From assembly GCF_050013435.1 (NCBI RefSeq), contig NZ_JBEKFG010000005.1:12609-76608 (forward strand): a stretch of DNA of 64,000 nt. The letters run 5' to 3'. The position numbers and the translations under genes were made by a program. Source of the DNA: Candidatus Binatus sp. (GTDB lineage: Bacteria; Desulfobacterota; Binatia; Binatales; Binataceae). This document shows, piece after piece, positions 1-64,000 of the stretch (positions are counted from its first letter, which is position 1; each line of letters starts with the position of its first letter). The notes under the pieces are model-generated. The model searched no databases. It saw only the letters and a list, made by a program, of their open reading frames with translations, and was not told where the DNA came from.

Positions 1-88
1 CTCTCACGTCTGCCTCCTGCCGCTCCGGGCCGACGGCTCGCCGCTGCCCGACCTTCGCACGGTTGCGGCGTTCGCTCAGCGCTGAGGA

Positions 89-586
89 GTGTCGTCGATG
101 CGCCAACTGTTTTCCAGATTGCCGGTCCTGGTCCTCGCGATCGCGGTCGCTGGATGCGCGTCGCAAGGCGCGCAGCAGGCCGCGCAGGCCGAAGCCGCGG
201 CCGCCAAGGCTGATCAAGCCGCCGCGCATGCCGAACAGTCTGCGGCCCAGGCAACCGAGGCCGCAAACAAGGCGACCGAGGCGGCAGAACGCGCGACTAG
301 GGCGGTTGAAGACGCGACCCGCGAAATCAACCGCGTCGCCGATCATCTCGATCAAATGCGACGAGACCGCGCCGCCGCAAGTCACGGGCGCCGGGCCTCG
401 CACCTGACGAAGTCGGCCCGCAAGGCCGCGTCCCCGTCGGGCGCCTCAGCCTCTGCGTCTGCGTCTTCGGGCGGCGCCCCGGCCGCGCAGGCCTCCGCGT
501 CGCCCGCCGCGTCCGCGGCAGCATCCGCGACTTCCGACGGCGTCACGACCTCGGCCGTGGCCCCCGCGCCGCCGCCTGGGAAATAG
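89..586 (+). CDS. Ala-rich putative lipoprotein
   Basis: N-terminal signal peptide with lipobox (LAIAVAG-C). Long Ala/Gln/Glu helical region, then an Ala/Ser/Pro low-complexity tail. Overlapping ORFs in other frames look like GC-driven noise. Confidence 0.6.
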   Translation: MSSMRQLFSRLPVLVLAIAVAGCASQGAQQAAQAEAAAAKADQAAAHAEQSAAQATEAANKATEAAERATRAVEDATREINRVADHLDQMRRDRAAASHGRRASHLTKSARKAASPSGASASASASSGGAPAAQASASPAASAAASATSDGVTTSAVAPAPPPGK

Positions 587-605
587 CGCGCCTCGATCAA
601 GCGCA

Positions 606-1625
606 GTGGCTGAGCCAGTCAAATCGCAACCAGCCCGCACGCCGACCGAAGCCGACATTCGCGCCGAGAATCTCACTCCGCAAGTCCGCCGCCATACCTG
701 GATCAATATCGCGGGCCCGCTCGCCGCCATTTTTCTCGGAATTTTCGCGGCTGCGATGTACCTGCGGCCCATCGATGTCCTGCGATGGATTCAGATCTCG
801 CGGCTGGGATGGTCCGGGGTAGCCGAGAACGATCTTGCGCTGAAGGACGGGCTGATCACCTACCTGATCACCGGCGGCTACTCGGAACAGGAGCCGGTCG
901 TGATGATTCATGGGCTAGGTCCGAACGCCGCGCTGGTGTGGCGCGGGATCATGCCGCTGGTGGCGGACGCGCACTACAAAGTGATCGCGCCCAACCTGCC
1001 CGGCTTCGCCTCATCCGATCACAAGCAGGTCAAATATTCGATCGCGTACCAAGCCGAGGCGGTCGCGCAGATGATCGACGAGATGAAGCTCGATCACGTC
1101 AACCTGGTCGGCAACGATCTCGGCGCCGACGTCGCGCTCTACTACGCCGTCGAGCATCCCGACAAAGTCGAGCGGATGGTCCTGGTGTCGGGCGGTCTGG
1201 TGGGTGCGCGCGGCGCTGAAAAACTTCGCAAGGGGATGCTGCCGACGACGCCCGACGCGATCCGCGCGCAGGTCGAGGCGAGCTTCTTCGATTTGCCCCC
1301 GATGCCCGAATTCATTTACCAGCGCATGATGGGTGAACTCGGCAACGACCTTCAGGCCGAGACCGAAATGATCGATTCCGTGCCTCGCGACGAGGCGCAC
1401 ATCCGCTCCAAAATCGGCCAGGTCTTCAACACGCTCACGATCATAATCTGGGGCGCGAAAAATCCGTTCTTCTCGGCCGCCGAGGGCGAGGCGATGCACG
1501 CTGCGATGCCCGGTTCGGCCACGGTCGTCTTCAAGACCTCCGGCGCCTACCCGCAACTCGAGCATCCTGACGATTTCGCCGAGTCGCTGATCTTCGTAAT
1601 CAAGCAAGAAGAAGGCGGCCGCTAG
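606..1625 (+). CDS. alpha/beta-fold hydrolase, N-terminal membrane anchor
   Basis: 339 aa from a GTG start. One TM helix (INIAGPLAAIFLGIFAAAMYL), then HGLGPN oxyanion motif and a GNDLG nucleophile-elbow-like motif. Typical alpha/beta hydrolase layout. Confidence 0.8.
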   Translation: MAEPVKSQPARTPTEADIRAENLTPQVRRHTWINIAGPLAAIFLGIFAAAMYLRPIDVLRWIQISRLGWSGVAENDLALKDGLITYLITGGYSEQEPVVMIHGLGPNAALVWRGIMPLVADAHYKVIAPNLPGFASSDHKQVKYSIAYQAEAVAQMIDEMKLDHVNLVGNDLGADVALYYAVEHPDKVERMVLVSGGLVGARGAEKLRKGMLPTTPDAIRAQVEASFFDLPPMPEFIYQRMMGELGNDLQAETEMIDSVPRDEAHIRSKIGQVFNTLTIIIWGAKNPFFSAAEGEAMHAAMPGSATVVFKTSGAYPQLEHPDDFAESLIFVIKQEEGGR

Positions 1626-1787
1626 CAGTCCGCACGCGCGCTGCGGTCGGCACACTGGCGTCGGCCTCAGCCGGACAAAGCCAGTCATCTAGTTGTGGAC
1701 ATGGGCGGACAATTCCGATTGCCATTCCCGCGACAGGTAGTATTATGCCAAAAGCAAAACTGGCATCACTCCATCCGCTGACGTTCC

Positions 1788-2816
1788 ATGAAGCTCTCAA
1801 AGCCATTATCGGCGTTGATCCTGATAGCGTCGGCATTATTTCTAAGCGCCGGAAACAGCGTCGTCGGAAGTCCATTACCATCACCAGTTCCACCAAGGGC
1901 CGAAATAAATAAAGGCTTGCCCGAACAGAAAGCAGCACCAAGCCAGCGCGGCGAAACAGAGACTCCGGTGCGGCTGGCCCCAATCAATCCAACACCGGCT
2001 GGTGTAGTGAGCAGTTCCGCATCCGATCAGCAGGAGCAAAAATCCAAGCGCGAAAGACTCCTTCCGAGTCTCACCGACTGGATATTGGCAGGCGTCACTT
2101 CGGTCTATGCGGTAATCGCTTTCTTCACGCTGCTGGCGATCAATCGTCAGGCAAAGTTGGCTGAGACTGCCGCGATAGCGGCGCAGCAAAGCGCGGAAGC
2201 CGCGCAACAGCAAACAGGAACGCTGACTGCGACTCTCATAGCTACTCAACAAGCCGCCGACGCTGCCACGAAGAGCGCCGATACTGGAGAAAGGGCGCGC
2301 GTTGGCGCTGAGCGTCCACACATCATTGTGCAGGATTTCAAGATGGAAGGATTCAAGGAGAGAATCGAAGGCGAGAAAAAATCTCTCGCAGCACTTCCGG
2401 AACATCAACAGTTGACGATGCCGCGAACGCTGCGCCTTACGTTCAAGATAAAGAACTACGGCAAGAGCCCCGCTTTCCTGACGCAGTCGTTGATCCGGTT
2501 CGCGATGGTAGGTCAAATTCCGATTCCCTTCAATTATGGGCCATTGCCGCAACCCTCGCGTGGATGGATTCTTCCGCCCACCGAAGACCGCGCCAGTGAG
2601 CGGTTCCTCGAAGGCGGCCAATTGACCGAACAGAATCGAATGCTCGTCGTTGAAGGTAAGAGGCACTTGGTTGTATTCGGCTTTGTGAGATACGACGGTA
2701 TCTCTTCCAAGGAACATTTCTTCGGCTTCGCCTGCCGCTATGCTGTCGGCGTCGGGTCCGATCCGGGAGGTACGTTTTGGCCCATCGGCGACGAAAACTT
2801 TTGGAGATATTCTTAA
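1788..2816 (+). CDS. hypothetical secreted/membrane protein (no recognisable family)
   Basis: Signal peptide MKLSKPLSALILIASALFLSAG, an internal TM helix, an AAQQ-rich coiled segment and a C-terminal beta-rich domain. Lies in a visibly lower-GC stretch. The antisense ORF 1881..2882 is Arg/Ser/Leu junk. Confidence 0.55.
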   Translation: MKLSKPLSALILIASALFLSAGNSVVGSPLPSPVPPRAEINKGLPEQKAAPSQRGETETPVRLAPINPTPAGVVSSSASDQQEQKSKRERLLPSLTDWILAGVTSVYAVIAFFTLLAINRQAKLAETAAIAAQQSAEAAQQQTGTLTATLIATQQAADAATKSADTGERARVGAERPHIIVQDFKMEGFKERIEGEKKSLAALPEHQQLTMPRTLRLTFKIKNYGKSPAFLTQSLIRFAMVGQIPIPFNYGPLPQPSRGWILPPTEDRASERFLEGGQLTEQNRMLVVEGKRHLVVFGFVRYDGISSKEHFFGFACRYAVGVGSDPGGTFWPIGDENFWRYS

Positions 2817-2880
2817 ACCGCTAAAACACCGGCCTGTCACGTAAATCATGCCCACCAAAAGCGTGGGTGTTAAGCCCAAC

Positions 2881-2952
2881 ATAATCCCCTATGGGAATGG
2901 TTAGGGGTTAGGCTAGCTCAGATTGGGTTCCAGAACGAATCACACTGGTGAA
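2881..2952 (-). repeat. direct-repeat copy 1: orphan duplicate of the carboxylesterase 3-prime end plus downstream sequence
   Basis: Aligns to 3670..3756 at about 90% outside the heptamer tract. On the minus strand it reads IHQCDSFWNPI-stop, versus FHQCDSFWNLF-stop at the real gene end. Confidence 0.85.
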
Positions 2953-3012
2953 TGTCTCAGCTATCTGAGAACGTCGCCAGCGAACCCGTGCAGTTAGATT
3001 TGCCACTTTCAA

Positions 3013-3588
3013 CTATGGGAGATCCTCATCGACAAGTCGGCGATCCAAAGAGACGTGGATAATCTGGCTCACGACAGCGTCAGCCGGAATGTCCTTCACT
3101 GTGTCATTGATTCTGGTTCTAGGAATTACCGCACAGAAATCAAAGTCCCATCCCGTAACCGGCGCTGACGCATCACCAAATCGGCATTTTGCAGTCCACC
3201 CGTAACGCGATATTTCGGCATCGGGTTGAGGAAACCAACGCCTATCATTCGCCTTACCGGCCAGAATCAGCACTTGAACTAGGGCTGCCGATGGGTAGGC
3301 GAATCCCTTGACGATTTTGAATAGAGGCACCTTGCCGCCAGCGGGCGACTCAATGACGATCAACGGCTGGAACTCAGCGCTTCGCTGCCTTACTCCAAAC
3401 AGCACGGCCACAATCACAACGGCCAGAACTCCGAGCAAAAAGCCGAGCGCAGTATTTTGGAACGGGATGGCCTGAATTAGCCTGATCGCAATCACTGCGA
3501 CACCTGCGCGGATCCAATCGAACAGGCTCCACTTGAAGTACCATCTGTTAAACTCCGGCTCGTTAAGCCACGCACCGATTTTCGACAT
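3013..3588 (-). CDS. hypothetical membrane protein (cassette gene)
   Basis: 191 aa with two N-terminal TM helices and a soluble C-terminal domain. No motif I recognise. It is the only gene between the two repeat copies. Confidence 0.55.
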   Translation of the reverse strand: MSKIGAWLNEPEFNRWYFKWSLFDWIRAGVAVIAIRLIQAIPFQNTALGFLLGVLAVVIVAVLFGVRQRSAEFQPLIVIESPAGGKVPLFKIVKGFAYPSAALVQVLILAGKANDRRWFPQPDAEISRYGWTAKCRFGDASAPVTGWDFDFCAVIPRTRINDTVKDIPADAVVSQIIHVSLDRRLVDEDLP

Positions 3589-3669
3589 GCCGACCCCCTG
3601 ACGGTGAGATTACCTCTCCCGCCGCCAAGGAATAGCCTAGCGGTAGAGGCGCTATCCGTCCACTTCCGG

Positions 3670-3756
3670 ATAATCCACTATGGGAAGGGGTTAGGGGTTA
3701 GGGGTTAGGGGTTAGGCTGGCTCAGAAAAGGTTCCAGAACGAATCACACTGGTGAA
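3670..3756 (-). repeat. direct-repeat copy 2: authentic carboxylesterase 3-prime end plus downstream sequence
   Basis: Same sequence as 2881..2952 but with two extra GGGGTTA units. Confidence 0.85.
3687..3716 (+). repeat. (GGGGTTA)x4 tandem heptamer, canonical G-quadruplex motif
   Basis: Sequence is ggggtta ggggtta ggggtta ggggtta gg, i.e. four G4 runs with TTA loops. The paralogous copy at about 2899..2914 has only about two units. Confidence 0.9.
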
Positions 3757-5236
3757 AGGCGTTAAAACTGGACTCGACCATCGGCGCTGGCGGGACCAAC
3801 GATTGGAACTCATCGGCTGACTTGCTGTACTTCGGCCACGTCGGCTCGTTAGCCGAGTTTGGGTTGCCAGTCTTCGCGAACTGCGTCCAGTAGCTGATCA
3901 TCGCGTCGGAGAGTGCCTGCTGGTCGGTCGTAAATGGGAAAACGTCCCCTGTTACAAGCATTAGGTATTGAATTTCCGCGCCGTGAAAGGCGCCCAGCGG
4001 AAAGCTTACCCCTGTTACGGTGCCCGGAGGCGCGTTCTCGTCATTGAACTCGTAGGCATAGGTCTTCACGAATTTCGACAATAGCAGATCCGCATTGCGC
4101 GCTGGACAGCTGAAGACTCCGTCGGTACCCGAGGCAGCCAATGCCAGATCGCCGCTAGGGTAACTGGCATAGGGATAGTATTCCAATACGTACGGTTCCA
4201 ATTCCGTTGTCCACAGCGCAGTGACTGCATCCGCGTATTCACCGAAGGTCAGGATAGGATTCCCCGCTAAGTCGTACTCACCAGCTACGAAGTACCTATA
4301 TTCATCATGGCTGGAGCATCCGACACTTATCGCGACGGAACTGCCCGACGGCGCGAAGCCATCGGTTGTCTCTGCAGTCTCTATTGGCACGATAGCAGGA
4401 AAGTAGTCCTGGAAGTCTGTATACGATCCGCTCTCGGCGATCGCGCCGCGGAACAGATGTTTCGCGGTCGGAGACGCAAGATTGCAATATACGCTCTGCC
4501 CTCCGGCGGACTCACCGAACATCGTCGCTTTCTTCGGATCGCCGCCAAAGGCCTTGATGTTCTCCTGAACCCACTTGAGCGCCAATTGCTGATCCATCAA
4601 CCCATAGTTGCCACGTTCATGGCCTTCGGAATCGAGCGCGGCCTGGGCAAGGAATCCCAGCACTCCCAGCCGGTAGTTGATCGTGACAACGATCACTCCT
4701 CCCTGGTTCACGAGTGGAGTAGGGTCGTAAAGGTCGCCGCCGCCGGCCGTAAGTCCGCCGCCATGAATCCAAACCATCACCGGCAGGCCGCTTGGCTTCT
4801 TGCTTGCGGCGGTCGTCTCGTCGCCGGCTTGTTCTACCGCGTTGCCAGGTTCGGAACCGGACGGCGTGTAAACATTCAGGTACAGACAATCCTCGCTGCC
4901 AGTCGGTCCGGGCTGCGTGCACTCATTGCCGAATTGAGTCGCCTCGAAAGTTCCTCCCGCAAACTCCCCGAAAGCCTCTGGCGGCAGCCAGCGCAGAGGC
5001 CCCACGGGAGGTGTGGCGTACGGGATGCCGAGAAATTCGTCGACGCCATTAACCGTTGTGCCGAGCACCACTCCGCTTTGAGCGATAGCAAACGGCTCTG
5101 GGTATGACGCCGTCTTGGCCGATGCGGTCACTACCGGGCCCAGCGTAAATGCGCAGAAAGCGGCCAATCCGAGGGCAAGCTTGGAAATAACGCCACAGCC
5201 CTCGAGCCGCTGGTTCGCCGTCTCGCTGTTCGTCAT
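3722..5236 (-). CDS. type-B carboxylesterase/lipase, secreted
   Basis: Motifs GIPYATPPVGPLRW, EDCLYLNVY and the nucleophile elbow FGESAGG. Signal peptide after MTNSETANQ. The tracked ORF 3722..6112 is an artefactual upstream extension running antisense to the GST gene. Confidence 0.9.
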   Translation of the reverse strand: MTNSETANQRLEGCGVISKLALGLAAFCAFTLGPVVTASAKTASYPEPFAIAQSGVVLGTTVNGVDEFLGIPYATPPVGPLRWLPPEAFGEFAGGTFEATQFGNECTQPGPTGSEDCLYLNVYTPSGSEPGNAVEQAGDETTAASKKPSGLPVMVWIHGGGLTAGGGDLYDPTPLVNQGGVIVVTINYRLGVLGFLAQAALDSEGHERGNYGLMDQQLALKWVQENIKAFGGDPKKATMFGESAGGQSVYCNLASPTAKHLFRGAIAESGSYTDFQDYFPAIVPIETAETTDGFAPSGSSVAISVGCSSHDEYRYFVAGEYDLAGNPILTFGEYADAVTALWTTELEPYVLEYYPYASYPSGDLALAASGTDGVFSCPARNADLLLSKFVKTYAYEFNDENAPPGTVTGVSFPLGAFHGAEIQYLMLVTGDVFPFTTDQQALSDAMISYWTQFAKTGNPNSANEPTWPKYSKSADEFQSLVPPAPMVESSFNAFHQCDSFWNLF

Positions 5237-5407
5237 CCGTTCTGAATCCCCAATGGAACTTGCAACATATGCACAGACGGCCTCCTTACCGCAAGATCCT
5301 TTTTGGCCTCCACGGGTTCCAGCCGGGCCGGTAGGAGCGGCTTGCGCGCCGCGCAGTCGTCTGCGATAAGCGAGTTTGAACCTTCTGCAAGCGAGGAATC
5401 GACGACG

Positions 5408-6061
5408 ATGAAGCTCTACAACATGAATCTCTCGAACTTTGCCACCAAGTGCCGGCTCGTCATCTACGAAAAGGGACTCAACATCGAGATGGCGCCGATT
5501 CCCGGCGGCGATCTCCACTCCGCCGAATACGCGAAGATCAATCCGCTCGGTAAAACCCCGGCGCTCGACGTCGACGGCCTGCTCATCCCCGAGTCCGAGG
5601 TGATCAACGAGTACCTCGAGGACAAGTACCCGACTCCGCCGCTGCTTCCCAAGAGCCCCGAGGACCGCGCCAAAGTGCGAATCCTGACCCGATTCCACGA
5701 CCTCTACCTCGAGCCTCCCCTGCGTGCGCTGTTCGGCCAGATGGATCCGAAAACTCGCGACGAAAAACTCATCGCCGAAAAGGTGGCCGACTTCAAAAAC
5801 CGGCTCGACCAGCTCGAAAAGATGCTCGCGGGCGGCGGCTTCGCCTGCGGCGCCAACTTCACGCTCGCCGATTGTGCGCTGGTGCCCACGATGTTCTTCG
5901 TGACCACCCTGATGCCCGTGTTCGGGGTCATACCGCTCGACGGACATCCGAAGCTCGCGGCATGGTGGACCCACGTCCAGACCCGCCCGTCGGTAAAGAA
6001 GGGGCTGGCCGAGATGGGCGAAGCGCTGGCTGTGATGCAGCGCGGCGGCGGCATGCACTAG
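5408..6061 (+). CDS. glutathione S-transferase
   Basis: 217 aa from MKLYNMNLS. Thioredoxin-like N-domain (LGKTPALDVDGLLIPESEVINEYL) followed by a helical C-domain. Confidence 0.85.
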   Translation: MKLYNMNLSNFATKCRLVIYEKGLNIEMAPIPGGDLHSAEYAKINPLGKTPALDVDGLLIPESEVINEYLEDKYPTPPLLPKSPEDRAKVRILTRFHDLYLEPPLRALFGQMDPKTRDEKLIAEKVADFKNRLDQLEKMLAGGGFACGANFTLADCALVPTMFFVTTLMPVFGVIPLDGHPKLAAWWTHVQTRPSVKKGLAEMGEALAVMQRGGGMH

Positions 6062-6152
6062 GGATTCGTCCCGCGATTTTTTATCGGCCAAAAAAGCGGG
6101 GGTATCCGCCACGATGCTCCCGCGATCGTCACGGCACGAGGATGAACTGACT

Positions 6153-6914
6153 ATGGCTTATCTCGATCGCGACGGCGTGCGCATCTACTACGAACAGCGC
6201 GGCGCCGGGCCCGCCGTGTTGCTCTCGCACGGCTACAGCGCCAGCGCGCGCATGTGGGAGGGTCAGATGGATGCGCTGTCGGACCGCTACCACCTGATCG
6301 CCTGGGATATGCGCGGCCACGACCGCTCCGACTCGCCCGACGATCCGGCGCTCTATTCGCACGAGGCCACCATCGCGGATATGGGCGCAGTACTCGACGC
6401 TTGCGGCGCGAATCGCGCCGTGATCGCAGGCTTGTCGCTGGGCGGCTTCATGTCGCTGGCGTTTCATCTGGCCCATCCCGCGCGCACTTTGGCGCTGATG
6501 CTGTTCGACACCGGCCCGGGCTATCGGAAAGACGACGGGCGCGAGGGATGGAACCGGCTCGCCGAAAGCATGGCAGTCGCGTACGAGAAAAAAGGACTCG
6601 CTGCCGCCGGCGCCGGCGCCGAAGTGAGCGTTGCCCGCCATCGCAGCGCGCAAGGGCTTGCGCATGCGGCGCGCGGGATGCTGGCGCAGAAGGACGGCCG
6701 CGTGATCGAATCGCTGCCGGCGATCACGGTGCCGACGCTGGTGCTTGTCGGCGAAAACGACAAGCAGTTCCGGCCGTCGGCCGATTACATGTCAACAAAA
6801 GTTCCCGGCGCGGAAAAAGTGATCCTCGCGCACGCGGGTCACGCCGCCAATATCGATCAGCCCGCCGCGTTCAACGCCGCCGTGCGCGCATTCCTCGATC
6901 GCGTGACCGCATAG
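6153..6914 (+). CDS. alpha/beta-fold hydrolase
   Basis: Starts at MAYLDRDGVRIYYEQRG. HGYSAS oxyanion region, GLSLGG nucleophile elbow, C-terminal HAGHAANID. Confidence 0.85.
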   Translation: MAYLDRDGVRIYYEQRGAGPAVLLSHGYSASARMWEGQMDALSDRYHLIAWDMRGHDRSDSPDDPALYSHEATIADMGAVLDACGANRAVIAGLSLGGFMSLAFHLAHPARTLALMLFDTGPGYRKDDGREGWNRLAESMAVAYEKKGLAAAGAGAEVSVARHRSAQGLAHAARGMLAQKDGRVIESLPAITVPTLVLVGENDKQFRPSADYMSTKVPGAEKVILAHAGHAANIDQPAAFNAAVRAFLDRVTA

Positions 6915-7102
6915 CCGCAATCGTCAAGCGTCAGTTCGCTTCTTTGCCGGTGACTGGCTGGAGAACGGTGCCGCGAACCGGCATTATGTATGGGTTGCCG
7001 AGATCGGTTCCACGATCTGATTGGCGACAAGTTTGCAAACCTGATTGATCATCCAGGAGGCTGCTCCGAGATTCCTCGAGGACCCACGGGACCGATTCAA
7101 GA

Positions 7103-9550
7103 ATGGCTGTTCCTCCACTTTCCGAAATCAACCGCAACCTGTTCGACAAGCTTGTCGATCATCACATCCGGTTCTCGATGGCCAAGCGGCGCAGCGAGTT
7201 GTCGAAGCATGACTGGTATCGCGTGACGGCGCTGGTGGTTCGCGACATGCTGGTCGAAAAGATGCTGGCGACGCGTTTGCGTTTCGATCGCAACAATTCC
7301 AAGAAGCTCTATTATCTTTCGCTGGAATTTCTGATCGGACGCTCGCTGGAAAACAATCTCTACAACCTCGGCATCATCGACACCTGCCGCGATTTTCTGG
7401 CCGAGAACGGAATCGACCTGCGGATCCTGTTCGACGAGGAGCCCGACGCGGCGCTGGGCAACGGCGGCCTGGGCCGGCTGGCTGCATGTTTTCTCGATTC
7501 GTTGGCGACCCTCGATCTGCCCGGCTACGCGTATGGCATCAACTACGAGTACGGGCTGTTCCGCCAGGAGATTCGCGACGGTTACCAGGTCGAGCGGCCC
7601 GACGCATGGCAGCGCGAAACCTCGCCGTGGCTGGTGGCGCGCCCCGAGCAGTCATGCCGGATTCCGGTTTACGGGCGAATCGACCACCGCATCGATCGCA
7701 ACGGCGAATACAATCCGGCCTGGGTGGATCGGCGCGTGCTGGTCGGCGTGCCGTCCGATCTGCCGATCGCGGGATACGGCGGACGCACGGTGAACTTTGT
7801 CCGCCTGTATTCAGCCGGCGCGTCGGATGAATTCGATATGCAGATCTTCAACGCCGGCGATTACATGAAGGCCGTCGAGCAGAAGATGCTTTCGGAGACC
7901 ATCTCGAAAGTGCTGTACCCATCCGATTCGGTGGCTGCGGGCCGCGAGCTCAGGCTACTGCAGGAATATTTCTTCGTGGCCTGCGCGGTGCACGATATCG
8001 TAGGCGGATTCGTCGCTCGCGGTGAAGATTTCAGTACTTTTCCGTCGCAAGTGGCTATTCAGCTCAATGACACTCATCCCGCATTGACTATTGCGGAGTT
8101 GATGCGCGTTTTCATCGACGAGTACGATCAGGAATGGGCGATGGCGTGGGAGATTACGCGCGCCACGGTCGCATATACTAATCACACTCTTCTGCCTGAA
8201 GCGCTGGAACGATGGCCGGTGAGCCTGCTGGAACGAGTCGTGCCGCGCCATCTGCAAATCATTTACGAGATCAACCGGCGCTTTCTGGCGGACGTGGAGT
8301 CGGTCTCGCGCGACGATCCGGAACGCCTCAGGCGCTTATCGATCGTCCAGGACGGCTACGAAGTCCAGGTCCGCATGGCGCATCTGGCGATCGTCGGCAG
8401 CCATTCGGTGAACGGCGTGTCAAAGTTGCACACGGAACTTGTCAAGACGCGCCTGGTGCCCGATTTTTATCAACTCTGGCCCGAGCGGTTCAGCAACAAG
8501 ACCAACGGCGTCACGCAACGGCGATGGCTGTCGATGGCGAATCCGGGTCTGGCAAGCCTGCTCGACGCGACGATCGGTGAGGGATGGGCTATAGACCTCG
8601 GGCAGCTGAGCGCGGTCGAGAAATTCGCGGACGACGCCGAGTTCCAGCAGCGCTTCAGGGCGATCAAACGCGCCAACAAGGAGCGGTTGGCGAGAATCGT
8701 GAATCGGCTCGCCGAGGTGGACGTCGATCCCGCCGCGATGTTCGACATACAGGCCAAACGTATCCACGAATACAAGCGCCAGCTCCTGATGGCGCTGGGA
8801 ATCGTGCATCAGTACCTGCGGCTCGTCGATGACGGCGTCGAACCGCCGATGCCGCGCAGCTACCTGCTCGCGGGCAAGGCGGCGCCCGGCTATTGGGCGG
8901 CGAAAATGATCATCAAGTTGATCAACAACCTCGGTCAGGTGATCAACAACGACCCGAAAACACGGGAATTGATCAAGGTCGCCTTCCTGCCGGATTACCG
9001 GGTCTCGCTCGCGGAAAAAATCATTCCGGCTGCCGACGTTTCCGAACAGATTTCCACCGCCGGCCGCGAAGCATCCGGCACCGGCAACATGAAGTTCGCG
9101 ATGAATGGCGCGCTGACGGTGGGAACTCTCGATGGCGCGAATATCGAGATTCGCGAAGCCGTCGGTGCGGAAAATATATTCATTTTTGGCCTGACCTCCG
9201 ATCAGATTGAGGATCTCACGTTGAAGGGTGGATACCAGCCGCGCGCCTACTACGACGCTGACCCGCGACTCAAGCGGGTGCTCGACGAGTTGGCGTCCGA
9301 TCGCTTTTGTCCCGGCGAGCCGGGGCTGTTCAGATGGGTTCGCGACGCGCTGGTCAACCGCGATGACTATTTCCTGATGGCGGATTTCGGCTCGTATATT
9401 GATATCCAGTCAGAGGTATCGACTGAGTATCAACATCCGGAGATCTGGACGCGAAAGGCTATACTCAATCTCGCGCGGATTGGCGCGTTTTCGAGCGACC
9501 GTGCGGTTGCGGAATACGCTCGCGAGATATGGCATCTCGGCCAATCATGA
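7103..9550 (+). CDS. glgP: glycogen/maltodextrin phosphorylase
   Basis: 815 aa. Contains GNGGLGRLAACFLDS and the PLP-lysine region EASGTGNMKFAMNGA. Confidence 0.95.
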   Translation: MAVPPLSEINRNLFDKLVDHHIRFSMAKRRSELSKHDWYRVTALVVRDMLVEKMLATRLRFDRNNSKKLYYLSLEFLIGRSLENNLYNLGIIDTCRDFLAENGIDLRILFDEEPDAALGNGGLGRLAACFLDSLATLDLPGYAYGINYEYGLFRQEIRDGYQVERPDAWQRETSPWLVARPEQSCRIPVYGRIDHRIDRNGEYNPAWVDRRVLVGVPSDLPIAGYGGRTVNFVRLYSAGASDEFDMQIFNAGDYMKAVEQKMLSETISKVLYPSDSVAAGRELRLLQEYFFVACAVHDIVGGFVARGEDFSTFPSQVAIQLNDTHPALTIAELMRVFIDEYDQEWAMAWEITRATVAYTNHTLLPEALERWPVSLLERVVPRHLQIIYEINRRFLADVESVSRDDPERLRRLSIVQDGYEVQVRMAHLAIVGSHSVNGVSKLHTELVKTRLVPDFYQLWPERFSNKTNGVTQRRWLSMANPGLASLLDATIGEGWAIDLGQLSAVEKFADDAEFQQRFRAIKRANKERLARIVNRLAEVDVDPAAMFDIQAKRIHEYKRQLLMALGIVHQYLRLVDDGVEPPMPRSYLLAGKAAPGYWAAKMIIKLINNLGQVINNDPKTRELIKVAFLPDYRVSLAEKIIPAADVSEQISTAGREASGTGNMKFAMNGALTVGTLDGANIEIREAVGAENIFIFGLTSDQIEDLTLKGGYQPRAYYDADPRLKRVLDELASDRFCPGEPGLFRWVRDALVNRDDYFLMADFGSYIDIQSEVSTEYQHPEIWTRKAILNLARIGAFSSDRAVAEYAREIWHLGQS

Positions 9551-9590
9551 CTTGACCGGCGCCGAATCGAGCCGCGCGCGAAGCAACCGG

Positions 9591-10022
9591 TCAGGCGTCC
9601 GCAATCAGCCTCAAGCCCAGCATCGCCGCGGCGCCGCTGAGCGCATCGTCGAAGCAGGCGAAGCTGACCGACGATCGAATCGCCGCCTGGAGCAAATCGG
9701 CCGTTGCAAGGTGCAACGCGTCGTAGGCGCGCAAGCGATATTGTTCCGCCAGATCCCCCGCACGGCGGATCGTCGTGGCGTCGACCGGTAACCGATTGAG
9801 CCGGGTCCAGTCGCGCTCGAATTCGCGCTTGTGCCGCCGCAAGGCAGCGTCGTCGATGTCAGCCAGGCGATGCTTTCGCGCCAACGCCGACCTGGTCTCG
9901 ACATATGCGACGAGGCTTGTCGCAACCAGATCCGCCCGAGCCACCGCCTCCTTCACCTCGGTACTGCCCAGCTCTCGCGCGTAGAGCTTCACGAGAGCGG
10001 AGGTGTCCAGGTAGAGGATCAC
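9591..10022 (-). CDS. vapC: PIN-domain type II toxin
   Basis: 143 aa with the N-terminal MILYLDTSALVKL acidic PIN signature. Overlaps the upstream antitoxin gene by 4 nt. Confidence 0.85.
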   Translation of the reverse strand: MILYLDTSALVKLYARELGSTEVKEAVARADLVATSLVAYVETRSALARKHRLADIDDAALRRHKREFERDWTRLNRLPVDATTIRRAGDLAEQYRLRAYDALHLATADLLQAAIRSSVSFACFDDALSGAAAMLGLRLIADA

Positions 10023-10309
10023 CTCCGCTCCTGGAGCACCAACTCAGCAACCGCTTTCTGGCCTCGGCCGATAATGATTGGACGCGACGACCCACGAGGC
10101 TTGCCATCCCTGGCCGCGAGCATGCCCGGGATCCGCTTCAGACGCCGCTGGAGTTCCGAGGCGGCCGGCTCCGGGCTGGCCGCCGTAGCCAGCGCCAGCA
10201 ACCGCGCAATGGGCCGGCCACGCGAGGTAATTATCACATCCTCGCCGTTGTCGGCCTTCTGCAGGTACATAGATAGCCGCGCCTTGAACTCGCGCACTGA
10301 TGCTTTCAT
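10019..10309 (-). CDS. Phd/YefM-type antitoxin
   Basis: 96 aa. MKASVREFKARLSMYLQKADNGEDVIITSRGRPIARL is typical of Phd/YefM. Translationally coupled to the PIN toxin. Confidence 0.8.
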   Translation of the reverse strand: MKASVREFKARLSMYLQKADNGEDVIITSRGRPIARLLALATAASPEPAASELQRRLKRIPGMLAARDGKPRGSSRPIIIGRGQKAVAELVLQERR

Positions 10310-10311
10310 GA

Positions 10312-10335
10312 GACCACATTATAGACAATGTGGTC
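10312..10335 (-). promoter_or_regulatory. candidate vapBC promoter/operator
   Basis: 9-bp inverted repeat gaccacatt-N6-aatgtggtc. A perfect minus-strand TATAAT (10318..10323) overlaps the left arm and spacer of this repeat and lies only 8 nt from the ATG. Confidence 0.55.
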
Positions 10336-10369
10336 ACATCGCGCTATGGCGAAGGGCGATCTCCGGAGT

Positions 10370-10909
10370 TTACTTCCGGACCGGGCGCAGAATTTTTTGC
10401 AGCCATTCGCCGCCGATCGCGCCGGTCATCGACGACCTTGCGCCACCCGGCGCCACCGGCTCAGGGGTGGCGCGGTGGCCGGTAATCTCCACGATGTGAA
10501 TGCGGTAGAAGAACGCCGCCAGCGGGCGTTCTGTGTCGTGCAGTATCGTTTTCGCGTAACCAGGCTCCCACCAGATGGCGTTGCGTTCCAGCAGTTTTTT
10601 GCGGGCGTATTCGCGGGCGCCGCGCCATTCGGGGATATTTGGCAGTTCCTCGTAGCGGCCGAAGACGATCACGCTCACCCACTGCTGCGGACTTACCACC
10701 TCGTCTGCTTCGACGCAGACCTTGGGGTTGGCGCGCATCCACTCGATCTTTTGCCCGACGGTGGAGAAGCTGTATAGGTACTCATTGTCGTAGGCGAAAT
10801 AGACCGGCACAACGTATGGCTGAGTCTTTTGGGCGCACGCCAGTCTGCCGAGATGCGCACGGGCCAGCAGGTCCAGACTCTCCTGCCTGCTCAGTTCCTG
10901 GATCAGCAT
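10370..10909 (-). CDS. pyridoxamine 5-phosphate oxidase-family FMN-binding protein
   Basis: Start at MLIQELSRQESLDLL. Split-barrel pattern LGRLACAQKTQPYVVPVYFAYDNEYLYSFS. Confidence 0.7.
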   Translation of the reverse strand: MLIQELSRQESLDLLARAHLGRLACAQKTQPYVVPVYFAYDNEYLYSFSTVGQKIEWMRANPKVCVEADEVVSPQQWVSVIVFGRYEELPNIPEWRGAREYARKKLLERNAIWWEPGYAKTILHDTERPLAAFFYRIHIVEITGHRATPEPVAPGGARSSMTGAIGGEWLQKILRPVRK

Positions 10910-11210
10910 GACTATGACTCTCCGGCGCCATCCGCTATGAGGCGGCATTTATTTGCGCTGCTGGCGAATAAGAATACACATACAATTGGTTCACTACTCG
11001 TGCCACGGGAGATTGGTAACCTGCCGAACATTTTCATCAAAAATCGGGCGCGCACCGCGTTGCAGACCGTTTGCGTCAGCGTCGAGGCGCTGACGTGTAT
11101 CCGACCGCGCCAATTGACTGCCGCTGAGAAGCCAACTTATTTGGCAGGCGGATTGCAATAGTAAGAAAGTTCGAAAAGACGATCAGGTTGCATTGAAAGG
11201 GGCGATAAAA

Positions 11211-13712
11211 ATGCCAGCCGCGGCCGCCGACCCGCTCGGCGGCCTGAGTCACGACGAGGCGGCGCGGCGCCTGAAGCGGTACGGGCCTAACCGCCTGGTG
11301 CGCGCATCGCGCGGCGCCGCAATCCTGGCGTTTCTCAGAACCGCCGCGGACCCGATGGCATTAATGCTGGCCGCGGCCGGCGCGGTTTACTACGCGCTGG
11401 GCGAGCGGACCGACGCGTACGTCCTGTTCGCAGCGATCGTTCCGGTGCTTGCCGTCGATGTAATCCTCGAGGCGCGATCGCGCACCGCTCTCAAGAAGCT
11501 TGCGGGCGTCGTCGCGCCGCGGGCGCGAGTGGTTCGCAGCGGTGTCCAGACCGAGGCTGCGACCGCGGACCTTGTCCCCGGCGATCTGCTGGCGCTGAAA
11601 GAGGGCGACATCGTTCACGCCGATGCGGTTGTGCGTTCGAGTTCCAATCTCGCGCTCGACGAATCGCAGCTCACCGGCGAAGCGGAACCCGTTTCGAAGC
11701 GGCCGTGCGAAACACCCGGAGCCATGCCGGATGCCGCGGAGGACAGCCGCGTGTATGCGGGCTCGCGCGTGCTCGAGGGCCAGGGGTTTGCCGAGGTAAC
11801 GGCGACCGGGGAGCGCACCCGCTATGGCGACCTGGCGCGCCTGGTCGCGGAGGTCGGCCCGCGTCCTACCCCGCTTGAGCGCAAGACCGGGCGCATGGTG
11901 CGCTGGATGGTCGGCGTGGCGATTACCGTTTCGGCGCTGCTGTTTGTCGTGCGCATGCTCGGCGGCGCGCCGGCGGGCAAGGCGTTTCTGTATGCGGTCA
12001 GCCTCGCGATGTCCGCCGTTGGCGAAGAGTTCCTGCTGGTGCTGACGATGTTCCTGAGTATCGGAGCGTATCGCCTTAGCCAGCACGGAGTCCTGGTGCG
12101 CCGCCTGGCCAGCGTCGAGACGCTCGGCTCAACCACCGTCATCTGCCTCGACAAGACCGGCACTCTGACGGCCGGCGAGTTCGTGCTCGAGGAGCATCTG
12201 CCGCTGGGGCCGGAGATGCCGGAGGACGCGTTGCTCGAGGCGGCCGCGCTCGCCTGCGAGCCTCAAGCCGCCGACACGATGGAGAGAAAGATTCTCGCCC
12301 ATTGCACGGAGCACGGGATCAACGTCGATGCGCTTCACTCGCGATGGCATCTGGAGCACGACTACGCGTTCGACCCGGTCGGCAAACACATGTCGCACGT
12401 CTGGAGCAGCGGCGACGGCGCCGGGGGCGCACAGCGAATCGTGGCGAAGGGCGCGCTGGAAGGGATAATCGAGCATTGCGATCTGTCGCAGGCGGATTTC
12501 GCTCGCGCCGAGAGCGCCAATGCCGAGATGGCGGGGCGCGGAATGCGCGTGCTTGCCGTGGCCGGCCGCGATGCGCGGCCGGGCGGATTCAACGGCGTGC
12601 GCGGGTCGGACGAGCGCGGGCTTCGTCTGTTCGGGCTGCTCGGGTTTCGCGATCCGCTGAGAGCCGCGGTTCCCGACGCGGTCGCGCAATGCCAGCGCGC
12701 CGGGGTGGAACTCAAGCTGATTACCGGCGACCACGCGCTCACCGCGCACGCAATCGCCGACGCCGCCGGAATCGCGCACAGCGACGACGGCATCGTCACC
12801 GGCGCGCAACTCGACAGCGTTGACCAGCCGGCCTTCGAAGGGCTGGTTCGCCGCTGCAGCATCTTCGCGCGCATCCGCCCCGAACAAAAATATGCGATCG
12901 TCGAGGCGCTGAGGCGCGCGGGCGAAGTCGTCGCGATGACCGGCGACGGGATAAACGACGCGCCGGCGCTGCGCCGGGCGGACATTGGCGTGGCGATGGG
13001 CCGGCGCGGAACGGAGGTCGCACGCGCGGCTGCGGACATCGTGCTGCTCGAGGACGATTTCTCCGCGATGGTCGCAACGATTCGCGAAGGCCGGATTTTG
13101 CTCGACAACATTCAGCGCGCCTTCCTTTACCTGGTCGGCTTCAAGGTGATGCTGGTATCGCTCACGCTGTTGGCGCCGGTCTTCGGCCTGCCGCTGCTGC
13201 TATTGCCGGTGAATTTGGTGTGGCTCGAGATGATCGTACACCCGGTCTCCGCGCTCGCTTTCGAGGGCGAGCCCGCCGTCGATGACGTGATGCGGCGGCC
13301 GCCGCGTCCTCCCTCAGCGCCGATCGTCGAGCGACCCGCCGCTTACCGTGCGGCTTTATCCGGGGCGCTGCTGACGGTGATGGCGCTTGCGCTCTTCGCG
13401 CTTCGACTCCGCGACGGCGAGAACTACGCCCGCAGCGTCGCGATGGTCGTCGCCGTGGTGGGGAGCCTGTTTCTGGTCTGGGCGGAGTACGCAGGGACCC
13501 GTCGATGGTGGCGGGTTCGCGCGCCGGAGCAGCGGCGATTCTGGCTTGTGATCTTTGCCGTAGCCGCCAGTCTGCCGGCATTCATGCTGACGCCGCCGCT
13601 GGCTAAGCTGCTGATGATCCGCCCGATTGCTCCCGCCGATTGGGGGATCGCAATATTGGCGGCGGCGATCGCCGTCGGTTGGCGCGCGTTCGGCACCCGC
13701 AGCGTCAGATAG
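11211..13712 (+). CDS. cation-transporting P-type ATPase (P2/P3-like)
   Basis: Phosphorylation motif CLDKTGTLT, hinge MTGDGINDAPAL and a TGE-type actuator motif (LTGEAEP). About 10 TM helices. ATG at 11211 is preceded by aaagggg; a TTG at 11193 is also possible. Confidence 0.9.
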   Translation: MPAAAADPLGGLSHDEAARRLKRYGPNRLVRASRGAAILAFLRTAADPMALMLAAAGAVYYALGERTDAYVLFAAIVPVLAVDVILEARSRTALKKLAGVVAPRARVVRSGVQTEAATADLVPGDLLALKEGDIVHADAVVRSSSNLALDESQLTGEAEPVSKRPCETPGAMPDAAEDSRVYAGSRVLEGQGFAEVTATGERTRYGDLARLVAEVGPRPTPLERKTGRMVRWMVGVAITVSALLFVVRMLGGAPAGKAFLYAVSLAMSAVGEEFLLVLTMFLSIGAYRLSQHGVLVRRLASVETLGSTTVICLDKTGTLTAGEFVLEEHLPLGPEMPEDALLEAAALACEPQAADTMERKILAHCTEHGINVDALHSRWHLEHDYAFDPVGKHMSHVWSSGDGAGGAQRIVAKGALEGIIEHCDLSQADFARAESANAEMAGRGMRVLAVAGRDARPGGFNGVRGSDERGLRLFGLLGFRDPLRAAVPDAVAQCQRAGVELKLITGDHALTAHAIADAAGIAHSDDGIVTGAQLDSVDQPAFEGLVRRCSIFARIRPEQKYAIVEALRRAGEVVAMTGDGINDAPALRRADIGVAMGRRGTEVARAAADIVLLEDDFSAMVATIREGRILLDNIQRAFLYLVGFKVMLVSLTLLAPVFGLPLLLLPVNLVWLEMIVHPVSALAFEGEPAVDDVMRRPPRPPSAPIVERPAAYRAALSGALLTVMALALFALRLRDGENYARSVAMVVAVVGSLFLVWAEYAGTRRWWRVRAPEQRRFWLVIFAVAASLPAFMLTPPLAKLLMIRPIAPADWGIAILAAAIAVGWRAFGTRSVR
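13643..13708 (+). repeat. 66-bp direct repeat, copy 1 (last 22 codons of the ATPase)
   Basis: 64/66 identical to 16505..16570. Confidence 0.9.
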
Positions 13713-13902
13713 GTTTTGTCGATCACGTCTGTGACCGGGCATTGTCGCCATGCGCTAACCGAGACATCGCCGCATCATCCTTTCTAGCCGGTCGCATTCG
13801 ATCCTTTGCATTCAGGCGGAGTACAATTGCCCAATGCCATGCTCACTTGGGCCGCAACTGGCTGGCGATGCGCAACTCTGCCGAACCTGAAGAGCTTCTC
13901 GA

Positions 13903-15216
13903 ATGACGCGACGACCGCCGCGCGCCACAGTGTCCGAAGCGGACGATAGGCCAACTATCGTTACTCGCGACTCGGACCCGGACAGGCGGCCCTCCGCGCG
14001 GAGCTTGCGCGGACTCGACTGGCTCAACTTCCTGCTCGCCGACGTGCAAAGCGGTGTGGGGCCGTTCCTCGCGATCTACCTTGCCGGCTATGGCTGGAAC
14101 GAGCAGCGCGTGGGCCTTGCACTCACGATTGGAGGAATCGCCGGTATCGCATCGCAAACACCGGCCGGCGCTTTGGTGGACCGGCTCAAGTCCAAAAGAG
14201 CGCTGATTGCGGCGGGAGTGGCCGCCTTGGCTATCGGCGCTCTCTTCATTGCGTTCTTTCCGTCGTTCTGGCCGGTGGTGACAGCGCAAGTGCTTATCGG
14301 CGCAATGTCCAGTTTCTTCATGCCTGCCATCGCCGCAATCTCTCTTGGGATTGTGGGACATAGACTCTTCAATCTCCGCCAAGGACGAAACCAGGCATTC
14401 AATTCGGCCGGCAACGTGGTCGCCGCCCTAATGATGGGGCTGATCGGTTATTTCATTTCGAACCGCGGCGTCTTTTTCTTTGTCGCGGTTCTCGCAGTCC
14501 CGACGATCCTGTCGCTGTTGCTCATCCGCCCCGACGAGATCGACTACGAACTGGCCAGGGGAGCCAGGGACGGCGAGGATGATCGAAATCCGGCAAGTGT
14601 CCTGGAACTGATCGAGGATCACCCGCTGATGATCTTCCTGTGCTGCGCGGTCATGTTTCATTTCGCCAACGCAGCGATGCTTCCGCTGCTCGGCGAGATG
14701 CTGGCGAAAGGCAAGGGTCGCACTTCGATGATGTTCATGTCCGCCTGTGTCGTGACAACGCAGTTCACGATCACACTGCTCGCGGCACGGGCAGGCCGGA
14801 GTGCGGGCTCATGGGGCAGAAAGCCCCTGCTGCTCGTAGGATTCGGAGTGCTGCCGATCCGCGGCGTCCTTTACACCCTCACCCACAACCTCTACCTGCT
14901 GGTCGGCATCCAGGTGCTCGACGGCATCGGCGCCGGCATTTTCGGCGTCGTTTCCGTATTGGTGATCGCCGACCTGACGCGTGGCACCGGGCGGTTTAAT
15001 CTTACGCTCGGCGCGATCGCAACGGCCGTGGGAATCGGCGCGGCTCTAAGTCAAACGATCGCCGGATCTATTGTTCACCACTTCAGTGACCGAGCCGGGT
15101 TTCTGTTCCTGGCCTCCGTGGCGGCGGCGGCCTTTGCGATCCTGTGGCTCTTCATGCCCGAAACCCTTGACTGGAAAGCCGGCGCTCACGCGCCGACGTC
15201 GGTGGCGAAGCGTTGA
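13903..15216 (+). CDS. MFS transporter
   Basis: 437 aa, about 12 hydrophobic helices with a central loop. Charged N-terminal extension. Confidence 0.8.
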   Translation: MTRRPPRATVSEADDRPTIVTRDSDPDRRPSARSLRGLDWLNFLLADVQSGVGPFLAIYLAGYGWNEQRVGLALTIGGIAGIASQTPAGALVDRLKSKRALIAAGVAALAIGALFIAFFPSFWPVVTAQVLIGAMSSFFMPAIAAISLGIVGHRLFNLRQGRNQAFNSAGNVVAALMMGLIGYFISNRGVFFFVAVLAVPTILSLLLIRPDEIDYELARGARDGEDDRNPASVLELIEDHPLMIFLCCAVMFHFANAAMLPLLGEMLAKGKGRTSMMFMSACVVTTQFTITLLAARAGRSAGSWGRKPLLLVGFGVLPIRGVLYTLTHNLYLLVGIQVLDGIGAGIFGVVSVLVIADLTRGTGRFNLTLGAIATAVGIGAALSQTIAGSIVHHFSDRAGFLFLASVAAAAFAILWLFMPETLDWKAGAHAPTSVAKR

Positions 15217-16481
15217 CGATTGCCAATGACACTATCTGGGCAATCGCCGCGCTGAGCACCCTTGGTGTGATCGTCCGCCCTTGGAACCTGCCCGAGGCGA
15301 CCTGGGCTGTGACCGGCGCGGTCATGCTGATCGTGTTCGGTCTGCTGCCATGGAGCGACGCGCTGAAAGCGGTCGCCAAGGGGACCGATGTGTACCTGTT
15401 TCTGAGCGGCATGATGCTGCTGGCGGAGTTGGCGCGCAAAGAGGGTTTGTTTGACTTTCTGGCCGGGCGAGCCGCTCGCTTGGCGGGCGGCTCCGCGGCG
15501 AAGCTGTTCGCGCTGGTTTATGGCGTCGGCACAGTAGTTACAGTTTTTATGTCGAACGACGCTACTGCGGTCGTCCTCACGCCAGCCGTGTTCGCCGCGA
15601 CCAAGGCCGCCAAGGTGAAGGACCCGCTGCCCTACCTGTTGATCTGCGCGTTTATAGCAAACGCGGCAAGCTTCGTCCTGCCGATCTCAAATCCAGCCAA
15701 CCTGATCATCTTCCGCGACCACATGCCGCCGCTGCTGCAATGGCTCGGGCGATTCGCGTTGCCATCGATCCTGTCGATCGCGGTTACCTATGCTGTCCTG
15801 CGGTTCACGCAGAGCGATTCGCTGCGGCAGGAGGTAATGGCCGCTGAGGTCGATGTACCTGGCCTGTCCAGCGGCGGCCGCATGACCGCTTGTGGCATCG
15901 TGGGCACGGGAATCGTGCTGCTGCTTGTCTCCGGCTTCGGCGTTGACCTTGGACTGCCGACATTTGTGGCCGCAGTCGCGACTGCCGCCGTAGTGCTTTT
16001 TCTAAAGCGCCAGTCACCGTGGAGTGTGATGAAGGACGCTTCCTGGGAAATCTTGCCGCTGGTGGCCGGTCTGTTCGTGCTGGTAGAGGCGCTTGATCGC
16101 AGCGGCGTGCTCAAAGCGCTCATTCATATTCTGCAGATAGGAGCAGATCGCTCTGCGATGGTGACGACTTGGATAGCGGGCGTGACTCTGGCCCTGATTT
16201 GCAACCTGGTCAACAACCTGCCGGCCGGTCTGCTGGCAGGCTCGGTTGTGTCTGCTGCGCATGTACCGCGGCAGGTCGCCAGCGCAGTGCTCATCGGGGT
16301 GGACCTCGGACCGAATTTGTCAGTTACCGGATCGCTGGCAACCATCCTGTGGCTGTCCGCGCTGCGGCGGGAAAATCAGAATGTGAGCGCCTGGAGTTTT
16401 CTGAAACTCGGTGCGTTGGTGATGCCGCCGGCTTTGATTCTCGCGATTGCGGGACTGCTGGTCACCGGCTCCGTTCGCTAG
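15213..16481 (+). CDS. ArsB/NhaD-superfamily permease
   Basis: 422 aa polytopic protein resembling arsenical-pump/citrate-transporter family permeases. TTG start overlaps the MFS stop codon. Confidence 0.7.
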   Translation: MTIANDTIWAIAALSTLGVIVRPWNLPEATWAVTGAVMLIVFGLLPWSDALKAVAKGTDVYLFLSGMMLLAELARKEGLFDFLAGRAARLAGGSAAKLFALVYGVGTVVTVFMSNDATAVVLTPAVFAATKAAKVKDPLPYLLICAFIANAASFVLPISNPANLIIFRDHMPPLLQWLGRFALPSILSIAVTYAVLRFTQSDSLRQEVMAAEVDVPGLSSGGRMTACGIVGTGIVLLLVSGFGVDLGLPTFVAAVATAAVVLFLKRQSPWSVMKDASWEILPLVAGLFVLVEALDRSGVLKALIHILQIGADRSAMVTTWIAGVTLALICNLVNNLPAGLLAGSVVSAAHVPRQVASAVLIGVDLGPNLSVTGSLATILWLSALRRENQNVSAWSFLKLGALVMPPALILAIAGLLVTGSVR

Positions 16482-16504
16482 TCCGTCCAGCGCCGAAACC
16501 TTTC

Positions 16505-16570
16505 GGGGATCGCAATATTGGCGGCGGCGATCGCCGTCGGTTGGCGCGCGTTCGGCACGCGCGGCGTCAG
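16505..16570 (+). repeat. 66-bp direct repeat, copy 2 (orphan ATPase 3-prime end)
   Basis: Same frame reads GIAILAAAIAVGWRAFGTRGVS with no stop. Overlaps the stop codon of the convergent acyl-CoA dehydrogenase. Confidence 0.9.
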
Positions 16571-17799
16571 CCCTTCGGCAAGCCCAGCACGCGCTCACCG
16601 ATGATGTTGCGCTGGATTTCGCTGGTGCCGCCCGCGATCGTAAACTCCCGCGCGGCGAGTATCCGGCTGGCCCATTTGCCACCTTCGACGGCTCCACGCG
16701 ACCCGCTCTCCAGATTCGCGTAAGCACCGAGCATCTCGTCGGCGAACATCGCCATGCGCAGGCTGAGTTCCGTCGCGCACAGTTTCCCGATCGAACTCTC
16801 CGCGCCGGGCACTCGCCCCTTGAGCTGTGCGGTCATCGCGCGATAACGGCCGAGCCGGATACATCGCGCCTCCGCGGCAAATTGCGCGAGCTTCTGGCGG
16901 ATGTACGGGTTGCTCCACGCGGGCACGGCGTCAAAAGCCACGGTCTTCGCCAGCGCGATCAATTCGCCCATCGTGCGTTCCACCGGATGACGCACTCCGC
17001 CCGACGCCCGCTGAAACATCAGCGTTGCGATCGACACTTGCCACCCTTCGTTCAGCTTGCCGACCATGTTCTGCTTCGGCACTCGCACGCCGTCGTAAAA
17101 GACCTCGTTGAATCCCATCTCGCCGGTGATCTGCATGAGCGGCCGGATCGTGATTCCCGGACTGCGCAGATCAACCAGCAGATACGAAATTCCTCGATGC
17201 TTGGGCGCGGCCGGATCGGTGCGGACCAGCAGTACCTGGTAAGCCGCGCGATGCGCGTTGCTGGTCCATACCTTCTCGCCGGTGACCACGAACGAGTCGC
17301 CGTCGAGCACCGCGCGGGTCTGAAGTCCCGCCAGATCGGAACCTGCGTTAGGTTCCGAGTATCCCTGGCACCAGATTTCTTCGCCCGTGAGCATCGGCGC
17401 CAGGTAGCGTTTTTTTTGCTCCTCGGTGCCGAGCAGCATTATCGTCGGGCCGATCCGATCGACCGCGAAATTGTTCGCGCCGTACAGCGGCAGCCCGAGC
17501 CGCAAAGCCTCGTCCTGGTAAATCGATTGCTCGACCACCCCGGCTTCGCTCCCGCCCCAATTCTTCGGCCAGTGAAGCGCGAGATACCCGGCGTCGTGCA
17601 ACCGCCGATGGTACGTGAGGATCTTCTGCCAGAGTTCGTCGTCGCGGCTGTAGAGCAGGCTCTCGATTGTTACGCTTGGCGACTCGACCAGATCGCCAAA
17701 TAGTTCCGACGCCGTCGCCTCCATCCATGCGCGCAGCCGGCTGCGGAATTGCTCCTGCTCTGGTGTGTAGTCGAAGTCCACCGAACTAGACGTTTGCAA
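16567..17799 (-). CDS. acyl-CoA dehydrogenase
   Basis: 410 aa. C-terminal FTIAGGTSEIQRNIIGERVLGLPK signature plus a YSEPNAGSDLAG mid-domain motif. Confidence 0.9.
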   Translation of the reverse strand: MQTSSSVDFDYTPEQEQFRSRLRAWMEATASELFGDLVESPSVTIESLLYSRDDELWQKILTYHRRLHDAGYLALHWPKNWGGSEAGVVEQSIYQDEALRLGLPLYGANNFAVDRIGPTIMLLGTEEQKKRYLAPMLTGEEIWCQGYSEPNAGSDLAGLQTRAVLDGDSFVVTGEKVWTSNAHRAAYQVLLVRTDPAAPKHRGISYLLVDLRSPGITIRPLMQITGEMGFNEVFYDGVRVPKQNMVGKLNEGWQVSIATLMFQRASGGVRHPVERTMGELIALAKTVAFDAVPAWSNPYIRQKLAQFAAEARCIRLGRYRAMTAQLKGRVPGAESSIGKLCATELSLRMAMFADEMLGAYANLESGSRGAVEGGKWASRILAAREFTIAGGTSEIQRNIIGERVLGLPKG

Positions 17800-17825
17800 G
17801 CCGCCTGCCGGCAGCTGGTCCTGCG

Positions 17826-18335
17826 CTACGCGAACAACATTCTTCTGAGCGCCGGGAACAGGCGCATTTCCTCGCTATCGATCAAATCGTCGAGCTTCAC
17901 CGCCAGCACACATAGAGCTTTGCCGGCCACGGCCACAACTTTATCCGCATCTTTCTCGAACGACACTCCGTTAAGCTTGGCTATCAGCGAGCGCATTTCG
18001 AGGTGGCTCTGCTTGATTCGCTCGATCACCTCGGGAGCAAGGCCGCCGGCAAGTTCCGCCCACGGCAGCACTGTTTCATCTTCGCTCAACAGATGCTGAT
18101 TGAGTCGCGGCTTGAGAGTTTCCCAACAGCGCTGCGCCTGCGCACGCATCTCGCGATCCGACGGCTTGAAGCCCAAAATGGCGCCTGCCACTGCCGCGTC
18201 CAGCAGCCGCATCCCCAGCCGGTATTGTTCACGGTCCAGTTCTTCCGTGAGTTTTCTGATCTGGCCCGTGCCGGGGGCCTTTTCGGCCCCGATCGCTAAT
18301 GGCTTCTTGGCGGTAGTCATATTCATCGTCCTCAC
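17826..18335 (-). CDS. hemerythrin-like (HHE cation-binding) domain protein, tentative
   Basis: 169 aa all-helical protein with spaced His/Glu residues (NQHLLSEDE, KQSHLEM, EEMRLFP). Weak recognition only. Confidence 0.45.
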   Translation of the reverse strand: MRTMNMTTAKKPLAIGAEKAPGTGQIRKLTEELDREQYRLGMRLLDAAVAGAILGFKPSDREMRAQAQRCWETLKPRLNQHLLSEDETVLPWAELAGGLAPEVIERIKQSHLEMRSLIAKLNGVSFEKDADKVVAVAGKALCVLAVKLDDLIDSEEMRLFPALRRMLFA

Positions 18336-18698
18336 GATTGCAAACTGACTCTAGCAGGATGTTGAAAATTTGGGATCAGTCGTCGTTTTCGATTTCAAGC
18401 TTTTCAACACCCACCCCTGCCTGCCGTTGTATCCGTTGAACACACAGCCTGTTTCCCTTGGCGACACTACCGGATCAAATCGACGGATTTCACGATTTCG
18501 ATATCGAGACGAAACAGCGTCGACATTTCGTGCTTTCGACTGAAATAAGCAAAGATCTAGTTCCGCATAACCAAGCGCATAAGGCCGTCTCATCATTGAT
18601 CGCAGCGATACTTGCGGCCATCCGATCATTTATGCCAGAAGTTCCCGGAGATATTGGCCGATGGGCCGTGATGTTCAGCAGGGGACGGCTGATCTTCT

Positions 18699-18714
18699 GG
18701 GCACAAATGTTGCT
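18699..18714 (+). promoter_or_regulatory. sigma-54 (-24/-12) promoter candidate upstream of the porin-cytochrome cluster
   Basis: gGGCACaaatgTTGCt matches TGGCAC-N5-TTGCW in both conserved blocks with correct spacing. The GC dinucleotide lies 46 nt before the ATG at 18759. Confidence 0.65.
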
Positions 18715-18758
18715 CCGCGACGAATGCGCCGACTACTTGGGCGCCGATTGGAGGAATT

Positions 18759-20318
18759 ATGCCAGCCAGACGAATTTTCTCGATATTTCTCCTCGCATTT
18801 GGCCTCGTGGCGTTATCACGGGTGGGTCTGGCGCGCGCGGCCGACAGCGACGGCAGCGCCGCCGATCTCAAGGAAATCAAAAGCGAGATGCGTCAGTTGC
18901 GCGAGGAGCGCAAGCGTGACCGCGAAGTAATTCACTCGCTCGAGATCAAGGTTCAGCAACTCGAGACGAAGGATTCAAAGGTCGCGGCCACCACTGAGCA
19001 GTTGCACGCCACGGATCAGAAGCTCAAGGAGACGACCCTCGAGCTTCAGCAGACTAACGCCCAGGTGCAGACTTTGCAGACCAAGGTCGATGCGCCGATC
19101 GCGGCGTCGGAGTTTGGCGATGCGGTTAGTCGATACCTCGGAACCCACTCGTTCACCGTGGCCGGTGCCGCCGGCGGCAGCTTCATCTATGACCAGCAAA
19201 GCGGCGGCCTCGACGGCGTTTCTCATGTATCGCAGAATTCGTTCTTTTTCGATTGGGAGCCGATGTTTCTGTATCGCCCGACTGACTGGATCATGTTCGA
19301 GGGCGTGATCAGCACCGCGTTTGGAAGTACCGGGACGGGAGCCGATCTGTCGACCGCTGATTTTCAGATTTTTCTTAACGACTATATGACGGTCGTGGCC
19401 GGGCTTTTCGATCAGCCGTTCGGTGACTGGTACGAGAACCAGAGCCCGATGTGGGTGAACCGGTTTGTCACGGCGCCGCTGCCGTTTGGAGTTGAGCCCG
19501 TGGTTCCGCCGGGGGAGATTGGAGTCCAGCTTCGCGGCGGCATGCAATTCGGCGCGCTCGGTCAGGATTTCGACTACACCGTCTGGGGCGGAAACGGCCC
19601 CAATTTCAGCTCCAACGTCCTCGGCGCCGCGCTCTCGAGTCCAACCGCCGTCGCCAACAGCCAGACCAACGGCAAATCGATCGGCGCGCGTTTTCGCATC
19701 TATCCGCTCCCGGTAGATTCTCAAATGGGCCGCCTCGAGCTCGGAGCCTCCACCTACAACGGCAAGTGGGCAAATGGAAATTGGTACAATTCATGGGGCG
19801 TCGATTTCAACTACTTCATCGGCAACTTGCAGGCCCGCGGAGAATGGATGGAATCGTACCGTCAGATGCCCGACGGTATGGGCTCTGACAATCGCCAGGG
19901 ATGGTACGTGCAAGCCGGTTACGTCCTGAACGATCTCAACGTCCCGTGCTTCCCCGACAAGCTCAACGGCTATCTCCATCGATTTGAGCCGCTGGTGCGC
20001 TATTCGGGAGTCAACCAGCGCGCCGTTGCAAGCGACGACATCGAGGCCGCTACCGGCGTCGGCCAGGGCGGCTTCCAGACCGGTCTGGTTCCCGATTTCG
20101 GCATCAACGGGTCGCCGGCCACCTACGCGCCACACGCTCGCGAAGTCGCGTTGGCTCTCGACTATTGGATCGCACCATCGATCGTTTGGCAGAACGAATT
20201 CGACCTCGAGTTGCCGCAAAATGGAGGAGCATTCGTCTCACCCAGCGGCGCGGTGACACCCGCGGGTCCAATTCCCAACGATCGCGCCTTCCTCAGCCAA
20301 TTCACGATCGGATTCTGA
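18759..20318 (+). CDS. outer-membrane beta-barrel porin with N-terminal coiled coil (porin O/P-like)
   Basis: Signal peptide, about 90-aa heptad coiled coil, aromatic-rich alternating beta-strand pattern, C-terminal ...FTIGF. Confidence 0.65.
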   Translation: MPARRIFSIFLLAFGLVALSRVGLARAADSDGSAADLKEIKSEMRQLREERKRDREVIHSLEIKVQQLETKDSKVAATTEQLHATDQKLKETTLELQQTNAQVQTLQTKVDAPIAASEFGDAVSRYLGTHSFTVAGAAGGSFIYDQQSGGLDGVSHVSQNSFFFDWEPMFLYRPTDWIMFEGVISTAFGSTGTGADLSTADFQIFLNDYMTVVAGLFDQPFGDWYENQSPMWVNRFVTAPLPFGVEPVVPPGEIGVQLRGGMQFGALGQDFDYTVWGGNGPNFSSNVLGAALSSPTAVANSQTNGKSIGARFRIYPLPVDSQMGRLELGASTYNGKWANGNWYNSWGVDFNYFIGNLQARGEWMESYRQMPDGMGSDNRQGWYVQAGYVLNDLNVPCFPDKLNGYLHRFEPLVRYSGVNQRAVASDDIEAATGVGQGGFQTGLVPDFGINGSPATYAPHAREVALALDYWIAPSIVWQNEFDLELPQNGGAFVSPSGAVTPAGPIPNDRAFLSQFTIGF

Positions 20319-20326
20319 GCGGAGTC

Positions 20327-20614
20327 ATGGCCATGAGAAAAATATTCGCGGCAATCGTACTTGCGACTCTAACGATCGGATTTGTCGGCGCTCCCGCTTC
20401 GGCTCAGGAGAATCTTTCCCCGGCCGAGCACAGACGCCTGTTTCGGGAGGGCGCCCAACTCTGGCCGGTTTACTGCAACACCTGCCATAATGCGCGACCG
20501 GGATCCGAGAAGGCGCCCTATGAGTGGGACCTGATCATCATGCATATGCGCACGCTGGGAAATTTACCGGCCGGCGACACCAGGGCGCTGGTGGAATACC
20601 TCAAGGCCCGTTGA
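20327..20614 (+). CDS. monoheme cytochrome c
   Basis: 95 aa with signal peptide and a single CNTCH motif. GGAG lies 5 nt upstream of the ATG. Confidence 0.8.
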   Translation: MAMRKIFAAIVLATLTIGFVGAPASAQENLSPAEHRRLFREGAQLWPVYCNTCHNARPGSEKAPYEWDLIIMHMRTLGNLPAGDTRALVEYLKAR

Positions 20615-20653
20615 ATCGCCCTCGGCGGCGCGAACATTGAACCGGAGGACAAC

Positions 20654-21010
20654 GTGAACCGACTTATCTCGACCATTGGTGTGTGCGCGATCATCGCATG
20701 CGCGTTTGTGCCTGCGCGCGCGGCCGACATGGCTGCCGCCAAGCAGAGCTACAATACGTTTTGTATGAAGTGCCACGGCACCGATGGCCAAGGCGACGGT
20801 GCTGCCGCGGCTACCCTTGCCACCAAGCCTCGCAATTTCACTGATTGCGCGACGATGGGCAAGATTACCGACGAGACCCTGTTCAACGCGATCAAGAACG
20901 GCGGCGCCTCGGTTGGTCTCAGCAAAGATATGCAGGCGTGGAGCACCGGTTTCGGGGACGACGAGATCCACGACCTCGTCGCTTACGTCAGGGCCTTCTG
21001 CAAGAAGTAA
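20654..21010 (+). CDS. class I monoheme cytochrome c
   Basis: 118 aa from a GTG start after GGAGG. Signal peptide, CMKCH heme site, distal Met region (SKDMQAW). Confidence 0.85.
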   Translation: MNRLISTIGVCAIIACAFVPARAADMAAAKQSYNTFCMKCHGTDGQGDGAAAATLATKPRNFTDCATMGKITDETLFNAIKNGGASVGLSKDMQAWSTGFGDDEIHDLVAYVRAFCKK

Positions 21011-21021
21011 GCGCGACCTCG

Positions 21022-22941
21022 ATGCCCGATGGAAATTTGATTGACGCGATCCCGCGCGACTTGTGGTGGTTTCGCAAGAACGTGCCGTGCCTTGAAGCGT
21101 GCCCGGTCAAAACCGACGCCGGCCGCTACGTTCAACTGGTCGCCGAAGGACGCCTGGCCGAAGCATATCGCGTTGCGCGATCGCCCAATCCGATCGCGTC
21201 CATATGCGGCCGCGCTTGCGGCGCGCCATGCGAGGACGCGTGCCGCCGCGGCAAGATCGACGCGCCCGTGACGATTCGCGCGCTCAAGCGCTTTCTCACC
21301 GAGCAATTCGGCCCCGAAGCACTCTCGGCCCGCGGCATCCGTGACATGATCGCCGGACCATCCGGCGGCGGCAGCGTCACTCCCGGTCATCTCGATATTC
21401 TCGGCGCACGGCCCGACGCCGGCGCGCCCAGGCGCAAAGTCGCAGTCGTCGGCGCGGGTCCGGCCGGGCTCGCATGCGCACACGATCTGGCCGTGATGGG
21501 CTACAGCGTCACGGTTTTCGAGGCGATGCCGCATCCGGGCGGGATGCTTCGCTACGGGATTCCCGCCTACCGTCTTCCGCGCGACGTGATCGACTGCCAG
21601 GTCGGCGAGATCGAAGCGCTGGGTGTCGAGTTTCGCTACTCGACGCCGCTTCGACCCGGCTTCGGAGTTCAAGAACTCAAAGAGCAGGGCTATGAAGCTA
21701 TCTTTCTCGCCGTTGGAGCGTCGCGCGGCCGCGCGGTGCCGATCGAGGGGGTCGATACCGACGGCGTGATCAAGGCGATCGACTACCTGCTCAATATCCA
21801 TCGCGGCTTCCGCGTTCCGCTCGGCGGCAAGGTGGTCGTTATAGGCGGCGGCCTGGTCGCCATCGATGCGGCCCGAACCGCGGTTCGCACCCTCCTGCCC
21901 GGACTCGTCATGTCGCAGGAGGAAGAACAGAGCGTCGCGGCCGGCACGATGCGCGTCGCACTCGATGCGGCGCGCGAGGCGGCGCGGCGCGGTGCGCTCG
22001 AAGTTACGGTCGCCAGTCTTGAGTCCGAGCCCGAGATGCCGGCGATGAAATCCGCGCAGGGCCGCGAGGAACTCGATATCGCGCGCGACGAGGGCGTCAC
22101 TTTTCTCCCCGGTTGGGGCCCCAAGCGAATCGTCAGCCGCGACGGCCATGCGGTCGGAATCGAATTAGTCAAATGCGTCAGGGTATTCGATGAAGCGGGC
22201 CGCTTCCGGCCGCAATTTGACGAAAACGATCGCCGCGTCGTTGACGCCGACGGCGTGATCCTCGCCATCGGGCAGGCGCCGGACCTGTCGTTTATCAAGC
22301 CGCAAGATGGTGTCACCATCACGCCCGCCGGAACTGTCAAGATCGACCCGGTCACTCTCGAAACCGGCATCGCCGGCGTATTCGCAGGCGGCGATGCGGC
22401 CTTTCCACCTTCCCTGCTGATCACCTGTGCACAGCACGGCAAGGTCGCCGCGCGCGGCATCGACGCCTATCTCCGCGGGATACCGCTCGGCCAGCCGCGC
22501 ATGCACGTCACCATCGAGGAGCTGCCGACCGACAGCTACACGATGGTTGAACGTTACGAGCAGAAGCCTCGCGAGGTTCCGCTGGTCCCGCTCTCGCGCC
22601 GCACCGGAATCACCGAAGTCGAGTCCGTGTTAAGTCCGGGCGACGCGCACGAGCAGGCCGAGCGATGCCTCTACTGCCATATCCATCCGATCTACAACGG
22701 CTCGGCATGCATTCTGTGCAATCGATGCGTGGACATTTGCCCGGAGCATTGCCTGCATTTCGCCCCCGCCGGCGAGATCGCCGATCAGGAGCGGGTTGCC
22801 GGCGTGATGACGGAGGCGCCGACGCGCAGTGCTTTTCTCTACGACGAGACCAAATGCATCCGTTGCGGCCTGTGCGCGATCAGGTGCCCGACCTCGGCGA
22901 TTACCATGGAACGCTTTCAGTTCGAAGAGACGGCCGTCTGA
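21022..22941 (+). CDS. GltD/SudA-like FAD- and NAD(P)H-binding oxidoreductase fused to a 2x[4Fe-4S] ferredoxin domain
   Basis: N-terminal Cys cluster (CLEACP...[13 protein letters not shown]). Dinucleotide fold [15 protein letters not shown] and a second Rossmann [15 protein letters not shown]-terminal [12 protein letters not shown] and [12 protein letters not shown]. Confidence 0.85.
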
Positions 22942-23402
22942 TGGACAGCGATCGGCGAAGAATTCTGCGCTTCATCGGCAAAGGCTCGGTGTTGGCCGCC
23001 TTCCTTGGCCAGATCGGCGCTGCCGGCAGGGCATTCTATCCCAACGTGCTCTACGAGCCGCCCAGCCGCTTCAAACTCAAGCGCCCCAACGATTACCCCG
23101 ACGGCTACACCTTTGTCGAAGCGCACCGCCTGTTTGTGATTCGTCAAAAGGAGGCGTTCCACGTCATCTCCGCCATCTGCACGCATCTGGGATGCACAGT
23201 GCAGTGGAAAGATACCGAGTTCGATTGTCCGTGCCATGGCAGCCGCTTTAATCCCGACGGCACGGTGATTTCGGGCCCTGCGCCACGTCCTCTCGATTGG
23301 TTTGCGACGACCGTTTCGCCCGACGGGTTCCTCGAAGTTGACAGCGCCACCGACGTTGCGCGCGACTTCAGGCTGCTCGTCGGCGGAAAAGGCAAGGCTT
23401 GA
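22941..23402 (+). CDS. Rieske [2Fe-2S] subunit with Tat signal
   Basis: RRRILRF twin-arginine motif. CTHLGC ... CPCHGS cluster-binding boxes. ATGA start/stop overlap with the upstream gene. Confidence 0.9.
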
Positions 23403-23405
23403 TCC

Positions 23406-24707
23406 GTGGGCGATAAGATCAAGGCGCTCTGGCGCAAGACTTTGTGGGCGTGGTCGCCTGACAGCGAGCGCGAATCGTCGGAATCAATCGTCAAGAACTT
23501 CTGGCTCCACTGGTTCCCGGCCAAAGTCGCGCGCGCCAGCATGGATTGGAACTACTCCTTCTGGCTCGGCACCGCGTCGGCATCGCTGCTGATGATCCTG
23601 ACCGTCACCGGCGTGATGCTGATGTTCTATTACGTGCCGTCCACCGAGCGCGCCTACGGAAGTATCAAGGATCTGGAATACGCCGTCAGCTTCGGCCGCC
23701 TGCTCAGAAATCAGCATCGATGGGCGGCGGAGGGGATGGTTGCGGTTGTTTATATCCACATGGCGCGAGTGTTCTTCACCGGCGCGTACCGCGGCACCCG
23801 CGCGATCAACTGGGTGGTCGGGGTAATTCTTTTCCTCGCGACATTGCTTCTGTCCTTCACCGGTTACCTGCTGCCGTGGGACCAGCTCGCATTCTGGGCG
23901 ATCACCGTGGGCACCAGCATCGCGAAGCAAGCGCCGGTGGTCGGACCTACTATCCAATTCATTCTGCTTGGCGGCAATGAGATCGGACAGCAGACCTTGC
24001 TGCGTTTTTACGTGCTGCACGTTTTCTTCCTGCCGGTCTTCGCGTTGGTGCTGTTCGCTTATCACATGTGGCGCGTGCGCAAGGACGGCGGTCTCGCGGC
24101 GATCGAGCGCGTCCGCCATGAGCGCGCGATGGCGCCGAAGGCGACTCCCAAGACCAAAAGTTACTCGCTGTTCGGGATTACGCCGGGCACCTCCGTGCAG
24201 GTGATGAGTTCGACCGGTCTCGAAGAGTCCGATCAGGTTTTCTCGTCGCCGAATATGTCGCGGCGAATCGCGCTGGTCTTCCTGGTCGTGTTCAACATCA
24301 CGCTGCTGGCCGCGTTGATGTTCAATGCGCCGCTGGAGGGTCTCGCCAATCCATCGGTGACGCCCAATCCGGCGAAAGCGCCGTGGTATTTCGTCTGGCT
24401 GCAGGAGTTGGTCGCTTCAACAACTGTTCGCATGGGCGGGTTTACCGTCAGCGGCGCGTTGCTGGGCGGAATACTGCTGCCCGGATTTCTGCTCGCCGTG
24501 CTCACGCTATGGCCGTTCATCGATCGTTCGTCACTTCGGACCGAGGGGCGATGGCTCGCCCCCGAGCGCAGGCGGCAGAACGTAACCTTCGCGCTGGCGA
24601 CGCTCGCGATCATCGTGCTGATCGTGGTCGGGGTTTACTTGCGCGGTCCCTACTGGCGGATCTACTGGCCCGGACAGCCGCGCCCCGAGATGCCGCGGCT
24701 TTACTGA
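23406..24707 (+). CDS. cytochrome b (fused b6 plus subunit IV-like)
   Basis: 433 aa. Contains RNQHRWAAEGMVAVVYIHMARVFFTGAY and LLPWDQLAFWA; conserved heme-ligand His pairs. GTG start. Confidence 0.9.
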   Translation: MGDKIKALWRKTLWAWSPDSERESSESIVKNFWLHWFPAKVARASMDWNYSFWLGTASASLLMILTVTGVMLMFYYVPSTERAYGSIKDLEYAVSFGRLLRNQHRWAAEGMVAVVYIHMARVFFTGAYRGTRAINWVVGVILFLATLLLSFTGYLLPWDQLAFWAITVGTSIAKQAPVVGPTIQFILLGGNEIGQQTLLRFYVLHVFFLPVFALVLFAYHMWRVRKDGGLAAIERVRHERAMAPKATPKTKSYSLFGITPGTSVQVMSSTGLEESDQVFSSPNMSRRIALVFLVVFNITLLAALMFNAPLEGLANPSVTPNPAKAPWYFVWLQELVASTTVRMGGFTVSGALLGGILLPGFLLAVLTLWPFIDRSSLRTEGRWLAPERRRQNVTFALATLAIIVLIVVGVYLRGPYWRIYWPGQPRPEMPRLY

Positions 24708-24708
24708 A

Positions 24709-25668
24709 ATGGCTGAAATCGGCAACAAGAACGAATCGTTCGAGGCCAAGGACTTCGGCTGGATGGTCGCGATGTCGGTCCTGTTCTTCGGGCTGGTCGT
24801 GGTTGGCTTCTGGTTTGAGTTCAGCACCGATTGGGGAGCTTATCAGCGTGAGTTTCCTCAACTGCTGAGCCACTACGGTAAAGTCGAAGACGCGCGCGAC
24901 TTCCGCGAGGGCATCAAACAGATCTGGATACCCAAGATTGGCGTCACCGATCGCTGCATCACGTGCCATCTCGGCTACGAATGGTCTTCGGTTCTTCCGG
25001 CCACGATCGCCGAGCCGCTGAAGCCGCACACGATGAACGATTGGCTCGCGAAGCATGAATTCGAGCGCTTCGGATGCACGCCATGCCACGGCGGCGACGG
25101 ATCGGCAACAACTCTCGCGGGATCTCATCAAGGGGGAAAGGGATGGGAAGATCCAATGCTCTCGCGCGCGCTGGCAGAGCGAAACGGGCTCACGATGAAC
25201 GAGATGATGCAGATGCGATGCAACTTTTGCCATCGCCGTGATGCCGCGACGCCGGGGATGGACGAGATCAATCTCGCCAAACGGCTCATCGTCAAGAAAA
25301 AGTGCCTGATCTGCCATACCGTCGAAGGGCGCGGCGGCAACACCGGACCCGAGCTGACCTACGAGGGCGACAAAAACCCCGAGTTGCTGAGCTTCGCGCA
25401 CGTCAACGGCGAACGCACGATGTTCAATTGGAACGTGCAGCATCTGACGCAGGCGAGCGTGGTTACGCCGAACACGCAGATGCCCGATTTCAACATGAAG
25501 CCCGAGGAATCGAGAGCGCTGACGCTGCTTCTGCTCAGCTGGCGGCGGCTGCCGTATCCCCCGGAATACATCCCGGATCCGGAATTGGCCGCAGCGGCGA
25601 TGCAACCGTCGCCGTCGCCTGCCTCAAGCGCGACTCCGGCTCCGGCCGCGACGCCTATCGCGCGTTGA
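24709..25668 (+). CDS. membrane-anchored tetraheme cytochrome c
   Basis: N-terminal TM helix. Four CXXCH motifs (CITCH, CTPCH, CNFCH, CLICH). Pro/Ala/Ser tail. Confidence 0.85.
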   Translation: MAEIGNKNESFEAKDFGWMVAMSVLFFGLVVVGFWFEFSTDWGAYQREFPQLLSHYGKVEDARDFREGIKQIWIPKIGVTDRCITCHLGYEWSSVLPATIAEPLKPHTMNDWLAKHEFERFGCTPCHGGDGSATTLAGSHQGGKGWEDPMLSRALAERNGLTMNEMMQMRCNFCHRRDAATPGMDEINLAKRLIVKKKCLICHTVEGRGGNTGPELTYEGDKNPELLSFAHVNGERTMFNWNVQHLTQASVVTPNTQMPDFNMKPEESRALTLLLLSWRRLPYPPEYIPDPELAAAAMQPSPSPASSATPAPAATPIAR

Positions 25669-25700
25669 GTATTCCGAGTTAAATATCGTTTGGTGAATCG

Positions 25701-26126
25701 ATGAAGCTGAAATTGTTGGCGTCAATCTTTGCGCTAGGCGCCGCGCTGTCCGTCGCGCAGCCCGCGCTGTCTGCGGGCAATGACGTGAGCGACGGGCACC
25801 GTTATTTCCTTCGCTACTGTGCGTCATGCCATGGTCTGGACGGTCTCGGAGACGGTCCGGTGGCGAAGAGCCTGTCCACGCCGCCGACAAGTCTGCGCAA
25901 GCTCGGCGACAAATATGGCGTGCCGCTGCCGGCGCATCGCATAGCCGAACTGATAGACGGTCGAGATACACCCAGGGCGCATGGGACTCACGAGATGCCG
26001 GTATGGGGAGAGCGCCTTTACGAGCTTGGCCAGGGTGAAAGGGGCGAATACGGGATCGGTGAAGTGATCGGCAAAATTATTGCCTACCTCAACATGATTC
26101 AGGATCGCCGAACTGCGATGCGATAA
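25701..26126 (+). CDS. monoheme cytochrome c
   Basis: Signal peptide, CASCH motif, HEMPVW distal Met region. Confidence 0.85.
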   Translation: MKLKLLASIFALGAALSVAQPALSAGNDVSDGHRYFLRYCASCHGLDGLGDGPVAKSLSTPPTSLRKLGDKYGVPLPAHRIAELIDGRDTPRAHGTHEMPVWGERLYELGQGERGEYGIGEVIGKIIAYLNMIQDRRTAMR

Positions 26127-26132
26127 CGCTGC
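26087..26132 (+). repeat. 46-bp direct repeat, copy 1 (last 12 codons plus stop of cytochrome c)
   Basis: 42/46 identical to 27321..27366. Confidence 0.85.
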
Positions 26133-26339
26133 AATGATGCGGGCGCGGCCCGCCAGCCCCGGTGCTGTCTTAATTCGGGACTGAGTGGTTGAATTTGAAT
26201 CCGCGAGTGTCTTAATTCGGCGCAATGCAACTAGGGTAAATTACCCTATTTAATTTTGCTTGAGCGGTGCAGGTTTCGAACCTTCTGATCTTGGCATCGC
26301 TTGCAATTTGACGCCGTCCAACTCTCCGACTGCCATCAT

Positions 26340-26750
26340 TTAGGGTGTCGGCAGGAACGCCGCCGGCGAGACGTGAAACCGCGCGGCAAGTTTTTTGATC
26401 TGATGCACATTGAGTTCGCGCTTTCCGCGCAGCACTTCCGATACTACGCCTTGGCTGCCGATCTCGGGCAGATCAGACTGCGTCAGGTCGTGCTCCTCCA
26501 TCAGATACTTGAGCACTTCGAGCCCGGAGGCGTCGGCTAAAGCATGATGCTCCACGTCGTATGCCTCGATCAGCACGCTCAGCGTTTCGATGAAGCGGTA
26601 ACGTGGGTCCCGCGGGTTGTCGCCAATCTCGTCAACCAGTTTGTTGAGCTGATTGACGGCCGTGTCGTATTCGCGGGCGCTGTGAATCGCGAGGAGCGGA
26701 GCGAATGCGGCCGGGTTCTTTAGGGTTCGAGTGGTAGTCCGACTTTTCAT
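26340..26750 (-). CDS. higA: HigA-type HTH (XRE) antitoxin
   Basis: 136 aa. C-terminal HTH LTQSDLPEIGSQGVVSEVLRGKRELNVHQIKKLAARFHVSPAAF. 4-nt overlap with higB. Confidence 0.85.
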   Translation of the reverse strand: MKSRTTTRTLKNPAAFAPLLAIHSAREYDTAVNQLNKLVDEIGDNPRDPRYRFIETLSVLIEAYDVEHHALADASGLEVLKYLMEEHDLTQSDLPEIGSQGVVSEVLRGKRELNVHQIKKLAARFHVSPAAFLPTP

Positions 26751-27046
26751 TTTTTCCAGCCACCTCTGTCGTATTCTGCATGGGTCAAGATGTAGCGGAT
26801 GAACAGCATTTGCCTGTTGAAGTGAATCGCTGCGATCAGCCTGTACTTGTTACCAGCAATATTGAAAACGTAGAAATCGCCCTTGCCGGTCGGCACGTAG
26901 TCCACCGATCCGAAGGTTCGCTTCAGCTCGGCCAGATTTGAATACGTTCCACTTTTTACCAGCTTGCACCATACTCGCAGCGGCGCGTCAGCATCGGGGT
27001 ATTGTTGCGCGAAGTCCCTGAGCGCCTTCTCCGAGACAACCCGCAT
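26747..27046 (-). CDS. higB: HigB-type mRNA interferase toxin
   Basis: 99 aa, toxin-first arrangement. Contains FNIAGNKYRLIAAIHFNRQMLFIRYILTHAEYD. Confidence 0.85.
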   Translation of the reverse strand: MRVVSEKALRDFAQQYPDADAPLRVWCKLVKSGTYSNLAELKRTFGSVDYVPTGKGDFYVFNIAGNKYRLIAAIHFNRQMLFIRYILTHAEYDRGGWKK

Positions 27047-27052
27047 GTCGAG

Positions 27053-27081
27053 AATATATCTCAGGATGAGATAGATGTCAA
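27053..27081 (-). promoter_or_regulatory. sigma-70 promoter candidate for higBA (near-leaderless)
   Basis: Minus strand reads TTGACA-17 nt-TATATT, and the -10 box ends 6 nt before the higB ATG. Confidence 0.6.
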
Positions 27082-27320
27082 CTCAAATTGCGATGAATTT
27101 TATTACTTCTTCGCCTTGCGCTTTTTGGCTCTCACCGCGGCGTGGCGGATATTCATGGACAGTGAGTTAGCAGGCGGTCGCGGGACCGGCAAACGGCGGT
27201 GGCGCAGAGGCGGCCGGGCGCGAGCGGAAATGCGGCCGCATCGCGAGATCGTTCCGACGAGTGTTGAGCGCAGCGGGAAAGAACTCGTGCGCCTGACCCG
27301 GGATTTTCGGGTACTCATTT

Positions 27321-27366
27321 CCTCAACATGATTCAGGATCGCCGAATGGCGGCGCGATAACGCTGC
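27321..27366 (+). repeat. 46-bp direct repeat, copy 2 (orphan cytochrome c 3-prime end)
   Basis: Retains the frame and stop (LNMIQDRRMAAR-stop versus LNMIQDRRTAMR-stop). Confidence 0.85.
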
Positions 27367-27378
27367 GCGCGGGCGGGC

Positions 27379-29049
27379 TCAGCGGGCGCCTGAGTTGCCA
27401 GGTTCGCAGGGCGTACGATGCAGCAGGGGTTCGAGCGCATCGTCGATTTCCGTGACAAGGCATTCGCGCGGCCGGGTGGTATCGATGCGCAGGTGGTTGC
27501 GCGCCGCAATCTCGCCAAGCGGCTCGAACTCGGCGCGCTGGCGCTGGTACACCTCCGGCGTAGCGTCTGAGACTTCACCGTGTATCGACGCGCGCCGCTC
27601 CAGCCGGCGTATCGCTTCGTCCTCACTGACGACGCATTCAACGAAAAGCACCGGCACGCCGTGGCGCGCCGCTATCGCCAGGGAGCGCTGCCTTTTGGCG
27701 GACGCCTTGAACGTCGCGTCGAGAATCGCTCCGCGGCCCTCGCTCAGGAGGCTCTCCGCTTCGTCGAGCATCGCGTCGTAGGTGATTGTCGTAAACCTGT
27801 CGGAATATATATCGGCTCCGTAATCCGCGCGGACGTGCTCGTGTGCGGAGACAGCTGCCAGGCGCTTGCGGACGCGGTCCGAGTTGATGATCTCGAAGCC
27901 CTTGCGATGCCGGAGCATGCGGGCGACGGTCGATTTGCCGGTGCCCGAAAGCCCGCACACTACGATCAGAGCCGGCGATGCGCCACGGGCATAGCGCCAC
28001 GCGAGCTCGAAGTAACTCCGCGCGAGTTGCCCAGCGCGCTCGTTATCCGCCGCGCCAACCTCGCGCTCGAGGCTTCTCAGGCTCTCGACCTTGCCGCGCA
28101 CGCATGCGCGATAGCACTTGTAGAACGGAACGAACAGCGCAAGCTCTTCGTCGCCGGTGATCTCCGCGTAGTCCTCGACCAACTCTTCGGCGAACCCAGG
28201 CGCGCCGAGCCGCTCGAGGTCCATCGCCAGGAATGCGATCTCCGAAGCGACGTCGCCGTAGCGCAACTGCTCGCTGAACTCGACGCAATCGATCACATCG
28301 ATTTCGTTTTCGTTGCCCACAAGGCAGATATGCTCGGCGCGCAAATCGCCGTGGCCTTCGCGCACCCGGCCCTCGCGCGCCCGCTCATTCAATGGCCGCC
28401 AATGAGCCGTGATAAAGGCGCGGCAGAAGGCGTCGATCGCGGTGAATTGGTCTTGGCGAAGCGTGCGACCGATAAAATCCCGGCTCTGCGCGATGTCCCC
28501 GATCACGCCGCGCCAGATTGCCGCGGCTGAACCGTAGGCCCATCCACGATTCGACGGCGCGCTCGCATGAAACTGCGCCATACGCGCCGCAATAGCGCGA
28601 ATCGTGCGGCTATCCACCTGGCCCGCGGCGAGCAGCCGATCGAGCATGCGGTCTTCGGGCAGCCGGCGCATCTTGACCGCGTACTCGACGGCTTCGGGAT
28701 GCTCGACGCGAACCTCGGGTCCGAGCACGAAGCAGTCCGCACGCTTAAGAATCGCGAACACGCCGAGGTACACACTTGGCGAAAGACGCGCGTTGAGGCG
28801 CACCTCCTCGATGCAATAGTGGAACCGGCGCGCGAGCCTGGAACAATCCAGGAATGCAAAATGAACCGGCTTCTTGACCTTGAAAACCGTTTCTCCGGCG
28901 ACAAAGACGTAAGATATGTGCGTCTGCTTGAGTTCGACGCGAGCGGGCGAGTCCGGGTAGAACTCCGGCCGCATCATTGCCTCGACCAGCGCCGCGACAC
29001 CGCCCGCGCGATCTCCGCCAGGCCTCGGCGTCCCGCATGGTTCCATCAT
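27379..29049 (-). CDS. bifunctional phosphotransferase (APH-like kinase fold) plus P-loop kinase (AAA_33-like) protein
   Basis: Start at MMEPCG. N-terminal kinase-like region (HGDLRAEHI catalytic loop). C-terminal Walker A CGLSGTGKST. Confidence 0.75.
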   Translation of the reverse strand: MMEPCGTPRPGGDRAGGVAALVEAMMRPEFYPDSPARVELKQTHISYVFVAGETVFKVKKPVHFAFLDCSRLARRFHYCIEEVRLNARLSPSVYLGVFAILKRADCFVLGPEVRVEHPEAVEYAVKMRRLPEDRMLDRLLAAGQVDSRTIRAIAARMAQFHASAPSNRGWAYGSAAAIWRGVIGDIAQSRDFIGRTLRQDQFTAIDAFCRAFITAHWRPLNERAREGRVREGHGDLRAEHICLVGNENEIDVIDCVEFSEQLRYGDVASEIAFLAMDLERLGAPGFAEELVEDYAEITGDEELALFVPFYKCYRACVRGKVESLRSLEREVGAADNERAGQLARSYFELAWRYARGASPALIVVCGLSGTGKSTVARMLRHRKGFEIINSDRVRKRLAAVSAHEHVRADYGADIYSDRFTTITYDAMLDEAESLLSEGRGAILDATFKASAKRQRSLAIAARHGVPVLFVECVVSEDEAIRRLERRASIHGEVSDATPEVYQRQRAEFEPLGEIAARNHLRIDTTRPRECLVTEIDDALEPLLHRTPCEPGNSGAR

Positions 29050-29090
29050 TTCACCCGGGTCCGCGCATCGCTCCCGCCTGCCCGCCGTGC

Positions 29091-29897
29091 TCAGACTCGC
29101 GCGGTCAGCGCCTCTAGCACGTCGCCCGTGGTTATCACGCCGGCGAGCTTGCCGTCTTCCAGCACTGGCAGCCCTCCGATCTTCCGGTCGCGCAGCAAGC
29201 GCGCAGCCTCTCGAATATCGGTCGATGGCGTGACAGTTATCAGCGTTTCGCTCATCGCCTTGCACGCCTCGGTTTGATCCAAAAGGCCGGTGTGCTGGCG
29301 GATGTCGCGGTCGGTCACAATTCCGACCGGGACGCCTTCATTGAGGATCGGCACGCATCGAAAGCCTCCCGCGTGCATCTTGGTTGCGATGGAGGCAAGC
29401 TTCTCGTGCGGAGTCGCGGTGATCGGATTTTTCGTCATCCAGGTGCCGACCAGGTCGCTTTGCGCGGGCGTGCAGCGCACGGTCACCACCGGGCACATGG
29501 ATTCGCGCAAGACGACCTCGGCGATGCTGCCAAGGAAAAAGCGCTTGAAGCCACGGCGCCCGTGCGTGGCCATTACGATTACGTCGGCGCTGGTTTTCTT
29601 TTCGGCGTTTAAGATGGCACCGGCCGGCTCGCCGGTATGGGTCAGAACTTCGTACTTGAGTCCGTCCAGTCGCTTGTGTGCGATCTCGAGCAGCTTGGCG
29701 CGGGCAGTCTCTTCCTGCCCCTTGTAGAGGTCGACATAGATCGGCATCCCCGTCGGCGCGAGGATCATCGGAACCACGTGCAAGACAAACACGGTGCCGT
29801 CGCTCTCGCGGGCGAAATCCGCGGCAGTATCGAGCGCCTGCATCGAGTTATCGTCGAAGTCCACCGGGCAAAGAATTCTGCGGAATGGGTATGCCAT
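29091..29897 (-). CDS. universal stress protein domain fused to a CBS pair
   Basis: Start at MAYPFRRILCPVDF. USP motif VMATHGRRGFKRFFLGSIAEVV, then two CBS repeats (GIVTDRDI, GVITTGDV). Confidence 0.85.
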   Translation of the reverse strand: MAYPFRRILCPVDFDDNSMQALDTAADFARESDGTVFVLHVVPMILAPTGMPIYVDLYKGQEETARAKLLEIAHKRLDGLKYEVLTHTGEPAGAILNAEKKTSADVIVMATHGRRGFKRFFLGSIAEVVLRESMCPVVTVRCTPAQSDLVGTWMTKNPITATPHEKLASIATKMHAGGFRCVPILNEGVPVGIVTDRDIRQHTGLLDQTEACKAMSETLITVTPSTDIREAARLLRDRKIGGLPVLEDGKLAGVITTGDVLEALTARV

Positions 29898-29945
29898 GAA
29901 AATATGCTCCTTCGAGGTCAGGCGCGGCGCGATACTCAGTGGACT

Positions 29946-29961
29946 AGCGAATGCCGTGCCA
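29946..29961 (-). promoter_or_regulatory. sigma-54 promoter candidate for the USP-CBS / kinase operon
   Basis: Minus strand reads TGGCACggcatTCGCt. The GC dinucleotide is about 50 nt upstream of the ATG at 29897. Confidence 0.6.
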
Positions 29962-30164
29962 TCCCCGGTTTTGGATTTTCGCGGCTCGCAATGACGATTC
30001 GATCGCGCACCGCGATGACCTGCATCCGATCGCAGCACTCAGACACTTCCATGCTAAAGCATTCTTCAGCGAGCTTATAGCCGTCAAGAGATGCTCTCGC
30101 CACTCCGTAACCTTTATCGGTTCCGAGCGTCTTGCTGTTCACGACGGTATCTTACGGTCAATTT

Positions 30165-30461
30165 ATGAAACTCATCGCTTCAATATCGTTTGCCGCGGCC
30201 CTGTTAATGCTAGCGCCCGCCCTGTCGGCGCAGGCTCAGCCGAATTCAGTAGTAATCCCGTCCGCTAACGGCGCAAGCCAGAGCGCTCCGTCCGGTGGCG
30301 AGACGAATAAACCGGCAGTGGCCGAGACCGGGAAGCCGGCGGCTCACAAGGCCGCTCATCCCAAGAAGAAAAAGACCTCTTTCATGCATAAGATGCGTGA
30401 CAAGGCAGAGCAGCAAGTTCAAAAGCTGCTCGGCTCGAAACAACAACCAAAACCGCAATAG
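30165..30461 (+). CDS. small secreted Lys-rich protein, unknown function
   Basis: Signal peptide MKLIASISFAAALLMLAPALSAQA followed by a low-complexity basic mature part. Confidence 0.45.
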   Translation: MKLIASISFAAALLMLAPALSAQAQPNSVVIPSANGASQSAPSGGETNKPAVAETGKPAAHKAAHPKKKKTSFMHKMRDKAEQQVQKLLGSKQQPKPQ

Positions 30462-30668
30462 CTCCTGATCGTCCCTCAAGAGCCGCGTTGCTCTCGCAGA
30501 TACTCAGCCTGCGGAAGCGCAGCATCGATCGCGAAGATGTATCGCTTCGCGTCATTTCGCAAACGTCGATGCGGCTGATGGGCAGGATGAGACGGGGAGC
30601 GTTTACTGTCCAGCTCACAAAAGCCCGCACCTTCATTGCAGACCATAGCATCGACGCCTAGCCGCCGA

Positions 30669-30684
30669 TGGCAAGCGAATTGCA
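30669..30684 (+). promoter_or_regulatory. sigma-54 promoter candidate for the CBS-pair gene
   Basis: TGGCAAgcgaaTTGCA, with a single mismatch to TGGCAC-N5-TTGCA. 33 nt before the ATG at 30716, which has a GGAGG RBS. Confidence 0.6.
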
Positions 30685-30715
30685 CGCTCATCAACTGACT
30701 CTTCGGAGGACAAGG

Positions 30716-31108
30716 ATGCAGATTGTCAACTTGATGACCCCGGACCCCATCGTAATCAATCCTGATGACACATTGGCGAACGCCAAGGCCGTCATGGACG
30801 ACGGCCGGTTCAGGCGATTGCCGGTGGTGGAGGGCGGGCGGCTGGTCGGGATCCTCACCGAGCGCGATATACGCGAGCACATGGGCTACCTGGGATCGAC
30901 GCGGGTGAATGCGGCGATGCGCACCGAGCTCATCACCGTCGCGCCGCATAGTACGGTGGAAGACGCGGCCCGGCTGATGCTGAAGCACAAGATCGGTGGA
31001 CTGCCGATCGTCGCCGACGGCAAGCTGGTCGGCATCGTCACCACGAGCGATTTGCTGAGGGCGTTCCTGCTGGTGGTTGCGGGAACCAGCAAGATCATGA
31101 ACGGCTAA
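30716..31108 (+). CDS. CBS-pair domain protein
   Basis: 130 aa. Two CBS repeats (GILTERDI, GIVTTSDL). Confidence 0.85.
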   Translation: MQIVNLMTPDPIVINPDDTLANAKAVMDDGRFRRLPVVEGGRLVGILTERDIREHMGYLGSTRVNAAMRTELITVAPHSTVEDAARLMLKHKIGGLPIVADGKLVGIVTTSDLLRAFLLVVAGTSKIMNG

Positions 31109-31146
31109 GGGCACGCAAGGAGCAGCGAATCGCAAAGAGGCATCGA

Positions 31147-31674
31147 ATGAAGCAGACCACCGGTAACACTCCCCGCAAGGGACTCACCCGCAGCCTCGAC
31201 CGCCGCGGCACGCGCTCCGACATGAGCCCGCCTGTCGCGCAGAAGCAGCGCCCACCCAAAGATCCCTCGGTTTGCGACGTCTGTGGGAGCATTTATACGG
31301 CCAAAACCTGGCGGCGCAATCGGACGCTCCCCGCCAAACTGATCAACGCGGCGGCATGGACTATCTGCCCGGGGTGCAAGCAGGCGAAAAGCGGCGAATA
31401 CTTCGGGCGGGTGCTGGTGCGCGGCTCGAACGCAAGCTCAAACCTGGAGGCGATCCGCGCGCGGATCGCCAACGTCGAACGGCGCGCCGAATTCACTCAA
31501 CCCGAGCGGCGGATTGTCTCCAGCAAATGGAATGGCGCGACGCTCGAGGTCCTGACCACGTCGCAAAAGCTGGCGCATCGTATCGCCCGCGAACTGCAGA
31601 AAGCTTTCGGCGGACGCGCGCGTTACAACTGGTCTGACCAGGACGGCGCCCTTACGGCCGTCTGGGAAGCGTAA
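31147..31674 (+). CDS. zinc-ribbon protein of unknown function
   Basis: 175 aa. CDVCG ... CPGCK four-Cys pattern, basic N-terminus. A weaker -24/-12-like site lies at 31109..31124. Confidence 0.55.
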   Translation: MKQTTGNTPRKGLTRSLDRRGTRSDMSPPVAQKQRPPKDPSVCDVCGSIYTAKTWRRNRTLPAKLINAAAWTICPGCKQAKSGEYFGRVLVRGSNASSNLEAIRARIANVERRAEFTQPERRIVSSKWNGATLEVLTTSQKLAHRIARELQKAFGGRARYNWSDQDGALTAVWEA

Positions 31675-31695
31675 ACGCGTGCGTCGCGCGCCTGA

Positions 31696-33198
31696 TCACT
31701 CGATTCCGTACTTCACGATCTTGGCGTAGAGCTTCTTGCGGGAGATCTTCAGCAGCTTGGCAGCCTGCACCTTGTTGCCTTCAGTCGCATCGAGCGCGCG
31801 GCGGATAAGGGCGTGCTCGGCATCGGCGAAACTGCCGACCGGATTTACCCTGGCGACGGGTTCGCGTTCGGCGGCGTGCGAACCGGCGATCGATGCCGGC
31901 AGGTCCTGCAATCGGATCACGGGCGAGCGGCTGAACGTGAATGCGCTCTCGATCGCGTTGGCAAGTTCGCGCACGTTGCCCGGCCACGAATACCGTCGCA
32001 TGGCCTCGATCGCTTCGTCCTCTGCCCCCGTGACCGGAACTCCCCGCATCTGCCGTGCGTTGAAGAGCTCGATGAAATGTTCGACCAGCAGCGCCACATC
32101 CTCAAGCCGCGCCCGCAGCGGCGGTATATGAATGACGCCCGCCTGCAGACGGTAGTAGAGGTCGTCTCGAAGGCGGCCGGCCTTCACCTCCTCCTGGGGA
32201 TCGCGGTTGGTCGAGGCGATCAGGCGCACGTCCACTGCAATCTCTCTGGTCGAGCCTACCGGACGCACCGAGCGCTCCTGAATCGCGCGCAGCAGCTTGC
32301 TCTGCGTGTCGGCGCTCATCTCCGTGACCTCGTCCAGGAACAGAGTTCCGCCGTCAGCCGCGCGGAACAGCCCCAGGTACTCGGCGTTCGCTCCGCTGAA
32401 CGCGCCGCGCTTGTATCCAAATAGCTCGCTTTCGATCAGGTCCTTGGGTACCGCCGCGCAGTTGAGCGCGACGAACGGCGCCCCCGGCTGCGGGCCGCAT
32501 TCATGAATGGCGTGCGCTACCAGCTCCTTGCCCGTGCCGCTCTCGCCGACGATTAGGATCGTGCCGCGCGTGACGCCGGCCGCCTCCACCCGGTCGTACA
32601 GCTGGCGCATCGCCGCACTGGCGCCGACCATCCCGTGGAACCGGCTGCGAGAATGATTTGGAAGCGTCGCGGCTTCGCGCTCGAGCGCCATTATTCGCGC
32701 TCCGGAGACGGCGGTCTTCGAGCGGAAGTAGGTATCGGCGAGCACGACGATCCGGATGTGACTTAGCTTGTCGAACGCCTGGTAGGTCCGCCCCGTTAAT
32801 GGCGGGAAGGTAGGAAACGCGGTGGCCGCGCTCTCCTCGAAAAGGTGGATCGAGACGATCAATTCCTGGAATGGCACCCCGCGTTCGGCGAGCTGTTCCC
32901 CGATTCGTGCGACGTTGGCGGCGAAGCCGTCCATGTCTTTGCCGAGTAAATCCTTCAGCGTGGCATCGAGTTCGCTGCCGTAAATCTCCATGAATTCCGT
33001 CTTCGTCAGCGCGCGGCTGTCGGCAAAGTGCAGCACGTAGAGCTGATACCAGTGGTCCAGCACGCGGTTGCGATGCTTCTGGACGGACTCCAGGACCGGA
33101 CGCAGCTCGTCGAGTTCCGTGTCCCACAGCAGGTGAAAATAGCGCGGCCCGCCGCTGGGCAGAGCAGCAGGAGCCGGTGCGTTGGTGTTTGTCTTCAT
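31696..33198 (-). CDS. sigma-54-dependent transcriptional activator (bacterial enhancer-binding protein)
   Basis: AAA+ core with GESGTGKE Walker A, GAFSGA (GAFTGA-loop variant) and ESELFGY. C-terminal Fis-type HTH ([20 protein letters not shown]). About 190-aa N-terminal sensor domain I cannot recognise. Confidence 0.9.
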
Positions 33199-33342
33199 TC
33201 GTCAGGTTTCCGGGTCAAATGGCTCGAAAGGCGTCAATCCGATTAAAAACTGCACTCAGCGGGGACAATTCTTTTTTAACATATGTTGCCTCAAAAACCA
33301 AAATCGTCGGATTTCAGCGGCGTTTTGCCCGGGCAGTCGCGT

Positions 33343-33358
33343 TGGCATGTTTCAAGCA
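33343..33358 (+). promoter_or_regulatory. sigma-54 promoter candidate, divergent from the activator gene
   Basis: TGGCATgtttcAAGCA has correct GG/GC spacing but a weaker -12 box. Confidence 0.45.
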
Positions 33359-33394
33359 AGAGCAGAGATGTCAGGTTGCCAGCGTGACAAATCA

Positions 33395-33886
33395 ATGCTC
33401 CAGCAGCACAAACGACTGAAGCTCGCATCGAGCTCCTCGGAGGGCAAAGTGAGCCGCAAGTCTGGACCCCGGCTTGCGCTTGCCTCACAGGCGGACCCGG
33501 CAGGAACCACGGGCGGAAAGCGCGGGGCGATAGCAGTTTTCTCGCGCGACGAATCGGTCGTGCAGATAATCGCCGAGGGCGTGAGCGATGCCTGGGTCAT
33601 TGCGAAATTTGCCGATCCGCATGACGGGCACGCGTTCCTGCTCAAGCCGGACGTCAAGATGGTGGTAATCGACGACGAAGCTCTCGAGGAATCGACCCGC
33701 GCCTGGCTGCTTGACCAAGTGCGCAAACACGCCCTCCATGCACTCGTTGCCTACATCGCCGCGAATCACAGTCCCGAGACCGAACGGCAAGCGCGTGCAT
33801 ATAGCGTCCAGTACTACACCTCGAAGCCGATGGATCGAGAACGCACGCTCAGGGTTTTGCATTCGTTCGAGCACGCGGTTCATTAG
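33395..33886 (+). CDS. hypothetical protein
   Basis: The in-frame Met (MLQQHKRL) downstream of the candidate promoter was chosen as start; the tracked ORF starts earlier at 33182. No family recognised. Confidence 0.4.
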   Translation: MLQQHKRLKLASSSSEGKVSRKSGPRLALASQADPAGTTGGKRGAIAVFSRDESVVQIIAEGVSDAWVIAKFADPHDGHAFLLKPDVKMVVIDDEALEESTRAWLLDQVRKHALHALVAYIAANHSPETERQARAYSVQYYTSKPMDRERTLRVLHSFEHAVH

Positions 33887-33954
33887 GCCGCCAAATAAGC
33901 GCCGGCCTGGCGCTGCGCGCGACGGCGCTAATGGATAAGCACTCGCGGCTCGCG

Positions 33955-34419
33955 TCACTTCTGCTGGATGCTCTCGACGAATCGCGCCATCGCTTCGATT
34001 CTTCTCTTCACCTCGGCATCGCTTTCGGGCGTGAACTCCTGGCCCGGCTTCTGAAGGGTTGTCCCCCAAAAGGGCATCTGGAGCCGCGCGTGCGACGGTA
34101 TATTCTTGCGGCCGTCGATTGAGTCCACGACCTCATCGAAGGGAAATTTCCCGCCATTTTTCCTTGCCATCTGAGTGAGGTCGTTCGGCGGCGGGTTCAT
34201 CGGAATGCTCAAGCGGGAGGGGCCGTCGCCCTTACCGGTAAGCCCATGGCACTCGGCGCAGTAATTTTGGTAATCCCGGATTCCGGACTGCGCGGCGGCG
34301 GTCCGGGCGCTAGTCGCGAGCACCAGCGTCAGCAACAGGAACCCGGCCGACGCCTGCGCCAATGCCGTGAGTACTCTGCCTGGGAGCGCAATCGCGATGC
34401 GATTATATCGGCCCGTCAT
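33955..34419 (-). CDS. monoheme cytochrome c
   Basis: Signal/anchor helix, CAECH motif, distal Met region (LQMPFW). Confidence 0.8.
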   Translation of the reverse strand: MTGRYNRIAIALPGRVLTALAQASAGFLLLTLVLATSARTAAAQSGIRDYQNYCAECHGLTGKGDGPSRLSIPMNPPPNDLTQMARKNGGKFPFDEVVDSIDGRKNIPSHARLQMPFWGTTLQKPGQEFTPESDAEVKRRIEAMARFVESIQQK

Positions 34420-34902
34420 GGTGCGGGGTCCTTTCTGTGGTCATTTGAAATCGCCATTACACGCAGCTCATTAGGCGCGCTTTGCGTCTATTCAGCAACC
34501 TTACGACGCCACGCGAGAGACGCCCACGAATCATGACGCCAACGGCACCACCAGGTGACGCGATCGGCGGCATGATTCCTCGATCTATGCTTGCCCGCCG
34601 ACCCCAAAAGCCCGGAAACATCTTGTTTATGAGCGGAAGAAATGTGGCCCAAGCTGGATTTTAACTGCCGACCCTCATTCAGTTTTGATCGGGGAAATCG
34701 TCTGCGAATCTGGCGAGGTATTCGGACCAAAATAAAAGCAGCAGTGCTGGAGAGAATCTTCTTGTCGAGAATTCGCCTCGCATTTTCACCCTAACGGTCG
34801 GACGGCTGATTCGGCTTAGCGATCTGTCGAACCAGACTCCTCCAGGCGATTGTCGAAGGCCGACCGCCGCGGTTCAGATCCTCTTTTTGGTAGCGACAAA
34901 CG

Positions 34903-35652
34903 TCAGGATCGCAGGCTAGCCTGAATTTTTACCGAGTCGATGATGAAACGGCGGTGTTCGCGCGTCACCACGCCTTCAGCAACGAGACTCTTGAGGCACT
35001 CGCTCACTTTCGGCCGCGAGGACTCCACCAGGTCCGCTATGTCCTGACCGCTTAGACCCAGATCTATGATCATCGCGTGGTCGTCTCGCTGACCGAACTT
35101 GCGGCCGAGGTCGAGCAAGGCGAGCATGATTTTCTCTCGAACGGTTTGACTGAGAAAGTTTGAATGGCGCTCCAGAAGCGTCCACCATCGGCCGACCGTC
35201 AAATTGAGCGCCTCGTTAAACTCGCGGAATGGAATGCCAACGATGCCCTCCACGAGCGCGGTTGGGCTTATTAAACCGATTTGACAATCCGTGAACGTCT
35301 CGCAGGTGAGTTTATGATGGATATCGGGCAATAATGACGGAATCTCGATCACGTCGCCGGGTCCCAGCACCTCGAGCAGATTGCGTTCCCCTTTTCGATT
35401 GAGGCAGATAAGCCGGGCGATTCCCGAGAGCACGATGTACACGGCTTCATCTGATTCCCCCTCCTTATAGACGATCGAGTGTCTGGAAAACTGCCGAATC
35501 CTCATCCTGGCACGCAAGGCTTCCAATTTGCGTAAGGAAAGACCCGCCAGCCCTTTCAATTTCCCTAAATCTTGAGCGCTGACTGCGCGAGGTTGAGGAG
35601 GCCTGGCCCCCCTTTGCCTGATGTATCTGCCGCGTGACGAGCGTGGTGCCAT
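34903..35652 (-). CDS. Crp/Fnr-family transcriptional regulator
   Basis: Start at MAPRSS. cNMP-binding-like barrel (VYIVLSGIARLICL) and C-terminal HTH (SGQDIADLVESSRPKVSECLKSL). Confidence 0.8.
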   Translation of the reverse strand: MAPRSSRGRYIRQRGARPPQPRAVSAQDLGKLKGLAGLSLRKLEALRARMRIRQFSRHSIVYKEGESDEAVYIVLSGIARLICLNRKGERNLLEVLGPGDVIEIPSLLPDIHHKLTCETFTDCQIGLISPTALVEGIVGIPFREFNEALNLTVGRWWTLLERHSNFLSQTVREKIMLALLDLGRKFGQRDDHAMIIDLGLSGQDIADLVESSRPKVSECLKSLVAEGVVTREHRRFIIDSVKIQASLRS

Positions 35653-35865
35653 GGGTGGAAAAATTGAAGCGATCTCGGTGTCCCTTAAGTCTAACTTGCG
35701 TCCGTCGAATCGCAGCCGTCGAGCGCAGTCGCCGGATGTAACGACAATCGGTGCGAGAAAACAACGGAGGAGTCGTTCCTTTTGTAACAGAATCGGCCTT
35801 GAACGTAACTTTATTTGGCCTAGAACATGCTCCAAATTCAGGCTTATCCGTTGTAAGCGCCAACG

Positions 35866-36642
35866 GTGTATACGCCCGATCTGGGCGGTGCGATTTTGAA
35901 TGAGAAAAGAGCTTCCCGCGAAACAGACCTCGACAGACTAAGCCGGCTCAAGGTTTTGTCGTGGCTTTCTCCGTCTGAGCTCAAACTTTTGGCAAGTGCG
36001 CTGTCGCTTTCCGACTACAAACGACACGCGTTAATTCTGCGCGACGTTGCGCAGGCGCAAAGTGCCCACATTCTGTTGGCAGGAATTGCGCGCATCACCT
36101 GCCGCAACGCGCGCGACGAGCGTGTCACGGTGGCGATGCTGGCGCCGGGACCGATTCCGGAATTCCCAGCGCTGCCGCTCAGTCAGTCTGGTTTTCAATG
36201 CGAGGCTTACAACGATTGCCGCGTTGGAACTGTGAGCTGGGCTGACTTCGGCGGCATTACCCCAAATGCTCCCGAGTCCGCCTTCAAGCAATTTCACAGC
36301 AACGATTTGAAGCAGTGGTACCGCCTCCTGCTGCGCAGCTCGAGTTTCCTGAACCTTGGCCTGCACGAACGAATCGCCGTTGCGCTGTTGGAGCTGTGCT
36401 CGGACTTTGGAGTCGAGGAATCGCGCGGCACGCTGCTGCGCGTATCTTTCAGCCATAAGGACATCGCCAACCTGGTCGGCGCCTCGCGGCCCAGAGTGAC
36501 CGAGCATCTGGCGCGATTGGAGCGCGAAAAGTTCGTCATTCGCCAGGGACGACAGATGGTCGTGCAGGTCGCCAAGCTTCTCGATTCCATGAATGCTCAG
36601 GCCGGGCCGCATGTTTTGCGGGTCGATCCGCGACGTGAATAA
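35866..36642 (+). CDS. Crp/Fnr-family transcriptional regulator
   Basis: Barrel region (AHILLAGIARITCRN) and HTH (SHKDIANLVGASRPRVTEHLARL). Start codon uncertain (GTG at 35866 or a downstream TTG). A weaker -24/-12-like site lies at 35816..35831. Confidence 0.75.
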   Translation: MYTPDLGGAILNEKRASRETDLDRLSRLKVLSWLSPSELKLLASALSLSDYKRHALILRDVAQAQSAHILLAGIARITCRNARDERVTVAMLAPGPIPEFPALPLSQSGFQCEAYNDCRVGTVSWADFGGITPNAPESAFKQFHSNDLKQWYRLLLRSSSFLNLGLHERIAVALLELCSDFGVEESRGTLLRVSFSHKDIANLVGASRPRVTEHLARLEREKFVIRQGRQMVVQVAKLLDSMNAQAGPHVLRVDPRRE

Positions 36643-36671
36643 GGCGAGCGGTTCGGCGCGAGGTCAGTCTT

Positions 36672-36868
36672 AGGATGGACCTAGCAAAATCGCGAGCGGA
36701 TAGGTTTTGCGGGGTTCTTGCGATTTGCGCCGTCGGAGGCGTTCTCCGGGTCCGCGCACGATCTGGAATCGCGCGCACACGCGCGCTTTTCGCGCGATTC
36801 TCCGACACGTCCGAAAATCCAGAGATTGAATGGTGGAGCAGAGTGGATTTGAACTGGCGACCCCCACT
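36672..36868 (-). repeat. decayed copy of tRNA 3-prime part plus about 160-bp tRNA-downstream element
   Basis: 36834..36868 matches the acceptor/T-arm end of tRNA-Ala, but its T-stem no longer pairs. 36672..36833 aligns at roughly 75-80% to 42120..42286, including an identical 27-mer gaatcgcgcgcacacgcgcgcttttcg. Confidence 0.75.
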
Positions 36869-37153
36869 TCGCCTTCTCATCGCAAAATTGTCCGCGGAGT
36901 TGGCGACTAATTTGCAAAAGATTAAAACAGCGCTGCTGGAGAGAGCATTATCGCCACGCGTTCGCCTTGAATGTTTCTCTCCCAAGGTCGCAGCCAGGGC
37001 GTGATTTTTGGCCATCTTCCTCAGCATCTTTTCTATACGCGGCTATGATCTCGTCTTACGTAGTGGCCACCCGCCGTTCCTCCGCCATTGGATTGCTTAG
37101 CCTCTGGCGCCGCGCTATTTCTGTGGACAACAGACTGATTATGAACTGACGGT

Positions 37154-38833
37154 TTGATTGCAGAGTCGAGAGTAAGCTGCGCTTGCGACGACCGCAGGCT
37201 CCAACCGCGCAGGCGGGGAAATCCAATTAAACGCCAACAAAAAATAGGACGGATTGGCGTTATCGTATCCTTGAGTTTGGCCGCTTGCGCTTTGCTCATA
37301 GTGTCGACGAGCGCGCCACGTGCACAACTGGCGTCTTCCCCTTGGCCTGTGTTTCGGCACGATTCCGCGCACACCGGCCAAAGCCAGGTCGATACCAGCA
37401 CTAACAACGGCGTCCAGACATGGTTGTTTGTCTACCCGGGAGGCACTTTTTTTGCGCCGCTATCGTCGCCCACACTTGGCGCAGATGGAACGATCTATTC
37501 AACTCCCGGAGACGACAACCTCTACGCATTTAATCCGGACGGGACGCTGAAGTGGACTTTTGTAACCCCCTGGCCAATGGACTCTTCACCCGTGGTCGGA
37601 GCCGATGGAACCATCTACGCTCCTTCACAGGGCGATATTCGAGACGGTTATCTGTACGCCGTTAACCCCGATGGGACGCTGAAGTGGACTTTCCAAACCA
37701 GCTTTTCATGCGAGTCTTCTCCTGCCATCGGTTCCGATGGGACAATCTACATTTACTGCGATGACGGCAAGCTGTATGCGATCAACCCCGATGGCACGAC
37801 GAAGTGGGTGCTGGCGGAAGGATTTGATGGAACCAATGAGATGTCCTCTCCGGCGATCGGTGCCGACGGAACGATTTACTTCGGTTCCGCTAACTACAAC
37901 CTCTACGCGGTAAACCCAGACGGCACGTTGAAATGGGCGTTTCAGACGCCTGGCGACGTGGAGTCCTCTCCGGCAGTAGGGCCAGATGGTACCATCTATG
38001 TCGGTTCCGAATACACCAATGGCTATCCACATAGTATCGCCTACCTGTTCGCCATCAATCCGGACGGTTCCTTGAAGTGGCGGTTCCAGTCACCGAATTA
38101 CTGGGTGCTGTCCTCGCCGGCAATTGGGACCGATGGCACAATCTATTTTGGAGACGGACTCAGCTTGTGGGCGTTACACCCCGACGGCAGTCTCCGGTGG
38201 CAAGTCATTCCCGACGATACTGGGGGCTTCAACCAAGCGGTAATCTCCTCGCCCGCGATCGGAGCCGATGGCGCTGTTTATGTCGGGACCAACGACGGAA
38301 AGATCTATGCGGTAAATCCCGATGGGTCGGTTAAGTGGAAGTTCCCCGTCGGCCTTTCGCTTGTTGAGGGAGCGCCGGCGATCGGCGCTGACGGAACGGT
38401 CTACATCAACGTGTGTCCTTTTGGCCCAAATCGTCTTTACGCAATAGGCCACGGCGTTCCGCCAACGCCCACACCAACGCCCACGCCGGTGCCGGTCAAA
38501 CTCGAGATCAGACCGAAGTCGCTAAATTTCGGCACCGTGGAGGTCGGGAAGCATAAGGGACCCAAACATGTCATCGTGCGCAATCCCAAAGGGGGCAAGA
38601 AGACGCCCGGTATTACGGTGACGATTTTAGGGCTCAGTGGAGGGGGCAGTCCGTTCAGCGTGACGAATGGCTGCAGTGTATCGGACCTGTCCCCAGGCGA
38701 TGGGTGCTCCTTCGAAGTTACGTTCGCGCCGACCGCCGCCGTATCGTCTACTGCCACCCTGATGATCATCGACAATGCGGAGCAGCAGTCGGTGGACCTG
38801 TCGGGAAAGGGGCAAGCGCCGAAGAACAGATAG
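37154..38833 (+). CDS. secreted PQQ-like/BamB-like beta-propeller repeat protein with PT linker and C-terminal Ig-like domain
   Basis: About nine repeats of DGTIY...L(Y/F)A(V/I)NPDGTLKW. PTPTPTPTP linker, then a roughly 110-aa beta-sandwich-like tail. Signal peptide present; true start may lie downstream of 37154. Confidence 0.8.
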   Translation: MIAESRVSCACDDRRLQPRRRGNPIKRQQKIGRIGVIVSLSLAACALLIVSTSAPRAQLASSPWPVFRHDSAHTGQSQVDTSTNNGVQTWLFVYPGGTFFAPLSSPTLGADGTIYSTPGDDNLYAFNPDGTLKWTFVTPWPMDSSPVVGADGTIYAPSQGDIRDGYLYAVNPDGTLKWTFQTSFSCESSPAIGSDGTIYIYCDDGKLYAINPDGTTKWVLAEGFDGTNEMSSPAIGADGTIYFGSANYNLYAVNPDGTLKWAFQTPGDVESSPAVGPDGTIYVGSEYTNGYPHSIAYLFAINPDGSLKWRFQSPNYWVLSSPAIGTDGTIYFGDGLSLWALHPDGSLRWQVIPDDTGGFNQAVISSPAIGADGAVYVGTNDGKIYAVNPDGSVKWKFPVGLSLVEGAPAIGADGTVYINVCPFGPNRLYAIGHGVPPTPTPTPTPVPVKLEIRPKSLNFGTVEVGKHKGPKHVIVRNPKGGKKTPGITVTILGLSGGGSPFSVTNGCSVSDLSPGDGCSFEVTFAPTAAVSSTATLMIIDNAEQQSVDLSGKGQAPKNR

Positions 38834-39266
38834 GCACGGATCGAGTCTCCACGATCGGGCTACTTTAGCGGGCTTCACTCTCTTGAAATTTCCGTCCGCA
38901 ATGCTGAGCGGAAGCTTGAGCAACCTGACGCTGCCGGTCACTGTGATCGCGGGACAAGGGTATCCAGGCCTCTTGAGCCAGAGGCGACGGCTACGGTCAG
39001 ATCACGTTTCCAGCCCCAAATGGCGGGCGTGGAGCATTCGGCATTGCCCTGGTTATCAAATGAGTGCTCAACTGAACTTCGGAATCTTTCTTTGGAGGGC
39101 GGAAGCCGCACAGAGATAGCTGGTCGAGGCCTCGCCAATCTAAAGCGCACGAAGGGCCGACCGTGATCCAAGGCTAAGGCCCCATCGAGAGCGATGATTG
39201 GCTCAAGTACATTTCGGTCTTATCGGCTCGCCTCAAGCACTTCGTCGCGCGCGTATCAAACGGCCC

Positions 39267-42017
39267 CTATTTCGACTTGCCCGTGATTTTCACCTTGATC
39301 GCTTTCTTATGCGTGGGATCATCGCTCGTGATCGAGATCTGATCGGTCCTCGATCCTTCCTTCATCGGCGTGTACACGATTATCACCTGGTGGTTCAAAC
39401 CCGGCCCGATCAGGATCCCGCTTCCTCCCTCAACCTCTGTGAATGGTGGGGCGTGTTTCGGTGCGGTTACCTTGGCCGTCAGTGGGCCAGTCCCGGTGTT
39501 GCCAATAGTGATAATCGCGGACGCCGTAGCCGCTGGCGACGCGTTGAGTTTGACCTTCTTCGGGTTCACCGAGATGCGCCCGCCACCAGGCGTCGCAGTC
39601 GCCGTCGGCGTTGGGGTCTCAGTTGCAGTCATTGTTGCCGACGGAGTCGCAGTTGGCGTCGCAGTTGGCGTCGGCGTGCCGCTAGTTGAGGTTGCCGTCG
39701 GCGTGCCGCTACTTGAGGCAAATGCCATCACGAGATTGGTGGCATTGACGGTCCCGATGCCGGTATCGAAGTCCCATCCGGCGTTCGCTGCAAATGCATC
39801 CTGGAACGATGAGTTCGAGGTGGACAGCACGCCGACTCCGACTTCGTAGGTAGGTAATCCGCCAGCGAAGCAGTCTGGGTCGCCTACAAAGCATGGTTGG
39901 TCGTTATCGCCTTGGGTTATGTCGTAGAAGATGCACGAACTTGAAACTTCGTTGCCCAGGCTCGACTCGCAACTGGCGTTGCCACTCGAGCCATACTCAG
40001 CGCGCGCGAGCGAATAGTAGGTGGTATTCGGGTTGCCTTGATCGCCGCCAGCCTTCTGATTGGCCAGAGCCTGGATGCCGGCCATTATCGGCGAAGCAAA
40101 CGACGTCCCGCCCGCGCAGGGCCACGTGTCGGTGTCGCCCGCGCATGAATTCAGGTCTGCAGGGTTGGAATTGCAAAACACGTAGCAGTGTCCCCACAAT
40201 CCGTCGGCGGCGAACAAGGCGACGTCGGGAAGATCGCGGACGCCGTCGCTCGGATTGCCAAAAACCGATTGGTAACCAGGCTTGGTCCATCCTGTACAAC
40301 TCCCACTTACCACGCCGGTCGTGGACGGCGCTCCGCTCGCACAGGAGCTTGGGCCACCGCCGCCGCCTACGACTTCCAGTGAAAACTCGGGTTGGGGACA
40401 AATGCCGCTCCCCAGCCCATCACAACACCCATAGGGCTCCTGGTTAGCCGTGCAGATACCGGGTCCCAACAAAGCAAGTTCGCACAAGCCGCTTGGGCCA
40501 TAGGTTGAAACCGTGCCAATAAAGCCAGACAAGAGGTCGCTCGCGCAGGAATCGTTCCACGGGATTTCCGGCAAATAGGACGTCGCCGAGCCGCCGTTGG
40601 TGCCGTTCGACGCATTCCAGTAAGTGGAGCTTGTGCTGGTTAAAAAGTCAGCGAAATCGGTGCCACCCACCGCCACGTCATTCGGGCTGGACGCAAATCC
40701 GCTGACGCTGATTCCGTACTCCCCCGCCCAGGGAGGAGGCTGCCTATCTAAGTCATTGGCATCAGCGCCGGAATCGCCCGCGGCAACGAAAATTGAGGTG
40801 CCTCCCGCAACTCCCGTCTGATACAGCGAGTCGATGGCGGCGTTGGAGGCTGCGCCGTTAACTACCTCCGATTCAGCGTAGCTGACGCTCACAACATCCG
40901 GCTTGGGGCTAAGCGCGCCGTTGAGAATGTTCTGAAGTGCGACAAAAACTCCCGAAGCCAACGTCGTCCCAAAAGGGCCGGTAGAGACGTCCGCGCACGA
41001 GCCCACGACAATGGTCGCGTTGGGCGCCGAAGCGCTGGCCCATTCCGCATCGATGATCGCCTCGACATCAACGTCTGGGACGGCGCCCGGATCGCTACAA
41101 TTGTCCGGGCCGCTGGGTGGTTGCGGCTGGAACTCGCGGAAGCTCCCGTTCGGGAAGGAGCTGCTAAGACCAAACGCATTGCGAAAGGTGTTCCAATCCT
41201 CAGCATTAAAGACGTCGCTGTCTTCGACCACCACGATCGTCTCGCCCTGTCCGGTGATGCCGCCGGAAAAGAGCGGATTCAAGTTGTAGATGGTTGCCAG
41301 GTCCGCGGGTACGACCTCTTCGCACGGAGCGCCTAACGGACCGCAAGCGCCGCCCGGTGAGAAGTCGGTTTTCGTCTTCGTATGCATCGGATGCGGCCTG
41401 AAGTCATTCAGCGAGACGATGCCGACCACTGCCGGCGCCAGCGCGGCCGGAATCCGCGGATCGCTCATGTTGGCGATATGTTGCCTACCATCCACGTCAA
41501 GGCGATGAATCGAGGTGTGGAAAGCCTTGCGCACCTCGCCCGCCGTACCCAAGAAGTCGATCACGATGCCATTGGGATAAACGAGATTGACGGTGAAGCC
41601 ATGCGATCGCAGCCAACCCGTAATCGTCGCCATATCTTCAGGCGCCAAACCGTAACGCTGTCCGATTTTCTGCGGGGTCAACCAGTGGTGATAGTTTGGT
41701 GACTTGGAGTCGCTCTGCTGTTCCATGTACTGCCGAAGGGCCTGCTCCGCTTGCGGAGAGCGTCGCAACTCCAGGAACATGTGGTCCATCCGAAAGGTGT
41801 CAGCGACCGGCCCGCGATCGTAGCGCGCATTCGCTTCTGGACGCGCATTACCCGTGAGCGTGACCAGCTTGGTGTCGCTGACCGGTTCAGTAATCAAAGC
41901 TCGGGGTTGTGATTGCGCGCCGACAACCTGCCAGTAGCCCGCCATCGCAGCGAGGAGAATCCCGCATCCCAACACCACGCGCATACGATAGGTTGAACGA
42001 ACTCTGGATGATTTCAT
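39267..42017 (-). CDS. secreted S53 (sedolisin/kumamolisin-like) peptidase with PT linker and C-terminal Ig-like domain
   Basis: Start at MKSSRVRS with a signal peptide. Pro-kumamolisin activation-domain-like N-terminus. Catalytic Ser context GGTSFASPIMAG. TPTATPTATPS linker and a tail resembling that of the 37154 gene. Confidence 0.8.
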   Translation of the reverse strand: MKSSRVRSTYRMRVVLGCGILLAAMAGYWQVVGAQSQPRALITEPVSDTKLVTLTGNARPEANARYDRGPVADTFRMDHMFLELRRSPQAEQALRQYMEQQSDSKSPNYHHWLTPQKIGQRYGLAPEDMATITGWLRSHGFTVNLVYPNGIVIDFLGTAGEVRKAFHTSIHRLDVDGRQHIANMSDPRIPAALAPAVVGIVSLNDFRPHPMHTKTKTDFSPGGACGPLGAPCEEVVPADLATIYNLNPLFSGGITGQGETIVVVEDSDVFNAEDWNTFRNAFGLSSSFPNGSFREFQPQPPSGPDNCSDPGAVPDVDVEAIIDAEWASASAPNATIVVGSCADVSTGPFGTTLASGVFVALQNILNGALSPKPDVVSVSYAESEVVNGAASNAAIDSLYQTGVAGGTSIFVAAGDSGADANDLDRQPPPWAGEYGISVSGFASSPNDVAVGGTDFADFLTSTSSTYWNASNGTNGGSATSYLPEIPWNDSCASDLLSGFIGTVSTYGPSGLCELALLGPGICTANQEPYGCCDGLGSGICPQPEFSLEVVGGGGGPSSCASGAPSTTGVVSGSCTGWTKPGYQSVFGNPSDGVRDLPDVALFAADGLWGHCYVFCNSNPADLNSCAGDTDTWPCAGGTSFASPIMAGIQALANQKAGGDQGNPNTTYYSLARAEYGSSGNASCESSLGNEVSSSCIFYDITQGDNDQPCFVGDPDCFAGGLPTYEVGVGVLSTSNSSFQDAFAANAGWDFDTGIGTVNATNLVMAFASSSGTPTATSTSGTPTPTATPTATPSATMTATETPTPTATATPGGGRISVNPKKVKLNASPAATASAIITIGNTGTGPLTAKVTAPKHAPPFTEVEGGSGILIGPGLNHQVIIVYTPMKEGSRTDQISITSDDPTHKKAIKVKITGKSK

Positions 42018-42119
42018 CTCGTTCCCCCCGGCCGCGGAGTCCCGCATCTCCACGTCCAACGTCCCCCGCGGGCGTTTAGGCTATGAAATGCATGCCCGGA
42101 ATAATAGCGAATCTAAAGC

Positions 42120-42286
42120 GAGGATCCGCGGACCCAGCCAAATCGCGCCCGGATAGGTTTTGCCCGATTCTGCCGATTTGCGCCGACCAAGGCGCTCTCT
42201 GGGTCCGCGCGTGATCGCGAATCGCGCGCACACGCGCGCTTTTCGATCGATTCTCTGGCATCTCCAGAAATCTGGAGACTGAAATG
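42120..42286 (-). repeat. tRNA-downstream element, copy adjacent to intact tRNA-Ala
   Basis: Homologous to 36672..36833. Contains hairpin tctccag-aaat-ctggaga (42261..42278) and an alternating pyrimidine-purine tract cgcgcgcacacgcgcgc. Confidence 0.75.
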
Positions 42287-42359
42287 TGGAGCAGAAGGGA
42301 TTTGAACCCTCGACCCCTACGTTGCGAACGTAGTGCTCTCCCAGCTGAGCTACTGCCCC
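42287..42359 (-). tRNA. tRNA-Ala (anticodon CGC)
   Basis: GGGGCAGTAGCTCAGCTGGGAGAGCACTACGTTCGCAACGTAGGGGTCGAGGGTTCAAATCCCTTCTGCTCCA folds as a cloverleaf. G3:U70 identity pair, anticodon loop TTCGCAA, CCA not encoded. Confidence 0.9.
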
Positions 42360-42381
42360 ATCCAAGATCGAGACGCAATTA

Positions 42382-43248
42382 CTATTGTGAGATAACTGAC
42401 TTCAAGTAAGCTCGCAACCTCTCGGCCAGATCGGCGCGTTTCAATCCGAAGCCGATTTGCGCCGAGATGAACCCCACGCGATCGCCCAGGTCATAGCGGA
42501 CGCCCTCGAACTGGTAGCCGTAAATCTTGCGGCGCCCCGTCAGCGCCATCAGCGCGTCGGTCAACTGAATTTCGCCGCCAGCGCCCGGCTTGCCCGCGGC
42601 CAGCAGTTCGAAGATATCGGGCGTCAGCACGTAGCGGCCCATGATTGCGAATTCGCTCGGCGCTTTTTCGGGCGCCGGTTTCTCGACCATCCCACGCAGT
42701 TCGTAAGTCCGCTCGCCGACGGCTTTCAGATCGACGATGCCGTACTTCGAGAGCTCGCTGCGTGCGACCTTGAGCAGCGCGACCACCGGCGCGTCACGGG
42801 TCTCGGCCACATCGAGGAGCTGGCGCAGGCACGGCCGCGGGCAATCGAAAATGTCGTCGGGGAGCATCACGGCAAACGGTTCGTCGCCGACCGCCTCGCG
42901 CGCTTGCAGCACCGCATGGCCCAGCCCGAGCGGACGCTGCTGTTCGGCGATCGTAATCCTGGCCGGACGGTTGCTGCGCCGGACCAGTTCGAGGATGTCG
43001 CGTTTGTCGCGGGCTTCGAGATAGCGCTCGAGTTCCGCGTTGGGCTCGAAGTGATCGGCGACGGTGGTCTTGCCGGGGCTGATGACGAGAATGACTTCCG
43101 TGATGCCGGAGGCGACCGCCTCCTCGACGACGACCTGGATCGCCGGCGTATCGACCACCGGCAAAAGTTCCTTGGCGATCACCTTCGACGACGGAAGCAT
43201 CCGCGTGCCCATTCCGGCCGCAAGGATAACCGCCTTTTTTACTTTCAT
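42382..43248 (-). CDS. galU: UTP-glucose-1-phosphate uridylyltransferase
   Basis: KAVILAAGMGTRMLPSSKVIAKELLPV N-terminal signature; 288 aa. Confidence 0.9.
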   Translation of the reverse strand: MKVKKAVILAAGMGTRMLPSSKVIAKELLPVVDTPAIQVVVEEAVASGITEVILVISPGKTTVADHFEPNAELERYLEARDKRDILELVRRSNRPARITIAEQQRPLGLGHAVLQAREAVGDEPFAVMLPDDIFDCPRPCLRQLLDVAETRDAPVVALLKVARSELSKYGIVDLKAVGERTYELRGMVEKPAPEKAPSEFAIMGRYVLTPDIFELLAAGKPGAGGEIQLTDALMALTGRRKIYGYQFEGVRYDLGDRVGFISAQIGFGLKRADLAERLRAYLKSVISQ

Positions 43249-43279
43249 AGCAGTGGGATTTTCCGGGTTGGAGGCGTGC

Positions 43280-43657
43280 TCAGATCTTCTGCTCGCGCTC
43301 TTCCTGTGCGGATTTGCATGCGATGCAACGCGTGGTGACGGGGCGCGCCTTGAGCCGCTCGAACCCTATTTCGCCGCCGCATTCCTCGCATCGCCCGTAC
43401 GAACCGTCTTCGAGTCGCGCGAACGCCTCGCTGATTTTGCTGAGCAACTTGCGCTCGCGATCGCGCATCCGCAGCAGGAAATTGCGATCCGATTCGAGCG
43501 CGGCCCGATCGGTCGGGTCTGCGCAGGCCTCTTCCGACTCATTGTTCATGGCGCCGACCGCGCGCTCCGATTCCTGGAGAATGTCGCGTTTGCGGCCTTC
43601 GAGCAATTTTCTGAAGAGCTTGAGGTCTCTTTGCCTCACGGTTGAATTGTCCGTCAC
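43280..43657 (-). CDS. dksA: DksA/TraR-family C4 zinc-finger protein
   Basis: Coiled-coil region with acidic tip, and CEECGGEIGFERLKARPVTTRCIACK. Confidence 0.85.
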   Translation of the reverse strand: MTDNSTVRQRDLKLFRKLLEGRKRDILQESERAVGAMNNESEEACADPTDRAALESDRNFLLRMRDRERKLLSKISEAFARLEDGSYGRCEECGGEIGFERLKARPVTTRCIACKSAQEEREQKI

Positions 43658-43709
43658 GAGCCGAGTTTTTGATTCTATCGACGCCCTGCTACCATGTAAA
43701 GGTTGCGGG

Positions 43710-44903
43710 ATGAAAACGGCTTATCTCGACGCGTTCTCCGGTCTCAGCGGCGACATGATTGTCGGCGCAATCCTCGATTGCGGCGCGGATTTTGACCAGT
43801 TCGAGCGCGCGATCAAGTCGGTGCCGATCGCAGGTTATCGGCTCTCGACCCGGCGGATAATCTCAAGCGGCATCTCGGCGCTCAAGTTCGATGTCGCCGT
43901 GACGGAGCCGCAGCCGCAGCGTCATTTCGGCGAGATTCGCGCGCTGATCGAGGCATCTACCCTCGCCGCGACCGTCAGGCATCGCGCGATCTCGATCTTC
44001 GAAGTGCTTGCCCAGGCCGAGGCGAAGATTCACAACATCACACCCGACCGCGTTCATTTTCACGAAGTCGGCGCGGTTGATTCGATCATCGACATTGTCG
44101 CCGCGGCATGGGGACTCGAGCATCTCGGCGTCGGCGACGTGATCGTGTCGGTGCTCCCGATGGGCGGCGGATTCGCGCGCACGCAGCACGGAGTCATTCC
44201 CGTGCCGGCGCCGGCGACGATGGAGCTGCTGTCGGGATTCCCGGTGAAAATCGGCGATGGTGCGCGCGAGATGGTCACGCCGACCGGCGCGGCGGTGGTC
44301 CGCGCGCTGGCGCGTCCGGCGGCAATCCCGCTTGGGTTCGAAGTCGAGAAAATCGGCTACGGCGCGGGCGCGCGCGAGCTGGAAGATCGGCCCAATGTGT
44401 TGCGCCTGATGCTAGGGCGCGAGCGGGCCGCGTTCGACAGCGACGAGATGATCGAGATCTCCGCAAATATCGACGATCTCAGCCCGCAGATTTACGACCA
44501 TGTGATGAGTCGCCTGTTCGCCGCAGGCGCGCGCGACGTGACGATTACGCCCACGATGATGAAGAAGAGCCGCCCGGCGGTAACCCTGGGCGTGATCGCC
44601 GAGGCCGCGCGCCGAGACGCGATCGCGGAGATTATCTTTGCGGAGACCTCGACGATCGGACTGCGGTTCCACGGCGTCGAGCGGCTGAAATTACATCGCG
44701 AGATTCACGAGGTCGAGACGCGATGGGGCAAGGTTCGCGTCAAGACATCGGGCGCGCATGGCCGCGAGCCGACTACGATTTCGCCGGAGTACGATGACTG
44801 CCGGCGAATCGCCGCGGAGCACAAGGTAGCGCTGCGCGTCGTGATCGAGGAAGCGCGGGACGCCGCACGAGCACGCGGACCGGCGCATCGCGGCGAAAAA
44901 TGA
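43710..44903 (+). CDS. larC: LarC-family nickel insertion protein (DUF111)
   Basis: Start at MKTAYLDAFSGLSGDMIVGAILD. HFHEVGAVDSIIDIV motif. The tracked ORF start at 43314 is an antisense extension over dksA. Confidence 0.8.
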   Translation: MKTAYLDAFSGLSGDMIVGAILDCGADFDQFERAIKSVPIAGYRLSTRRIISSGISALKFDVAVTEPQPQRHFGEIRALIEASTLAATVRHRAISIFEVLAQAEAKIHNITPDRVHFHEVGAVDSIIDIVAAAWGLEHLGVGDVIVSVLPMGGGFARTQHGVIPVPAPATMELLSGFPVKIGDGAREMVTPTGAAVVRALARPAAIPLGFEVEKIGYGAGARELEDRPNVLRLMLGRERAAFDSDEMIEISANIDDLSPQIYDHVMSRLFAAGARDVTITPTMMKKSRPAVTLGVIAEAARRDAIAEIIFAETSTIGLRFHGVERLKLHREIHEVETRWGKVRVKTSGAHGREPTTISPEYDDCRRIAAEHKVALRVVIEEARDAARARGPAHRGEK

Positions 44904-45553
44904 GCTCCGAACGCCTGCATATCAACGAAATCTTTTACAGCATCCAGGGCGAATCCACGCACGCGGGCCGTCCATGCGTGTTCGTGCGGCTAACCGGATG
45001 CAACCTGCGATGCAAATGGTGCGACACCGAGTACGCATTCTACGAAGGCCGCCAGATGCCGATTGCCGAGGTCGCCGAAATAATTCGCGGCTATCGCTGC
45101 GACCTGGTCGAGGTGACCGGCGGCGAACCGCTGCTGCAGGAGGGCGTATATCCGCTGGCGGATGCGATGCTCGAATCCGGCCGGACCGTGATGATCGAGA
45201 CGTCGGGGGCGGTGGACGTCAGCCGGCTCGACCCACGCGTCATCAAGATCATGGACCTCAAATGTCCGGGCAGCGGGGAATGCGACCGAAATCTTTGGAG
45301 CAACCTCGACCATCTGACCCGGCGCGACGAGATCAAATTCGTAATCGCCGATCGTGCGGATTACGAATGGGCCAGGGACGCAATCGCCGCCCGCGACCTT
45401 GCCCGGCGCGTGGGCGCGCTATTGTTGAGTCCGGTGTCCGGACAACTGGCGCCCGCCGCGCTCGCGGCGTGGATACTCGAGGATCGATTGCCCGCGCGGC
45501 TGCAATTGCAGATGCATAAGCAGATCTGGCCGGGCATTTCCCGCGGCGTGTGA
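44900..45553 (+). CDS. queE: 7-carboxy-7-deazaguanine synthase (radical SAM)
   Basis: EIFYSIQGEST and the cluster motif CNLRCKWCDT. ATGA overlap with larC. Confidence 0.85.
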   Translation: MSSERLHINEIFYSIQGESTHAGRPCVFVRLTGCNLRCKWCDTEYAFYEGRQMPIAEVAEIIRGYRCDLVEVTGGEPLLQEGVYPLADAMLESGRTVMIETSGAVDVSRLDPRVIKIMDLKCPGSGECDRNLWSNLDHLTRRDEIKFVIADRADYEWARDAIAARDLARRVGALLLSPVSGQLAPAALAAWILEDRLPARLQLQMHKQIWPGISRGV

Positions 45554-45609
45554 TTGCGGCAGGGGCCGCGCGCGACAACGGAGCGCGGCCTTAACACTGG
45601 GTGCAGGGG

Positions 45610-46617
45610 TCACCCCTGCCGCGCCGGCGACGCGGAATGCTGCCGGACGGGATCGCCCGACAGCAACTGCTGCGATTTTCGCAGCGCCGCCTCGGTCTCG
45701 CGCAGCAGATCGGCGAACACTTCCGCCGTCGGCTTGATCTCGTGAATCAGTCCCGCGCCCTGCCCGGTCGGCATGAATGTGCGATTGGGATCGAAGCCGT
45801 CGCCGCGCAGCCCGCTGAAGTTCATGACTCCGTTGCGCTGCGACGTCATCGCCTGCATGGGGAACGGCTGAATCTTCGAAGGATCCTTTTCCCACTCGAG
45901 CGCATATTCGGTGCGGATGACGCGGCAGGTCTTGCCGGTGTACGCGCGCGTGCGCATGGTGGAATCCTCGTGCGCCTTTACGATCGCCTCGCGGTAGCCG
46001 GCCGCCGCCTGCGCCTCGGGCGTTGCGATAAAGCGCGTTCCGATCACGACGCCCTGCGCGCCGAGGGTGAGCGCGGCGGCGATCTGTCGTCCGTCGGCGA
46101 TTCCTCCGGCGGCCAGCACCGGCAGCCTCACCGCGTCGATCATCTGCGGCACCAGCGAGAGCATCCCGATCTCGCCGGTATGTCCTCCCGCCTCGGTGCC
46201 TTGCGCGACGACCACGTCGGCGCCGGCGTCCTGCGACTTGACGCCGTGATGCACCTTGCCGCACATCACGACGATCTTCATCCCGTTGTCGTGCATCACC
46301 TTGACGAATTCCTGCGGTACCGAGAGTCCGGCGACGAAGATCTTGATTTTTTCCTCGACCATCACCGGTACGTGCGGGCGCATCATGTCGGGAATCGGCG
46401 CGAGCAGATCGACGGCGAACGGCTTGTCGGTCAGCTCGCGAATCTTGCGGATTTCCGCGCGCAGTTCGTCGGGGCTGAGCGACGCGGCGCCAAGAACGCC
46501 GAGACCGCCGGCGTTGGAAACCGCGGCAACCAGCTTGTGCATCGCGACCCCGCCCATCCCGGCGAGCAGAATCGGATACTTGATTCCAAAGTAATCGCAA
46601 ATCGGCGTGTGCAGCAT
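45610..46617 (-). CDS. nitronate monooxygenase / FabK-like FMN oxidoreductase
   Basis: Start at MLHTPICDYFGIKYPILLAGMGGV. QGTEAGGH motif. The upstream part of the tracked ORF is an extension. Confidence 0.85.
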   Translation of the reverse strand: MLHTPICDYFGIKYPILLAGMGGVAMHKLVAAVSNAGGLGVLGAASLSPDELRAEIRKIRELTDKPFAVDLLAPIPDMMRPHVPVMVEEKIKIFVAGLSVPQEFVKVMHDNGMKIVVMCGKVHHGVKSQDAGADVVVAQGTEAGGHTGEIGMLSLVPQMIDAVRLPVLAAGGIADGRQIAAALTLGAQGVVIGTRFIATPEAQAAAGYREAIVKAHEDSTMRTRAYTGKTCRVIRTEYALEWEKDPSKIQPFPMQAMTSQRNGVMNFSGLRGDGFDPNRTFMPTGQGAGLIHEIKPTAEVFADLLRETEAALRKSQQLLSGDPVRQHSASPARQG

Positions 46618-46729
46618 CGAAGCGTTCTCCAATAGTGAGCCGTCTATGCGACTGGCCCCTGATGACATCTTTAGTCTGGCTGGTGCGGCGCGATCAAGCG
46701 CTATGGCCGCGCAGGTTGGCGTGATGCAT

Positions 46730-47380
46730 TCATCGTGGCCGGCGCTCCCGAATCCTGAGAGCACGAGCGGTTGCCTTTGGGGAAAAGTAAGCGGCCAGTA
46801 TCGCTTGCGCAGCTTTGGAGAACTCGGCGACGTCGGTTCGCTCATCCCATGCCTGCTGAAGGATCAGCCCATAGAACATCGCAATCAGAACCCGTGCTGC
46901 GGCCTCGGGATTCAGCGTTCGTGGCAACTGTCCGCTGCTCTGAGCTTTTGCGATTGCATTGGACAGCAGCTTCAGCGGCTGGTTGTTCCCGCGCCGGATC
47001 AGGGTGAGAACCTTCGGGTTGCACAGCGCCTCGGCCCACAGATGGATCTCGAGCCGCCGCTCCTTGCGAACCCTGGATGAGGCAAGCAATTCGGCGGATA
47101 AGCTTCTGAACAACTCGCGCACCGACGCGGCCCACTCGTCTCGATTCAGCGCCGCTTCGATGATCCGCTTCTCGCGTTCATGGCGCTGGTCGGCGAGCGT
47201 CTCGATGATTTGGTCTTTGCTCTGAAAGTAGCTGTATATTGCGCCAGCGCTCAGGCCCGCCTCCCGGATGATGTCTTCCATCGTCGTGCGCTGAAAACCG
47301 TCGTGCGCGAAGCACTCGATCGCCGCGTCGAGAATCTGCCGCCGGCGATTTTCTCGATGAGCTTCACTTACCTTCGGCAA
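46730..47380 (-). CDS. TetR-family transcriptional regulator
   Basis: N-terminal HTH TTMEDIIREAGLSAGAIYSYFQSKDQI. Confidence 0.85.
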   Translation of the reverse strand: MPKVSEAHRENRRRQILDAAIECFAHDGFQRTTMEDIIREAGLSAGAIYSYFQSKDQIIETLADQRHEREKRIIEAALNRDEWAASVRELFRSLSAELLASSRVRKERRLEIHLWAEALCNPKVLTLIRRGNNQPLKLLSNAIAKAQSSGQLPRTLNPEAAARVLIAMFYGLILQQAWDERTDVAEFSKAAQAILAAYFSPKATARALRIRERRPR

Positions 47381-48276
47381 CTGGTTCCCTCCCGTTTGCG
47401 AACCTCCGCGATTGCGACATGGTAAAATTCATAGCCCTTCATTTCGTCCTTGCTTGCGCCCATGCAGAGCGCTCCGTACTCGATCGCTCCGAGATCCTGC
47501 TTCAGCTCAAGGCCGCGCGCGCGCAAGTACGACGCAAGCTCCGTGGGATAGAAGCCGAACGTCCATGGCTCTCCCGCGCGCTGCAAATGCCGAAGCACGT
47601 TGGGACTCACCGAGAAGGCGCCGGAGCCATCGAGCAGCCCGCGATGCGTGTATGTGAACACGATCTGGCTGCCAGGCGCATTGCTGCCGACGAACCGTAG
47701 CGTGGCATCCACGGCTGGTTCGTCGAGATAGTTGGTAACGCCCTCCCAGATGAAAAAGGCCTTGCGTTCCCGATCGAACCCCGCTGAGGCTAGAACCTCG
47801 GCAAGCGTCTGTTTCATGAAATCCGTCTCGACGAACGCGACGTGTGGCGGAAATGGGCAAAGGCGCTGCATAAGCGCTCGGCGCTTCATCGCCTGCGTTT
47901 CGCGGCGATCCACCTCGAAAACCCTGGCGTCCTCGATCCCTTCGATGCGGTAGGCGCGAGAGTCGTAGCCGGCGCCAAGGATTACCACCTGCCTTATCTC
48001 CGCCATCAGCGCCTGCCTAAGCGTGCGATCGATCAAGCAGGTTCGCGCTACGGCCGATGCTCTCCCTCCGGGCCAGCGCCGATCGATCCAGGCGATGAGT
48101 CGGTTTCGCGCCGCGGCGGACTTTTGCGCGATCCGGGCTGCAAGGCGCATCGATGGACTCAGGAACATCGCGGCGAATTCATCCGCGAAGAGCCTTTCCT
48201 TTGGTGGGCGGGCGGATTCGAGCGCTCGAAAAATGGCCATCGATTGGGCGGTGCGGCTTGCCTGATTCTCTTTCAT
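47368..48276 (-). CDS. class I SAM-dependent methyltransferase (LCMT/TIGR00027-like)
   Basis: ASRTAQSMAIFRA N-terminus and VVILGAGYDSRAYR SAM motif. 13-nt overlap with the TetR gene. Confidence 0.8.
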   Translation of the reverse strand: MKENQASRTAQSMAIFRALESARPPKERLFADEFAAMFLSPSMRLAARIAQKSAAARNRLIAWIDRRWPGGRASAVARTCLIDRTLRQALMAEIRQVVILGAGYDSRAYRIEGIEDARVFEVDRRETQAMKRRALMQRLCPFPPHVAFVETDFMKQTLAEVLASAGFDRERKAFFIWEGVTNYLDEPAVDATLRFVGSNAPGSQIVFTYTHRGLLDGSGAFSVSPNVLRHLQRAGEPWTFGFYPTELASYLRARGLELKQDLGAIEYGALCMGASKDEMKGYEFYHVAIAEVRKREGTSCRR

Positions 48277-48523
48277 CGCGGCTCTATAAAAAACGAAGAT
48301 TCATTCTTTATTATCAGAGCAGCAAGCGGCCGTCAATCACGACAACGGCAGCACGGCGGTCCAGGTTCAATTCATCGGTTCGGGCGGCGGGTTCGGCAGT
48401 GGCGGGCGCTTTCAGACCTGCATTCTGATTCGAGGCATCGGCGCGAACATGGCGAGGGCGGATCCCCCTAAATTGACGAACTGGCCCCGCAGGTTGGCGT
48501 GATGCATAATCGCGTTCGCGTGC

Positions 48524-48615
48524 GGAGAGGTGGCCGAGCCCGGTTTAAGGCGCACGCCTGGAACGCGTGTAGACTCGAAAGGGTCTCGGGGGTTCGAATC
48601 CCCCCCTCTCCGCCA
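48524..48615 (+). tRNA. tRNA-Ser (anticodon GGA)
   Basis: GGAGAGGTGGCCGAGCCCGGTTTAAGGCGCACGCCTGGAACGCGTGTAGACTCGAAAGGGTCTCGGGGGTTCGAATCCCCCCTCTCCGCCA. Long variable arm, CCA encoded. Confidence 0.9.
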
Positions 48616-48652
48616 ATCAGTCTGACATGTTTCCCTACATTTTGGAGAAGCG

Positions 48653-50326
48653 ATGAAATCGGCGCGTGGGGCGCGATTCACGCGCGGCAGTGGACCCGGA
48701 GAATGCAAACGACCGCGTCTGACGGCAAAAATCGCTCAAAATTCTCTGTTCGCGATTTTGGCATGTCCATCGGCGAACCGGCCGACATTTTGCGGGGAAG
48801 CGTCCTCGGGAAGAACGCCTGACGCAAGCAACTACGCCCGCGTGAGTCTATCGGATTTCCAGAGCTTGCTGCTGCGCGCTCCAGAGCGGGGGCAGTTCGA
48901 TTCTTTGGGTCATCGCGATGGCGCTGAGGTCCGCAGGCTGGCGGCCTTCGACGATCGCCTCGAGGATCCTGGGCGCCAGAAACGCCAGCCGCATCACGCG
49001 GCGCAGGGGAGCGCGACACTCTCGTATGCGTACGACAGCGCGGGCCGGCTGTCGAGCATGACGCTGCCCAATGGCGTTGTGGTGGCGTATAGTTACGATG
49101 CCGGCTCGCGCATAGCGGCGATCGCATACAGCAACGGGAGCGGATCGTTGGGGAATTTGAGCTACAGCTACGATGCGGACGGGCGGACGGTTGGCAAGGG
49201 CGGGAGCCTCGCGTCGATCGTGATGCCGCAGCCAGTCAGCGGCAATACATTCAACGCCGCCAATGAGATGCAGAACTTCGGCGGACAGCCGCTAGCCTAC
49301 GACACGGACGGGAACCTGCTCGGCGACGGGACCAACAGCTATACTTGGGATGCCCGAAATCAGCTGGCGTCGCTCGCTGGCCCCACGTCGGCCAGCTTCG
49401 CTTATGACGCATTCGGTCGGCGGGTGGGCCAGACGATCACTGGCGCATTGACCGGGTATCTGTACGATCTCGCCAATGCAGGCATGCCGCTGCAGGAATT
49501 TTCCAGCACCGGCGCTCCGCTCTTGTCGGGGCTTGGTGCAAGCCGTGTTGATCTAAGCGGCACGATGACTTTTCTTTCCGACGCGCAGAACAACACGATC
49601 GCGCTAACCGACAACACCGGCGCGATCCAGACTCAGTACAGCTGTGGCCCCTTCGGCGCGGTGTCGATAACGGGCGCCGCCAGCACAAATCCGTACCAAT
49701 TCGGAGATATGCAAAACGATGGCACGGGACTGTATTATGCATCGGGAGGGTATTACAGCGCCACCTTTGGACTTGGCATCGGCGGCTCTGCACTCGCCAC
49801 AGGCGCGAGTCAAAACGCATCCAGCTCCGGGAACGGTTCGTGTGACAAATGTCGGGCTCAGTTAAAATACCACCCTGTAGACTATCCCCTCATTAGCGAT
49901 ATCGCCAACCACGCGTTTTGGGATGTACACATGGCAGATGATGGGAGTCCTGGGACCATTTATAGTGGTCAATCTTCAAAATATATGGATGGCACTTACC
50001 ACCTTAATGACTGGGGTTACCTGGCACGGTACGAATGGGCGGATAACAGCCCGGCGCCACCCCATGTAAGTGACAATAAGGACGACGACACCTCGTACGA
50101 TTCCTTTTTTAGCTCAGACCTCTGTCAAGCCTGCCACTTGCTGGATTATGCTGCCTCGTTTTGGCCGCAGGGGCAGATTACCTATTGGCCAGCATGGGGA
50201 CCAAACAGCAATACTTTGGCAAACCATCTTGGCCTATGCGGGGGATTTCCGGACGGACCTCCTCCCCTCACCACAGGTAAAGGCGGGTGGGATAATCCGG
50301 TGGCTCAACAGGTGCCCTGCTTATAG
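48653..50326 (+). CDS. 5-prime-truncated (orphan) RHS/YD-repeat protein fragment with unrecognised C-terminal tip
   Basis: YD repeats begin abruptly at about 48996 (QGSATLSYAYDSAGRL..., YSYDADGRT, YTWDARNQL, FAYDAFGRR). Core-end-like GLYYASGGYYSATFG, then about 170 aa of lower-GC novel sequence. The first roughly 115 codons are not RHS-like. Confidence 0.7.
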   Translation: MKSARGARFTRGSGPGECKRPRLTAKIAQNSLFAILACPSANRPTFCGEASSGRTPDASNYARVSLSDFQSLLLRAPERGQFDSLGHRDGAEVRRLAAFDDRLEDPGRQKRQPHHAAQGSATLSYAYDSAGRLSSMTLPNGVVVAYSYDAGSRIAAIAYSNGSGSLGNLSYSYDADGRTVGKGGSLASIVMPQPVSGNTFNAANEMQNFGGQPLAYDTDGNLLGDGTNSYTWDARNQLASLAGPTSASFAYDAFGRRVGQTITGALTGYLYDLANAGMPLQEFSSTGAPLLSGLGASRVDLSGTMTFLSDAQNNTIALTDNTGAIQTQYSCGPFGAVSITGAASTNPYQFGDMQNDGTGLYYASGGYYSATFGLGIGGSALATGASQNASSSGNGSCDKCRAQLKYHPVDYPLISDIANHAFWDVHMADDGSPGTIYSGQSSKYMDGTYHLNDWGYLARYEWADNSPAPPHVSDNKDDDTSYDSFFSSDLCQACHLLDYAASFWPQGQITYWPAWGPNSNTLANHLGLCGGFPDGPPPLTTGKGGWDNPVAQQVPCL

Positions 50327-50343
50327 TCTCGGGTTTTTCAGCG

Positions 50344-51240
50344 TTGACTATGCGACTCTGGCAATCATCGCACTTGCTGTTGCAGCGAATTCGGTGCCCG
50401 CTGGCTATAGCTGTAGGACTGGCGATTGGCGGGACAGTGCTCGGGGTGGGGTGTCGTGGCTCGGGGCAGTCCCCGCCGCAGCAGGGCGGGCGCGCCCAAC
50501 GTCGTCCGGGCGCTGCCTTCCGGGACTGTGACGAATGCCCGGAGATGGTAGTGGTCCCTGCCGGGAGCTTCATGATGGGTTCGCCGCCGTCGGAGTTTGG
50601 ACGAGTCTATAACGAAAGTCCCCAGCACCGGGTAACGATCGATTACGATTTCGCGATCGGTAAATTTCCCGTCACGCGTGCTGAATATGCAAGGTTCGCG
50701 GCTGAAAGTGGCTATAATGCTGATTACCACTGGAAAGAGCCGGGCTATTTGCAGAACGGCAATTACCCCGCGGGATACGTTAGTTGGGATGACGTGAAGG
50801 CATACGTGCGATGGCTGAGTGATAAGTCCGGAAGTAAATACCGTTTGCCATCAGAAGCAGAGTACGAGTACGCGGAGCGGGCGGGGACGACGACAGCCAA
50901 CTGGTGGCGCGATGGCGCTGACGCGTTATGTTCATATGTCGAATGCAGCGACGACGGCATAGGGCCAGTTGGGAGTCATCCAGCAAATGCTTTTGGATTA
51001 TGCGACATGGCAGGAGGTGTGCATGAATGGACCGAAGACTGCTGGCACCGCAACCATGATGGCGCGCCAACCGATGGAACGGCTCGGACGACTTGGTGGT
51101 TTGGGCGGTGTGATGATCATGCCACTCGCGGAGGAGGGGGAGGTGGGCCAGCGTGGCTTCACCGGTCCGCCATCCGCCAGGGATACTTTTCCGACGACCG
51201 TGCCAACATTTCCGGTTTTCGCGTGGCCAGAACACTGTGA
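50344..51240 (+). CDS. FGE-sulfatase (SUMF1/formylglycine-generating-enzyme-like) domain lipoprotein
   Basis: Possible lipobox LGVGC. MVVVPAGSFMMGS, YRLPSEAEYEYAERAG, FGLCDMAGGVHEWTEDCW and C-terminal GFRVAR. Confidence 0.85.
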   Translation: MTMRLWQSSHLLLQRIRCPLAIAVGLAIGGTVLGVGCRGSGQSPPQQGGRAQRRPGAAFRDCDECPEMVVVPAGSFMMGSPPSEFGRVYNESPQHRVTIDYDFAIGKFPVTRAEYARFAAESGYNADYHWKEPGYLQNGNYPAGYVSWDDVKAYVRWLSDKSGSKYRLPSEAEYEYAERAGTTTANWWRDGADALCSYVECSDDGIGPVGSHPANAFGLCDMAGGVHEWTEDCWHRNHDGAPTDGTARTTWWFGRCDDHATRGGGGGGPAWLHRSAIRQGYFSDDRANISGFRVARTL

Positions 51241-51271
51241 GTTCTTTCATTATGAATTCTTTACTTCGTGA

Positions 51272-51919
51272 TTGTCACCGGACGACCTGTACTTACTAGA
51301 AATTAAATCCGGCCTAAAAGGGAAGAAGTTTGCGGGGTTCGGCTATAACGGAAGCGGCTACGAAAGCACGATCAGCTACCAGTATGACAATAGTGACAGG
51401 CTGACCCAGGTAGTTGATTCGATAGCCGGGACGATTACGCGGACTTACGATAACTTCGACAACTTGATTGACGAACAGACGCCGCAGGGGGAAGTCACTT
51501 ACAGCTATGACGCCGACCATCGGCTCCAAACCCGTACGGTGGTGGGTGAGACTCCTGTCAACTATTCGTGGGACGCCGCCGGCAATCCGCTGTGCGCGGT
51601 GCAGGGGAGCGCGACACTCTCGTATGCGTACGACAGCGCGGGCCGGCTGTCGAGCATGACACTGCCCAATGGTGTTGTTGAGACATTTGGTTACGACAGC
51701 GACTCGCGCATCGCGGCGATCACATACAGTAATGGGACCGGGCCGTTGGGCAACCTGACCTACAGCTACGATGCGGATGGGCGGACGGTTGGCAGGGCAG
51801 GAAGAATTTGCGTGGGACGGGCCAGCAACCGACCAAGCGCTGAAGTTGATCGATCATGCGTTCGAAGCGACGTATCGGCAAGAAGCAACGAAAGTAATCT
51901 GAAAAAAGAACGAGGCTAG
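51272..51919 (+). pseudogene. internal RHS/YD-repeat fragment
   Basis: YD repeats (YQYDNSDRL, YSYDADHRL, YSWDAAGNP, LSYAYDSAGRL, YSYDADGRT) with no N-terminus. Loses RHS character after about 51800. Confidence 0.65.
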
Positions 51920-52196
51920 CGCACGAGACACCAGCCCGGCGCCGACTCGAAGGGGGGGCAAACCCCGGGGTTCTGCCACCGATGAAGGCGTTCAGCTTAA
52001 GGACGCTGGATCTGAGAGCTTCGTGGCTTGGGAACTAACAGGACGGCGGACAGCTATCTTCCGACTGCGTGCCGAATCGTGTTCAGCATATAGATCAGAT
52101 CGCGAGGCGAATGAATTTCCCCAAGACCTATCGCCGCAACGGAAATATGGGGAAGCACTTCGACGCGGACGCCTTACATGTGGATACCGGTACTGG

Positions 52197-53861
52197 CTAC
52201 GATTGTTCCGGCACGGTGTCGATCCGCACCAGATTCGGTGCTTGTCCATCGGTTTGGGGCACAAATCCGGAACTCTTGAACTGAATTGCCTGACAGTTTT
52301 CAGCTTCCAGAATCTCGGCGACTTGCCGCGCATAGCGGATGAAGTGGTGCCCGGAAAGTGCAAGTTCGAATCCAAGCCGCCGCTTGCGCGGGTTCAATCC
52401 CCAGCGCTTCATGAGCCGTCCCAAAAATTGCCAGTAAGCTCGGCGATAGCCGGACAGCACACCCTGCCTCCAAACCGATTTGAACATCACCCTCAACAGG
52501 TACAGCACGGAATGCGCGGTAGATTGCTGTTCCGGTTGAACCTGCCAGCGTTCCAGGGAATCGAACACACGTTGGTAGAAGCGACGCGGCTCGTACAACG
52601 TAAGCATCATCCGCTTGGTGCCGCCGAGCAGTTCGGATAGGGGTAGCACGGTGCGGAAGTTCGGGGGGCTAAAGTTGGTGGGTTCGGGGCTGGCTTGAAC
52701 GAGTCGTCCCTCATTTTTCATGCGTTCATATAACGGAGTGGTAGGCGGTGCCTGTAGGACCCCGGCCATCGCCCAAGGGATAGCGGCCCGCTCTATAAAC
52801 TCAATCTGCCGGTCAAAAATATCCGGTGGGTCGTGATCAAAACCGACGATGAAGCCGCCCATCACCCAAAGCCCGCGCTGTTGAATAAGGCGTATGCAAT
52901 CCAATGGGTCGCGACGGAGATTCTGAAATTTTTTCGTTTCCTTTAGCGACTCCACCGACGGTGTTTCGATCCCGATGAACACACGGCAGAAATTTGCTCT
53001 GACCATCGCGTCCAATAGTTCCGAGCGCGAAGCAAGATCCAGCGAAGCTTCGGTGAAGAACGCGAACGGATAGCGGTTGCGGCGCTGCCACCGTTCCAAC
53101 TCGATAGCGAGCTGCAAAGCCGCCTTGTGATTTCCGATAAAATTGTCGTCGACGACGAATACTTCTTTGCGCCAGCCGAGCTGCAGCAGCGCGTCGAGTT
53201 CCGCAATCAATTGCTCCGGGGACTTCGTCCGCGGACGGCGTCCGTACAGCGTGATGATGTCGCAAAACTCACAGGTGAACGGGCAGCCTCGCGAAAATTG
53301 CACCGACATGGAACTGTATTTCTTTAGTGCCAACAGATCGAAACGCGGCACCGGGGTGCGACTGACATCAGGCTTCTCCGTTACACGGTACAGCCTGCGG
53401 GCTCGGCCGGCTTCGAGGTCCGTGGCAATCTCCTGGAAGATTTCGTCCGGCTCACCCACGACCACATGGTCGGCTAGTGACAGCAATACCTCGGGTTCGC
53501 TGCTGGCATAAGGGCCTCCGATCATGGTTCGTCGACCCAGCTTGGAAGCGCGTTCGAGTATTTGACGCACCTCTTCGCGCTGGACCGCCATCGCACTGAC
53601 CATCACAAGGTCGGCCCAGAGGAGGTCCTCATCGCGCAACTCTTCAAATGCGAGGTCAACTAGACGGATTTCCCATTGTTTGGGACAAAGCGCCGCCACT
53701 GTGATGAGCCCGAGCGGAGGAATGAGAGAGCGCTCCGGGACGATTTCCGTCACCTCTCCAAGGCTCCAAAAGGAGGCGGGAAAGCGCGGCCAGACCATTA
53801 GAACCTTGATCGCAGGTCCGAGTGGCGGGAAAACCCTCACGTCTTCGAGATCTCGGTCCAT
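52197..53861 (-). CDS. B12-binding-domain radical SAM protein
   Basis: Start at MDRDLEDV. N-terminal Rossmann-like B12-binding region, cluster motif FSRGCPFTCEFCDI, long C-terminal extension. Confidence 0.85.
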   Translation of the reverse strand: MDRDLEDVRVFPPLGPAIKVLMVWPRFPASFWSLGEVTEIVPERSLIPPLGLITVAALCPKQWEIRLVDLAFEELRDEDLLWADLVMVSAMAVQREEVRQILERASKLGRRTMIGGPYASSEPEVLLSLADHVVVGEPDEIFQEIATDLEAGRARRLYRVTEKPDVSRTPVPRFDLLALKKYSSMSVQFSRGCPFTCEFCDIITLYGRRPRTKSPEQLIAELDALLQLGWRKEVFVVDDNFIGNHKAALQLAIELERWQRRNRYPFAFFTEASLDLASRSELLDAMVRANFCRVFIGIETPSVESLKETKKFQNLRRDPLDCIRLIQQRGLWVMGGFIVGFDHDPPDIFDRQIEFIERAAIPWAMAGVLQAPPTTPLYERMKNEGRLVQASPEPTNFSPPNFRTVLPLSELLGGTKRMMLTLYEPRRFYQRVFDSLERWQVQPEQQSTAHSVLYLLRVMFKSVWRQGVLSGYRRAYWQFLGRLMKRWGLNPRKRRLGFELALSGHHFIRYARQVAEILEAENCQAIQFKSSGFVPQTDGQAPNLVRIDTVPEQS

Positions 53862-54071
53862 AGAGTTATCCTTGTTAGGATCCGGTATCACAAGATGCGT
53901 ACCGGATTTGCGAACTCGACTCTGTCTTTGCGCAAGAGCATACGGCAGCCACCCTCTGGTGTGTCAAGCTCGGAGGAAGCTGGGTTGATAGATGCGAACC
54001 AGGACAGCGGTTCAAACGCGCCAAAAGCAGCTCCATCAAATCGATCGGACCATTGCAGTGTGGCGGACAAC

Positions 54072-54180
54072 CCTGTCCTTACCAAAAATTCCATCTGGAC
54101 AGGAATTCGAGCGGCTGCGAGAATTGTTATCGAATTGATGCGCTTAAGTGAGACGGGATGCGATCTGAACCACAAGCGGC
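54072..54180 (+). repeat. about 110-bp inverted repeat, left copy
   Basis: Reverse complement of 59101..59211 aligns at roughly 85-90% by eye. Core: ggctgcgagaat..tatcgaattgatgcgcttaa..gagacggg.tgc.atctgaaccacaagcggc. Confidence 0.8.
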
Positions 54181-54280
54181 CGACCCCTCATCAAGATCGA
54201 AAAACACTCCGATACCGAGTCTTCAGGCGACGGCGTACCGGCCGCCGCGCAACCATTGGTGAGCAGGAATCCGGGACGAA

Positions 54281-55303
54281 TCAGGCGGCGACGCGTTCGT
54301 AGCAATGATGCAGGCCACCGACCTGCGGGATGGCGACGGCTCTTCCGATTCTGGGCGGATGGATTGGGCGGGGGTCCGGACAATCCTTGTCGAGCGAAAG
54401 ATGCGTGCGGGTGCGTTGGTAATAGTCGACGTACGAGGAGAGGACTCGACGCAGATGGCGCTCATTGAAGATCACAATGTGATCGAGACATTCGCGCCGG
54501 ATCGAACCGATCACCCGCTCGACGTACGCGTTCTGCCAGGGTGAGCGCGGCGCCGTGATGACTTCCGTGATGCCCATCGCTTCGACCCGGCCGCGGAAGT
54601 CCGAGCCATACGATGCGTCACGGTCGCGCAGCAGATACCGCGGAGCGGCATCCCATGGGAAGGCTTCGGTCACTTGGCGCGAGAGCCACGCTGCGGTCGG
54701 ATGCTTGGTGACAGCGGTGTGCACGATATTCCTGCGATCGTGGGCCAGAATGATCATCACATAAAGCAGCCGAAACGATGCGGACGCCACAACGAACATA
54801 TCGATCGCAGCGATACCTTGGGCCTGATTGCGCAGGAAAGTCCGCCAGTTCTGAGAAGGCGTTCCCCGCCTTCGCACCATGTACTTCGCGACGGTCGCTT
54901 GGCTGACCTCGACGCCGAGCTTGAGCAGCTCACCATGGATCCGAGGCGCACCCCAGAGCGGATTGGCGCTGCTCATCTGCCGAATCAGATCACGAATCTC
55001 GCACTCTACTGACGGCCGCCCGGGTCTCGAACGCCAACGCCAAAACAGGCGAAATCCCTGACGGTGCCATTGGATCACTGTTGCTGGCTTGACCAACACC
55101 ATCATTTCCAGACAGCGCGGCCACAGTCGGTAGAGCCCGACCCAGGGCAAGCGGTCGAAAGCAAATAGACGCAGCCGACCCGGCCGCTGGCAGCGAAGAA
55201 CGTGCAGTTGATGACGGAGGGCGAGGTTCTCTAGTTCCACAAACGCCCGACTGCGGCATCGGCATACACGCCGAGAAACGATCGATCGGACCAGCTTAAG
55301 CAT
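54281..55303 (-). mobile_element. DDE transposase/integrase (rve core domain), IS481/IS3-like
   Basis: Start at MLKLVRS. HTH GAPRIHGELLKLGVEVSQATVAKYM. Catalytic core ending PRSPWQNAYVERVIGSIRRECLD. The IS termini were not identified. Confidence 0.85.
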
Positions 55304-55536
55304 GCCGGCGATATTGCATCGGTGAATCCAAAAACTCCAGACTTTCCGGCGCGTTCGGAGTTTTTGGTAGCCACAGCCGGTCAAGAAGGTCGGACTTTTA
55401 GACGCTTCCCCTGTTTTCAGTTGGCAGGGATAGCCACCGGCCACGGGCATCGCGTTGCGGTGCTTCCACTCCTAGGCGGGTTGCAGCATCAATACGTCCG
55501 GCTTTAGGTTTTGACTCAAGGCGCAAGGGTTGACAG

Positions 55537-56562
55537 CTATTGCGGATCGCCGAGCTGCAGCAACTGCTTGCCGAAGTTTGCTCCTGTGAACAGGCGGATT
55601 ATTGTTTTGGGTGCGTTCTCCAAGCCTCGTTGCAGGTCGATTTGGTTTTTCAGTTTTCTTTCTGCGTGCCATTTCGACATTTCGGTTATCGCTTCGGGAA
55701 AGCGCTTGGCGAATTGGGACACCAGGAAGCCCTCCATCCGCGCGCCTCGCGTGATCAGATTGAGGTAATTGCGCGGCCCGGTGGGCGGTTTGGTGCCGAA
55801 GTCGTTGTACTGCGAAATCGCTCCGCACAGCACGACCCGCGCGCCGTTGGCAATCCGCGCGAGCGCGCGATCGAGGATCTCGCCGCCTACGTTGTCGAAG
55901 TACACGTCGATGCCCTTTGGGCAATACTTAGTCAGAGCCGCACTTACCTTCTCATTCTTATAGTCAATCGCGGCGTCGAAGCCCGCCTCCTTCAATAGCC
56001 AGTCGCACTTTTCGGGTCCGCCCGCTATACCAACTACGCGGCATCCCTCGATTTTGGCTATCATCCCGGCCAGCGAACCGGTTGCGCCCGCGGCGCCCGA
56101 GACTACGAACGTTTCTCCGGCTTTTGCCGCACCGACCGCGAGCGTGCCGAAGTAGGCCGTCAGGCCCGTGGTTCCGAGCAGCGAGAGCGCCAGGATCGGG
56201 TCGGCGCCGCGCGGCAGCTTGCGCAATCCCATCAAGCCTTCGCCGCTGGTGACCGTGTAGTCCTCCCATCCGAAGAGTCCCTGCACGAGGTCGCCCTTGG
56301 CAAATCCGGGACGTTTGGAATCCAGGACCTGTCCTACGGTGCCTGCCTTCATCGTCTGGCCGAGCGGAAGCGCCGGAATGTAGGTGTCCATCGACATCCA
56401 GCCGCGCTGCGTGGGATCGAATGAGAAGGCGAGGTTGCGGACGAGGACCTGGCCGTCTTCCAGCGCGGGGACGACGGTTTCATTCCAGCGGAAATCGTTT
56501 TCCTTGATCATCCCGTGTGGCCGCGCCACCAGCAGCCATTGCCGATTCTTCAGTTCTGCCAT
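55537..56562 (-). CDS. NADP-dependent medium-chain oxidoreductase (PTGR/YncB-like)
   Basis: 341 aa. Cofactor motif VSGAAGATGSLAGMIAKIEGCRVVGIAGG. Confidence 0.85.
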   Translation of the reverse strand: MAELKNRQWLLVARPHGMIKENDFRWNETVVPALEDGQVLVRNLAFSFDPTQRGWMSMDTYIPALPLGQTMKAGTVGQVLDSKRPGFAKGDLVQGLFGWEDYTVTSGEGLMGLRKLPRGADPILALSLLGTTGLTAYFGTLAVGAAKAGETFVVSGAAGATGSLAGMIAKIEGCRVVGIAGGPEKCDWLLKEAGFDAAIDYKNEKVSAALTKYCPKGIDVYFDNVGGEILDRALARIANGARVVLCGAISQYNDFGTKPPTGPRNYLNLITRGARMEGFLVSQFAKRFPEAITEMSKWHAERKLKNQIDLQRGLENAPKTIIRLFTGANFGKQLLQLGDPQ

Positions 56563-56797
56563 CTGAATTCCTTTAATCCGATAGTATTTTCACGGTTCGC
56601 AGTCCTCCGGATTTATCCGATAAGTACGGCTCAGACAAGGAACGTGACTGCGGTGAAACCCGCCGTGGGTTTCACGCTTCGCCGGGCAGGAAAATCGCGT
56701 TTGTGAAGTGGCTGGCGCCTGTGCGACGCTGAGGCTGGATTTCAAAACGGAATTCCCGGACCAATCTTACTACCTCGCTCAGAAGGACAAAGGGACA

Positions 56798-57775
56798 ATG
56801 AAGACGCGCATTACAGAACTCTTCGGTATCAAGCATCCGATCATCCAAGGGGGCATGCATTTTGTTGGGCTTGCAGAACTGGCGGCAGCCGTCTCGAATG
56901 CGGGCGGGCTTGGAATCATCACAGGCCTGACCCAGCGAACGCCTGCCGATTTGGCACGCGAAATTGCCCGCTGTCGCAAGATGACCGACAAGCCATTCGG
57001 CGTGAACCTGACATTCCTGCCCGTCATTAGTAACCCGGATTATCCGGGTTATGTGAAGGCCATCATCGATGGCGGCGTGAGAATCGTTGAGACCGCAGGC
57101 AATAATCCGCAGAAGTGGCTACCCGCGCTCAAGGAAGCCGGCGTCAAGGTCATCCACAAATGCACTTCTGTTCGCCACTCGCTGAAGGCGCAGGCGATTG
57201 GGTGCGATGCGGTGAGCGTCGATGGCTTTGAATGCGGCGGGCACCCCGGCGAAGACGACATCCCAAATATGATCCTGGTGCCGCGCGTCGCAGAGGAATT
57301 GAAGATCCCCTTGGTTGCTTCTGGCGGTATGGCAGATGCCCGATCCTTGGTGGCCTCTCTGGCATTGGGCGCTGATGGAATGAACATGGGCACCCGCTTC
57401 ATTGCCACCAAGGAGGCCCCGGTTCACGAAAACGTCAAAAAGGCCATCCTCGCGGCTTCGGAACTCGATACCCGCCTGATCATGCGCCCGTTGCGAAATA
57501 CGGAGCGGGTACTGGCAAATAAGGCGGTCGATCACATTCTTGAGAAAGAACGGTCGTTGGGTGCCAACCTGAAATTCGAAGATATCATCACGGAGGTTGG
57601 CGGCGTTTATCCCCGCATCATGACCGAAGGTGATATGGATGCGGGCGCCTGGTCCTGCGGCATGGTTGCCGGCCTGATTCACGACATACCGTCATGCCAA
57701 GAACTGATCGACCGCATTATGGCCGAGGCTAAGACGATCATTCGCCAGAGGCTGGAGGGATTTTTGGAGGCTTGA
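56798..57775 (+). CDS. nitronate monooxygenase (second paralog)
   Basis: Start at MKTRITELFGIKHPIIQGGM. DGFECGGHPG motif. AAGGA lies upstream of the ATG. Confidence 0.85.
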   Translation: MKTRITELFGIKHPIIQGGMHFVGLAELAAAVSNAGGLGIITGLTQRTPADLAREIARCRKMTDKPFGVNLTFLPVISNPDYPGYVKAIIDGGVRIVETAGNNPQKWLPALKEAGVKVIHKCTSVRHSLKAQAIGCDAVSVDGFECGGHPGEDDIPNMILVPRVAEELKIPLVASGGMADARSLVASLALGADGMNMGTRFIATKEAPVHENVKKAILAASELDTRLIMRPLRNTERVLANKAVDHILEKERSLGANLKFEDIITEVGGVYPRIMTEGDMDAGAWSCGMVAGLIHDIPSCQELIDRIMAEAKTIIRQRLEGFLEA

Positions 57776-58020
57776 GGCCCTGTCACACAGATCTAATTTT
57801 CGGCGTTGACAGCGGTCGGCAGATGAGCATGGCGATTTGATGGCGCAGGGCGATTGCCTCCAACAGCAGCGCAGTTCAGGTTCGGGGTTCGCTGCGCACG
57901 AGCGGCAGCGCTGCGCTTGTCGGCGTCGCCATAAAGGAGGCTGGCTATGCGTTCGAAACCACCAATGAATCCGTGCCGATTCAGTTTTGAGAAGCCACAA
58001 GTATCATCGTGTCGCGCATA

Positions 58021-58773
58021 TCAATCGATGCGCATGATACCGCGACGTAGTGTTGCTGATCCGTAGGTCTCCTGCGTCAGTGGCGCTCCCAATTCGGCGA
58101 GCACCGCTCGATGCTGCTTTAACGGTGTGCGTAACAATCGATCCTCGATTGGTTTGAGCTTCCCAAAGCTCTCGTGTCTTAGTGCGCGTTCAACAAACGC
58201 GGCCGTTAGAGGCCATCGCACAGCATCGACTCGAAATCGTGTAAATTCTGCGTTCCGAAAGAAGCACGCGATACTGATGTCCGCGATGGAAAGCTTGCCA
58301 AAAATGAAACCCTCAGTCGGAACTTGTTCCTCAAGATAATCGAGGATTTGGGGCATATCTTCGCGGAGAGTCTTTTCGACCGCTGCCTTGTCGGTCGGTT
58401 CACCCCATACGTTCGGTTTGATTGCGACCTGGTTGAATAACCGCCATATGAAGACCTCGCCCATCCGCGAGTCGGCATATTCTTCGAGCCAGCGGGCGCG
58501 AGCTCGCTCAACGATGTTAGTCGGGTATAGCTCAGGCTCCGGATAACGGTCTTCCAGGTACTGGCAGATAACAGAAGAGTCGGCAAGCGTGGTTTGGTCA
58601 TCGATGAAAACTGGAATCCGGCGCAGTGGACTTATACGGGAGAAGCTATCATTGCCGGAGAAAGGTATAATCGGGTCGATCTTATAGGAAATACCTTTCA
58701 GGTCGAGAACCACCAACACCTTGCGAACATAGGGTGACAGATAGCCGCCAATGATCTGTACTGGATGCGACAT
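58021..58773 (-). CDS. glutathione S-transferase family protein
   Basis: 250 aa. N-terminal thioredoxin-like fold (ISPLRRIPVFIDDQTTLADSSVICQYLEDRYP). Confidence 0.8.
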   Translation of the reverse strand: MSHPVQIIGGYLSPYVRKVLVVLDLKGISYKIDPIIPFSGNDSFSRISPLRRIPVFIDDQTTLADSSVICQYLEDRYPEPELYPTNIVERARARWLEEYADSRMGEVFIWRLFNQVAIKPNVWGEPTDKAAVEKTLREDMPQILDYLEEQVPTEGFIFGKLSIADISIACFFRNAEFTRFRVDAVRWPLTAAFVERALRHESFGKLKPIEDRLLRTPLKQHRAVLAELGAPLTQETYGSATLRRGIMRID

Positions 58774-59100
58774 GGTTCCTCCTTATTATTCAACTTGCTT
58801 ATTTCCGGAGGGGAGGCGAATCAGATATAGCCTCGCGCTTTAGGTGCCGCTTACTTCTTCATCATCGCAGGAAGGGTAGCCTGCTGTCTAGCGAGCATCT
58901 CACTGGTTGAAGAACGCACTTGCACGTTTGTCCATCACAGCGCTAAGTTCTGCCGGCCCTACAATTGCACCTGTTGTGGCTACCAACTGGCCTGCCCCCC
59001 GATGCCCATCAGGTGAGAAGTAGGGTCGTTTGATGTATGACCTGCCCCGCAAAAGCTAGTACGACCAGGAGTTGAGAAATCGACCCGGTGTGGTTGGTGA

Positions 59101-59211
59101 GCCGCTTGTGGTTCAGATAGCAGCCCGTCTCGTTTAAGCGCATCAATTCGATAGCGATTCTCGCAGCCGACTCAAATTCCGGTTCAGATGGGAATTTGTG
59201 GCAGGGACAGG
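59101..59211 (-). repeat. about 110-bp inverted repeat, right copy
   Basis: See 54072..54180. Confidence 0.8.
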
Positions 59212-59444
59212 CATAAACACGCCTTGGCTGAATTGAAATAAGAGCCAAGGGTCTCATGCCCAGAAAATAATGCGCAGCAAGCCCGCCCCGATTCGGCGTA
59301 TTTCCTCGTTCGGCCTGCAGCCGATCAAGGTTCCTTCACATTATGGTTTCCTGCTGATTAGCAAAGCTCTCCCCGCAAGAGCGGGGACTAAGATGAGCAA
59401 CATCATTCACGCGCGATCTCTCCCGCGCGCGAACTGTGATTCCG

Positions 59445-59753
59445 TCACGTCAGTTCAATCGATAAGAGCCGGACGTATTGCTGCCCCTGATGCATATCGC
59501 GCTCTACAACCCCGCCCTGTGGAGTTTTGCGCGGAAAGGAAATTTTCACCACGTTCAGGTTATCGACCGCGAAGTATTTTACCAGCGCCGGATCGACGCC
59601 GTATGCCTCCGCGATGCGAGGTGGCGAGATCGCTTCGCTCGCATGGTACTTCCGAAAGCTCTCGTGGTCCTTGAAAAAGAGGTCGATCGTCACCCAAAAG
59701 GGTCCGGCGTTCTTTGACCGGATATAACGGCACGCGTCGCGCAGGTTCGGCAT
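59445..59753 (-). CDS. DUF4387-like small protein (AtuA partner)
   Basis: Start at MPNLRDACRYIRSKNAGPFWVTIDLFF. Sits immediately downstream of the AtuA-family gene, the usual pairing. Confidence 0.7.
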   Translation of the reverse strand: MPNLRDACRYIRSKNAGPFWVTIDLFFKDHESFRKYHASEAISPPRIAEAYGVDPALVKYFAVDNLNVVKISFPRKTPQGGVVERDMHQGQQYVRLLSIELT

Positions 59754-59755
59754 CG

Positions 59756-61141
59756 CTAGGCCTTCGCGTCGAATCGCTTGACCCACTCAATTCGGACCAA
59801 TTCGAGTGGATCATTCACGGCGACAACGTGGTTGAGCTTGAACTCGTAGACGCGTCCGCGTTCGATTTCGGCCGGCGAAAACGGAAACCCGTAGCTCGGA
59901 AGTTCAGTTCCGGCCTCGAGCGGGAAATGAAAGAAATAAGGATTGCAGGTCTTCGCGATCCTGGTGGCCATTTCCTGGGAGGGCGCCGTCGCGACAAACA
60001 GCACACCAACTTCGCGAGGCGGGGTGGCGTCCGATGGCACCGGCAGACCCGATACCGCGTTCCATCCATAGAGCCTCAGCGAAATGTCATAATCCACGCC
60101 TTCACCGATCGAGCGCGACACGCGGCCATGAAGCGCGGCCAGCATGCGATCGTGAAACCGGTCCAGGTTGGCGAGAACGGAAGGGTCCTGGATCCCAATC
60201 AACATGATCGTCTGAAAAGGCCCGCCCGCCGCGCCTTCGAGCTTCATCGTGTACGGTCGCGTCTCCCACCGCGAACCGACGACACGGACCGAACGTTCGT
60301 CAAGCCGATGGTATCGTGCCGCAGTCACGTCCAGGATGCCTCCGGGCTCGATCAGCCGGAACGGATCGCTGTTCTCATAGAGCATGTGCGCCGACACGCT
60401 GTAGGTATCGCAGCGGATCCCCGTCGAAAGCGGTTCCACCACGAAACTGTCCTCGCCGATTCGAAGGAAAACGCCGGAGCCTCGAGCAGGGTCGGTCGTG
60501 CATAGCGCACCGCATTCCGCGATTTTTGCCGCATGCCATGCGGCGCCGGCGCCGCTACCGCGCATCAGAGGAAGCGCCGCGATCACCGCGGTGTCCGTAG
60601 TTCGTCCGCCAAGCACGATATCGGCGCCGGCGTCGAGCGCCGCCATATACGGTTCGGCTCCCATTGCACCGACGATGTGATCGCACGAATCGATCAGCGC
60701 GTCGGTCATCGGATTCGGCGGAAGTAACGCCTGAATCTTGCCCTGGGCGTTCTTTTCCTTCAGCACGCGCTTGTCCTGTTCCGAATAGAGCAGGGCGATA
60801 CGCGGGTGCAGCTTCAGCTCCTCGGCAAGTTCGACGACGATATCCCGTGTCCAGTTCACGCCCGCATCGCCGCCTGCTTGTCCGCACGATCCGATCGTCA
60901 GCGGTATTCGCGCGCGGGCCTGCGCTTCCATCAGAATTTGCAGATCGCGTTTTACTGCCGCGCAACTGTTCTTGGACATTCCCATGGCAAGATAAGCGGC
61001 GCCGCTGTCGGTCGATCCCGCGTCGACGGCGATCGCATGTGCACCCCACGCGATCCCGTTGGCCACCTCCTCGGCACGAATGCCACCCCCAAGCTGCCCA
61101 ACGGGAACAAGAACATTCACTGTCTGCTTCGTGGGGTTCAT
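59756..61141 (-). CDS. AtuA-family (DUF1446, acyclic terpene utilisation-like) protein
   Basis: 461 aa. N-terminal VLVPVGQLGGGI...AIAVDAGSTDSGAAYL. Confidence 0.75.
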   Translation of the reverse strand: MNPTKQTVNVLVPVGQLGGGIRAEEVANGIAWGAHAIAVDAGSTDSGAAYLAMGMSKNSCAAVKRDLQILMEAQARARIPLTIGSCGQAGGDAGVNWTRDIVVELAEELKLHPRIALLYSEQDKRVLKEKNAQGKIQALLPPNPMTDALIDSCDHIVGAMGAEPYMAALDAGADIVLGGRTTDTAVIAALPLMRGSGAGAAWHAAKIAECGALCTTDPARGSGVFLRIGEDSFVVEPLSTGIRCDTYSVSAHMLYENSDPFRLIEPGGILDVTAARYHRLDERSVRVVGSRWETRPYTMKLEGAAGGPFQTIMLIGIQDPSVLANLDRFHDRMLAALHGRVSRSIGEGVDYDISLRLYGWNAVSGLPVPSDATPPREVGVLFVATAPSQEMATRIAKTCNPYFFHFPLEAGTELPSYGFPFSPAEIERGRVYEFKLNHVVAVNDPLELVRIEWVKRFDAKA

Positions 61142-61568
61142 GTCATAGCTTCGCGGGGGCTATGCCGCTATGCCGACGTCGGCCAGATATCGCCGAGCTG
61201 CCGATTTCAGGGAAGGTCTCGGACTTTGGCAGATGATGCGTTCCAAGCAGGTATTGCTTGTTCCTCGTCGCCGGCGATTTGCGTCGTAAGCCGTATCGCT
61301 TCCCCAGCGCCTGCCATACGCGATCACACGACTTCCGCATCGGCACGAGCGATGGGGCCGGGAAGCTGCACGATCCCTAGACGCTCGAATTCATCCCGCT
61401 GCTCAGTGGTAAGCGTGGCGACTCCGCACGAGCGGAAATCCAGATTCTGAAACACCATAGTCAGTGAGACAAGGAGCTTGCAACCGCCAACGGCCGGTAC
61501 TGGTCCGGTCTGGCCGGTTCGACCCGATGTCAACGCCCGACCGCGACCAGATGTACCACCGTCGCGTG

Positions 61569-61624
61569 CCTGTGTGTGGCGAATTGCTGATTCTTGGGGA
61601 AATCAGCAATTCGCCACACACAGG
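61569..61624. repeat. 56-nt palindromic element (24-bp perfect stem, 8-nt loop)
   Basis: cctgtgtgtggcgaattgctgatt-cttgggga-aatcagcaattcgccacacacagg. Confidence 0.95.
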
Positions 61625-61693
61625 TCGAACTCGCGCCAATCTGATCGCGCGGCGGCATTGGCAGCGAGCAACGGCGGCGCTAGTTTGCTGACT

Positions 61694-62491
61694 ATGCCAA
61701 AGCAGTGGGTACGCGATATTGAGATCTATTATGAAGTGCACGGCAGCGGGCCGCAGACGCTGGTGATGGTCCGCGGCCTCGGCTCGAATCTGTGCGCGTG
61801 GTACGAGCAGACCCCGGTGCTCGCGCGTCATTTTCGCACCGTGGTTTTCGACAATCGCGGAGCGGGACGCACCGACAAGCCTGACGCGCCGTACTCGATG
61901 CGGCAGATGGCGGCGGACACGGTCGGGCTGATGGACGCGCTCGCGATTGATCGTGCGGCGCTGCTGGGAATCTCGATGGGCGGAATGATCACGCAGGAGT
62001 TCGCGCTGAACTATCCGGAGCGGCTGAGCGCGCTGATCCTCGGCTGTACGAATTTCGGCGGACCCACTGTGGTGCAGGCCGAGCCCGAAATTATCTCGGC
62101 GGTGATGGCCGGGGCTAACCCGACTCCCGAACAGCGGCGGCTGCAACTCCGCGCGTCGTTCTCGGACGCATCGATCGAAGGCAGACCCGAGTTCCTCGCC
62201 CGGGACGAAGAAATGCGCGCGCTCTATCCGATTCCGCCATTCGCATTCATGCGCCAAATGCAGGCGATCACCGGACACGACACCGGAGCGCGACTCGGCG
62301 CCATCAAGACTCCCACCATGGTGATGGCGGGGCGCGATGACCTGCTGGTGCCGCCGGTAAATGCGAAAATGCTGGCGGAGAAAATTCCCGGAGCAATTCT
62401 CAAGGAGCTGCCGGGCGGACATCTGTTTTTCACCGAGTTTCCGGAGCTGTTCAATCCGCTGGTGATCGAATTTGTGCGATCGCATCCCTGA
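61694..62491 (+). CDS. alpha/beta-fold hydrolase
   Basis: Start at MPKQWVRDIEIYYEVHGSG. GISMGG nucleophile elbow, C-terminal GGHLFF. Confidence 0.85.
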   Translation: MPKQWVRDIEIYYEVHGSGPQTLVMVRGLGSNLCAWYEQTPVLARHFRTVVFDNRGAGRTDKPDAPYSMRQMAADTVGLMDALAIDRAALLGISMGGMITQEFALNYPERLSALILGCTNFGGPTVVQAEPEIISAVMAGANPTPEQRRLQLRASFSDASIEGRPEFLARDEEMRALYPIPPFAFMRQMQAITGHDTGARLGAIKTPTMVMAGRDDLLVPPVNAKMLAEKIPGAILKELPGGHLFFTEFPELFNPLVIEFVRSHP

Positions 62492-62557
62492 CGCGAGGGC
62501 AGATCGTGATGACGATGCGAGAACGAATCTTAATTTATGATTGAACCGCGCCTCCAG

Positions 62558-62612
62558 CCTGTGTGTGGCGAATTACTGATTTCCCCAGAATCAACAATTC
62601 GCCACACACAGG
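62558..62612. repeat. 55-nt palindromic element, inverted copy of 61569..61624
   Basis: cctgtgtgtggcgaattactgatt-tccccag-aatcaacaattcgccacacacagg. The loop is the reverse complement of the first copy's loop minus 1 nt. Two stem mismatches. Confidence 0.95.
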
Positions 62613-62728
62613 CGATCGCGGTTGCGGTTGCGACGTCTGGAATCGACAGCGGTGCGGCGTTTGCGGCCGTGATCGGACTCCTCATCGAAGTACCTGTCAT
62701 GATCGGACTGGTCGATGTTTCGCGCTGA
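62613..62728 (+). pseudogene. acr3: C-terminal remnant of an ACR3-type arsenite efflux permease
   Basis: [36 protein letters not shown] matches the conserved last TM segment of Acr3. Homology starts exactly at the hairpin edge. Confidence 0.7.
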
Positions 62729-62820
62729 GCGCGACGCAGATATTTTCCTACATCGCAGGCCGCAATCGAGGCGGAAGGTAGTCGCAGCGTGAAGAGTGCA
62801 TAACGCCCGCCGGTAGGTTG

Positions 62821-62838
62821 GATGCTCATATGAGCATC
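62821..62838. promoter_or_regulatory. 18-bp perfect palindrome, candidate ArsR operator
   Basis: gatgctcatatgagcatc lies about 60 nt upstream of the likely arsR start. Confidence 0.5.
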
Positions 62839-62899
62839 CGTGGGATCACGGAGCAGGCGCTTGCGTCGTTTATATTTCGATGATACTAGAATTATCGTA

Positions 62900-63271
62900 G
62901 TGAAAGAATTTGTGTCACAACTGAGTGCGCTTGGACAATCCGGCCGGCTGGAGATCTTCCGCCTGCTGGTGCGCGCCGGCCCGGATGGAGCCTGCGTCGA
63001 TGAGATCAGGCGCCGGGTCAAGATGCCGGGCTCGACCCTGTCTCATCACCTCGACGCGTTGACCCGAAGTGGGCTGCTGACGGCGCGTCGCGCGGGGCGA
63101 TTCATCTACTACGCAGTCAATTGGCCGAAAGCCGCGAAGTTGATCCAGTTCATGACCGAGGACTGTTGCGCCGGCCTCCCCAAGCGGCTGGGCGCATCGC
63201 CGGATCGTACGCAATCCGCTAATCGCCCCTGCCGTAAAATAACGGGCAGGTGTGGAGGCCACGATGAGTAA
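62900..63271 (+). CDS. arsR: ArsR/SmtB-family metalloregulator
   Basis: Winged HTH (LGQSGRLEIFRLLV...VDEIRRRVKMPGSTLSHHLDALTRSGLL) and a C-terminal Cys pair (EDCCAG). Start uncertain: GTG at 62900 or 62840. Confidence 0.8.
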   Translation: MKEFVSQLSALGQSGRLEIFRLLVRAGPDGACVDEIRRRVKMPGSTLSHHLDALTRSGLLTARRAGRFIYYAVNWPKAAKLIQFMTEDCCAGLPKRLGASPDRTQSANRPCRKITGRCGGHDE

Positions 63272-64000
63272 CGAATCGATAAGGGAAAAAGTCAGGGAGG
63301 AGTACGCGGAAGTGGCGCGGCGAGCCGCTAACCAGGGCGGCTCATGCTGCGGCGCGGCGGTGCCTGCGGCGAACCCAATCGTGCCCCGGCCGTCTGATCT
63401 TTAAGGCGAGGGCGAGATTGCGTCGCTTCCCGCCGAGGCGGTTGCGGCGTGGGCGGGATGCGGAAATCCAACCGCACTCGCCGAGCTGAAGCCCGGCGAA
63501 ACCGTGCTCGACCTTGGCTCCGGCGGCGGGATCGACGTGCTCCTTTCCGCGCGAAGAGTGGGGCCAACGGGCAAGGTGTACGGGCTCGACATGACCGACG
63601 AGATGCTCGCGGTCGCGCGCGATAGCCAGCGCAAAGCGGGCGTCCAGAACGTCGAATTCCTCAAAGGCGAGATCGAGCATATCCCGCTGCCCGATAATTC
63701 GGTGGACGTGATCATCTCGAACTGTGTGATCAATCTTTCGGCCGACAAGGATCGCGCGCTGCGCGAAGCGTTCCGGGTGCTGAAACCGGGCGGCCGTTTC
63801 GCCGTTTCGGACATCGTGGTGCGCGGCGAGATGCCTGCCGAGATTCGCCGCCGCATCGAGTTGTGGGCCGGATGCATCGCGGGTGCGCTGGAGGAATCGG
63901 AATACCAAACGAAGCTCGCTCAGGCGGGATTCGAGCAGATCGAAATTGAACCGACGCGGATCTACACGGCGGCTGATGCGCCGGCATTTCTTGCGGATAA
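63264..64000 (+). pseudogene. arsM: arsenite S-adenosylmethyltransferase interrupted by an in-frame TAA; runs off the window
   Basis: N-terminal VREEYAEVA...GGSCCG. TAA at 63402..63404. The same frame continues ...[61 protein letters not shown]...[11 protein letters not shown]...[13 protein letters not shown]. Confidence 0.8.

Follow-up and report, generated by a model that had tools for sequence, protein, structure and literature searches.

Why should a single alpha/beta-hydrolase gene be bracketed by two long hairpins of nearly identical sequence, and why should homology to the arsenite efflux gene acr3 resume at the very point where the second hairpin ends? Both features lie in a 64-kb stretch of Binataceae DNA, analysed here at its full length and referred to as the window. 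The initial annotation of this stretch proposed that a hairpin-bounded unit had replaced most of acr3, the hairpins being either recognition sites for a transposase of the HUH/Y1 type or the ends of a novel non-autonomous cassette. The evidence presented below supports another reading: the two hairpins, designated A and B, probably belong to a family of miniature non-coding elements (MITEs) derived from a Binataceae insertion sequence, here named IS-B, each being located at a rearrangement junction.

The twin hairpins of the window

Hairpin A is 56 bp long (61569..61624, + strand) and consists of CCTGTGTGTGGCGAATTGCTGATT, CTTGGGGA and AATCAGCAATTCGCCACACACAGG, the outer two segments forming a perfect 24-bp stem around the loop CTTGGGGA; it is a member of the family alignment A4, in the 'forward' (IRL) orientation. 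Hairpin B (62558..62612, - strand) is a flipped copy of 55 bp, with the loop TCCCCAG, which is one base shorter than the loop of A and otherwise its reverse complement. The position, stem and opposite orientation of the two elements thus agree with their first description. The two mismatches ascribed to the stem of B need a qualification: both are present on the plus strand as adjacent A.C/C.A mismatches, which become G.T wobbles on the minus strand, but only one is a substitution private to B, the other being the G.T/A.C asymmetry common to most copies of the family.

Neither hairpin contains an ORF of its own. The feature is real and non-random: folded as DNA or RNA, on either strand, A and B scored 7.5-10 SD better than dinucleotide shuffles, with none of 200 shuffles matching them, and the 14-mer GTGTGTGGCGAATT occurs four times in the 64-kb window, against 0.53 expected, exclusively inside the two hairpins. 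The distinction from terminators and from integron attC sites drawn in the initial annotation also holds, as the sequence has no U-tract or T-run 3' of A or B, and attC cores (R''/R', RYYYAAC / GTTRRRY) are absent from stems that are fully paired and occur in mixed orientations. An Rfam search of the hairpins returned no family match.

The hydrolase gene and the cut at hairpin A

The gene between the hairpins (61694..62491, + strand) is intact and encodes a protein of 265 aa that matches Abhydrolase_1 over its full length (Pfam, E 3.8e-30), confirming that a single alpha/beta-hydrolase gene is enclosed. Proteins 88-93% identical to it are encoded in other Binataceae contigs, where the gene occurs without hairpins. 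In three of these relatives (L103, L105 and L106), its upstream neighbour is a 141-aa F420H2_quin_red (PF04075) gene. What is left of this F420H2-dependent quinone-reductase-like gene in the window is a remnant at 61624..61644 (+ strand), comprising the last six codons and the stop (VELAPI*), and nucleotide alignment with the relatives places its start at the last base of hairpin A. The upstream partner gene of the hydrolase was therefore cut exactly at hairpin A.

The hydrolase block as a whole (61619/23-62533/37, 915 bp) shares 88-94% DNA identity with the relatives and is the sole homology to those loci in 70 kb. Homology ends about 20 nt before hairpin B, a limit that is uninformative because the relatives diverge from each other there too. 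The left side of hairpin A is the AtuA side; a candidate PhyH-like pseudogene in this region (61143-61533, - strand) received no support from Pfam. Exact-protein look-ups of the hydrolase and ArsR, made in search of strain variants, retrieved an identical context in all 22 contigs read with the hydrolase and all 10 with arsR.

The acr3 remnant and the cut at hairpin B

At the other end of the unit, ACR3 homology starts on the last base of hairpin B, 62612. The acr3 remnant (62612..62728, + strand) retains the last 38 conserved codons and is closed prematurely by a TGA, the corresponding codon of relatives being TGG; similarity runs on to about 62767. All 178 of its database matches are ACR3 C-termini, and in genuine ACR3 proteins a conserved NNFEL lies just upstream, the place of which is taken here by hairpin sequence. 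The claim that ACR3 homology resumes directly after the second hairpin is thus borne out. The broader claim, that the hairpin unit replaced most of acr3, stands in part: acr3 is cut exactly at B, but the left flank of A contains no acr3 sequence, and a tblastn search of 57000-64000 with acr3 pseudogene pieces matched 62612-62767 only. In addition, the reductase-like gene is cut at A. Two observations at this junction were discarded: a 7-nt match between the right arm of B (AACAATT) and the acr3 codons for NNF was treated as a coincidence, the sequences being out of register further on, and the acr3 remnants of relatives (P0002-P0011) proved to be frameshifted pseudogenes in unrelated contexts, without hairpins, and could not guide the reading of junction B.

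Further downstream lie arsR (62861..63271, + strand; Pfam HTH_20/HTH_5) and then an arsM pseudogene. The stretch 62873-64899 is 89-91% identical to two related loci (L114 and L118), and colinearity with relatives begins only at 62873, which marks a third breakpoint just upstream of arsR. The closest ars loci, with ArsR 88-89% identical, are arranged as a leftward acr3-arsC-arsR2 group (acr3 outermost) that diverges from a rightward arsR-arsM-methyltransferase group. The acr3 remnant of the window is inverted relative to the acr3 of L114 and L118, which is on the opposite strand, and the two share no more than 77-78% identity; the locus must therefore have been rearranged at least once more. 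The arsenic-resistance locus is decaying, and hairpins A and B each sit at a rearrangement junction, in the order AtuA side, A, last six codons of the reductase-like gene and hydrolase, B, last 38 codons of acr3 and arsR.

A low-copy hairpin family of Binataceae

One genome per prokaryotic species was scanned for the family with the pattern GTGTGGCGAATT-N(10-40)-AATTCGCCACAC. About 91 hairpins were recovered in 84 genome stretches from at least 37 assemblies, nearly all of them MAGs labelled Binataceae, Binatus or 'uncultured delta proteobacterium', with a small number of hairpins on short contigs binned to other phyla. Counted by exact arms, a genome holds between one copy, the figure for a closed chromosome of 4.6 Mb, and about 12, and the family is therefore a low-copy one rather than a REP-like swarm. 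The window's locus itself recurs in many peat-bog metagenome contigs (L001-L010), whose extra flanks add four further complete hairpins and a single solo arm.

The loop-oriented consensus is CCTGTGTGTGGCGAATTGCTGATT-CTGGGGA-AATCAGTAATTCGCCACACACAGG. Most copies in alignment A4 (80 sequences), across species, carry the loop CTGGGGA together with the G.T wobble. About 30% of hairpins deviate at the two outermost bases (CC/GG), a point against the IS-B reading. Over the 24 positions of the stem, pairing in A4 amounts to 93%, with the outer two pairs unpaired in around half of the copies. Covariation along the stem, calculated from the same 80 sequences, scored 0.059 against 0.058 for shuffled alignments, 209 of 500 shuffles reaching 0.059. 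With covariation at shuffle level and the outer pairs often unpaired, the arms are therefore conserved as sequence and not as structure.

Gene context was assessed with a gene caller trained on the codon usage of the hairpin loci, which reproduces the database gene calls for L001. By this measure 87 of the 93 hairpins lie between genes, with 19 flanked by divergent, 17 by convergent and 33 by tandem neighbours, and hairpin orientation showed no correlation with the direction of neighbouring genes (13 same, 20 opposite). Most hairpins are single; where pairs occur elsewhere (L011, L026, L058 and L075), neither spacing nor orientation is constant. The initial annotation had contemplated, as an outcome fatal to its reading, an abundant intergenic repeat with no link to breakpoints. 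The family is indeed a dispersed intergenic repeat, but it is low in copy number and associated with breakpoints.

The parent insertion sequence

Clustering of ORFs in the hairpin loci yielded one family present in 29 of 86 loci, in which rve-type transposases are mixed with some of the IS110 family. Solo arms in pairs about 1.2 kb apart enclose an ORF with rve_3/HTH_32 domains (L034, 92-1292; L015, 402-1604; L082, 1449-2647), and these units constitute IS-B. The element is 1200-1206 bp long, carries one DDE (rve_3) transposase gene and has terminal inverted repeats starting with CCTGTGTGTGGCGAATT; 21 non-redundant, full-length copies, 1200-1218 bp in size, were collected. With the transposase on the plus strand, the left end (IRL) reads CCTGTGTGTGGCGAATTGCTGATT(C/T)TGGCAGAA... 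and the right end (IRR, reverse complement) CCTGT(C/G)TGTG(T/G)CGAATTCCAA... Both arms of the hairpins are identical to IRL over 27-28 nt, whereas IRR shares only its outer 17 nt with them (alignment A3).

A metagenome scan with a pattern combining IRL and adjoining interior sequence retrieved 87 stretches. IS-B is present in Binataceae genomes and in at least one SPRUCE peat metagenome, Ga0187859 (L166), which also carries the window's locus (L008), and several further stretches derive from related peat or bog samples; it was not found in the 64-kb window or in its 18-kb extensions. The window's own insertion sequence, IS-A (54072-55376), was considered as parent and rejected, as its inverted repeats are different (CCTGTCCTTACCAAAAATTCC / CTGTGGCTACCAAAAACTCC) and it is a mere relative of IS-B.

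In a length within about 1-1.3 kb, in its single DDE rve-type ORF (rve_3/HTH_32, the HTH being N-terminal) and in an inverted repeat, CCTGTGTG..., with TGT near the tip, IS-B resembles the IS481 family and the IS481/IS3 superfamily at large. However, its transposase scored far below the curated NCBIfam cut-offs, with 99.9 bits for NF033577 transpos_IS481 (cut-off 224) and 95 bits for NF033516 transpos_IS3 (cut-off 160), and its nearest annotated plasmid relatives, named 'integrase core domain-containing protein', are about 30% identical. IS-B was thus regarded as an unclassified member of the IS481/IS3 DDE superfamily. It departs from that group in a further respect: members of the IS481 family, by the ISfinder definition, are flanked by direct target repeats of 4-15 bp, and none of the 21 full-length IS-B copies has such a repeat (TSD) at any offset.

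Probable origin and insertion signature of the hairpins

Each hairpin corresponds to nt 1-27/28 of IRL joined to its own inverted copy, and so qualifies as a minimal MITE. The geometry of the join suggests how it arose. Within IRL, nt 23-33 form a short palindrome, TTCTG-G-CAGAA, and some hairpins (L171, L190, L188 and L062, and in flipped form L122/L126) read GCTGATTCTG-G-CAGAATCAGC, with the loop CTGGCAG, a perfect fold-back of IRL nt 1-27 about this palindrome. The major subfamily differs from these variants by CAG>GGA in the loop and by a single C>T change in the arm, the source of the wobble. Because the fold-back point sits on a palindrome already within IRL, strand-switch (snap-back) copying of the IS end at this palindrome is the most likely origin. 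The derived changes, common to most copies in many species, show that one mutated master, with the loop CTGGGGA and one G.T wobble, was subsequently copied to many sites and species, and that the hairpins were not re-formed each time. As each arm represents a predicted transposase-binding end, the IS-B transposase is likely to be the mobilising enzyme, acting in trans. The hairpins fit the earlier suggestion of non-autonomous elements dependent on an enzyme supplied in trans.

In insertion signature the hairpins agree with IS-B. Across the 91 hairpins, no TSD of 2-6 bp was enriched at any offset; the two dinucleotides that flank TGTG...CACA on the outside vary independently (Fisher p = 0.83), and five copies of the related IS-A had no TSD either. 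The flanks of hairpins and of IS-B alike are purine-rich on the left and pyrimidine-rich on the right. In both respects the hairpins match IS-B, although the TSD, a classical hallmark of MITEs, is missing. Insertion without a TSD would be unusual for a DDE/rve transposase, and the copies could have spread by another route. No empty site, and hence no filled/empty pair, was present among all the loci collected; in-situ conversion of IS-B into a hairpin, looked for as flanks common to the two, yielded no informative case, the sole common flank (L188/L191) being interrupted by the end of a contig.

Hairpins at one-sided junctions

Junctions resembling those at A and B recur in the family. Eight other hairpins have, on just one of their sides, an IS-A, IS-B or IS110-family element that is joined to the hairpin at an internal coordinate, and in no case does the same IS continue on the far side, as a simple insertion would produce. 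The sixth copy in L004 truncates another transposase gene, and two IS-B copies (L198 and L200) have a common left flank and different right flanks. One-sided truncation is the pattern left by transposase-driven adjacent deletion, and recombination between copies inserted in genes produces the same. For the window, the most economical history consists of two adjacent deletions or MITE-MITE recombinations, each starting from the right end of a hairpin, which would have removed the 5' part of the neighbouring gene, the reductase-like gene at A and acr3 at B. Under such a two-deletion history, the bracketing of the hydrolase would be a by-product and the unit not a cassette. Adjacent deletion, homologous recombination of MITE copies, and composite transposition followed by deletion have the same outcome at this locus and cannot be separated.

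A stronger interpretation, speculative and on balance unlikely, is that IS-B and its fold-back derivative represent an undescribed rve-type clade which integrates without TSD and whose usual outcome in cis is a one-sided junction produced by adjacent deletion. Far from being passive repeats, the hairpins would in that case actively drive the loss of genes and the shuffling of loci in Binatota, and the IRL fold-back might be a regular by-product of transposition instead of a single accident.

Alternative explanations

Two MITE copies can mobilise the DNA between them, and a cassette is therefore possible in principle. The hydrolase and its hairpins would then form a MITE-bounded composite transposon, a 1.04-kb unit that jumped into acr3 before a later deletion took the 5' part of that gene. 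The bracketing of one gene by two copies of an element with terminal inverted repeats fits this scheme, as do the displacement of the hydrolase block from its conserved upstream partner, with hairpin A as its left limit, and the fact that every palindromic copy presents an outward-facing IS end in either orientation. We nevertheless consider it rather improbable. A jump into acr3 leaves the left flank of A without the acr3 sequence it calls for; the 22 hydrolase and 10 arsR contigs show one context and no second site; the relatives' hydrolase has no hairpins; pairs elsewhere lack constant spacing or orientation; and at least as many events are needed as in the deletion model. The proposal that the hairpins are the ends of a novel non-autonomous cassette is not borne out, on the same grounds, namely a single context, a left flank that is not acr3 and irregular pairs elsewhere.

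The long intergenic palindromes, in both orientations and without TSD, might equally recall REP/REPIN-like or IS200/IS605-type hairpins served in trans by an HUH (Y1) transposase, as elements of the HUH class make no TSD. This reading is very improbable, given that the arms correspond to the terminal inverted repeat found in a DDE/rve IS, the stem is without covariation, genomes hold few copies (from 1 to about 12), the hairpins have no GTAG-type head, and the recurrent neighbouring gene families include no Y1 transposase. A phmmer search (E<=10), for which an IS200 TnpA sequence served as query, found no Y1 transposase among 13,978 ORFs in 1.2 Mb of flanking DNA, a search that a very divergent RAYT might escape. 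Recognition by an IS200/IS605 or RAYT system, as first envisaged, was dismissed on the strength of the DDE/rve ends, this negative search and the missing covariation. Hardly more can be said for a role as functional host structures, be they transcription terminators, mRNA stabilisers or operators, which has very little chance of being correct: the stems are very stable, the hairpins almost always intergenic and their sequence conserved across species, but there is no U-tract and no Rfam match, divergent settings (19) are about as frequent as convergent ones (17) with no strand bias to genes, compensatory changes do not exceed chance, and the hairpins adjoin truncated genes and ISs. An IS-B-derived MITE at rearrangement junctions remains the preferred explanation.

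Comparison with known systems

Bacterial MITEs derived from insertion sequences include Correia/NEMIS of Neisseria and RUP of Streptococcus pneumoniae. Like them, the Binataceae hairpins are short and non-coding, have terminal inverted repeats matching an autonomous IS of the same lineage, are dispersed in intergenic regions, are presumably mobilised in trans and are associated with rearrangements. Unlike them, they measure only 51-55 bp and have no sequence separating the two ends, which both stem from one IS end (an IRL-IRL fold-back) and not from IRL plus IRR by internal deletion, and they are low in copy number and lack TSDs. Their extreme shortness and single-end origin, the absence of TSD in parent and derivative, and the consistent one-sided truncations are mildly unusual; in other respects the hairpins are an ordinary case of transposon-driven genome rearrangement.

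MITE-flanked mobilisation units, such as integron mobilisation units and MITE-bounded class 1 integrons, offer a second comparison, as there too a pair of MITE copies brackets a cargo gene. In contrast to these, the A-hydrolase-B unit is flanked by no duplication, has no second location and has unrelated outer flanks (GCGTG and CGATC), with no sign that it moved as a whole.

No open question in the field hinges on these hairpins. The analysis offers a first account of a family of mobile elements from Binatota, a phylum without cultured members. It comprises an IS481/IS3-like IS that lacks TSDs, the minimal palindromic derivative of this IS, and an IS110-family element for which both serve as landing sites. 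In the window, elements of 55 bp mark the points of cutting and rejoining in the arsenic-resistance locus and in a neighbouring operon. Hairpins of this family are useful in the annotation of MAGs because they flag pseudogene boundaries and likely trouble spots of assembly and binning.

With REP/REPIN sequences the hairpins share an intergenic location, a palindromic form, occurrence in both orientations and the lack of TSD, and they differ from REP/REPIN-RAYT systems in that no Y1 transposase was detected in the flanking DNA searched, the arms are DDE-IS ends, copies are 10-100 times fewer and there is no preference for the 3' ends of genes. REPs are used as landing sites by IS110-family elements (PMC11208160, PMC12288879), and the hairpins likewise serve elements of this family as landing sites. 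A candidate target of the IS110-family element reads CC-TG-TGTGTGGCG.

IS110-family insertions in the hairpins and IS-B ends

The hairpins, which are 55-56-bp palindromic MITE copies, and the left terminal inverted repeat (IRL) of IS-B, the ~1.2-kb insertion sequence proposed as their parent, act as a specific landing site for an IS110-family element (NF033542 match, 348 bits; subterminal repeats ATGGACCGCTCCC/GGGAGCGGTCCAT). This follows from the insertions themselves: they use a single fixed position, CC[TG]^TGTGTGGCG, whether in either hairpin arm or in an IS-B IRL, and TG is found at each of the two junctions. Among related contigs, the element interrupts hairpin loci (L019 ~720-2047; L035 6400-7866; L048, L063, L079 and L084) and lies within IS-B IRLs (L131, L159 and L193). 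REPs are specific landing sites for IS621 and ISPpu9, the same role as that of the hairpin/IRL sequence here (PMC11208160, PMC12288879).

Three further structures consist of an IRL, 250-350 bp of IS-B and a hairpin, with an IRL at each end of the element (L093 1-397; L125 2344-2644; L045 3736-3897); they may be derivatives of intermediate size, or deletion products extending from a hairpin into the adjoining IS-B. One hairpin copy was also found in a viral-contig collection (L209 141-185, on the 9.8-kb contig IMGVR_UViG_3300010343_000624), a contig that could possibly serve as a vehicle for hairpin spread between species.

IS-A and its terminal fragment

IS-A, the insertion sequence of the window itself (54072-55376, 1305 bp), has IRs CCTGTCCTTACCAAAAATTCC / CTGTGGCTACCAAAAACTCC and, on the - strand, an rve_3 transposase; it is related to IS-B. 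A TSD is absent from the window copy and from four further copies (L094, L044, L042 and L083). A 110-bp terminal piece of IS-A (coordinates 54072-54180) is repeated as a solo fragment at three unrelated sites, namely window 59101-59211 (inverted), L001 17524-17623 and L024 6909-7018. All three share an identical inner end point (...AAGCGG), and one directly adjoins a hairpin; the fragment may be a miniature derivative in its own right, or its inner end may mark a spot where deletions preferentially stop.

Strain variation and decay of the ars locus

To the right of window position ~58002 (L004 6308), the strain variant L004 matches the window exactly; to the left, the two are wholly different. 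The boundary is formed by one end of a further truncated IS481-like element, and a hairpin (L004 5815-5870) cuts that element at its opposite end. The 6 kb of variant DNA contain three hairpins. The 427 bp that separate the start of atuA from hairpin A (window 61142-61568) hold no recognisable gene; a candidate PhyH-like remnant there was dropped for want of Pfam support.

The whole ars locus is in decay, as the pseudogenised arsM, the truncated acr3 and the missing arsC/arsR2 together show. The arsM gene (63264 to past the window end) has an in-frame TAA at 63402-63404, where relatives have TAC (Tyr), and a 9-nt insertion just upstream, which make it a pseudogene. The acr3 remnant stops at TGA (62726-62728) versus TGG (Trp) in relatives, and similarity extends past it to about 62767, so decay has gone on after the truncation. 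Related metagenomic contigs (L095-L102) also carry frameshifted acr3 pseudogenes, in several unrelated settings where the neighbours include a group II intron, a tyrosine integrase and further genes; acr3 decay is thus recurrent among these related soil and peat contigs.
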